A stretch of DNA of 57,880 nt, filler included, from Bipalium vagum (Eukaryota): NCBI GenBank assembly GCA_037834085.1. It is 3 parts of 3 records of this genome, joined end to end, with 100 filler letters (N's around TTAATTAATTAA, not from the genome) between each part and the next. Parts side by side here need not be neighbours in the genome. Positions count along the whole stretch, not along the records: positions 1 to 16,933 come from JBBMKC010085511.1; 2 more parts are not named here. One strand, 5' to 3'. Within the stretch, counting starts at the first letter, position 1; each line of letters opens with the position of its first letter. The notes beneath the pieces were generated by a model, which saw nothing but the letters and a program-made list of their open reading frames with translations, did not search any database and had not been told where the DNA came from. A program made the translations under genes and the position numbers. Of the stretch, positions 1-57,880 are shown one piece after another.

Positions 1-303
1 ATATGGGCTTCTGTTCAGACAGAGGCCTCCAAAGTACAGCACCCTAATTTGAAGTCTCTAAAGAAAGCTGTAACGAAAGCATGGGACAATCTATCTCAGG
101 AGTACATTCTCAAGACTTGCTCCAGATTCAGGTCCAGGGTTCAGGCCGTAATTGATGCTAATGGAGATCTTTTTGAATAATTGTTTTATATATGTATAAT
201 GTAATAAAATACATGTTCATATTTAGTTCTCAATAAAATTTTACTTTATAAATCTAATTTATATATTTGTGCATTTATTTCCGCGATTATACGACGCACC
301 CGG
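1..303 (+). mobile_element. 3' end of a Tc1/mariner-superfamily element (DD37D/maT-like), cut off by the window edge
   Basis: Frame 1 (1-180) reads IWASVQTEASKVQHPNLKSLKKAVTKAWDNLSQEYILKTCSRFRSRVQAVIDANGDLFE*, a typical Tc1/maT transposase C-terminus. It is followed by a TIR-like end ...GCACCCGG and TA at 304-305. Confidence 0.7.
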
Positions 304-399
304 TAGATCGATTATAAGCTGTTATCAAAGCTGATCTGAAAATAATTGCATGTGGAGTTGCAAAAATATTTATATTGCCTATACAACAGAACTCAGATA

Positions 400-990
400 T
401 TTAAAAATTAGAAAAATGAAAAATCTGTAAAAATGACTGTCATATGACTTGAACAGATACTAAAAATATCTTTCTTTACAAAGACTTGTTTCTGCTACGT
501 CTTTTAAGATATTACAAGAGAAATGATCTTGTCAGTGAAGAAATTTCACCTTAATTTCAAAAGCCAATGTTGCACAAAAAGAAGACTGGTGACTGTTTGA
601 TGGTCATATATAGCAAGATTCATTTTACTTCATTAAATAATGAACAATAACGATGAATAAATACGTCCAGTAAATCAACAACATGAACTTGAAGTTTTAA
701 CACTTAGTTCGAAATTGATCAGCAAGAATGACTGATCCTTCTATAAAATAACGCAAGGACTTTTACCCTTACAGACTCATTTGTATAAATATTATGTAGA
801 TATTCCATTCTATCTATTAATAAAAATTTCGAAACCACGGAGAAACTGTCTTTAAGGACTTCAAGACTACGGATTTTTATTAGACGAGTATGAATAGCCT
901 TTTTGCTTCAAAAAGTGTGTCGAATGATTATATGTGTTAGCTTAATATTTAGGGTCAAAAATCAGAAAATCTTTTGCTATAACCAAATAT
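400..990 (+). mobile_element. Highly decayed mariner transposase remnant
   Basis: Broken-frame remnants resembling the KP.LHKKK..VTVWW region (aagccaatgttgcacaaaaagaagactggtgactgtttgatgg). Boundaries are approximate. Confidence 0.45.
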
Positions 991-3900
991 TTTTGTTTGT
1001 CTAAACAAACTTAAGCAATAAAACAAAACAAAATTCATTTTTAAAAATATATTTTTATGACATCAGTAAAACAGTATTAGAAATGAAATTTTCAGACACG
1101 CAGTAAGTCATTATGAAATATATAGTTTACAATAGCCAGTTATAAATAATATAATTATGATAACGTATTATCTGTAACCTTTAAATTTTAAGTAATAAAT
1201 AATAAAACATTAAAATATGAATTATTCAATAAAATGTACCCGACTCTCAAATTTAATAATTATTTAATGTAGAAAGTGGACGAAAGCAATTCTGCAAATG
1301 ATAAGATACCATAACGTTTCCACTGATATCATCATTTATGACATAAACAATAACATTTTTTAAAATTAATAATTATTTTCAATAATATGCTGAACGAACC
1401 TTGTTGACGCAAAACGAAATATGAGATACGTGATTAAAAAAGATGGAGATGAAGCTGAAAACCATTGCTTCTTTGGTCTAATTGCTTTTCTATTATGATG
1501 GAGGAATTTTAAGTAAATTAATGACGCCTTGAATTTTGCCACTAAGCTTATGTCAATAGCCAATTTTCATTCTGTTTTGTTTTTCATATCGTTGTTATCA
1601 AGTCTTCAACGATAGTTTAAGTTCCAAAATTAAATCACAGATTTTAACCCACATTGTTTATATGGACTATTATTACTTTTGGAAGATATTCTCTGTAAAA
1701 TCATAAAAACAATTGTGATTTTGATTGCATTTTCGATTTGTTGTTTTACTGATTTCAAAAAATTATTTAGAATTTTATGGATCCAGAAAATGAACTCAAA
1801 ATATAAATTTTAAGATTTTTTAACATCATCCTGACCCAGTCCATATTTTTACAGAAAAATTGTAAAAAATATTTATACCACTGTCTTTATAACAGAAAAA
1901 TTGTATTTTATATTTTCAGTGTTTATCAATAGATACACAATCAATAATTAATAAATTAAAAAATAAATATATCCTATTGTGTGTATAAAGATAAATAAAA
2001 ATAAATTTCTTTGAAAAATTTTTAGTTAAAAAATTTATACGAAGTGTACTTCATTTTTAGATTAAACTTTGAATTTCAGCAATAGAACTGAATTCTTCTT
2101 CCGAAAGTGATGATTGTATTGATTGGAATATACGATTCCATGAGCACCCAAAACAAACCATAAATATTATGTTTTGGTGGTGATACATCGGGTTTGTTAA
2201 TATTCTTTGTTAGAAACATGTTGGAGAAATTGGGATTTATTCAAGGAACACATAGGTAAAAAATGTATTTAATCTTTAAAAAAAGTTTTTCTTTTATTTG
2301 GTTTCATACAAATCCTTTGTTTTGAATTATTAGAATAAGTTCAATTATTTTCTCCCATGACAAAAATTGTTCCTTTTCTGTTTTTGAAAGTTGAATTTTT
2401 TCCCTTCAATGTTTCTTTTAATTAATTCAAATATCACCAATTTTTTTATCACTTACATGCTTAGAGACACTGCAAAAGTATATTGCTAGATTACTTTAAT
2501 TAAACTGTCAATTCAGATGTGTTTGGCATTTTTTATTCTTTATCCTTAATTTTTTATCCGTTTATAATGATCTTTATTACTTTGTATTGTAATTGATCTT
2601 TTGAAATAGGCAAGATTAATCCAAACATATCCAAACATAATCCAGAACTGAAGAGACATTCTCAACTAATTTTTTAAAAAGAAACCAGTATTTCTGCTGT
2701 ACTTCTTTGGTAATATATTAATGTAACAACTTTCCGTAAGCGTTGCATTCTAGAAATAAATTTTGACATTTTTGAATTGATATCTTATTTAAACAAGTGT
2801 TTATTGATAAATTGTTCACAAAAAATTTTAAGTAATTATAATTAATGAAATATAATTTCAAAATTTTAATAAAAATTATAAGCTCGATTAAAAAATTTTA
2901 AATAGTTCTATTTAAAGAAGAATGAAAATGGTAGAGATTAACCTTCATGATTTCATGACATTAAAATGTTTTCAATGTGAATTAAGGGTGACCACTAAAT
3001 GGTACAATTGGAATTAATCAGAAAATAAGAATTTTTCAAAACAAGGTGCAGATGAGTGAAAAAAAATCCAGAGATTCAAAAAAAATCTTTAAGATATAGG
3101 ATTATTTTATTAATTGTATTGTGAGAAAGTTGATTGTTACCTTGAACTGGATTCTGTTGGCAATGTGGAGTGTAAATTTCGGAACATCGTCTGTTGATAG
3201 CGAAAAGCTTTTGTTGACCAGAATCATAATATCTGATCTGCATACACGTTGTATTAAAATTAATAACATCTTCGACATGGTACTCAAAATTCTTTAAAAC
3301 CATGTTCGTTTTTAAAAGTCCTGTGGATAACGATAAGCTGTTCGGCAAGACAGATTTGCCAAGCTCTACCGTCAAAGATATCCAATAGAATGTTGTACTT
3401 ACTGCCCTTAACATAAAATTTTTTAAAAAATAATCTAAAATTCATTACCTCAATAATAAAAAAATTTTAATAAATGGTACCGGATAATTTAATAATTATT
3501 TTTTCAAGAAAAAAGAAATGTGACGACATTATGTCTATCCGAAAAATAATGTATTCAAAATTTAAGGAAAACTACAAACTCTAACATAATAAATTATTAT
3601 TATTTATCATTTATACGTTTTATTTCAAATTACTGGGAAGATGGACTTTTTCATACAATTAAGGTGTCCCAAACTTTTTTGAAACAATCAACCCTTTCGA
3701 TTGAAAGTTTATAATAATAATTATATGTAGTCATAAAATTAAACGGTTGAAATTGGACTTGGATCAGTTTTGCTTAAAGGGCTTCTTTGATTTTTAAAAC
3801 TTTTTATTAAATTTATATAAATTTTATTATTGAAAATGTTAATAACTCTCTTCAGGGAAAATATTGAATTCAGATTGAAAATTTTCAAAAATTAATTTTA

Positions 3901-5055
3901 TTCCACCTTTAAAATATTTATAATTAGTCCGTTAAAACAAAATGGTGTCAAACGGAATTTAATCCAATTAAAGAATATAAATATGGAATTAGTCTGGTTA
4001 TCCGCGTCTTTTAGATAAAGAATATTTTGCAGATGCTCAACAAAGTTATTTTAAAAAGTCACTGAAAGAAAAATGATGAAATATAGAAAAACCACATAAG
4101 ATTTATTAAAAATGGTTAAAAACAATTCTCATGATATTAGAGACTGAAACTTTGTGAGGACATTAATTGAGATTAGTTTGAACATTTAATAAAATAAAAT
4201 AAAAAACTTATTTATTTGTTTTCGTAAATTTTAAAAAAATTTGAAATACCCTACATATATTGCAATAGTTTTTGATTTCCTGGCACCGATGTTTACCAGT
4301 GTGAATGGATTACAAATGACGGAAAATTCTGATTTTGAAGAACAAAATTTATAATTTTTGTTCAACATAAAATAAGATACTTTCCATTAATATTACCTTG
4401 TATTTTATGGAATGTCGGACTAGCAAGACATTTAATTGATGACGTCAAACTTAGGTGAAAAATTTACAAATCAAAATAATTATAAGACCTTTTATTATAT
4501 ATATATATATATATGTGTGTGTTTTCTCAGCCTCTTTTAGAAAAGGAACTGGTTTTCTTAATATTTGATGTTTCAAAGTCAAAAAGAGGTCGTAATCAAT
4601 TATTAAAATATAAAGAAGCACTTGTTTTCTGTATTATCAAAACCACATTATCCGTTTTACTATTTACTCCTACACTATCAATTTTTCGTCGGGTATCAAA
4701 ATTCTTAGCAGAATGGTTATGTATTTCTCTAGTATACAAACTGAAAAAATCTCAAGTCTTTACATCATCTTTATGTCATTAATTTCATAGGATATTCATT
4801 TTTAAATAGTCTATGCCTTAATATGATTACTAATGAGTTACTATGGACTTACAGATAAAGAATTCTTCATCAACAAAATAGGTCTTTGCATGTACGAGTT
4901 TATTTTTGAAGTCATTTTTTCTGGAATGAATATTTTTTAATAATCTTCACAAGACAACATTTCAAAATGGCTTCTCACATTTCTGTTGTCGAGATATGTT
5001 AAAGTGTTCAAAAACTACCACTACATTCAAAAAAGTAGTGCTTAATTACTTAGAA

Positions 5056-5087
<32 letters not shown>

Positions 5088-5544
5088 TCCATCTTTTAAA
5101 ATTAAGCATAAAATAAAAGGAGATGTCATTTGTAAATGAGAACATGTAAATTAAAAATATTAAAAATCAACAAACTGGCTCATAACTGCAAGATATTCTG
5201 ATTCAGATTCAAACCAAAAGAGAGTTGAAGACCTTTTATGACAATATCCGTAAGCGTCACTATAGAAAACTGCAGTTTCCATAAAAAGATAGCAATTTAC
5301 AGATTTAGGAGAATTCATTCGAATTCCTATCCATCCATCCAAACAAGTTTTATTATCTAAATTAGAGATTCGGTCATTGAACAAAACTGTAAAATCTCAT
5401 AAATCTGAAAGTTTTTTTATAAATCATAATAATAAAAATCTAAATTTAGATATTTTCAGAAAATAAATGAGGTTTTAAGAAATTTTAATTAAAAAACTTC
5501 AAGTAATACATTAAACCCTACCTTACGATTTTCTCATTAGCGGC

Positions 5545-5546
<2 letters not shown>

Positions 5547-5609
<63 letters not shown>
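5547..5609. repeat. (AAT)n microsatellite, intronic
   Basis: Direct reading, about 21 units. Confidence 0.95.
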
Positions 5610-5612
<3 letters not shown>

Positions 5613-6639
5613 TAATTAAAAAAATTAAAAAACCTACTAACATTTTCAAAATATTAATAAAATTCTTCTTAATTACTTTTAACATTAAAATAAATACATA
5701 TTTTAAAATATTTTAAATACATATTATTAATTAAATATATTATTAAAAAATTATTATTAATAAATAATTATTATTATTGCCGTATTGATAAACTGCTTAA
5801 TAATTTAATACAGACTTTAATTTATAATAAGAGGCGTGATTGTGATATTATTAATTCAATATTTAAAATGAAAAAAAGTTTGTCCCAATTCAGAGTTATA
5901 TTTTTGTGAGGCTTTCAACATCATCACTTTTTATATATATTTTTATATTGTGAAAAATAAATAATGACCTGAATTCTTCGGCACTTTGCATATAAACGAA
6001 TAAAGTGCAGAGTTGTTATTATTGAATGTAACAACCCAGGGATTTTTAGTGGTAGTGTAGTCGTAGATTTTTAGAATGGCAAAATAATAATTATTTGCCG
6101 TGCACTTTGAAGGATAAATAATGTGGACGTTAGAGGTTGTGAAATCAAAGTTATTGAACCCTTCATTTAAGAATATTCGTATTGCAATATTGGCCCAATT
6201 TTTGTTACTAAATTTTAAAATAATTATAATTATTAAAATAAAATATTTACCTCACGTATATGACCAAGTTTTCTAATTGATCTTTTGTAGTTACATTTAA
6301 AACCTTATCTTTATCAGAACATTTTTCCATATATTCTGTAAGTGATACTGCAATTATTTAGTTATTAATTTGAAAATATAAATTAATTAAATATTATCAA
6401 AATAATTTTAGTAATATAACAAAAATAAATTATATTTCAAGTTTAAAATAATCAATAAAATTGGAAAAATCATTAAAATTATTAAAAAGCATTAAACTCA
6501 TTAAAACCTAAACATCAAGGGTGCAGAAAACTTATTAGCAAAAAATATTCATTTTGGTATGTTATTTTTGAAGAATAGAACATTTTTTACTAATCTAATA
6601 AGAACTGACTTTATCTTTACATAAAATTGAGAACATTCT

Positions 6640-7035
6640 AAAGTCGGAAGACCTTCATTGATGGGCAATCAAATTTTGATACATTGATTGAATCAGATCA
6701 GATGCAAAGTTGTGAAAATTTATCAATTAAGATGTCAGTCAACAGAGAAATAATAAGAGATCATTTAGGTTAAATCGGAAAGTCTTTCGGTAAGAATTTG
6801 AATGCAAGACAAATTTAAAGAAAATCAAAAATCTTCAATAAATACACTTTGCAATTCAACTTTTGTTCTTAATGAAAAGAACTCCCTCTTAAGCAACTAA
6901 TAACATGCGAAGAAAATTTGGTTATTTATGACAATTCACATAAATTAAACCAAATATTAATTCTAAGTGAATCAACATTCCCGTCTTCAAAGGCAAATCT
7001 TCATAAAAACAAATCATTATTGCCTGTTTTGTAGG
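6640..7035 (+). mobile_element. Mariner transposase remnant (HTH to first catalytic region)
   Basis: Broken frames read SGRPS..LIESD..IRDHLG..LITCEE..IYDN..KANLHKNK. Confidence 0.65.
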
Positions 7036-7038
7036 GTT

Positions 7039-7491
7039 TTAAATTATAGTTGATTGTGAAGCATTTAATTCTGAGGATAATTTTCTTGTGCTTATTATTG
7101 GATTTGAATTAACTTCATCTTTTAGCAGCTTAGAATCAAAACCAAGTTGTCGTCCTTTATGGGATGCATAATCCAAGCTGGTTTCATCATTTTTAAAATT
7201 TTTGAACCATTCTTGTGAAGTCCGAATTGATGTTGGTCCTTCACCCTCCACTTTAGATATCTTTCTTGCTGCATATATTGCTTTCCAGTTTTGTTTCCAG
7301 TAATGTTTCAGAATGGCTCTGATTTCAATAGTAACTCATTATAAATAAATACACATTTTAATATTAAAACAATCAGCATGGTATGTGATATCGTTTGATG
7401 ATTATTTCCATCTGTGAAAGTTAATATACTTAAAATATTTCATTATAGAGAAAAATTGTAAAAAAACGCGAGTTATTATGACTCACCCTAA
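7039..7491 (-). mobile_element. Mariner 5' half with TIR
   Basis: ORF 7039-7251 (RTSQEWFKNFK..GRQ..STRKLSSEL) matches the mariner HTH region. A TIR-like TTAGGGTGAGTCATAATAACTCGCG is flanked by TA at 7492-7493. Confidence 0.8.
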
Positions 7492-10400
7492 TAGAATAGA
7501 AAATTTTTCTAGAATGAAGAGACATTGTTATATGTTGTGAGTTTCAACCATGAGCATCTCCCGAGTGATCAAGTAAATACTCAAAAAAGTAAGTGGTTTT
7601 TACGTCATGGAAAAAATTGGTGAGTTTTTAATTGATCACTTGAGAAATTCCCTTGATTGGAACTCAGAACATATAATAATATCTGTACTTTGGTTTTTCA
7701 CTCATGGAAAAAAATTTTCTCCTTCCACTTAAAACAAGTAAAATCTTTATTGTTGATTGTGATTAACATATGATTTACAATTTCTGTATAGGTTGCCCAT
7801 CTTTCAATATGATTGATCATTATTGAATTGAATGTGATCACATTTGTAAAAAGTAAATCACCAAAGAACTTACAATCAAAAGATGTTGATGATGCAGACT
7901 GAGTGATACATGGGGTGTTTTGTACAGATTCAAAGCTATCTTGAATCATGAGTGTACTCAAATTTTTTAGTTGATAAGTAGAAGCCATAATAAAGTTTCC
8001 ACTTTGAGAAATATAAGAATTTTTATATTTCGAATCTAAATATGAGATTTTCAGAAAAGTTATTGGACATGGAAAATTGGTAAAATAAATATTGATTGTA
8101 TTATCATTCGTTTGGTTTGTATTCACTTGATAATTCAACCATAATTTTTCGTCTCTGAATAAAAAAAATTGGTCATTCTTCTATAATATTAGAAAAAAAA
8201 TAATAATAAAAATCTACAAAAAATACTTTTTTAATTTGATGCAATGAAATAATAATTGGGATCAAACTTAATCAAAGAAAGGTAACTTAAATATTAACAT
8301 CCAAACAGGAGAGGGCAAAGATCAATTGATAGTTAATGTTTTCTGTGATTAATTGAAAAGATAATTTTGTCAAATAATAATTAAGAAAAATAATCTTATT
8401 TATAAAGTCATTTAACAAGTTAAAATGTAAATATGAAAAAAAATTTTATTGGCTGACGAAGAACTGAAAAGAAAAGTTCGAAACATGTTTCAAAATAATA
8501 AATATTTGAATAGATTTTGTTTTAATTTATAAATATTTATTTATTGTAACCTGTTGCTAAGTTGAATTTTTTAGATAAATAAAGATTTATCACAAAATTT
8601 CTTGTAATTACTTTTTTCTACGCACCTTGTATATTATGGATTTTGTGTAGAAAATATAAAGACTTCATAATTTTATTTTTGTAAGAGTCTAAGGACTTTA
8701 TCTACAACATGTAAAGCATCGATCCTCTTTCTATTTTTCAATCCTCAAACACACGGTAATAAATGTCTTTAAAAAGAATCAAAAAAATATTTCATTTGAC
8801 TAACTCTTTAGAATCATATAAGAATCGGGGTAAATTAACGTTGTCATTAAACAGTTCAGATCCCATACTTTGACAGGTGTTAACGGCAGCTGTAAAATTA
8901 TTTGATGAGTTGATTTTCAGATAGCAAAATCCATTCAAGTTGGTAAACCAATTGGTATTTGAACATACTGATTTTTCTATAAATTATTTATTTATATTTT
9001 TTATCAAAATAAAAATATTTACTAGATAATATTGGTGCCATACATATGTATTTAAGAGAATTATTTTCGCAGTTTACTAAACTGTGCTGAACGCTGAAAA
9101 CCTCCATATTCGTCAATGAAATACAGTTCATGTCCAAAGATTCTGGATAGGTTTTAATCAGAGCATTGGAGAAACTTATGTACTGTTTGTTAGTTTCGTC
9201 AACTATGCTCAAAGCACCATAATTTACAATGTAGTTTACCCATGTCTCCATTCTAGAAATTATGTCAAATTAATTAGTTAATTAAAAGCATTAATTGAGT
9301 AATTTACTTTTGTCAATCAAGGTTATTTTACTACTTTGGTTATGACATGTTTCGAAAATTACAATGACAGGTCTTGTATTTTTATTGCGTAAAAAACAGA
9401 AAAAGTTGCATTTAATAAAAAGTGCAATTATTGAAAAGATTGTGATTTAAAATTAAAAGTCGCAACAAACAAAATAAAAATTCAAGTTTTATTTATTTGA
9501 TTAGAGTTGATCTTCTAGATTATAATAATCAATAAAATGTTTGGCTATGTTTTCATCATGTCATCTTTACCTAGAAATTTCTATAAAATAGAAAAACTTC
9601 TTTCAACAGAACCTGGTGTAGCTTGGTAATTCTCAAGTAGAAGATATGAACTAGATGGAATATCGGTTCGGAGCAGCGTTGACATTTTAATAAAGTCTGC
9701 CTTCGTCATTAAACGTTTTTATAAATATTATTTTAGGACATATTGGACAAATCATTATATGATCACATAATATTATAAGTTGCTTTTTCTGACTTATCAA
9801 TCCAGTCAATTAAACAGTTGTAGTCCTTTTGATAACCACAAAACTTATGTAATTCAATATTATGTAGAGCGTTCTTTACATTCTGCACCAACAAACCTTC
9901 CTCATTAAAACTATTCACCATATTTCGTATCCTAGATATAAAATCTGCATAATAAATGTTTGCTTTTAACTAAGATCCTCAGCGTATAATGACAGGCGTC
10001 GGATGTATACTGATTCCTGATATTATTCATAATATTGGAGTCTATATTTTCCTGTTATAATGTTTATGTTCATCAAGTAATCCTCGTCAAATTCCCTTTT
10101 TTGTTTCAGGTTATATAGTTATACTTTTTAATCAAATCATTAATTTAATGTAATACAATGTAACTTATTTTGTTCAATAGTAAAAGCAATTTCTTATTCA
10201 AAAATGCAATTGACCATTGTGGAAACAGAATTCTTAATTAATCTAATTATTTTCCAATTACTTTAAATGAACTTTCATTTTCTAAATTATCAAGAGACTC
10301 CAACCTCTTTACAGAAAAAGTTTTATTTGATATCTTTCTAGTATCATAAATAATAGTGATCATCATTTCATTATATGGAAAAATAATTTTATAGTTGCGG

Positions 10401-10954
10401 AACTTATTAAATACTAATGCTATGCCTAATAGCCTAAGAAAACTTAAAGTAAAAATGTACAAACAGACAAAATATTAGGTATTTGTTCTAGTTTGTGAAT
10501 TTTTATAAATAAAAGTAAAAAACTGAAATAATACACTATAACAGTAGTGGTGCTAATTTTTGCGCAAGAAATGTATACGTTCCGAAAATACAGGTAAATT
10601 AATAAATTAAATAATATTTTGATTAAAAATTAGTTTTTACATTTTTATTAATTGTTACCTGCGATATCAACAAAATCAATCATATTTTGAACAATATTTT
10701 TTGAATGCTTTTTAAAACAATAATACTTAAACAAATTTTCCATTCTTAATAAATTAATATATTGTGCCATTAAAAAATTATTTAAAAATAAATATTAAAA
10801 TTAAATTCAATAAATATTAAAATTAAATAAAATAAATATTTTAATTAAATTAAATAAATATTAAAATTAAAATTAAATTAGTTAAAATTTTAAATTATGC
10901 ATAATATATAAATTTAAAATCAGTTTAAATAGTCACATTAATAATTTTTCAAAT

Positions 10955-11097
10955 ATTAGGTGGATAGCAAGTATTTTCGCTATTTTATATAAAAAATAGA
11001 TAATTTTATAATTAAAATAACCACACTTTGCCAAAGTTCTAGGAATTTATAACACATTTTAAAAAATTTCCGGATTATACTTGCTGAACACCTTGAT
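10955..11097. mobile_element. Small MITE-like element with mariner-type ends
   Basis: Imperfect inverted ends: TTAGGTGGATAGCAAGTA versus the reverse complement TCAAGGTGTTCAGCAAGTA. Confidence 0.4.
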
Positions 11098-11149
11098 TTT
11101 TTTTGATTTCGTAGAAAATATCAAATGTTAATAATAAAAAGAAGTAAAA

Positions 11150-11869
11150 TAATCTAAGAAGTAAAGTGTAAATTCAGAATTCTGCAGTGATAGTGTCTCC
11201 ATATGCAAAGAAATCATAATGAATAATATCGTCATAGACCATCAAACAGTCATCATTGCCTTCCTGTGAATAATCATTCGCATTGAAACTGTTCTTAGAT
11301 CTTTGTTTATCCACTAGTCAGAAAGTCTGATGTTGTTAAAATATATTCATTTCTAATCACAATTAATAATTCTTTTTAGTAGAGCCTCGTTTCTGTTTCT
11401 TAGCAATAAAGAGTAACAAATGGAAAAACGCTGATTTTTGCAGTTTTCATTTAATTGATGTGGGGCCTATTTTTGAAGCTTCTTCACTTTTCTAATTTTC
11501 AAAGGATGGTCACAAACTGTGGTATTTTCAGCTCAAAAAATCCCTGCAAGTCCACAAGCTGATTGTTGAAAATTGGACTTCATAATGGCTTTTGAATTGT
11601 GTGCAGCCTCTGGTATATTTCTCTTTAATATAAATTCATTTAATAGACTTGTTCAAATTTGTGATGTTGTCATTGTCTCTTTCATAGAGTTTCATATTAC
11701 TCAAACAAACTGAAAATAGTAAAATAAAGTTTAATTTCAATAAAGGCTTATCTATCCTAATATATTCTTAATCTAATGTTATTGTTATAAAAAAAGTAAT
11801 CGAAATCTTTATATATTTTTGTTTTAATGTTTAATATAGAAAAGTAAAAATACTTTTCCCTCAACCTAA
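11150..11869 (-). mobile_element. Decayed mariner in an intron of the lectin gene
   Basis: TIR TACTTTTCCCTCAACCTAA+TA at 11851-11871, with an identical 21-mer at 47652-47672, plus degenerate transposase frames. The left boundary is approximate. Confidence 0.6.
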
Positions 11870-13340
11870 TAGTTAAAATTAACAAATTATCAAATTAAAA
11901 AAGACATTAATTTTTTAAGTCTAAAATTCCAATATAATAAAAAAATTAATAATAATAATTCTTATAATAATATTATTATAAAACTATCATTATGCATTAA
12001 ACACACATGAATAAATTCTTAAGTTAATAATAGCACTTGATAAATTGAATTAGTATTATTAAATAATTCGTTAAATAAGTTAGATACAAATTTAGTGCTC
12101 ATACTTTACATCGGTACGATTTAACAGAGTGGCATTTAAAGCTTGGCACTCTTTTCTAGCTTCAAAAAATTGAGCTGAATTTATTCTCTTATAGCAGTAT
12201 GGATTATCTGATTCCGACTTGAGCCAATTTTGTTCGACATTACAAGTAGTCGCAGTTTCAGATCTCACTAATTAACATTTTATTAACACAATTAAAAGTA
12301 AAAAATAATACCCCTTTGATATGAAAATATTAAAGTAAAGGAAAAAATTATATTAATTTTCATTTCTAATTGTCTTGCTTAATTTCTTTGAACTTCTTAC
12401 ATTTATTCATTTGTTCTAACCAATAAAAATGAGATAGATGTTCATTGGCAGAATGTGAAAGAATTATTGATTTAAGGATTAAATTAAAACATTAAATATA
12501 TTTACTAATAAAATGAAAAATTTAAAAATGACTTATAAAAAATAAATAATAAAATTATTATTATTGGTTGAGTAAAATTTTTTTGTTATTTTATATTGGC
12601 TTAAATAAGAAAAATATTGAAAGTCTAAATCATTTAAAACATAAGAGGTACATGTTTTTAATAGTCAAACTAGCACGCTCATTGTAAGTACATTATTCTT
12701 TAAAAATTATTCTTACCGCTCCTCACATAATTTTTTTATGGAACCAAATGTGAGAAGTCATTTGGTGCAAATCATGACTATGAGATGGATGACTTAATAA
12801 TTCATTTAAACATTAGTAAAAATTTAGATACAAAGGTACCTTTTAAAAATGGTTCTAATAAAAGTACTAAAGAAAAAAAAATATCCACGTTTTTCTAAAA
12901 ACAGGAAGTGACATCCAATCAGCTATCACAGATAACATATTTTTAAATAAATCTACAACAGAAAAATATCCAAGAGAATTACATTTAAAATCCGTAAACC
13001 CTTTTAATAAAAACAAATGTTGTACATCAATTTACGGGTCAACTGGCTCGATTGAACTTTTCATAGAAGTCTGATAGTGTTTTGAATTTCATGTAAAATG
13101 CACACAAATCATCAAATTGCGGGAATTTCCTAAAGTTTTTATTTACCAGTTAATCAGAGAAATCTTTTGAAGGATCTCAGGTAATGATTGATCTCGATAG
13201 TAGAAACAAAGAAAAATATCAGCGAAGCCTCGTGCAGATATTCTGAATATGGAAAATCCTCAGCTAGGCTGCAAAGTTTGACAGTGTCTCACAAAGATTT
13301 GTTGAGTTCTTTATGATAAGAATATGGAGAAAGTTAAGAA

Positions 13341-13511
13341 ACTGTTCCTTTAAAAAATAAGACTTGAAATTTATAACCGATACTTTTGATGAAATATTTT
13401 GAGACTACCAAAGCAAGCCTAAAAAATTTTGAGTTGATAAAAGAACTAATTTACAATAAAACATTTGAGGATTTTTGTGATGATAATGAAATGGAAATCC
13501 ATTCAACAGAA
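13341..13511 (+). pseudogene. Second, inverted copy of the integrase core fragment
   Basis: Aligns by eye to the reverse complement of ~15465-15628 (ctgttcctt..aaaaataa..ttttgatgaaatattt..gagactacc..cctaaaaaattt..gagttgataaa..tacaataaaacatttgag..attcaacagaa), with many substitutions. Confidence 0.85.
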
Positions 13512-13919
13512 AATAAAGCCTCAAAATGATGGTGATAAGATCTTAAAGTTTATTTAAACGCAATTTATTAAATTAATAAAAAATATTTATATTTTTCTAT
13601 CATGAAAATTGCATAAATAATCAAATTCATCTTTTTCTATAAAAGTTGCTAATATTTTAGAATATATGTATTTTAACTCTATCTGATTTTGAAATTTTAA
13701 ATAAAATTAGAACATTTGCATTATTTCAAACACTACTTAATGCTAAATCAAAACATGATTGAGATAAATATATTACAGAATATTTATTATTATTCCTCTT
13801 GTAAAATACATTTTCATAATATGTTGATTTTTTTTTCATTTATTACATTATTAAAAATAATTATTTTTTTAATCTCTTATCTAATTTATCTTATTTATTT
13901 ATCTAATTCATTACCTTTA

Positions 13920-14457
13920 TCAGATAAAGTTTTTTTATCTATCTTTGAAATTTTAACTGCTTTTAATTCATAATAACCTTCAGTATCATATTTTTTCAAA
14001 TCCTAACATGTTACCAATTGAATTTTCTGGAAAAGAAAAAGTATAACCCTTAAATATTTTTATTACTCAGTTTGAAAAAATTTGATTATCACTCATTGTT
14101 ATATAATACTCTTCTGGTTTTAATGGTTTTAATCCTTTTATACTTTTAAGTCCTTTCTCAACATATGTAGATGTATCAGAAATTTCATATGATCCTGGAA
14201 TTAACTTTATCTGTCGAGACTATTTTTTCATTTTGAATCTGTATCAGTTGCATCTATTCATTTATTTTTTCATAAATATTAAAAAAAGAATGATATATGT
14301 TGAAAAATAAATAAAAGCTAATTCATAGTTAAAATTAAGATCAAGATTTAGTAGTGTATCTAACTTAAATGTTATACCTGAATCTTTACCTTCTACAATA
14401 AACGATGTTGAAAATTTTTGAAATAAAAAATTTAATATTTTTTAGAGATTCTTCCAT
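13920..14457 (-). pseudogene. Polinton minor capsid (penton) protein
   Basis: ATG at 14457. Frames read STSFIVEGKDSGITFKLDTLLNLDLNFNYELAFIYFSTY.SFFNI..IKLIPGSYEISD..LGFEK..GYYELKAVKISKID, matching the recalled penton pattern LD..YE.AL..TY.S..NI..IP.GSYEI.D..LGF. Confidence 0.7.
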
Positions 14458-14499
14458 TTTTAAAACAGTAGCATATTTTAATCAGAATCTAGATTAAAT

Positions 14500-15330
14500 T
14501 TAGTTTTTATTTTTTCACAATAATCATTTTGGATTTTTTCATGCTTTTTCAATTTATTTAAATTTTTTAAACTTAAATGATCAACATTTTCATGACCAGC
14601 TTTTTTATCAGATAAATATTTTCTTAAAGTTATGAATTTCTCAACTAAATATTTTGGTTTATAAATTCTATAACCTTCTCCATCTCTTTATATTTGGTGA
14701 TCTTTAAATACTTCATTTTTTTACTTGTAATATATTTAAATTTCTATGATCCTTCAGTAAGTTTTGTTATTTGAATATAAGTAAGTATATTCTTTTGATC
14801 AATTTATTTTTTTTATTTTGTAGAATGAAATTTTTCCTCAATTAAAAATATTTTAAATCATCAGTTAATTTAAATAATTTTTCATCATTTGGTTTTGGAT
14901 CATTTGGATTACTATATTTTAAAAAAATGTTTACATTTTCTTTAATAATCAAAAATTGAATTTCATTTATTATTAATGTGTTACCTATAATTGATGGAAT
15001 TATGGTTTAAAAAGAAGTGTATAAATCCAAAGTTAAAGATGATGAAATATTAATTGGTTGTATGCTAAAATCTATTGGTGTTTTTTAATCTATTATAATG
15101 TTATAAACTTTTTCATTTTTTCCTAATTTATTAGACAGTGTCTTTGTGTTTAGCGCATCAGTAACTGGTCTATGAAAATATATTATATCTTGTTGTATTC
15201 CTCTTTCTGTTTTCCGCTGATTTAACTGATTAGTTTCAAATTTATTTTGTGTTTCTATTAATTTTTCAATTATTTTTTTAAGATCAATTGAATTTTGATT
15301 TGCTGAAGCTAAGCCTCCAGGAACTTCGTT
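14500..15330 (-). pseudogene. Conserved Polinton ORF of uncertain function (possibly a core protein)
   Basis: Remnants KLTEGS*KF and NLVEKFITLRKYLSDKKAGHENV resemble the T.GLWEL and LVERL.LL...K.AGN motifs recalled from Maverick ORFs. It lies between the integrase and the minor capsid gene. Confidence 0.45.
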
Positions 15331-15439
15331 TGCATATATTTTTTATAATTTAAAATATCTCACTTATTTAAATTTTTGAAATCTTTAAAGTTCGCATCTT
15401 TCCTTTATACTCTTTTTTAATCTCTTGTTTCAATTCTGC

Positions 15440-15800
15440 TCTGATCATAGCTTCTCCTCTATTCTCTGTTGAATAAATTTCATAATCATCACAAACATTC
15501 TCAAATGTTTTATTGTAAAATTCAGTACCTTTATCAACTCAAATTTTTTAGGTTTTTTGGTAGTCTCCAAATATTTCATCAAAAACATCTGTTATAAATT
15601 TTCCAGTTTTATTTTTTTAAGGAACAGCTAAAGCATTTCTTCTGTATAAATCAATAACTCTTAATATTATTTTAGTTTCTTTCACCCGATACAAAGGTTA
15701 AATCTGCAGACCTAATATATATATATATCATCTTTGTTATAAACTTAAACCTTTAAGTAATTTTTAAGCTTTCTTTATAAAGTTCATTTGCTAATTTTTT
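15440..15800 (-). pseudogene. Polinton-type retroviral-like (rve) integrase, N-terminal to core portion
   Basis: Broken frames read KLANELYK..KVYNKDD..SADL..VID..AVP*KNKTG..PKK.*VDKGTEFYNKTF..EIYST. This fits the recalled Maverick integrase consensus LA.ELHK..W.ADL..AVPLKNK.G..PKKLWVDKG.EFYN..YST. Confidence 0.8.
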
Positions 15801-15818
15801 CTATTTTCTGGTTTTATT

Positions 15819-15903
15819 GCAGTCGTTTTGATTCAATTATTTGTGAACAAGACAGAAGTGACAGGGTCAGTAAATTTACGAGCTGTGTTTTGTATAGTTT
15901 CAG
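15819..15903 (+). repeat. Dispersed ~90 bp repeat, copy 1 (copy 2 at ~21545-21635)
   Basis: Both copies share agtcgttt(t)gattcaattatttgYgaacaag..gacagaag..acagggtcagtaaatttacga. Confidence 0.85.
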
Positions 15904-16933
15904 TATTATAAAGAGTAACAAAAGTTATCCTTGAAACTAAAACAGTTCAATTTTTTGTTATAAAATTAATATAATCTCATTTTCATGTAAACATGTTAGT
16001 ACTAGAATTTTTCGTTCAATATGTTACTATTTTATACATAATAAATATTAATTATCACAATTTAGCTTTAATAATAAATATTTTTAGTAAATTAAAATTC
16101 CACAATTTTCATAAAACAAGAATCATTTGATACTTATTTAAAATTTGAAAAAAAGAAACTTAAATTTGAATTTTAAGAAAAATTTTTTATTAAAAAGACC
16201 TTGAAAACGTCATTTATGTACAACAGATTTACTTTCTAAATAAAGTGTATATTTTATTATTTGATAATATTGAAAACTAGATCTTATTTTGGAAAATTAA
16301 ATAAAATAAAATAAGTTTTCATATTTATTTATTAAAATTGTCATATTTGAAATATAACTTTCAATCAGAACCATTTAAAAGTCATCATTTTATTTAATAT
16401 TAATTCAAATATTAAATATAAATTTTATGAAGCTGCATATGAATACTTTCAAAATATGAAACATTTTATGCCGCAACATTTGCAAATGATCATTAAGTAT
16501 AAAGAATGTGCAATAAAGTATTGATTGAACAATTATTTGTATTAATTTTTTATAAAAATGTTTATTATTGTGAAATGCTGAAATATATTATGCTATTCTT
16601 CAACTTGTTCCCAAGGCTGTTTCCCTATTCAAGTCATTTAAGAAAGATGAATTTGATTTTTTTGTTAATAAGTAACAATTTTTAGTTTTTTTTAAAGTTA
16701 TTTTTAATAAATATTTTATCTTACAATTTAATAAATAGAGTTATGTATTTTCTTGTTTAAATTAATTATAAAGGAAAAAATTAGATTATTTTATTAAAAT
16801 AATTTTACAAAAAAACATGAAGAAAAACTAATACTCTAAAATTTAAAAATAGAAATGGATATTCAACATAAAATAGTATAAAATTTAAGATAATAAACAA
16901 ACTGGAAAAGTTGTTTTATTGATCATTTACTGA

Positions 16934-17033
16934 NNNNNNNNNNNNNNNNNNNNNNNNNNNNNNNNNNNNNNNNNNNNTTAATTAATTAANNNNNNNNNNN
17001 NNNNNNNNNNNNNNNNNNNNNNNNNNNNNNNNN
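16934..17033. other. Assembly gap with artificial linker
   Basis: 44 N, TTAATTAATTAA, 44 N. Confidence 0.97.
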
Positions 17034-17149
17034 GATTTATAATTTACAAGTTAATGATTAAATGATTAATTTAAACAATGCAGAAAATTACTTTTCTAAT
17101 TTAAAATGTATGATTTGTAACAATTATTATCTTCCCGATTTAAGTAGCG

Positions 17150-17680
17150 CACCTTGTACATCCAATAAATTGTATTAGTTACCCACTATTGTTTGAATGG
17201 GTCTGTAGAAGCATTATTTATTTATGAACATTTTTGAGAAGTACTGTGAGCAATTCACAAGAATCAATACTACTATTCGTTAAAGCCGCCTGGCTTTGAA
17301 CATTCGAAAAGGAATATTCTTTCAGCAAGATAATGCCAGACTCCATGTTGCGGAAAAGGCACTGTAAGAACTGAAAAAATTGAAATAGGAAATTCTCCAA
17401 CATCCATCATCTCTGATTATATTGGGCCTTCTGACTTTTATCTGTTTGGGTCTTTACGAAATAGTTTTAGTGGTAAGACGTGTAATGCTGATAGAGCTGT
17501 CGAAACCTATCTTACGAACTTTTCCAAGAAAACCTAAACATTTCTGTCAATATAGAATCAGACAGCTTGTAGAATGGTGATATTTGTAGAGAGGAGTGGT
17601 GATTGTGTAATTAATTAAGTTGCTTTATTTAATTTTAGTCTTTAATTTTTACAAAATCGGTCCATATCTTTTTCAATTAT
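17150..17680 (+). mobile_element. Mariner 3' half remnant
   Basis: QQDNARLHVA..EILQHP..GPSDFYLFGSLRN correspond to mariner catalytic motifs 2 and 3. Confidence 0.8.
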
Positions 17681-17699
17681 TCTTGTTTAATTTTCAAAA

Positions 17700-18430
17700 C
17701 ACTTGAGTTACATAAAATGCTTGATTAAATGCAGTTGGTTAAAATAAACAATGGATTATCAAATAAACACGATGCAGTGGGTTAAAACAAAACCTTGCCA
17801 TCAATGGGTTATCAAAAAAACATGATGGGATGGATTACAAAAAAACTTTGTCGTCAATTGGTTTAAAAATTTGTCATCAATAGGTTTAGAAAAATCTTAT
17901 AAAATCTTAGTCAACAACAGAAATACTGTCACTTTGTTTTTCATTATAAGAACCGTGGTCAAAAAAAGATCATGTATAATGAGTGATGAGTGAAAAGCCT
18001 ATTGTCAATTGGCTAAGGATAAAAATTTTACTCATCACACAGTCAATCAGAAACATACGTTTTGTGAACAAAGAGACCGGTGCCAATATACAGAGAATTG
18101 AATCTATCTGGGAAACATTAAAAATTAAGACAAAATGTTTGAGGGGAGTATATGGAACGGTACTGAAGTCTTACCTGGTCCGATGGACATGGAGGCATAA
18201 TTTTCTTAAGAAAGATCCCAATGCCATATTTGATTTATTAAATAAATTGTTTTTACTGGTTTTTTAATTGTCCTTTAATTAATTGAAAAAAACATTGGTT
18301 GGAAAATGAACATGATTAGTTGTGATTGGTTATAAAACAGGCATGAAAACCCTAAGTGTGTTGGAAAAAAACAAGGGTTGAAAGCTAAACATGATCCAAT
18401 TTTTTAAAACCAATTATTTCGATTTAATAC
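17700..18430 (+). mobile_element. Merlin (IS1595/ISXO2-like) transposon remnant with degenerate flanking tandem repeats
   Basis: HTVN../FVNKETGANIQRIESIW..K..G..LKSYL..WTWR fits the Merlin/ISXO2 C-terminal motif. Degenerate short repeats lie at ~17720-17890 and ~18290-18400. Confidence 0.8.
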
Positions 18431-18451
18431 ATGAGACTGAAAAATATATTA

Positions 18452-19682
18452 CAGCGGTATACAAAAGTTTAAGGAACCTTAAAATTATCATCATAAATTA
18501 AGTAATTATCATTTTGTATCAGTTACAAAATTCTACGATTTGTTTAGGTAAAGTAATTGACTTATTTATTTCAGTTTGGTATTTTTGACACTAAAAAACT
18601 ATTAGAAACTAATGTGGGAAAATCCTTCTTTGACTCCGACAATCAGATCACAAGTTTTATGCTTAGCCCGAGAATGGTACAGTCAGATGAACATTGTAAG
18701 AAGAATAAATGTCGCAAGATGTGCAGTGAAGAATTCGTTAAGCAAATATAATGAAACGGGCAGCTATCATGACGCAGAAAGAAGTTGTAGGCCGAAGAAG
18801 ACGACATTTTATGATGATCGTGTAATTCGCCGATTTATGGTTTTTAATTCATGATGTATGACAGAAGATGTTCGAAAGAATTTATTAGATGATGGTGTAA
18901 ATCTCCACAAGATCACCATTAGTAGATGTCTCAAAGACATGGATTTGAAAGTTTTTGAGGCTGCAAAAAGACCTCTCATAACTCAAGCGAGTCAGCAGAG
19001 ATTGCAATTTGCGAAGACCTACAGACATTGGACCTAAGAAGATTGGAAGAAAATTCTTTGATCTGATGAGTGGTACATAAGCCTCTTTTTTGATTACATT
19101 CGCAGACCAGCTGGTAAAATGTACAACGAAAGGTACACACAACCGACAGTGAAGCATGCAGAATCCCTATGATATGGAGTTGCATTAGTGCCAATGGTCT
19201 GGGTGAAGTAGAAATTTTAGAGATAGAAAGCTGGGAAAATCTGGACTGTAATATTTTCATACAGAATTCCGCCCCATGTCATATTTCAAAATAAAGAATT
19301 AGTTAAGAAATCATAACTTTAAAGTTGCCTGAAAATTTCCCAGACTTAAATCCCTTAGAAAACATATTGAAAAAATGAAAGAATGAGTTGTCCAAGAAAC
19401 CCAGCCAACTGTCATCAACTAGAAGATGTAATAAAGTCCGTTTTCCGTACAGAAATAAACGGCAAGCTCTGCGCGACGTGTGTGAATTAAATGCTAGATA
19501 GTCTGAAAGGCGTTATTATTGCCCGCGGAAGATCAAAAAAATGTTAATTTGAATCAGATATGATTTTTGTGTTTTGTAAATAAATTTCCACTGGTCTTTA
19601 AATTGGTTATATGTATCAAATTTAATAAAACTTATAAGCTAATTAAAATTTCAAAGGGTGCCTTTAATTTTGCACACCACTG
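18452..19682 (+). mobile_element. Tc1 element with both ends and an inactivated transposase
   Basis: TIRs CAGCGGTATACAAAAG and reverse-complement CAGTGGTGTGCAAAA, both flanked by TA. Frames contain WKKIL*SDE, PTVKH, IWSCISANGLG, QNSAPCH and PDLNPLENI. Confidence 0.92.
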
Positions 19683-20844
19683 TACATAATAGCCGACATT
19701 ATGTATCATGTTCACAAATAATTACAATTGTTATCAACTGTTGAGGTGTCCTTGAGATTCAAGTCGTACTTACCAAATGCTTGATCTGTTAAAAGTAATG
19801 TACTGGAACGTTATTTTTGTCATGATTGAGTGAATTAACATGATTAATAACGAAATTTTCATTTACTAATTAATTTACATATTAACATTTATTGTCTTTA
19901 TTTTGACTCGAAACATCCTTTATCTAACCCTGTGGTATTTTTAATCTAACCCTCAACATCAAATGAGCTCGTCATAATTATTATTTACTTTATACAAGCT
20001 AAAAACGTGTTTCTGGCAATTAATTACCTTCCCATAACAAATCGGAAATCATTTTTATTTACGTTAAGTATATTCCGACAAACCGAGAATGTTACTTTAA
20101 GATAAGAAAAGATTTATCAAATCACAAAAGAATAAATAAAAGCTACCATTTCTTAAGAAAATAAAAATAAATAAAAAGGCACAAAATAATACAAAAAACA
20201 AAAAATACCTATTTCAAATTATTAAATATTGCTATATAAACGTCTCTTTGTTTCAAGATGCTCTTCATTAAGGTGTGTCTTTTTGCGATCTTCACAAAAT
20301 GATCAATTTAGATTTTTAACTCTGTTGATTAAGGTCGTTTTGGTTAACATATTCAACTTATGCTTCACAAATCTTCAAAAATTATCCATTTTGCTAAAAA
20401 TCAATCAGTTACACAGATAACATTTACACTACATCTGGACTATATTAAAAAACTCATTCCTCTGCTCGTCAAAAAATTAACGTTACAGGCTTTTGTATAA
20501 GTTATTTATAATAAATTCTTTACTAATTATTGGTCTGATCTTGAAAAATGTTGATCTTTCTTTATCAGTGAATATAATTTTAGGTTCTCCTGTCGATTTT
20601 CGGGCTTATTTAAGCTAAGAACAAAAAAATACAGAAAAATGATCGAAACTATTATAATATTAATATGTTGGGTTAACTAAGTGCACATCCCTTTAACCCT
20701 TTTAGATTATCTTTATGATAATTTTTATAGTAATAAATAATTAGAAAAAGCTCAAAAGTATCAGAGATGGAATAATAATAATAATAATTAATTATAAATT
20801 GCAAATTTAATAATAATTATTATTATAAAATATTTTTTATCAAT

Positions 20845-21050
20845 AGATGATCTAATCTTGACAACGGTGAATGTCGAATTGCCAAGATTAGATCAAGATC
20901 CGCAATTAGGGACCGATTTAGATTTTAGTGCCTAGACATTTCCCATTAAGTAGCCGTCTGATCGGTATAAAAGGCACTGGAATCCTCAATTGGTTGCCAT
21001 AAAATTAGAGTTAATAAAATTTTTAATTATTTTGGAGCGTCAGAACCATT
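20845..21050 (+). repeat. LTR-like or unclassified repeat containing a 17-bp hairpin
   Basis: Locally GC-richer island with a hairpin at 20848-20895, then TATAAAA and a downstream AATAAA. Confidence 0.3.
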
Positions 21051-22981
21051 TTTGGATTTTCAGAAGAAGCCATTGATTTGCAAAAAGTTTATAAAATTCA
21101 TTATGTCTTTGCAGGCTTTTATACTGCAGGAGCCAATTATGGGTCCTATGCTGTTAGGTCCTTTATGAGCGTATCGGCTCCGGCTTATCAAACAATCCTA
21201 CGAACCATCGTCTTTTAAAACGGTTTTTTCTCTTGTTTGTTTATCTTGTTAAATTAACATTTATCCGATTAACTATTAACATTTGATTTAACTTTTATTG
21301 ATTATTTAACTTGTTTGTTTTGATTTGCTTTATTGATTCTGATTATTTAAGACATTTCACATTGTATCAGGTTGTTCGGAAATAAATTAGCATTTTTTCG
21401 AATGAAAAAGAAAATGAAATAATTTTTGACTGAAGACATTTATTTATTAAAAATAATTTCCATTACATTTAATACTAATACCTAATAGATTGTGTTATTG
21501 TTTGATACGTTTGTGTAATTGTGTTAGAAGAATAAAGTCTTATTGTAGTCGTTTGATTCAATTATTTGCGAACAAGTTATTGACAGAAGGCACAGGGTCA
21601 GTAAATTTACGAACTAAGCGTTACGAATAGTTTAAAAAGATTATAAATCGTAACTATATTCTCTTTTTGATGACCGGCCATCTCGGGTTAGGATCAACGA
21701 GTGAAGAAAAAGCCATAATCAGTAAACTGATCTCGTTTATTGTTCCATCAGAAATTTGTATAAGATAATACTGGGGAAAAATTCGGCTTTTTAAAATAAA
21801 TTAAATATTGTTTAAATTATATAAAAAAATATTTATTAAAACTAATTGTTTGCAGTGACCAGGTTTTATTTTCCAATGATTTACGAAAAAATAATTGTAA
21901 ATTTTTTTTAAATAAAAGCTTCACATCCTGATCAATTGTGCCGATATGCACAAATATATCACCTAGCAACCATTTTATATTTTATCTTACGTTTAAAACA
22001 AATACTTCAAAGTTGAAATAAATATAATTGCCAAATTCAATTTAGTTTCATTAATCATTAATAATAAATTTTATTATAATATCCCGTTGCTAAGCCCCAA
22101 AGAGAATCAAATTCACCACCATAAAATATTTTATGTAACAACTTTTATGATTAAATCACAATTAAACTAATATCCAGAATTTATTCCCGGTAATTAAAAG
22201 CGGTTTAAGTTTTATTTACTATTTTATCACAGTGAAAGAATTTTAGATTTTCTCTGATAAATATAAATTAATTATTTTTCACTTGATTCAAACAATTCAA
22301 TTAATTTATTATTAAAATACACAGTTAATAATCCTCAATTATATTATTAATATTTATAAGTATTATCATACCTATGAGAGCAAAAAGGGAAAAATATTAT
22401 TTATTTATTTTGCAAAATGTATAAATTTTATGTATTGTCAAAGAATAAAGGAGGCAGTCATAAATAATTATGATCCATTATTGATAGCACATCTTCAGAA
22501 TGATGAATAAATTATTTATTTCATTTTAGGGGGAATTATGGTTAAAAATAACCCGAAATATCATCGAAATTATTCTTTTGTCGGATTAAAACAAATTTCA
22601 GAAAAATAATTTCAAATAACATCTGCTGAACAGATATTCTAAATTTGGTTGCTACTTACATGGAAAAATTATATATTAATTTCACATCACAATCTATTTA
22701 TATATATGTATAAATAAAATGCTCACACGTCACCTTTAGATTTGACACAGGGATTGGTTTTAAATGTTTATTTGTCAAAATTGACAGTTTTATTATTTGT
22801 TTTAATTTAAATAAAAATTTAATTATGCAAAATAGTATCCAAGTCTTTTATCTAAATGTTATTCTTCGATTTTTCTTCTATTTTAATTTGTTGGGTTGGC
22901 CAAGGACACGTCCATTTAACCTTTCGAATTAAAAGTTAATTATAAGAGCACTAATTAAAGGTCTAGAATAATATAATAATA

Positions 22982-24393
22982 TTGGGTTGTAAAGTTCAAA
23001 ATCCAACTAATACAACTTACATTTAAAATAATGAATTTTTACATAAATAAAATAAGAAACTTAACAAAAGTAATTTCCATTGTTATCTATGATCTTTTGC
23101 CACCTTATAGGTAAATTCATGATTCTTCCTCATAAAAAATGGTGGGATTAGATATAAAAAATTGCCAAAGGCGTTTTTGATATCGACCTCTTTAGAAAAT
23201 TCTTTTCCATTCAGATAATTTTGAAAAGACCTGAACAGATGATAATCTGAAGGCGCAATATCAGGTGAGTACGCCGGATGATGAAGAACTTCCCATTCTA
23301 ATGCCTTTAATTTTTCTTGTACGATTTTTGAAATATGGGGTCTGGCATTGTCATGTTGAATGATTACATTCTTTCTGCTTATCAATCCTGGTCTGGATTT
23401 TTTTAATTCTACCTCAAGTCTTCCTAATTGGTCACAATAAACCTTACCTGTGATAGTTATGTTACGTGGAAAAATATGATATATAGTTTGTATTGTGTAT
23501 ATAATAAATCTTCCTGTGAGTATCGTTATATATTATTCCACGATAATCCCACCACGATAATCAATAATAATAAATCCCAATAATAATTAAAGATTATTAA
23601 GATAATTAATCCCACCACGATAATCCCAGGTCTGGTTTGGCAGTGGGTATCGGCTTCTGGCCAGGCGTAAGCCATTGTTTTTTCCTTTTCATGTTGACGT
23701 AGCACATCTACTTCTCATCTCCTGTTACAATGATTTTAAAAAAATTATCGTTATTGAATCTTTGGTAAAGAGAAGAACAAGTCAAAAATCTGCGATTTTT
23801 GTTGTTTTCACTTAAGCAATGAGGAATTCATAACCTTTGCCAATGGACTTTGTCTAATTGATGAAGATGAGTGGCAATGGTAGTGTGCGAAACCTGAAGG
23901 TTATCTCCCAAGTGGAGCGTTGTACACATAGAATCTCCCTCGATAAGAGATAGAAGAACATTGTTATAAATAATTTTACAGGTTCATTAATTAATGAATT
24001 AATGAATAGTTTCACTTAATTAATTTAATTTTTAAAGATCATTCCGCCTTTAAATCTTCTAAACCATCTTTGACATTTATCTAGTGACAGATTACATTCA
24101 GGATAGGTTGTTGATATGTTTTTAAATGCATTTAAGCTGGTTGATCCCTTTCTAAATTCATATATCAAACAATGCCTGATATGAATTTCTTCAGCATTCA
24201 TCTAAAATTAATTTTATCTAATTATTTAAAATGTTAAAATTTAATGTTAAAATTATTAAATCAAACTAATCAGTAAAACAACATGTTAATAACATTAAAT
24301 AAATAGTAATTATAAATTTGTTTATTTATTGTTGAGAAATATTGTCTCGAAAATTAGTTTATAATAAGTTGGATTTTGAACTTTACAACCTAA
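22982..24393 (-). mobile_element. Full-length mariner (DD34D) with an inactivated transposase
   Basis: Near-perfect TIRs TT(G/A)GGTTGTAAAGTTCAAAATCCAACT with TA at both ends. ATG at 24201; motifs IVTGDEK, HDNARPH and YSPDIAPSDYHLF. Confidence 0.95.
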
Positions 24394-25164
24394 TAATAAT
24401 AAAAGATATTTCTTTAAAAAAAATTTTTAATTTCTCTGATAACTTTTAAAACTTCATTATGAATATTAAAACATTCATTTAATATCTATTTATTGTTATG
24501 GAGGTTTACATAGCCAATTACTTTATGAATTAAATGCAGACAAAATGAGAGATAAAGCTCTCAGTTTTACAGAACTTAGAAAAAACATTTTAAAAACTAA
24601 AAAATAATAATTAAAAGAAAAATAAAGGAATAGACAATTTATTTAGTCTTTTTAGATAGATAAAAATGCAGAAATTTACAAAGACTGCAAGTGGGTACAA
24701 GTTCAGAGAATTCGCAGGAATAACGTTTTTGTAAGCTTTATTTTTTGTTTGTCTAAACATATTTTTATTTTACAGCTAAAAGATAATAAAATTACCTTAA
24801 CATTTTATTCTTTAAACAAAATTTTATTTATTACATTAAATAATTAAATGATCTCAACTTTTACCTCTTGTAAGTAAAAATTCTCACTTATATTTAAGTA
24901 ATAAATTATTGATATTATTCTGCCTACTTGGTTATTGTGTTGCAATAAATATAAATAATATAAATGAATATAAAAATGAAATTTTATAAAAAACAAAATT
25001 TTCATAACGGGTGACGAAAAAAGGAAAAATTGTAAGTATAGATACCAAAGATAAATATTAGATTGTCTAAGAAGTAAAGAACCTTTATCACACTGTGTAG
25101 CTTTAGAGTCGTGAATCTCAAATACTATAATTAACATTAAATAAAAATCAAATGAATTATTACG

Positions 25165-25420
25165 TTACGGTGTCTTAAATTCACATATTGAAATTTAGAA
25201 AGCGTTAAACATAAGTGAAACAACTGGAAAATATCAGAATTATATTGCGATTTTATATCCACAAAGATTCAAGTGCTTCTAAAATTCAAACCAGGAAATT
25301 TTTGCAGTTTATGGTGATGATACTTTATCAAAAGCAACAGCCAAAAGATGGTTCAGTTTTTCTGGAAATATTGATGTTGCAGATGCTCTTCGATCTCGTC
25401 GATCAATTTAGACTATCTAA
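25165..25420 (+). mobile_element. Mariner 5' fragment
   Basis: ENIRIILRFY../AVYGDDTLSKATAKRWF..DALRSRR matches the mariner HTH. Confidence 0.7.
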
Positions 25421-25776
25421 TATATTTTAAAAATCAATATATGTGCTTTGATGAGGAATAAAATGTGTACAACTTAGATTAAAATATTTATTTTAACTAT
25501 TTTTTTAAAAAATTGAGGTCAAAGAAAGTGATCGATGGAGAGCACGTGTACAATCTTTATTTTGAACACTGATCCGAAAGTAACAGGAACACAACAAATC
25601 ATTTTAGAGACAAAAAATACCCCAAAGTATAGTACATATATAGAATAACTCAAGTTGAAAATGAAATGGCATAAAATTGTTGATGGAAGTGGTAGAATTA
25701 CTTAAGTATAACGCAATTTGATCATTAGTGCACTTCAAACTATGTTTCACCAGAAGTACATTGTTTCACAAAGATA

Positions 25777-26577
25777 AAGGGTGAACTAACCAAAATCCGG
25801 ACAGTTAAATTAGTTTATAAAAACAAAATGATAAAATTAGTCACTAAGAAAAAATATATATTAACACTATATGAAGATCTGATAATTTATATTATATAAA
25901 AATAATATCATGAAATATTATATACAACTCGGTGAACTTTCCTGCGAATACGTCCAATCAAGTTTTTTACAACGTATTGATCGACTTTCTGAGATGCTCC
26001 TAACCATTCTTTCCGAAATTGCTGAATTGTTTCGATAGTTTTTATTATCTTTAAATAACTTTTTACAATTGAATAATTTCTTCAATAAGTCGAAGTTTTG
26101 AATTGTTTGCAGGATTGCAATCTTTCGGTACATAATGGACACCATTATCCTCAAACCACTTTATAGTATTTTGCTTAATGGATGCTTGCTAAGTCTGGCC
26201 AAAACAATGAATTTGTTTCATGCCTCTTTAGAAATGGCAGTAAACATTTCTAGAGACATTCTTTCTGATATATTTGTGAATTCATCGTACCAGAAGTGAT
26301 ATAAGGACTAGTTTTTAAGTCATTGATTTGGGTATTTTTAGGGATTTTGAAATTGGATACCAAGATTTGTATTTTCAAGATATTTTTGCAAGATTACATA
26401 TCTGTTCTCTAACTCCATTGATCACATATTAATGAATATTGCTTTTTTTCAAATAAATATGAATTGATTTACAAAGACAAACGTAGCTGCTATGTGGATG
26501 AATATTAATTTTCTGGCTAATTTAATTTTACAGATATAGAAAGACAAAAGTATCCGGATTTTGGTTGGTTCATTCTT
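25777..26577 (-). mobile_element. Internally deleted DD37E (ITmD37E-like) Tc1/mariner element
   Basis: TIRs AAG(GG/AA)TGAACYAACCAAAATCCGGA, both flanked by TA. The remnant reads YQKECL..LLPFLK..FWPDLASIH*AK/TIKWF..VPKDCNPANNSKLRLIE, with 37 residues between D and E after correcting one frameshift. Confidence 0.85.
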
Positions 26578-27479
26578 TAAGCTACCTAACCAAACATACG
26601 TTTGCAAAACTCTTAAAAAAGATTTCAATCAATGAAGACTAAAACTGTAGATACCAATAAGTACTGAAAATTAGAAGTTGCTTACTCAAACATGTGTTCA
26701 ATTATGGCGGAAATCCAAAAACTGTCTGACATTCTTAATATAAACAAGTAATATCCATTATTTAAGCGACTTATCTGTAACTCCAGAAGTAAGTTCTGAA
26801 TAATATTGACAACTGAATAAATGGAATAAAAATTTTGGCGACAGGATTTTTTTCCTATAATTCGGCAACTCTCAAAATTTGGACATCTGTTCATATGGAC
26901 AATGTAATCTCTAAAAATCTTCATTTTGTATCCAACAGTTAAAGATAGAAGACCAGTGAAACGGTCCATTCTGTTACATAATAAAAAATAGCTTATATAT
27001 AAATAGTAAATTTATTCCATTTAATTATTCTTTAATGAATAATAAAACTATGAATAAATTAAGACTAATTAATTATACAATTTTTATATATTTATAGGGT
27101 TTGACTCAATGTTTCTTCAAGAATCAGCCAAGATTTTTGCTTCTGAGTAAAGGTGTTGAGGTTTTCATGATTGAGAAAAACTTTTTTCTCTCAAAATGTT
27201 CCCTAAACACCATGTTAGAGCTGAAAAATTCAGTAAGTCCTGAGATATGAAATAGTCATTTTTAATTTTTTTTTATTACTTTTACATTTTACTTGTTAAA
27301 TCAGTTGTTAAAACTTTTTTGAAATCTTATGGGTGTCCTGTTCTATCATTTTACCATTTATTTATTAATCATTATGATGCTATAACTACACTTTTAAAAC
27401 AAGTTAAAGTTCCATGAAAACAACCTACTAAAGACAGTCAAGATGAAATAAAAAACCAGTACAACATTCATTAAAAGAT

Positions 27480-28172
27480 ATAAGCTGTTTAAATCTAATT
27501 CAACGGGATGCAATTAATTCACTTTCTGTATCGAATTACCTGTAACAAAAACGGATCCTGAGGTAAACATCCAATAAAGTGGATTAATAATGGTTTCATT
27601 AACCAAATTTACAGTCAAAAAAATATAAGAATTTGGTGATGTCTAACGGGATGATGTCATTATAATTCCGAAAACCTGATGAATCAATAACATCTAAAGT
27701 TTACTGTGTCCAATTGAAACAAGTACCAAAAATTTTAAATCAGTCAGCTTTCAACAGAAAAAATCAAATTTTCTTGATACTGTTGAAAGCTGACTGATTT
27801 AAAATTTTTGGTACTTGTTTCAATTGGACACAGTAAACTTTAGATGTTATCAAAAAAAATGTATCAAATGCATGTATCAAAAATAAAACTCAAAGGATTT
27901 GGATATAAATCTTTTCCCAATACTCACGGCACTATCTCATAATGATTATTAATTTCGGCCATTGGATAATTTCATTTCAGAAAAAGTCTTATAGTTGACA
28001 GTGCAAAAATTTCTTCTATGAATTCATCGTCTTTCGGTAACAAGTAGCCTTCGTGTTATGAATAATGAATGAAATAAGATAGAAACAACATTTAATGAAT
28101 AAATTTCTTTAAAAATATTTAATTTTCAGTTTTTTTCTTAAAAACACTAATTAATTTACGAAAAACCTAATA
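27480..28172 (+). mobile_element. Decayed mariner containing a fold-back duplication
   Basis: Remnants KPDESITSKVYCVQLKQV and a degraded YSPD.AP.DY-like region, plus a TIR-like ...AAAAACCTAA+TA end. Confidence 0.65.
27687..27850. repeat. Perfect 71-bp inverted repeat with a 22-nt spacer
   Basis: 27687-27757 is the exact reverse complement of 27780-27850, checked base by base. Confidence 0.97.
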
Positions 28173-30079
28173 AACTAAATTGAAAATAATAGACTTTGAA
28201 ATCTCTGAAAAATAATTGATTAACTTAATTTTTTTCTCAAAGTATTTTTTAAATCAGATTTTGACCTATTCTTATAGGTTAATATAATATTTCTATATAT
28301 TCCACTTTTTTACTTTATTTTTGTAGAAATTGATATATCTGTGAATGTATCAAATCGGCAACATCATCATCACTCCTATACTTATTTTACTATTTACCAT
28401 ATCCTATTAGAAGAAAATGTAAAAGGAATTAGTTGAAATAGATCCTAAAGTTATCGATACTAAAATAATAAATTATGATAAAATAATTAATTATTTAAAG
28501 ACTTGAAATATTTTCAGATCACAAGCTATCCGACGGAGGACGAGTTACAACAAATAATTAAAAATGAGAGAAATTGGACCCTATTTAAACAGAAAACGTT
28601 AAAAAATTCCTTGTTAAGTTTAAAAAATAAGTAACTCTTAAATTTTATTATATCATTTTATAATAAAGTTTTTTATTTGACTTCATTTAATTGCGTCTCA
28701 CTGAATATTTTAATAAAATATAGAGCTGTCAACTATAGATATAATTTTAAAAATCAAATTTACAAAAGATAATGCAAGATTAGAAGTGATATCATTGAGT
28801 GGCAAGCAGGTAATGTCGTATTTCACATGGAAATGTTTTATAAAATCTCTTAACAAAAAATTTTCCTTCATTAAAATAATAAAATCCATGACCATTGATC
28901 GTCATTAGTATATAAGTAGATTAAACAGATCAAACTCTAACTCTAAAAATCCTCGATTTCTATGATTTCGATACCATATCAATCTCTCTAATCCGTTTAT
29001 ATACTACTTACATAAATAATCAATATGATGAAAAATAATTTAAAATTTCATTTCATTTATCCTCAAATTTTGATGTAATAAAATTTCTATTTCTAACAAA
29101 TGAGTAATATAAGGATTAATCATATAAATACCAACTTTTATTATAAAATAATTTATAAAAATTTTGATGGATGCATGCGCCAGTTCACAGAAGCCTTGAC
29201 GTAATTGGATAGAGACTAGACTTCTAAGATAAGAAATCATTACTGAAAATAGTAATCAATAGAAGAATTTAAACCGAATTGTGATATTGTATTGGACTAA
29301 CAAGAGCCACATCAAATCTGCTTGCTAGTTTTGCACAACCATTAATTCTTCTTTCCTAATGTGCGTAAACGAAATTTTAGTATTAATTTTAGACTTAATA
29401 AATAGTGTTTATATACTCTACAGTTCTCCTCCGTTGGTCAATCATGAATCACAACAGGGATATATTTGAATTTTTACATTTGACATAACTAGAGTTTTTT
29501 ATTATTTTTGTATTTTTAATATTTATAAAACATTTTATGTAATAAATAATATTTTAGTAATATTTTTGCAATCTTATTTAATTTTTTGTTGACATCAAGA
29601 AGAGCAAACTTATTATTGATAATTTAAGATTTCCAAAAAATATTGTTTCATATATTTCTAAAAATATTATCAATTTTGAAAAATTATTTACTGGGAAAGA
29701 GAATCGTACATATCAGGAAAAGTGCTAAATCCAAAGAACAAAGTGTCGATTAAATTTCAGATCTTTATAATTGGATAAAAAGTATTTATTCAATATACAA
29801 TATTGATATGTAATTTTTTATAAATATAATGTTCTTACTAAATTCCTTTTCTTATTTTTCTAATTACTAACTATTTTTATACCATCATATCATATACTTC
29901 TGTATATCTCTAGTAATACTTCACTAATAAAAACTAATAAATATAAATTTTTATGTTGTCTTAGTTTTGATAGTGGTAAGTAAAATTTTACTCAAAAATT
30001 CGATTAACCAACGACAGAAAATAAATCTTGTTTTATCAATAAATGAACGGATGGTACTTAAATAATTTTAATTTATTTT

Positions 30080-30780
30080 TTAATATTTTTGAGTTTTGCG
30101 TTTAGTAGTCCAGAAGCCAAACGGATTCGTTTGGAACTGTTAGACGTGTTTTTGTGTCTTGCATCGGTGTGTGGCGAGTAATTGGAGGAGGAATCATTTG
30201 ATTAGATATATCCAGGGAAAATCAAGATTGTGCCTGTGTCTGTTTGTGAGTAGTTGTGTTCAATATTGTCTGACTTGTTCGAACGTTTACTCATGATTTA
30301 TTGGTGGTTTACTTTATAAAAGAAAACAACAGGAGTATATTTACTTGACAGTAGATATTATCGCTCCCAACAATGAATCATCGTCGTTCGTCCTAGAATT
30401 TAAGAAATATGTCTAAATTGATGAAAATATTGAAAATTGAGTTCTTATAATATCTTGACGCTGTATTTTCAAATCTTGATTTAAAGAAATCGCAATAATA
30501 ATTTGACCTTTTTGGATCCAATAAATATATTTGGATTCTTGTTTGTTATAAAAAAAAGTTCGATTTTTTATTTTATCACAATGTTAATATTATATTATAT
30601 AATAACAATGTTGGTTAATTATTTTAATGTGATTCTTATTTTTGTGTTAATATGACAATAATTATTATTATAACAAATGGAAAAATGATAAATTATAATT
30701 ACCACTTTTCCATATAAAAGAAATATATTCCCATTGACGATTTTTTTAGAAAACCTAATCCATTTAATTATTCAGCTCAG
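30080..30780 (-). pseudogene. Spliced gene fragment, possibly a cyclic-nucleotide-binding-domain protein
   Basis: Exon-like blocks with short introns. QESKYIYWIQKGQIII resembles the cNMP-binding Y.I..G strand. Stops are present. Confidence 0.25.
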
Positions 30781-31310
30781 ACAAACACGTTTGGGCCGAG
30801 ATGAATAATTAAAGCTCCTGGATTGTCATTATCATAATGGATGAGGGGAACGGATGGACCAGAGCTTGTGGGCTTAGCATTTAGAGCAGCTGTAAAGTCA
30901 GTTATTTAACTCAGGCGACTAAAGACGGATTGAGATAGATAACTGAAAGCTCTGGGTTTCTGCGTTGGCAAAACAAGAAGAGGGAAGATATCCCTGTTGT
31001 GATTCATGATTGACCAACGGAAGAAAACTGTAGAGTATATAAACAACTACCAGATTCTTCACAGTCAGAACAGAATTAGAGTTAGACCGAGAACAGAAGC
31101 GAACGAAAAACAACAGTGAACCAAAAGACAACAAAAATTAGAGTTAAACGACAGAGCGACGGCGACGACGAAAAGAAAAGTCAAACGAAAAACTGAATTA
31201 AGCATCACTATTAAGTGATTTTTGTTGTGAATAAATTGATTTCTATTACGATATTATTTACTCGAACGGACCATTATTTTCTAATTTGGAGTCAGGAAAG
31301 TTGATTAACA
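30780..31310 (+). mobile_element. Solo-LTR-like segment
   Basis: GC-richer non-coding island with TATATAAA at 31036-31043, a purine-rich tract, AATAAA at 31230-31235 and an ending ...AACA at 31310. No matching 5' TG or target-site duplication was found. Confidence 0.45.
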
Positions 31311-31610
31311 TTTATTCGAGTATTAACACTATAATTCTCTTATTTACTGTAACGATAAAATCCCGAGTAAAAATATTAATATAACAAAAGCAATCTGAAT
31401 ACAATAATATGATAATTTAATTATTTTCTTCATCTATTAAAACAATCTTTTTTCAAAAAATGTATGCTGAAAGTGGTGAAAATATTTCATTTTTATTAGA
31501 TGAGCAAAATTTTTTATAAATAATAAAATTTAAAAATGTGAATATTATTTCTCAATAATAAACCTTAAAATTTGTTTTTTTAATTAAAAAAGATTTTAAA
31601 TCGACTGTGA

Positions 31611-33575
31611 ATGTCAACTTTGAAAAGTATTATTTTTTTATAATTAATTTAAGATAAACTCCCTTCAGAATATTCAAGTCTGTTTAAGGAAAAGTCTTCA
31701 AATATTTCTGGAAATCAAAAGCCAGAAGATGTTAAAAGATCTCCTTTGAAGCAAAACAGCAGAAATGATATAAATTCAAACGACATGAAAGAAGATAATA
31801 AGCATGTTTCTGAGCAAGTTCCACAAATAATCGAAAATAAAAGAATTGTATTTTCTCGAACTGAGTTATTGAAATATAAGTCCTTTAATCGTGTTCCAAA
31901 AGATCTTCCTGTAACAAGTGAATGGTTTCAGGAAATCCACATTGTTAAGAATAATCAACTTTTAAAGAAACCGGAAGTTCAAGAAGTCAAGTGGTTAAGA
32001 GAAAATAAAATTAAAAAACTTGACCACCATGAAAATGGTTATTTACCACCTAAACTTAGAGCGCATAACTTAGACGCCAAAGAAAAATTTAGAAGAAATA
32101 TTAAGAGAACATTAAATCGAATGACACCTGAAAATTTTCAAAAATGTGTCCAAGAAATCACAGATTATAAAGCCTCACTCGACTTTGACATTGTTATCTT
32201 GACAGATGAGCTATTCGATAAGGCTATACAGGAGCAGTCCTATTCCAAGACTTATTCGAAATTTTCCACAATTATTAATAAATTAGAAGAGAACAATAAT
32301 CAATTTAAGAGTCTCTTATTGAAAAAGTGCAGAATGAAATTCGAAAAGCCGCTAACTGAACAAACGGAAAACGTAAAACGAGAATGGATGGAAAAGGTTA
32401 AAAATGAGAAGGATGAGCAAATGAAAAAAATTCTTTTGTCAAACATTGATGAACAAGTCGCAAAAACCAGAGATCAGTTTTTTGGAAACATTCGTTTCAT
32501 ATCAGAATTGTATTTGGAAAAGATTTTGGCCGGAAAAGTAGTTCTGCATTGCTTGGAAACAATATTAAAAAATCCGGTTGAAGCGTTTTCAATAGAAGTT
32601 GCATGTAATATGTTTGAGATTTGTGGAAAATCTCTGGAAGTCTCATTCGGATCACAAGTCGAAAAGTTGCTTCATAAACTGCTTATGTTGTCCAATTCAG
32701 AAGAACTAGATATGAAAACGAGATTTAAAATAAAAGATATTTTGGATATGAAAGGCCGAGGTTGGGAACTGAGACACATTCAAGCTGTAAAGATCGTGGA
32801 TCCTAAAACTCTTGATGAATTAAAAAAAGTGGGAGGTGAAATGACAAGAAATGTTCTTTTAAAAAAAAAGAAAGTCTCAAAAATGATTGATAACAACGCC
32901 GAAGTACGGACTCAAGAATCAGGCGAAGATGATAAATGGAATACAGCAAAGAAAAATTGTAGAATAAATAACAATTTGGAAAATCATAAATCACGACCGT
33001 TAGAGGTCATCAATAAGTTCTGTTTTTTCCAAGAAGAAAATGGGACTGATTCAGAAGATGATAAAAACAGTTTTTTTGTTTCCAAAGCAAATGAAACTTC
33101 AGAAAAGAATGATGAACTTTCAAATAAGTTATTCAAAGATATTTTGGAAAACAATGCGCAGTTAGAACGTTGGTATCAAATTGAAAAACCTATTGAAACC
33201 ATTGAGATCTGGGTAGATAAAATTCTAGAGAAGAAAAAGCAAGATCGTGTTCTTCTAGGAAACTATTTTCGTGAATTAATTAATAAGAAAATGCTGAAGA
33301 AGAACGATTTTTTAGCTGGTACTCAATATTTGTCAGAGTCTCTTGAAGACCTTTTGCCAGATATCCCAATGCTTTGGTTATTTTTTGCCGAATTTCTTGA
33401 AAGATTCATTGAAAATCACAAATCAGATATTGGATTCTTTAACAAATTTTTCGAAAGGATTCCGGATAAAAGTGGTGTGACCAAGTGCTATTCATTCCTA
33501 CGAGATTTAGCAATTAATCGAGTTGGGAAAGAAATTGTGGAGATTTTATTTAAGAAATATAAAATTAATTATTAG
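31611..33575 (+). CDS. eIF4G: Compact eIF4G-family translation initiation factor (4E-binding-like motif, MIF4G, MA3), ~640 aa
   Basis: MIF4G motifs LNRMTPENF, LFDKAIQEQSYS..YS, GNIRFISELY and RFKIKDILDMKGRGW..PKTLDEL; linker DDKWNT and NKF; MA3 LEDLLPDIPMLW..AEFL; N-terminal RIVFSRTELL. The frame is open upstream to an acceptor at 31668. The proposed exon 1 (31611-31626, followed by a 42-bp phase-1 intron) is an inference, and 31460-31475 is an alternative. Confidence 0.9.
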
Positions 33576-34429
33576 AATTATCTTAGCGGTAAATGTTGAA
33601 TACAATATATATTTTTTATGAAGCTGTCTTCTGTTCAAATTTCTTATATATTTGAAATCATCAAAGTTTTAGTACAGGTTTACAGATTAAATAAACGAAT
33701 TATTAACTTAAATTAAAGGTAGTAACTGAAGCTCCGTGCTTTCATGTATACCCAGCCTGAGACTAATTATGCATGAAACCTTTCTACTTTTATATTTTCT
33801 TATTATTTGTTTGACAAGAACTGGTCTCAAGTTGTTTCTTATTTTTCTTTTTATTTGTAAAAATTTTCGTTCATTATCTTTAATAATAAAGTTATAAAAA
33901 TCTTTAATTTCAGTTAAAAATTTGTTAATTTACATAATTTAAATCCTGTAAGATGTACAGTTAAAGATATTATAAAATAAAATAATGAGTTTTCAAATAT
34001 TTTTTGACATAATTTAAAATCTGTTAATATATTTTAACTTTAAGAAATACGTTTTTGTTTTACAAAGTTGAATAAACATGAATATATTAAATTAAATATA
34101 TTCAGTGGTCTCCGACTAATAAATTAACAAAGATTTTAAGAATTTAGCGGATCAGACTCGGATAAGCAGATTAGAAGGAAACTGAAGAGAATTAATACTA
34201 TTTTTAATTACAGGAATTTTTCATTAAATAACTGTCGAGTGTATTTGTCTTTCTTTCAGATTGTGATTTTTTCCGTACGTATTTCAACAAAGAGAGCATT
34301 TTTTCAAAAAAAATCCTTTTCTAAAATTTTTGTAACTTTGAAATTTGCAGCAATTTTTTTAAAAAATCAACTGAAGTAGATCTCTAGGTTTTAATAAATT
34401 CAGCATTTTCACCAAAACTTTTACAGTCC

Positions 34430-34580
34430 TTAGCCAACAAAGCAAGTAAGAACCAATAACTTAATAGGGAACACCTCACAGTCCTTATTCTCAACCTATG
34501 AGAACATCAATTTCAGTGGGAAACAAGGATGTCCCCTCTCCATGACCATTTTTTGCTTGATTATAGATTTTATTCTCAGA
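34430..34580 (+). mobile_element. Non-LTR retrotransposon reverse-transcriptase fragment
   Basis: GKQGCPLSMTIFCLIIDFILR matches the LINE RT motif G..QG.PLSP.LF. Confidence 0.65.
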
Positions 34581-35724
34581 TTTTAGATTTCCAGTCATTA
34601 CGTTGGTACTTTGTCATTAATGTAGGATTAATAATTTAGAACTACACATTTAGAACTAATTTAGAATTTCCACTACACCCTATTATTAAATACAACAGAT
34701 TGTTGGTTCTTCAAAGGAATTTTTTAATATGGGTAGGCTTGTGGATTTTTATGTGTCATCAGTGAAATGGGCAACCCGACTTCGACTGGATTTAATCATG
34801 CAGATTTAATCACTTTAATTTAATCTTTGCAAACCCCAGATAAATCTAGTAATTCCAAAGTTCTTTTAATAACAAAAAGTACTTTATCTAAAATTGTCAA
34901 TGTAATCAGGCGTAAAATTTGGACCTAAGCGATGAATTGGGAGTTCGGGTCCGATTAATCGTTTCTGACTTTCAGTCCCAGTGTCTTTGATTTTGAGACC
35001 CAGAATATTTAAATGGTTAAGTTTGAGAGAGGAGCAAATAAATCGGCTTGCCACTTATTATTAACTATATTAAAATCTTCATCAATATTATCTTATTGTA
35101 TTTTAGTTGAGTGTGCATTTGAACCGATTATAAATTTACATGAAAAGATAAAATTGGATCAATGATAGCCTGGACCTGATGAACACATGAAAAAATGTGA
35201 AAATCAAACAGAAAATAAACGACAAATTAGAATATCAGAAACCAATCAAAACAAAAACTACTATTATGATGCGCTATAATGTGATAAATTAATAAATCCT
35301 TGTAAATTAAATATTTAGTACAATGTTTCGTCAAAAAGTCAAAGAAATTTTTTGTTGGTGAAATGACGACAAGTTAAAAATAAAAATTATCGATCTAAAA
35401 ACGTTACTGTTTTAAAAATGCGCTTCATTCTACTTTCTCTATTCATTTGATAAAAATGCAAATTAAATTTGTAAAACTTTATTTGAAAAACGTAACGATC
35501 GATTACATAAGTAATTTTTAATAAGATATATATTAAAAAAATCAATATTTCAAATAAAATATAAATTTTTATTATTTTATTGTGAATATTACCATAAAAT
35601 TCCAATGAAAAAATAAAATTAAGATAGATTTATTTTGAAGAAATTTGGACAACATTTCATAAAAAATCGATAACATTGTGTTACCATTATATCATATAAT
35701 AAATATTATTGGCAAAAATGGATT

Positions 35725-37660
35725 TTAATGAATCGAAATCGACTGATCTGGTAATTTAAGAGACATGGCAAACATAAGATTGAGCGGTCTGTCACATTGA
35801 ATATCGATCGGACATTGAGATGTGTGAACAACGGGCGACGAAGACAATTCCATCATTTCGATTCTGTGCAAATAGACGAGACACGTTTTCCTGTTGCCAG
35901 TTCTCAAATCGTAAATATCTACATGATCGTTGGATCTCTTGGATCCCTTGTTATTACTGGCAACTGTACGGCAGCAGTAATCAATATGGATACTGTCCAT
36001 GATATTCTGTCCAATGGACACAACGTTCCAAATGGAACTTCGCAAATGGAACAAGGCTACCTCGTGGCGAACCCCGCCGTCCCAGGCGCCACCGTAAACA
36101 ATCACCAAAGGTGATTCACCATTGGCCATCATTTCCATGCGATGACCGGTCATGCTGAACGGCAAATTGGGATAATCGATTAACGATGACGTTTGTAGAT
36201 CGATCAGATAGAAAGTCTTGAGATATTTCTGAAGACTGCGCCCGCCCGAGACAAAGAATCGATGTTGTTCACCGTGGCTGGTGCGCGTGTCGCGACACAC
36301 ACTGCTGGACCAGCATGCTACTTTCAGACGGATATTGTCGACTTGTTGCCACGTGTTGTCTTGGAAACGGAATTTGACAATATTACCTGATGGAACGGTC
36401 TGGTGTGAGTGGGTGAAATAACAACCTCCGAACAGGAACAGTTCCGCATCACAAAGAACAACAGAAAAGCCCCAGAACTTGTGGTAGTTTTGCATGTGGT
36501 CAGTAGAGCTGGTGCTACTGGTTGTTTCGTTGTTATGGAAATGATATTGCCAACGAGAAATTGGACAGTGACGATAATTGACGAGATTGAGAACGGCACC
36601 CAAGTTCCCGTTCAAATCCCAGTCCTTATTGATGAAAATCAAATGATTAGCAGATGTTTGATGTCGAAACCTGTCCGAATCGATGTCAATCACTAACCGA
36701 TTGTCATGGTCGAAATTTGTGAGCGAGATTTTCGACAGGATCAAAGAATTGTTGGCCCCAATCGATTTGATGATGAGATGAGGCGTTGAACGGCATTGAA
36801 TGATATGTTTCGTTTTAGAATCGTAAGCGTCGCTATGAAAATTCATTTGACGGATATTTTCAGTGGGTAAATTGGAAAGAAGCTGTTGCAAATCGTCACA
36901 AGTTTTGTCAGACCAGAGAAAATTGGTTCGAGACAGGTAACGATAGAAACTATCTATGCTGACGTTGTCAAGCAATCCGGGCCGAATTGAATCGATCAAT
37001 TTCTGTCGGAACTCTATCTCCAATGGGTCTGATGTGTGAGTCAAAAAGAATGAGAGAAATTCCCAAAGAACGTTTTCATTGACTGTGAAATTCTCCATTT
37101 CTAAGATCTTCACCAAAATCTGGGCCGGTTGTACAATCAGATTGGAATATTCCCTCAAATTTATATATTCAATAAATTGATTTTGTATCTTTAATTTTGT
37201 TTTAACCAACGGATAAGCGGACAATTTATCGAATTCCTTGCACAAGTCCAAAAAGGAAAACTGTTCTGATATTTTGAAATCAATCATCCTTATCAGGTCC
37301 ACCATTCTCAAATAATCGGAAGCTTCTATTACTTCAATGTAAAATGATAGATCATATTTCGACTGGGATTCGGGAAGTCGTAAATAAATATAATCAAAAA
37401 TATAATTGAAAACATCAAAATCAAGTGAAGGAAGATTTATTATTCCCGTAGAAACTTCTTTACAAACATCACTGTTTAAAAGAGCTTTGAAAAATTCACT
37501 ACTCGCTGCTAACACCAACTTATGAGCCTAACTAATATTGAAATATAGTAATAAAATGTAACAACACCTTTATTGATCCGTTAATAAGTGTTATTTGAAT
37601 ATCTGTAAGGAAATTGTTAATTTGAAATTCGGAAAATATCTCGAAACGACTTAATTCCAT
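35725..37660 (-). CDS. BTB-BACK-Kelch protein, divergent kelch-like, 631 aa, 2 exons
   Basis: Exon 37660-37568, a 40-bp GT-AG intron and exon 37527-35725 give ..FLTDIQITLINGSIKAHKLVLAASSEFFKALL (BTB), a BACK-like LEMENFTVNE..IR..LL and kelch motifs LFLFGG, FFVSGG and IVYGG with downstream W. Confidence 0.92.
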
Positions 37661-37984
37661 ATATTAATAAATTAAGGTGAATATAATTTTTCAATTTATT
37701 AGATATTTTAAAATAATTAGTGATTTTAAAAAATGAATATTTGGAATATAATATTATTAAAAGAAATAAATATTTATCATAAATTTTCATAAAAAATTAT
37801 CTTTCATATTTTTTAAAAAACTTTCTTAATTATTCAAAAATATTTGAAAATAGTTATTAAGATTTGAATGATTTTTGAAAAATATTAATTTTAATTAAAA
37901 TAAAATTAAATATTACTTAATTACGTCAGATAGAGATTAAGTTCAAAAATTCAATGTTTAAAGCACCTTAATTCTTAAACTTCC

Positions 37985-38255
37985 CGAACGTGATGTAGTT
38001 TTTTGATTATAATCTTTGATTAAATGCTTCATTTTCTCAATAACAATGACTGATGGACGTCTAGCATGAGGCAAATCTTCGAGCCTGATAATTCCAGAAC
38101 GAAACTTTTGATATTAACGTTGCACCGTACATTCACTGATACTTGACTCATTCCAAACTTCGTTGATGTTTCGAGCAGTTTGAGCTGCACTCCGCTCTGG
38201 CCTATGCTCATAGAAGAAAATATTGCGGAAATCGCGTTTCAACATTTGTGAATAA
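37985..38255 (-). mobile_element. Mariner 5' fragment
   Basis: FRNIFFYE..SAAQTARNINEVW..TVQR*YQKFRSG..LEDLPHARRPS. Confidence 0.85.
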
Positions 38256-38802
38256 AATCCAAATTATTGACAGAAAAATGCTTACAATAAATTTTAAATA
38301 AATATTTAAAAAGAGCCTAAGATAGTGTTCGACGTTAAATGTGAGACCTAATCTCGATAATATAAAATGCTAAAACTATTAATATAGATTAGATATGGGC
38401 TCACCTACTCCTTCAAAGTAAGTGTAACAAATGAGTATTCTAAGATACACTAAATGTAACTAAAATCAACTGAGATAACACGATTTTATTACAAAAATAT
38501 ATTTTCAAAACAATACAACTCTTTCTGAGCAATAATATATGATATTTGATTAATTAATGTCTTCTAGGTTTTATGATAACCGAAGAAGCCCTGATGTGAA
38601 AAATACGTATTCTGTCGCCTAGAGCGAAACAGAATCGATTCGCTAAGAGAAAAAACGGAAATAAGAGAATATAATGAAAAGAACGTATTGCAGAGTATTT
38701 GCTCTGAACACGTGGATTGTTATTTAATTATATAAAGTTTCCTCAAAAGAGATCGATATATTTTCTTAAAAGCCAAAGCGTATTTAATATTATCTTTTAC
38801 TA

Positions 38803-38877
38803 TTAGGTTGTCCCATATGAAATGTCCGATTACGTAATATACAATAAAAGCAATAAAAGTCCAATAAATTCAAATTT
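38803..38877 (+). mobile_element. Mariner-type TIR running into the assembly gap
   Basis: TA+TTAGGTTGTCCCATATGAAATGTCCG just before the N-run. Confidence 0.55.
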
Positions 38878-38977
38878 NNNNNNNNNNNNNNNNNNNNNNN
38901 NNNNNNNNNNNNNNNNNNNNNTTAATTAATTAANNNNNNNNNNNNNNNNNNNNNNNNNNNNNNNNNNNNNNNNNNNN
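38878..38977. other. Assembly gap with artificial linker
   Basis: 44 N, TTAATTAATTAA, 44 N. Confidence 0.97.
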
Positions 38978-40699
38978 TTTTATGTCCTTTAACTTAATTT
39001 TATCAATATATTGTGTAACTACAACAAGAAGCAATTAAAAAATATTACGATATAGCCTGAACTAACATAAGTCTTAAAGACATTTTTATGTAAAAATATT
39101 AAGAGAACTATATTTAACAGAATTATATTATTATATAAGAGAATTATATTATTTATATATCATAGGTATTCTATTATTGTGTTGTAAATAATATTAATGT
39201 AAAAGAAAAGAATTTTTAATTAATTCTCAAGATTGCACAAAATCAAAAATAAATTATAATATTAATCCACACTTATTTAATTGTTTTACTTTTGTCTTTT
39301 CTTTATTTAAGTCTGGAGAAAGAATGCGAGAATTAATTAAAAATTATTAATTTACTTGTTTAGCTAACAAAAGCTTATTGATTAGAATGTGTGGAGAAGG
39401 GAAAATTTAGTTGAATTATATTTTCTTTTGTCAAATGGACTATTACGAAATACAGAAGCAAAACCCTGTCATACGTTTGCTCCTTCGGAATTGCCATACT
39501 TTTATCAGTCCTTGTTGAACATGTCAGAATATCTGTATATATAACTAAATTGGTTTTTGTTCATATTAAAACAAGAGTTAAGACAATTTCAGCTGAAAGA
39601 GGAGAACAATACGTTGATGGTGATTGTGATGATAAACGATAGTCTTATGAATTATGCATCAAAGATACCATCACAATAATTAAATTTTAATGACTTCCGC
39701 GCTAATTTTATAGTTTATTTGCAAATGTCATTAAAATTTATTATTGGGTTTATTTTCCCATTTCTTTTGAACAAGTTCCTTTGGCTTTGTTAAACGAGTA
39801 AAAAATATGTTTTAATAAATTTTATTATACTAATATTATAATATTATTATTCTACATCTTGAGGAAAAAAATGCAAGAGGCTGAAGCCATGTTCAGTGAT
39901 AATGTTCAAATTTATCCCAAATAATAAAATTCTTCTTATCATTCGATGTTATCGAAAAGATATGAAATGTCGTTAACAAACGGTGGTCCTTTGGCGGATG
40001 GTAAACATTAGAATATAGCCTTATCAATATGTGCCTTTAAGACGGGGCCAGATGGGTACGACTATAAATCAAAGAGAACAAAACGAAAACACTATCTGCC
40101 GATAACCGTTTTTAATGGCTTTAACAGATATTACAATTCGAGGAGTTGCATCGTTTTCTTTTCATCTTTTTTTCATTTATAAGTCTTTATAGAAATAAAA
40201 TTTTTGATCAGTGGTCATTTCTTGAGGAAAATTTAATAGTTGTCTCTTAAACGATGCCACCTGCTTCCATTTCTCGGAATTCTATGATGCCACTGAGCAC
40301 ACATGTGCACTGAATTTGGTTATTTGCATATTCTTCAATTTTCTAATAATTGTCTGCATGCTGCCTAGATTTGCTGCCAAATTCCTCTCAACCAAGCGAA
40401 AAGAATCCCACTAATTTTTATTGTAGAATTCGATAATATTACCGTTATGACAATTTGAATCTATTTATCAGTCAGATGAAATTTTATCATTTCTTAAGGA
40501 TCATTCAAAACAGTCGATTTTTCTTTACCATGTCATTCATTTGGAGGAAAATGTGTGAGAATCTCTAGGAGGAGTCTAAATAAAATTAAAAATACTTCAG
40601 TAAACACTCTCTTCCGATTTATATTCTCTAAAAATGGAGCTGATCTCATATGAATATTTACTTGATTATGTTGAGCAATTTATATTTTATTTATTATTT

Positions 40700-41780
40700 T
40701 CTGAAGACATCCCCCGTTAATAGCACCTCGCTTATTGGGATGATTCGATTAATATCACGTAAAAATGAAAACCATCTGGTTTTTCTCATTAAAGCGGGTT
40801 TTTCGTGAATATCACAACCCGGTGTAAATAATGACTCATGGTTTTCTCTCTAACTGACGTCATGATATTAAAAGGGCTGCACTTTATTTACTGATAATGA
40901 TTGGCTATCAATTTCGATATATCCTTTTTTTATTTTATTCTTTTAACTCGATTTCTATTATATTTCATCATACTCATCAACTTCTACCTTAACAGATCTC
41001 ACAATAATTTAATAAAAAACTTATTACTAGAAGTTTTATATGGTTCACACAAACTTATATAACACCTGCTCCGTCCAGATTATACGAATGATCTTTTATT
41101 TGTTTTCGAAAATAAATACATCATTTTTTAATTGATTAAGTGTTGTAGTAAGCATATTTCTTTTGCTATTATTGTTAAGAAAATCTTTTTGAGCTTATAC
41201 AATTAATAATTAGAGAAATACTTAAGGGGGCATTGTTAATAGTCCAATGAACAAGCTATTCATCATACCAGAACAGTATATTTCTCCTGTTGTTAGATTT
41301 CTTGGCTTACAATTTAGAAATATAAATCTTGTCTATAGAATGAACGTGATTGATGGGTATATTTCCGATAAGAGTAGAAATTCTTCTATGCTTGTTTCGA
41401 ATTGTTTTGTTTTTTTATTTATCATGGTCTTTCCATCATTTTTTAATTATTTTTATTTCTTGAAAATTCCCACATCTTGGGTCATTCCACTCATATTGTG
41501 AGAAAAGATTGTGTTGAATTTCATAATGATCTTCAAAATGTGAATTTCGGTTATTTCCAACTGGGGTAGTTGGTTTTGATATTTTTGTAAGCTGAATAGT
41601 TCGTGAGGTTTCATTAATGCCTTTAAAGGAGTTATACTCAAAGTTTAAAAAATAATGTACCCTTTGAATCTATCACATCATTTTATCTTTGTAAATCTCA
41701 TTCTTAACAGTCTTTTGATCTCCAATCATCTTTTATTTGGTTTGAAGAGCCTTAACTTTGCGATCTCAAACCACATTGAG
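40700..41780 (-). mobile_element. Penelope-like retroelement remnant
   Basis: IEEFLLLSEIYPSITFIL*TRFIFLN resembles the Penelope RT motif LN..HP.I.FT.E..L.FLD, followed by KDHSYNLDGAGVIYKF, resembling a GIY-YIG start. Confidence 0.45.
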
Positions 41781-44700
41781 CGGGAAAATAATATTAATAT
41801 TTTTTTATAGATCACAACAAATTAGCTACATTATAGTTTTGCTCTCTGTGAAAAATGTTAAAACAAATTAAAATTGAAAAGTATAAATAATATTTTATAG
41901 GATGTCCTTCGTAATAGTTTAAAAAAATATAATTTCTTTAAACGAGATTTTTGTAAAAAAATATTCAGATAAACATGAATAATAATTCTAAGTTTTATTT
42001 CATTTATTATATTTATTACTTTTTAATTATTTTAATTTTTTATTAAAAAAATAGAACAAGCCATCTCATCATTCAATACAATTTATCTGAATAAAAATTA
42101 TAATTTCTTAATATATTTCATGCAAAATTTAATTTATTTATAAAATTAGAGTTGAATTAGTTTATCTTATTTTATTAAATAAATTTAAAATTCATCTTTA
42201 ATATAATCAAAAAAATAATGAAAAATAATTTTGATAATAAAATTCTAAAAACCATTTATTTATTTATATATTTTAAATAAATTTACACTAAAAGATTGCA
42301 GTAAATTTGAATGAATTAATTATTAATAATTTATTTTATTAATTTATTATTAATTTATTATTAATTTATTATTATTATTATTTTTATTATTATTATTATT
42401 ATTAAATAAAAAATTATTCATTTATTTTTTTTATCAATTTTATACATTTTAAAAAATCAACTGAAAAATCTGATATATGTTTGAAATAAAATTTTACTTA
42501 TTATTTCTTGGTATAATAAATAATTTAAATACAAATTAAAACAAAATCCAGTTTCACTGAAAATCCAAATTTTCAAATGTATTAATTTTAATATTACCCC
42601 AGTTCTTATTTTTTACTAAAAATTACTTACAGTTATTTCTTTGTAAAAATTATTTTTTTCCGAGGAGATCAATAGTTTTATTAGCTTAAAGTTTTTTTTA
42701 CATTTATTTTATTTTTTATTTACTAATATTTCTAGTCTTCATAATTTCATAATGCTATTATTTAAAAGGATTTTATATCTGAAAATTTTATAAAATAATT
42801 TTAATAATGTTTTTTAAATGAACAATTTATTTGATTAATTTTCTAAGATAATTTATGAAGTGAAACTGATAAAGACAATTAATTCATTATAGTTTTCAAT
42901 GTCTAAAATAATAAAAGAAATAAATTAACTTTTATCGCAAAGATATAAACGAAAGATAATTTTAAATGAACATATTTCATATATTTTTTCATCCATAATA
43001 ATTTCCCTTTTTACAAATTTTTTTTATTCTTAATGTAAAATTCTCGATATAAAAAATAATATAATAATATTATTAATAATAATAGCTATCTTATGAGAAA
43101 ACATAGGCATAAGCTATTATTTGCACTTACTAAGTATAGAACAATTTTTTATATATAAGCCTAAGTATTTAAGTAATATTTAATTAGTGATTTTTCAATT
43201 TATTAAGAATGTTTTATTTATAATATAATTAAATTATTATTCGACAATATTCCTTTAATTAATAATTAAGGTAAATGTAATAATTTTTTTATTAAAAAAA
43301 AATAGAAAAAGAATTAGAATATTATGTATATATTAAACATATTTTATGAACTGACGTTTACTACATTTTTATTTAATTTATTTATTAATTATTTTATATT
43401 TATTTATTTATTTTTATATTTAAGAAATAAAATTAGAATTTATTTTTAATATACAGCCAATCATCGTTAAAAGAAATAAGTCAGGAAAACCAAAATATAA
43501 CGAGGGTTTTTTATAAATGGGGAAAATGATTACACAATAACTGTAATATTACAATATACTAAATACAATGCAGTGTAACAGTCGATGCACAAGAAAAGTC
43601 AATATATGGAATTTTTATTTAAAATAATCGAATAGTGATGTTTAAATCAGTATTGAATATAAATATGTAATTGTAATGAGTTTATTTTTATAATAAAATA
43701 AAGATTTTAGTGTATCTTTTAATTTAAATATGTTCTCATCAACATTTGGTAGCTCTTGGTGTAACACCACATATATCCATTTTTTATTTTTTCTTCAATT
43801 TCAATAAATATATTTATGAGATATTGATCATTGGATATTTTAATTGATGATAATTGATTGTTTTCTTAAAGATTTTTGAAAAATGTATAACTGGTTCTTT
43901 AAAATGATAATTTTTCTGATTCAGGAGATAAAGGAAAATTTCCCTTTTTTCTTTCATGGTAAATTTGAATCGTTTATTCATTAAAAAAAATTTAACATAA
44001 ATGAAACACCATTTAAAAATTGTTATGAAAAATTTCTTTAATATTATGAATAAATAAATGTTTAAAAAATAAATTTACTTAAAATATCACAAAATACCGA
44101 AATTCGAAAACTATTGAAAAAAAAAGAAAATATTTTTCAAACACGTTTTAATAAAAAAAATTGTAAAGATTGAGCTATTTAAACAAAATGTAAATGATTT
44201 TTCAATAAACTTTTACCAGTTATTAAATAAGAAATATGTTATCAAGAGTTAATTTTTAACCCTCAAAAATTGGCGATTTTTTAAAAATAAAATGAGAATA
44301 ATAAATTATTTCATTAGGCACAGAAACTGGATTCCGAGAAATTGAGAAGGTTGGAAATTAATTAAAATCTGTGACAATTCAGAAAACTTTAATGATTTTA
44401 TCATACATAAAAATTATAAAGAATTTTTTTAATTAAATATGATCTAAAAATTCACAAAACCTTGAGCAAATATTGAAAGGGAAAAATATTGATAAATTAA
44501 ATTATCAATATATAATTTATCTTTACAATTATTTTATTATAAAAAATAATATATTATTATTATTATTATAAAAAAAAATAATATATTATTATTATTATAA
44601 AAAAAAATAATATAAAAGAAATAAAAACGTTTTTTAAAAGTTCCTTGAAAATTAAAATTAATTCTTAATGAAATTAATAAAATTTCGGTTTCTTACAGAC

Positions 44701-46064
44701 TACATCATTTAATGACCACAATATTTACAGATTTTATAATATCATACCATTCCATAAATGAAAGAAATCTTTAAAATATATTTCGCATTTCAAACAAATC
44801 TCTAAAGGTGTGTCAATTCTTCTATATTTCTTCTTTCATTGTCTAAAATGTTCTTTCGGTAGATTTTCAATATCACTTTGTCAGAATTCACTTTTCAGCA
44901 GGGAAGAAATCTTTGTGGTGAGATTTGTATCACCCTGAGGAATTGAGAAAACAAATTTTGTGCACTTGAAACAAGAAACGTTCATTTCTCTACAATTTCA
45001 AAGAATGGTACATTTAGTATTTGAATGTCGTATTGAAGTTGTGTTTTTGAGGTGAATGAGGCTGTTGGACCAGCCTAATATTGTCGGAGGAATAGTAGGA
45101 GAAAATTAATCCTCCATTCTTTTTCATTATAGAGCATAAATATCTTACACAGTGAATTTCCCACTATTTCATACATTTAAACAAGGTCATTTTTTATTTT
45201 TTAAAATATTTTTACAGAAAAATTGGTAAAAATTGATATAATATAATAATCATAAGTATAAAATAATTCCATTAAAGAATACAATTTCCAAAAGAAAATA
45301 AGTACAAAAATAAGATAGATTTAAGTTATAAAAAATTCAGGATAAAAAGGAGTAGAAAGAATATTTTGAGATTATCAAAGAATTTTATGAAAGTAAGAGC
45401 AATTTATGGTGAATGTTATATTATTATTTTTTAAAGTTCATTTTGTTTAAACAGGCTAATTAAGAAGCCTGACTTTTTATGTATTCTTTTTTTATTCTAC
45501 TCAGTGTGGAGACGGTAAACAATTATTTAAGCTATTTATTATTTATTCTCAACCCAGGGATATGAATACGTGTTATATGGCATTTGTGATGTGAAAGTGG
45601 ATTATTTTTATTTCATTTTTCATTAACCATGTGTCAATTGTGAAAAATAATCAATTAATTGAAATTAAATTAAATTTTTTAAATAAATATATTTCTAAAT
45701 CAATATTGTACAAAACAAAATTACGGTAAATATAAATATTGTAATATGATAATATGTGATGAAGAATAAAAGAAATAAAAAATAAATTTTATAGCCCGAA
45801 GAAAGCATGGTTTATAAGTCGTAATTAATTTGTCAATATTATTTATTATTTTCCAAAAATCTCTAAAGAAAAGGTTGAGTTATATTGGACATATCAATTT
45901 TTCTAGAGTACTGATCTTATTAGAAAAAATCATTATCCACCCTAAACTACTTTATATTTCAATACTCATTAATGATAATCAAAATTTTAAAAGGCACACT
46001 CGTTCATCATTGTCCAAATATTATTCTAATATATTTTAATATAATATGAATATGAATATATATA

Positions 46065-46585
46065 TTAGGTTTTTATGTTGGAAATTCGCGTTTTCTTGAG
46101 TAACATGTATTATCGCATAACCCGTCAAAAATACCTTTGCATTTTAAATGTTGTTATGTATATTTGTCTCATAATATTTTATTAATACTATCTTTTATTT
46201 TTTTTATTTTTAGTTGTACAATAAACTAAGAAATGGATGAAAAGAATAGAAAATTCACAATTTTATGTGGCATGATTTCAACTAAGTAAAGACTGTCACA
46301 TAATCATTCCGAACAATAGGCGATGTGTTTGGTGATATTTTTATTATTAATAAAAATGAAGAAGATAGTTTCAACGATTTAAACATGGGAATGTAAATCT
46401 GAAAGACGTTCGGCATGGGTGAGGTTCACAAACTGTAGATGATGATGACTTAAAAGAAGTCATTGAAATAGGGATTCGACAAACTACTCCAGAAATTGCT
46501 GATAGGTTCAAATGCAGGCATGTTGGCAAAATAAATAGATATGGTAAATAGAGCCCACATAAACTTAGTCTTGAAAAAGTACATT
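46065..46585 (+). mobile_element. Mariner 5' half remnant
   Basis: TA+TTAGGT TIR-like start; frames read DVFGD..FQRFKHGNVNLKD..VDDDDLKEVIE..PHKL. Confidence 0.75.
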
Positions 46586-46790
46586 TCTAACTAAAAAAAC
46601 GTTATATATATATATGTGTGTGTATTCACATTTATATTTATTTTAATTTTTAAATTGAAATTTTAAATTAAAAATTAAAATAAATATTAAAAATACAAAT
46701 ATAATATATAAAAAGAAAGTAATCGAAATTATATATTTATTAAAAATAAGAAGTATCAAAATAAATAGTTTGAAGTATAAATAGAAACGT

Positions 46791-46812
46791 AATAATAATA
46801 ATAATAATAATA

Positions 46813-46857
<45 letters not shown>
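46791..46857. repeat. (AAT)n(TAT)n self-complementary microsatellite
   Basis: Direct reading. Another (AAT/AAC)n tract lies at 47281-47337. Confidence 0.9.
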
Positions 46858-47294
46858 ATGTAAGAAATGAAATAAAATTGGATTAAAATTCATATTATAT
46901 ATATATGATTAAAATTAGAATATTTTGTTAAATATTAATCTTCAGAAAAATGAGTCTGGACTTTGAATTATTCAAAATAATATAATACTTTGGTTTTATT
47001 CAACTTCACATTAATATTAACCATATAAACTGGACATTTTATATGCTTAAAAATTAAGAAATTCAAAATATAATAATATTTTTTATTATATTTCATCAAG
47101 AAAAGAATTAAAAAATATGTTATTAATATATCATTATTTTGAAAGACACTTTTTATCGAATATAATACTCTGTTGGGAGTCATATAGGATGTCTTCATAA
47201 TTAAATGTCATTTTGAAAGATGTAGAGATTTCCAATTACAATATCGAATTCCAATAAGTTAGCTAAAGGAGAATTTTTTAATAATAACAATAAC

Positions 47295-47338
<44 letters not shown>

Positions 47339-50229
47339 AAATAACATTGCTAAATAACAAAAGAAATAATTAATAAAACATTTTTACTGACTTTTAAACA
47401 ATTGCGAGTAAGTGAGACAGTATAATATGGTTCTTTTTAAAGTACTTGAGTAAAAGGTTTAAGGTTTCCTCTTCATTTCAAGTTAAAATAAAAGAAAATA
47501 CTACATTTATGTTTTATTTTCAATTATAATATAATATTAATTAAAATATAATAAAATTTTTAATTTAATAGAGGCTTACCTGTCTTATTATTATTTATCA
47601 ATAAATATAACAATATTTTTGCTTTAAAGTTAGTATATGAAAAAGCGGCAATACTTTTCCCTCAACCTAATATCTACAAAACATGAAGCGAGGTCTGGTG
47701 AGTTTGTTTAATATGTGACCCAAAAACTATTGAGACCAATATTTAAAGCCAAGATTTAATTTATTATTAATATAAAATTTATCTATTATTGTAAAATTTA
47801 TTAATATATTTATTTAATAATATAAAATTTATTTATTAATATAATTATTATTTATTTATATAATATTTGTTTGTTAATATAATATTTATTAATTAATATA
47901 AAATTTATTCTTTATTGTAAAATAAAAAAGAAAACTAATTACCAAGTGGTTAATCATGTTTATTCTCTTATAACATAATTACATTATTAATAATAATAGA
48001 CAAAGAAAAAACACTATTCCAAAATAATTTTATTATTCAGTATAACTTCACTTAACACAATCAATATATTAATATTTGCTTAACAATTATCCAAGTGGAG
48101 AATCTCATTCCAAATATGATTTTCCGGGGTGTGTATGGCGTAATTGTTGTTGACCTTGCCAGGACTGGTGTGTCTTTAATAAAAAACCTTTGATCCCACA
48201 TCTTGAATATTGAAATCATGAAGGGAAATAGAAATTATGATGTGCATTTTGCATCATAATAATTCATAGATCCACTTTGACAGCCTTTTGACATTGACAA
48301 TTTTCCAAGTGCTTTCATATTCACCATACAACCCTCAAAAGACAGTTCAGATTCCAATGTTATAAACATTCTTAAAACATTATTATTAATGAAAAATTAT
48401 CACTGTACGTCAAAAGAAGATTTGATGATCTTAAAGAATTTTTCAGTGAAGGTCTCCAGGAATTTTTCGTAGCAAAACATTTTGAGCTTGTTTTACCTTT
48501 AGAGAAATTTTGTTGTGTTCGAAAACTATTTTGACAAATGAAATCTTTTTAAAATATAAATAAATAATATTGATTTAGGTATAGTATTTTGTTCTGAAAT
48601 TAAATATTGAAAGCACTTTACGAATTATACGAGGTTTAGCTCTGAAAAAATATATTAATAATAATGTACATTAAAAAATAAAATGAAATAAATAATTAAA
48701 ATAAAAATGTATCAATTTTTATGTCACTTATTGGTGAAGTTATTTCATCCGAGAATATAAATCTAATTTGAAAGTGATATTAATAAAAAAAGGTTGCATT
48801 AAAACAATATTTTTATTTTAGATGAGGACTTAGGAATTATTTATTTCAATGGCCATAATAAATCTTCTGTTTAAAACAAAAATTGAATTTAAAATAAATA
48901 AACAATGAAAATGAATTACATGTTAATTGTCTTAGAGTTTTAATGCTAACTTTTGTTTTTATTTAAAAAATGGAAAAGATCTTTTAAAACAATTCTTGAA
49001 AATAGTTTTTAAATTCATATATAATAAATATCAATGATAATTTTTACAATCAAATAATTTTCCTTTCTTTTATTAAATTCCATTGAAATTCTCCATTGTC
49101 GCCATTCTGAGCACTACAAAAAAACGAAAGAAATATTTTCCCCAGTTCAAAATAGTCAGTTAGAGCATAAAAAAGTCTTGTAAAATGTAGAAAATAAAAT
49201 TAAAATAATTGTCTTAATAATTAATTGACATAATCAAACTTCAAATTAAAAAGAATGAGCAATTATATTATCAATTATTTTATGTACAGAGCCCATTGTG
49301 ATAAATAAAGTTTCATAAAACTTTTGTTTCTATTTTCCTTCGTTTGAGTTTCGTTTGTCCTTTAGACAAAATAAGACTGTTAACATCTATTGGTTTATAA
49401 TCAAGACAGGACATTTTTAAAATAATTTTCAAAACATTAAATTTTATAAGACAATTAAAACAATAAACAATTTTAAAATACATATTATTTAATATTTAGC
49501 ATATTTATTAATTTCCAGTTTTTTATTAGCTGTATATGAATTTGGACTTTCATATTGCTTAATAGCTCTAAAATTTAAAAAATATTGATAAAATTAGAAT
49601 CAATATTGTAAATTAGTTTTTTTCTTGATAATTTACTGAATACCTTAAGTGCTGATTATATAAAAAAAAAGACTGTTTAAAAATTCTTAAAAATCTATGG
49701 GTGCGGGTTATTTACGGAAATTTAGTGTAATAATATTTTTAAAAATTATGTCTAATTAAATTATTTTATTGTTATGATTTTTTAAAAACTCTGATATTAA
49801 TAAACCAATACATTTTAAATATAAATAAGATTTTAAAATTAAAATTTCCCATGGTCTGATTAACCTCCTTATAAAAACAAATTTAAAAGCAATGGAGTTT
49901 TGATTCAAATTATATACACTTTATAAAGATTGGCTGAAACAATGAGACAATTGTATGAATTTTCATAAAATATTTCAATTCAGTGTACTGCCAATTTTTA
50001 GCAAATATTTTAAAATTCAATAAATGAGTTCGATTAAAAAATATATATATACTACTGTTTTCTGGTAGTTCCAAGAAAATCTCATTTACACATCCTTGAC
50101 AATATAATTTCAGAAAATTGTTTTTTAGATAGAGCTTTCGTTAATGTAAATCCATAGTTCTACGTTATTAGACTTATCATTTAAAGAGATATCTTTGTTT
50201 AAGTAATCACATAATAAATGTTTGAAGAT

Positions 50230-52275
50230 GAACAGAATTTGATTAAATTTTGTCAGGGGAGCATTATATCGTGTTTTAGAACATTTAAAATGGTTCGGAA
50301 ATGTTTCCGTGATTTATTGTATGTTCCAAGCTTAAATTTATTACTGTTACAAGATCTTTAGAGGAGACAGAGAATTCGTGCAAGATAATCGAAATTCCGC
50401 AAAGCTGTTCCTTATCAACTGACAACGAATAAATTTAAAAACCAAAAATATTGATTGGCTGACAGTTAAGATATCTGAACAAAGTTGAATATCAATTTAA
50501 TTTAGTCAATCGATTTTGAAAGACCAATTGGAAATGAGATGCATTTCATTTCGTCCTGTGATGCAGCACTTATATTTTTTCAAAAAAACAGCAGCGTGTT
50601 CATGTCGCTCAAGAAATGCTTTCTATAGACGATTCTTTGTTTTAAAACATTATTTCCGGTGATGAGACATTTGTAAACATTAATAATGTGACTGGCAAAA
50701 AAATAAGTTAACCATGAAAATATTTATCATTAAGTGGTTGACTGTGTAGGATATTGCTGGGTTGTTATGTAACAAAAATTTTGGTTATTTTTCTGCAGTC
50801 ATTGTAAAGTTATGAGTAATTTCCTAAGTGCACTATCGTTCTTGCTGATTTTAAGGCAAAATGTAAAAACAGTTTATTTATTCCAAAATATAGTTTTCAT
50901 TCTTTTCAACCACTTGTCTCCATCTTTCTGGCAAACCATGAATACTTCGAGCAAATAATTTTTCAGATTTGGCCTCAAAGAAAGTTACAAGAGCAGATTA
51001 AACATCACTCGAATCAACGAATAATCTCTGGTCCAAATAATTTTGCAAAAACGAAATAAGTAGTAGTCCGATAGAGCAATGTCTAGCGAATATGGAGGGT
51101 GCTCAGTTCGTGTATTTAATCATTTAACCATTTCTCTTGGTGATCTTTTTCATGATTTTTTTTTCATGGATATTCTGTTTTGATCTGATAGGAACTGATT
51201 TGCCTGATAAGACCAGAAATGACCCTACGCGTGAATTACTGTATTTTTCATCTCTAGTAATAATTATCAATTGATAATTATCAATCAATCGAAAAGTGCC
51301 TTGTTTTTATTTCGCAGAAATCGGAAAGAACATTACAGAAACTAGATCCAATTTCTTTCTATGAGTTCATTAGGTAGACATTTAAACCACTTTTGAACAA
51401 ATCATACTTTATATATATCGCTTATAATTGGTTTTTGTGAAACCTGAAGTCCCTTCAATAATTCTCTGGTATTCACAAATGGAATGGCTTTTAATTAAGA
51501 CTACAAGATGGCGTCATGAACAGCAGAAGCCCTACCTAAATGTGGCTTATCTTTCACGCTGAAATTGTTATTTTGGAATTTTTGAAACCAGAACCGATTT
51601 GTTCTCTTTTACTGCATCCTCTCCAAATTTCTGGTTTCCTTAACCACTCTTTTCTTTTTCTGAAATTTGTAGAAGATGCAATGCGGTAGATGTTGTTTGT
51701 CACAATTCAATTTAGTCCTATGTAAAAAAGACAATTCAGATAAAAAATTGATATTTCTTATTGATCGTGTACAATGAACTTTTAAAATCAATGGAAAAAA
51801 ATATGCGGCAGCCATATCAACATCAACTAAAAAGATTAAAGGATGAATTGATTAAAAAAAATACTTGCAATAGCCAGGAATCGGTGCAGTCATTCTCTTG
51901 CATGACACTTTAAGACCACGTCATCCTTTATTTGTCAAACAAGCACGGTTAGGCCCAGAATAGGAAATCCTTCCGCATCCAGTGTACTCTTCAAACATAG
52001 TTCCAACAGATGTTTATTCAGGTCAATGACCTATACATTATCTGAAGGATATGCAATTCGATTCGTACGCAGATGTTCAAAATTGGGTGTCAAATTTGAC
52101 TTTCTAAAGAAAATGTATTGATATATCATCACCGCAAATTATCAATTTTTCCAGATATATGGGAGAAAATAATTTTTATCGATCGAAAATACTTTGAATG
52201 ATTTTAATATATCTATTTGTCATAAAATAAATAGTAAAGGTTGATTGAAGTCTAAAATTAATTTACTCTCCTAAT
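50230..52275. mobile_element. Cluster of decayed mariner fragments in both orientations
   Basis: GDET near 50660 (+), RWRQVVEKNENYILE* near 50880-50925 (-), HPVYSSNIVPTD near 51975 (+), and a TIR-like ...CTCCTAA+TA near 52275. Confidence 0.7.
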
Positions 52276-52911
52276 ATACATAACTATTTTTATTATGAAA
52301 ATTCATTAGAAGTTAATATCTCTTAAAGAAAGACTTTGATAATTTCCTGAAATTATTTATGTAAAAAGTTTGAGTTATTCTATAATGATCTAGGGAATGT
52401 TATTGAAATCTTATATGATAATAAATTATTTGTAAGATTACAGTAATGATATTGAATTTCAAGTCAATATTTATCAAGTTAAAAGAATAAAACAAAAAAA
52501 TCCTTTTTTAATAATACATTTTGTTATTATTACATTTGTTCATATAATTTTTCATTTTCTGCGAGACAAAATCTGAGAAATATTTTGGTATTCATTAAAA
52601 TAATAAAAAATAACTATACTGTCAATGTCTATTTTTATAACTTTCTATTTTATTATTATTTTATTATTATTTTATTATTATAAGAAGGTTAATCAGACCA
52701 TGGGAATTTTTAATTTTAAAATAATTTAAATAATAATTTAAATAATTATAAATTAATAATAATAATTTTAAAATTTTATTAAAAGTACTACTTATTTTAA
52801 TTTTAATATGTATTCTAAAATTAAATAAATTTAAAAAATAAATTATATTATTAATAAATATAATATTCTTTTATAATATAAAGTAATATAAGTAATATAA
52901 ATATTTTAATA

Positions 52912-54542
52912 TTAGGTCTACAAGTTAAAAAAGAGCCTATTTAGTAAATGAATCTAAAGTTAAAACCTAACCAAAATTTTTTCCTTAAATGAGTAAATTT
53001 TAAATAAAAGATAATTACTAATTAATATATATATATATATACTTTTTTTTAATATTTCAAAAAATACCAAAAATTCAAATGATATCAAAAAAAGGCATAA
53101 GACATTGTTTATTATTCATCTTCCAATTGAAGAAAACAGAATGTGAGGCTAGAGATATACAGTAGAAGGGAAATTAATCGGGACATTATAATTTTTGAAT
53201 CATCTTATTACACTTACAAATACAATCAACATTATTTAAAAACAACAAGCAGATAAATGTGAAATAATGTTTTCGATAATGTTAATAAGAAGTATGTTGA
53301 TATTTAACACTCATTAAAGCTTACATTCGACGGGGCATACTATCGATCACCTTTTTCAAAAATCACTAATTTCAAGATCTGTCCCCCAAACTTTGAGGAC
53401 AGAAGTTATTAATTCTTTGTTTTTGTAGGATTGAGATTACAGATCTTTTTCTTTAGAATGGATCACATATTCTCGATAAGATTTATGCCAGGCAATGATA
53501 CAGCTCAAGGTAAAAGAGGAATTTTATTTTTATTAAGACATTTCATTGTGATTTTTGCACTATGACAGGTTACTTATTTCTGCTTAAATAAGACATATTA
53601 AATTATAAAACATTCAGAACCGAAAATTTAATCTTTCTGATGCCTAACGCTCTGATCAATCGAAAAACTTTGCAAAGTAAGATCTTGAGAAATTGCTGGA
53701 TGAAGATCCATGTAGGGCTACAGCAGAACTCACTATGCAACATGGAATTACACAATAGGCATTATCCAGCCAACTCAAATGGCTAAGAAGAAGAAAAGGC
53801 TTGTATGTTAGTTTCTCATAGTCTTACTCCGGAGGACAAGGTAATGTGGTACCTCTCTTAACAAGATATAAGAAGAATGACTTTTTGCATAAAATCTTTA
53901 CTGGAGAAGAAAAAAGGATATGTTAGGATAATCCCAAACGAAAAACATCTTTTGTACCTCCAGATAAACTGTTTTCGGCTATTGTGAATGACAATATCCA
54001 AAAAGTCAAATTTTTTCTTTATATTTTGTGAGTCTACCCCAGAGTGATCTACTATGAGTAAACTGTGTGAAACAGTGCATTAGAAAGATACATAAGCAAA
54101 TTGAAAAATTGAAAGAAGATCTTGAAAAAATATATCATTTAATGGTCTTTTGAAAAGGTCTGTCTTATGTATGATCATGCTAACAACATAAGTCAAAGAC
54201 CACCAACCACCAGTCCTTCCTCATCGGGTTACTCACCTGACATGGACCCATCAGATTTTATTTATTCAGGTCTCTTCATCATCACCTGGCTGATTTACAG
54301 TTTAGAACCCTTGATGATTTTCAAAACTCAACTTCCAATTATATAAATTCAAAATCGTCATCTTTTTACAGGTCGGAAATTCGATAGCTACCTTAAAAGT
54401 AATTAAAATGGAACGAGAATGATGGACATTATTTAATAGAGTAATTTTTAGTTATATCTTGTATAAATATTTTTTTTTATTTTATCAATCTTTTTATTTG
54501 CGATAATATTAAAAATAGGCACATTTTAACTTGTAGACCTGA
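52912..54542 (+). mobile_element. Mariner with both TIRs and a nested Tc1 fragment
   Basis: TIRs TYAGGTCTACAAGTTAAAA..GCCTATTT, both flanked by TA. Frames contain ILTGEEK and YSPDMDPSD. Confidence 0.88.
53283..53500 (-). mobile_element. Tc1 transposase 3' fragment nested in the mariner
   Basis: PGINLIENM*SILKKK..LKVW..IDSMPRRM*AL..TSY*. Confidence 0.8.
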
Positions 54543-57149
54543 TACTAATAATTTTGTTCATAAATAATTAAATTTAATCATTTAATAATTACAAATATAT
54601 TTAAATTGTATTTTAGTTTGTTATCAGGGCCCCCAAAGTCAATAGATTTGTTTTTTGGTTAATAAAGTCAATTAAAAAATTGTAATATCAATAAAGTTAG
54701 GTAATAATGGTTCGTTAAATAATTATTTATTATTATCATTGATTTTTTCACAATAATATTTCAATTAGGAAAGAAAATTTTATAAAACATTATATTAAAT
54801 ATTAATCAATAAATTTGATACTTTAGTAATTAATATGCCGAATTATTGTTAAAGCCGCTAAATATAAAGCACAACATATTGTAAATATGTATCTGTAACA
54901 CCAAGTTTATATATATAGCAATAGCAACGTCACTTGCGATAAAAATATCTTTGTTAATAATCATCACAAAATCAAGAAATATTCTAACCATGTGAAACAT
55001 CAAAATTTAAACAAGATTGTCAAACAAAAATTGTATTATTATTATTATTTTGTAAAATTACAATATTATAAGGTTGCTATGGTTTGACTAGATTTGTTTG
55101 AATATTTTATGTTTGTGATAACATTAATAAAATCTTAAAAATATTACAATTAAGGATTAAAAACCGTTATATGTTAATAAAAACAATAGTTATTATTACT
55201 ATTAATTTTTTCATTTTAAAACAAGTAAACTAGTGCTGAGAATGTTTGAACATTTAAAATTATCATACATTTTAAAAAGTTTCAACTGAAATCATTTCTA
55301 TTTTTCTCTCCCGAAGAACTGGGATAAGAAACTTAGTTGAAGTGATATAGAAGTGATCTGAAGTTCCGCTCATGAGAATCACATATTTTTTGCAGTTAAA
55401 TACAAACAAAAATTTAAATACTCCTTCATAATAAAAATAAAAATTTCATATTTTTAACATTTTTATTTGAAATCGATTGGGCAGACCTGACTTGGCATTG
55501 CTTGTTTTAATAAACTCTTTCCAAATGTAAAAGTGACAGAAAACATCTTATTGGACTGTCTGATTTTGACGGATTTTTTAAATATTTTATTTATTTTAAC
55601 AAATTTATTGCCTATTAAATCTATAATAAATTGTATATAGATTTAATGACTATTATTTAATATTTCATTAGAAAATATTTTACAAAGTGATAAAAAACGA
55701 TTGAGATTATCTTAAAATAAAATTTTCACAAAAAATAAATGAAATGTATAAATCATGAATTTAAATTTACAAATATATTTTGAGTATTAAAGAAAATTAT
55801 TAAATATTATCGATTATTGATTGAATATTGAATATTTTTTCTGTTTCCCAATCAAAAATTAAAATAAAATAATTATTTTGATTTTCTGTATTTTAAATTA
55901 ACATCGATATTAATTAATTTCAAAAATCTTTTCTTAAAAATATCGCTGTTCAAAAATTCATATATTGTGATGGAAAAGAGAAAATATTGATTATTATTTT
56001 ATTGATTAATTCAGAGAAATTATTGTCAATTTATGTCAATTTCGTACTCAGAAAATTAATTCCTCACTGAGGAGATTTCAGAATCAGTACACTTTAATCT
56101 CGGTTGTTTATGGGAAAACTGCATTTCAGTTTTTATTTTTTAATAATTAAAACAATTTTTAATTTTCAACTCACAAACTAAATAGACTTCATTTCAAAGT
56201 GAATTTGAGTTGATTTATCAGTGATCTTTACCACTGATTTTTATATACTACCTCCAAACCATAAAACAGTTGATTATTTAATTTTATCAATTTTCATCAA
56301 ATGAGTTTGATGTTGTTTTAAATAGCTATTTTTATTTGATTTTTTAAATATCAACTCTATCTGGAAAAAATAAAATGCTTTTATTATTCAATTATGATAA
56401 ATTACTGGTTAAAATTGGAGAAGTTGAACCAAAATATGCTAAGGTCCGAAATTTATGTAATGCATTAAGTGTAAATAAAAATAGGTAATAAATAATGTTC
56501 AAAATTTAAATAAATTTGGGACAGTATAATTCCAACAAAAACTGGCTCAATATCCAGATTCAAAAGTTAATGATATCGGATTTTTTCATTCTTTAAATAA
56601 ACGATGCTAAAAAATTATATGCAACAACCTGGGTGAATTGTGGGCCGTGCCGCAAGCCGAATTATGGTCTACCAAAGAAGTACTTACTTCTCTCTTCAGC
56701 ACCAATTCTTGTACAATCAACCAGGCTATTATTTCCAGAGGGTTGGCTGTAAATATTAAACATGAATGACTTCTATTAATGTTATATTATAATCTATTAA
56801 TTATATTATATTATTAACTTTTCTTTCTTATTTACTATAAAATAACAAATCCACATTTTATGGTTTTGCGGTTCTATTTATCAATATAATATACCAGGTG
56901 ACCAAGAAAACTTGTGAGATATTTCGATATTGGGATGCTGATTAACTATGTTTAAATAACTGTCTTTTTATTTATATATAATTATATAAATTTATATATT
57001 TATATATTTTATATATTATAAATTTATATATTATATATATATATTTATTTATTATATAAAGAAAATAATTTTGTAATTAGATTTCATATTTCCTCTTTAT
57101 TAATTTTCTTTGAATTGATCAATTTCTGTAAAAGTTAATACCTTCCGTT

Positions 57150-57880
57150 CATATTCAGGATATTTATTTATAAAAATGTAATTAGACCATGAATTTTAAC
57201 GCGAGTTTAACCCTTCAGAGACATGTCTCAATGTAGGATATGTCTCAAAAATACATCTCAAAAATAGTTTGAACAATTTTTGAAGGGTTATGAGTCATTT
57301 GAAGATGCACCATGCTCTGGGAGACCATCATATATCAATAAAAAAGATTTTAAAAACATTATTGACGAAAATTCCAAAATTTGATGCCAAGAGTTAGCCA
57401 AAGTGTTTAATGAAAGTGACTAAACATGTCGCACAATTGGAAAATCATGGAAATTGGCCATATAGATCGCACATTCATTAACAAAGGAGAACAAGTTTCA
57501 CAGACTAAGATTATGCTTTTCTCATCTTTCACGACACGGTTTAAAACCATTTGTTGACTTCTTAACAACCTGTGATGAAAAAATAAATTTACTTCATCAA
57601 TAATGATCGAAGTCATTATTGGTTGTCACCAAAAGATCCGATGCCACATATCCGAAGAAGAATTAATCATATTTCGAAAATCAATTTTCGAGTATGATGA
57701 AAAAGCTCCAAAAATTTTTCCCTGGTGACTGAAGATGTGTGTGGTCTTGCATTATCATGATGGAAGACAATGCCTTTTCGATTGACCAATTCTGGGTGTT
57801 TGGTTGATAATTGTTCACAATAAACATTGGAATTAATAGTTTTGTTTCTTGGTAGAATTTCAAAATAAATTACTCCTTTA
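57150..57880. mobile_element. Mariner remnant with an internal inversion, running off the window
   Basis: The + strand reads FEDAPCSGRP..LTTCDEK up to ~57680, then the - strand reads GVIYFEILPRNKTINSNVY..VFHHDNARPH. Confidence 0.8.

Follow-up and report, generated by a model that had tools for sequence, protein, structure and literature searches.

An internally deleted Polinton/Maverick relic in Bipalium vagum, from a family that may have carried long gene-bearing arms at both ends

The window analysed here is a 57,880-nucleotide stretch of the Bipalium vagum assembly, filler between its three parts included, of which positions 1-16933 are one contig (C85511). On this contig sits a relic of about 3 kb, at 12815-15816. 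Six-frame reading revealed minus-strand genes in the order integrase, AG[H/N]-motif ORF and penton, all carrying stops and/or frameshifts, just as the original prediction had described. It had overlooked three further elements, an ATPase remnant on the minus strand and, on the plus strand, a PLA2 piece and a second, inverted integrase piece. The features of the locus are as follows:

12815-13051, plus strand: remnant of the PLA2-like 5' part of a PLA2-rve integrase fusion (tblastn, blastn, 5' extension)
13052-13341, no strand: filler foreign to the family, taking the place of about 570 bp of PLA2-integrase gene present in siblings, and including 70 bp of another repeat at 13150-13219
13342-13518, plus strand: second integrase-core fragment, pointing to the ATPase (inverted 83% match of the minus-strand fragment)
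13569-13946, minus strand: C-terminal remnant of an A32/FtsK-type packaging ATPase pseudogene (tblastn, blastn to siblings)
13933-14459, minus strand: N-terminal ~60% of a penton pseudogene (predicted minor protein of the capsid with a single jelly roll, Polinton PX; homolog fold)
14481-15330, minus strand: broken conserved Polinton ORF that bears the AG[H/N] motif and lies upstream of the penton (sequence, siblings), hereafter the AGH ORF
15396-15442, minus strand: last codons of the final accessory ORF of the arm, named UP1 here (sibling comparison)
15444-15816, minus strand: integrase-core fragment with both ends cut, deletion-joined to the UP1 tail (Pfam rve, sibling match)

The region is not a chance similarity: it has at least 57 DNA matches in its own genome (the best 40 of 4308 candidates were scored), and among the scored matches the nearest other copies are 72-84% identical to it. 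The window copy is therefore one of many, and its siblings show hallmark genes, TIRs and TSDs. A Pfam search of 15 window frames, with stops read as X, gave no meaningful match other than rve.

That rve match, at 15816-15444, has an E-value of 2.6e-6 with stops read as X, which is below the curated cut-off. The natural frame of a sibling holds PF08398 (PLA2) together with an rve domain above the cut-off, and no integrase zinc-binding Pfam domain is listed in it; an N-terminal zinc-binding domain is a feature of Gypsy/Ginger integrases. Most of the top external integrase homologs also carry PLA2 and rve. The original prediction would have been contradicted by an integrase of Gypsy or Ginger affinity. 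Instead, the window piece is 53% identical to the sibling integrase and 44-52% identical to five external homologs, and had no blastp match at E ≤ 10 to the one comparator used, a Gypsy-like integrase of the same genome. Judged by these comparisons, the family integrase is a predicted PLA2-rve fusion of Polinton type, not Gypsy. At the other end of the relic, 12877-13056 matches a sibling PLA2 ORF (tblastn E 1e-13), the PLA2 piece matches more than 30 sibling loci at 74-83% in blastn, and the second integrase piece (13342-13518) is the 83% inverted match of 15457-15627.

To identify the penton-like protein, we relied on homologs, three of which were found among 119 candidates with the natural frame of a sibling; a profile of these three reached 2,927 representatives at E ≤ 0.001. 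The homolog P0001, 46% identical to the window frame over 153 aa, was folded with a 142-row alignment (142 of the 153 available proteins), giving a model with a pLDDT of 96.8. Its best match was the mavirus penton (PDB 6G41/6G42; Foldseek E 3.9e-12; Z 13.7, rmsd 6.9, 236 aligned), which has the same fold at 12-14% identity and is a fold relative only; capsid or penton chains of PBCV-1, Sputnik and adenovirus came next. In a viral library, the model matched minor-capsid, adomavirus LO5, MELD and adintovirus proteins. By the modelled fold of P0001, the piece at 14459-13933 is a predicted single jelly-roll penton, and the absence of a jelly-roll match that would have spoken against the original prediction was not what we observed. 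The motif given for this protein was confirmed in part: YELAFIYFSTY...IPGSYEISD...MLGFE can be read at 14459-13933, but the proposed 'TY.S..NI' spacing is only approximate. Pfam searches gave no family for the penton or the AGH ORF, in window or sibling pieces, and a STING_LBD match at E 0.03 was set aside as noise. An Atlas search with the penton returned hypothetical clusters only, and neither the penton alignment nor P0004 gave a match in IMG/VR.

The AGH ORF (15330-14481) contains KKAGHEN at about 14606-14586, with AGH starting at 14600; across 10 copies the motif reads AGH in eight, AGN in one and AGY in one. Its N-terminal piece had no homolog among longer proteins, and a sibling piece matches metagenomic Polinton ORFs at E 1e-4 to 1e-7. 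In metagenomic Polintons, AG[N/H] ORFs stand ahead of pentons.

No major capsid, polB, ATPase or protease gene had been recognised in the original prediction. The first two are indeed absent from the window copy, but a C-terminal remnant of the ATPase is present at 13946-13569, matching a sibling piece (tblastn E 3e-9) and siblings at 70-83% in blastn; the sibling piece matches Pfam Pox_A32 (E 1.5e-6). Genome-wide, the DJR major capsid family PF21738 has 122 matches and PF03175 (polB) has 75, numbers that include other lineages and are not copy numbers. PF21738 reaches E 1e-18 in the collinear sibling L037, and three of the 122 PF21738 matches lie on contigs that also match the window's penton. 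On sibling contigs, the ATPase and then the major capsid gene follow the penton, with polB convergent. Linked sibling polB pieces match at ~30-50% a polB frame found by PF03175 at E 7e-13, and one of them carries Endonuclease_7; of the two divergent polB types in the genome, the family pieces match L017 and not L016. A further sibling ORF gives phmmer matches to ORFs of related elements and bears the motif HW..FDS.G..Q..CG, which we take to be that of an adenovirus-like cysteine protease. It is likely a putative protease of this kind, although Pfam, PDB and a pairwise comparison with P0122 gave no relevant match.

Together, the penton fold of a natural homolog and the Polinton-type integrase bear out the proposal of an old, capsid-encoding Polinton/Maverick fragment, and we regard this class assignment for 12815-15816 as virtually certain. 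The family shares with Polintons/Mavericks (Polintoviricetes; 'adintoviruses'), as outlined in PMC4028283 and 10.1101/697771, the rve integrase, pPolB, A32 ATPase, DJR capsid, TIRs and 6-bp TSD; as in the portrayed elements, its single jelly-roll penton lies one gene from the major capsid gene, and degraded endogenous copies are known there too. It differs in that PLA2 is fused to the integrase, whereas Polintons/Mavericks are described with a separate PLA2X gene; PLA2 genes appear as separate ORFs in 10.1101/697771 and PMC5803895, and are also noted in PMC3671162 and PMC11296320. For Polintons in general, protein-primed replication, possible icosahedral particles and rve integration are established (PMC11161782, PMC6431247, PMC4028283). 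As a fossil, the relic is ordinary, since Polinton fossils are widespread, planarians included: piRNAs of Schmidtea are reported to target Polintons (PMC8532177), and Rhabditophora are described as carrying Orthopolintovirales insertions (10.1101/2025.04.19.649669). In keeping with a flatworm host, cox1 in the assembly shows codon use that suggests the flatworm/echinoderm code, and its sequences resemble those of flatworms.

Further relatives came from 33 long metagenomic or viral loci with related integrases (two being the same contig), 21 of which have penton profile matches. Metagenomic Polinton-like elements (e.g. L242, L247, L256) carry the PF08398+PF00665 fusion at ~40-58% identity and an AG[N/H] ORF directly before the penton, both as in the family. 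They differ in that they have one integrase only, mostly place ATPase and polB elsewhere and, wherever their ends are visible, have short TIRs. In the two whose contigs have repeats at either end, the TIRs are ordinary (584 and 285 bp) and there is one integrase.

Deletions have taken from the window copy a segment that reaches from the 3' half of the integrase into the last arm ORF, most of which is gone (the junction lies near 15444). They have also taken the genes for capsid and polB, and about 570-670 bp between penton and ATPase when measured against six of seven siblings (387 bp against the remaining one). About 3 kb of other genes normally lie between integrase and AGH ORF in the family, and their adjacency in the window is due to a deletion at this locus. 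The order integrase, AG[N/H] ORF, penton occurs naturally in 6 of the 33 loci and is therefore a real Polinton motif, though deletion-made here. Each junction search scored 39 other matches, and neither outer junction is clearly common to them; among scored matches the deletion joining integrase to the AGH-ORF side is local, seen only at this locus. In run X1, an exact contig of 253 bp spans the 15444 junction, on which basis misassembly there was rejected, with the reservation that the assembly may have been built from X1 and that the two may not be independent; no bridging was shown for the 13518-13569 junction. No TIR or TSD is left at the locus, with no TIR match anywhere in the stretch and no tip upstream of 12815, and no tandem repeats were found in 12000-16933. 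Terminal branches near the window copy measure about 0.07-0.14 substitutions/site in the tree, compared with 0.01-0.07 in the younger clade. We infer that the copy is inert today, with no part functioning.

The ends of the family begin AGTAGTATGT, and siblings have AGTAGT-tipped TIRs; the tip pattern has 118 exact matches, against 15 for a reversed control. Four elements retain both tips: L096 and L097 have an exact 6-bp TSD, L098 matches over 6 bp next to a degenerate tip, and in L036 three of six bases match. The suggested search for intact relatives with TIRs and 6-bp TSDs thus returned the TIRs and TSDs but nothing intact, every family copy examined being broken or deleted.

Next, we considered the layout of the family, a gene order pieced together from overlapping broken copies. 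It would run from the TIR tip through PLA2-integrase, a small ORF, the likely protease and two accessory ORFs into the core, and end in the same arm inverted; the core would read AGH ORF, penton, ATPase and major capsid, followed by polB in the opposite direction. The UP1 tail marks the window copy as the older type, with an arm before the AGH ORF. Because overlaps among fragments suggest it, we favour, at somewhat better than even confidence, a layout in which the older subfamily, window copy included, carried at each end, in inverted orientation, an arm of 4-5 kb with PLA2-integrase, protease and accessory ORFs. Measured in L099 and L189, the arm comes to 5.2 kb and 6.4 kb respectively, and either copy may contain insertions.

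Several observations are consistent with two arms. Upstream of the AGH ORF, the last ORF of the arm is found in 26 of 44 places (window included), a short TIR in 10, and 8 are unclassified. On the polB side, arm genes precede the polB start at 23 of 30 loci, only the adjacent small ORF at four, nothing recognisable at three and a TIR at none. In L188, L041, L186/L187 and the window, the core has arm pieces to either side of it on one contig, the protease pieces of L186/L187 being 74-86% alike, and L097 has TIR and PLA2 sequence at each end, inside its exact TSD. In a tree of 41 arm-end copies (23 polB-side, 17 AGH-side, 1 unknown), clades of mixed side have 94-100% bootstrap. Other observations speak against two arms. 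No complete two-armed element was found on any contig of the assembly, which is highly fragmented (272,664 contigs), may contain repeat chimeras and may include a second organism. The two integrase pieces of the window are only 83% alike, and its locus retains neither TIR nor TSD. The polB side was sampled with a younger-subfamily query and is biased to young copies (the sample being 30 of 41 matches, with 40 of 144 candidates scored), and the most diverged arm-end copies sampled are all from the AGH side. The two metagenomic relatives with end repeats, which have ordinary TIRs and one integrase, also count against it.

In the younger form, the capsid side ends in a short TIR. This form, with the TIR straight before the AGH ORF and one arm, is complete in L036, L096 and L098; short-TIR copies long enough to place in trees group with arm-type copies in the younger clade. 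In six short-TIR copies inspected, the AGH ORF starts about where the arm has the PLA2-integrase start codon. A start-codon-to-start-codon join would drop the capsid-side arm and thereby place the AGH-penton-ATPase-capsid block directly under the terminal promoter. That the family is a flatworm Polinton lineage in which each end carries a TIR arm of ~4-5 kb, roughly threefold the upper limit usual for TIRs, and whose younger form lost the capsid-side arm by such a join, is a fuller reading that we hold only marginally above even. In a working element, going by established Polinton biology, pPolB would copy linear DNA from the TIR ends, particles would be formed by the ATPase together with capsid, penton and protease, and the rve integrase would insert the element with a 6-bp duplication. 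One arm may be copied from the other during replication, perhaps through a panhandle intermediate that homogenises both ends, as in adenovirus biology.

The usual TIR length of Polintons is given as 100-1,500 bp in PMC10748475, compared with ~4-5 kb for the arms reconstructed here. Butterfly Polintons, as presented in the Pannagram study (10.1101/2025.02.07.637071), have ~2-kb TIRs bearing hexon and adenain and include polB-less derivatives; core genes are duplicated inside the TIRs of these elements, as they would be in our family. They differ in content and in evidence, since the butterfly TIRs hold hexon and adenain and are seen in whole insertions, whereas our arms would hold PLA2-integrase, protease and accessory ORFs and are assembled from fragments. 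Among the papers listed for integrase-bearing long TIRs or PLA2-integrase fusions, Pannagram was the sole precedent, and none showed a long TIR with an integrase; Repbase or bioRxiv supplements may hold one.

An alternative that we consider unlikely, yet the strongest of those weighed, is that each element had a single integrase arm and short TIRs, with a central block present in two orientations, such that two-sided copies are recombinants of the two isomers. The short-TIR one-arm elements in L036, L096 and L098 agree with this, as does the interleaving of both forms in the younger clade. However, the second isomer needs a short TIR beside the polB start, where none was found upstream at any of the 30 loci, and convergent polB pieces are present in copies whose arm precedes the AGH ORF (L179, L041, L051, L188).

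Still less probable is a local origin of the arrangement, in which the pieces stem from two or three distinct family insertions, or from an inverted duplication on the spot, that decayed next to one another. Junctions not clearly shared with other scored matches would fit it, as would nested and neighbouring copies elsewhere (L058, L063, L096) and the fact that the tree does not join the two window integrase pieces as sisters. Sisterhood is unsupported, with three rare sites in common against three to four shared with other copies, in a comparison that left out two poorly aligned rows. Against this origin, both pieces fall in the same older group, the UP1 tail at 15396-15442 sets the minus-strand integrase at the exact arm position and orientation, and the same two-sided pattern recurs on other contigs.

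A Gypsy/Ginger integrase beside an unrelated beta-rich ORF, with no virus-like element involved, would accommodate the sub-threshold rve match and the penton without a Pfam family, but is ruled out with negligible residual probability by the confirmed penton fold, the capsid, ATPase and polB genes linked in siblings, the PLA2-rve sibling frame with no zinc-binding Pfam domain listed, and the missing match to the Gypsy-like integrase, the one comparator used.

Returning to the two-armed layout, 12815-15816 very probably belongs to a multi-copy Polinton/Maverick family as a dead copy with internal deletions, in which inverted integrase pieces flank a truncated block of AGH ORF, penton and ATPase, likely because the ancestral element bore a long, gene-bearing arm at each end. 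In this genome, the family appears to form a large set of repeats that had no earlier annotation. If the two-arm layout is true, one genome would harbour both a long-arm and a short-arm form of an integrase-bearing, multi-kb TIR. How TIRs expand and contract in protein-primed elements would then be testable by comparison alone, and such changes would represent a route by which these viruses rewire gene dosage and expression.

Past the right edge of the Polinton relic, at window position 15816, three contigs of run X1, a read run whose contigs match the window, go on with different sequence, and these divergent contigs possibly represent a second allele or a related copy.

Elsewhere in the genome, copies of the Polinton family are nested in, or abut, one another. 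At three loci (L058, L063 and L066), a terminal inverted repeat (TIR) directly adjoins internal parts of another copy. Two further loci, L097 (2963-3387) and L109 (828-1469), have the same nested end, in which a TIR is followed by the start of the PLA2-integrase fusion gene, a second TIR and the conserved ORF with the AG[H/N] motif. This arrangement suggests that one element end was partly copied onto the other.

The window also contains two Mariner/Tc1 transposase fragments, a host gene and two uninterrupted open frames, as follows.

7039-7335, - strand: Mariner/Tc1 transposase fragment
23083-23532, - strand: Mariner/Tc1 transposase fragment (for the two fragments, HTH_48 and weak DDE_3)
about 7690-9300, - strand: multi-exon host gene with cysteine-patterned repeats
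31653-33575, + strand: eIF4G-like open frame, 640 codons, uninterrupted; it encodes MIF4G and MA3 domains
35725-37527, - strand: BTB-Kelch open frame, 600 codons, uninterrupted, within a GC-rich patch

By eye, we take the cysteine-patterned repeats to be C-type-lectin-like in appearance; a Pfam search of this gene returned no match.

Three types of cox1 (loci L223-L226) occur in the assembly, which may comprise more than one organism. Two of these types, 79% identical to each other, apparently use the flatworm/echinoderm code (ATA=Ile, AGR=Ser, TGA=Trp), with conserved Asn sites encoded by AAA in L223. ATA is apparently read as Met in L225, and L226 is a degraded copy with 92% identity to L224.

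Finally, polB genes of other, divergent types and one divergent DJR capsid are found in the same assembly, at loci L016 (contig C202218), L017 (contig C207192), L023, L025 and L026, and therefore additional Polinton lineages, or else co-sequenced organisms, are present in it.
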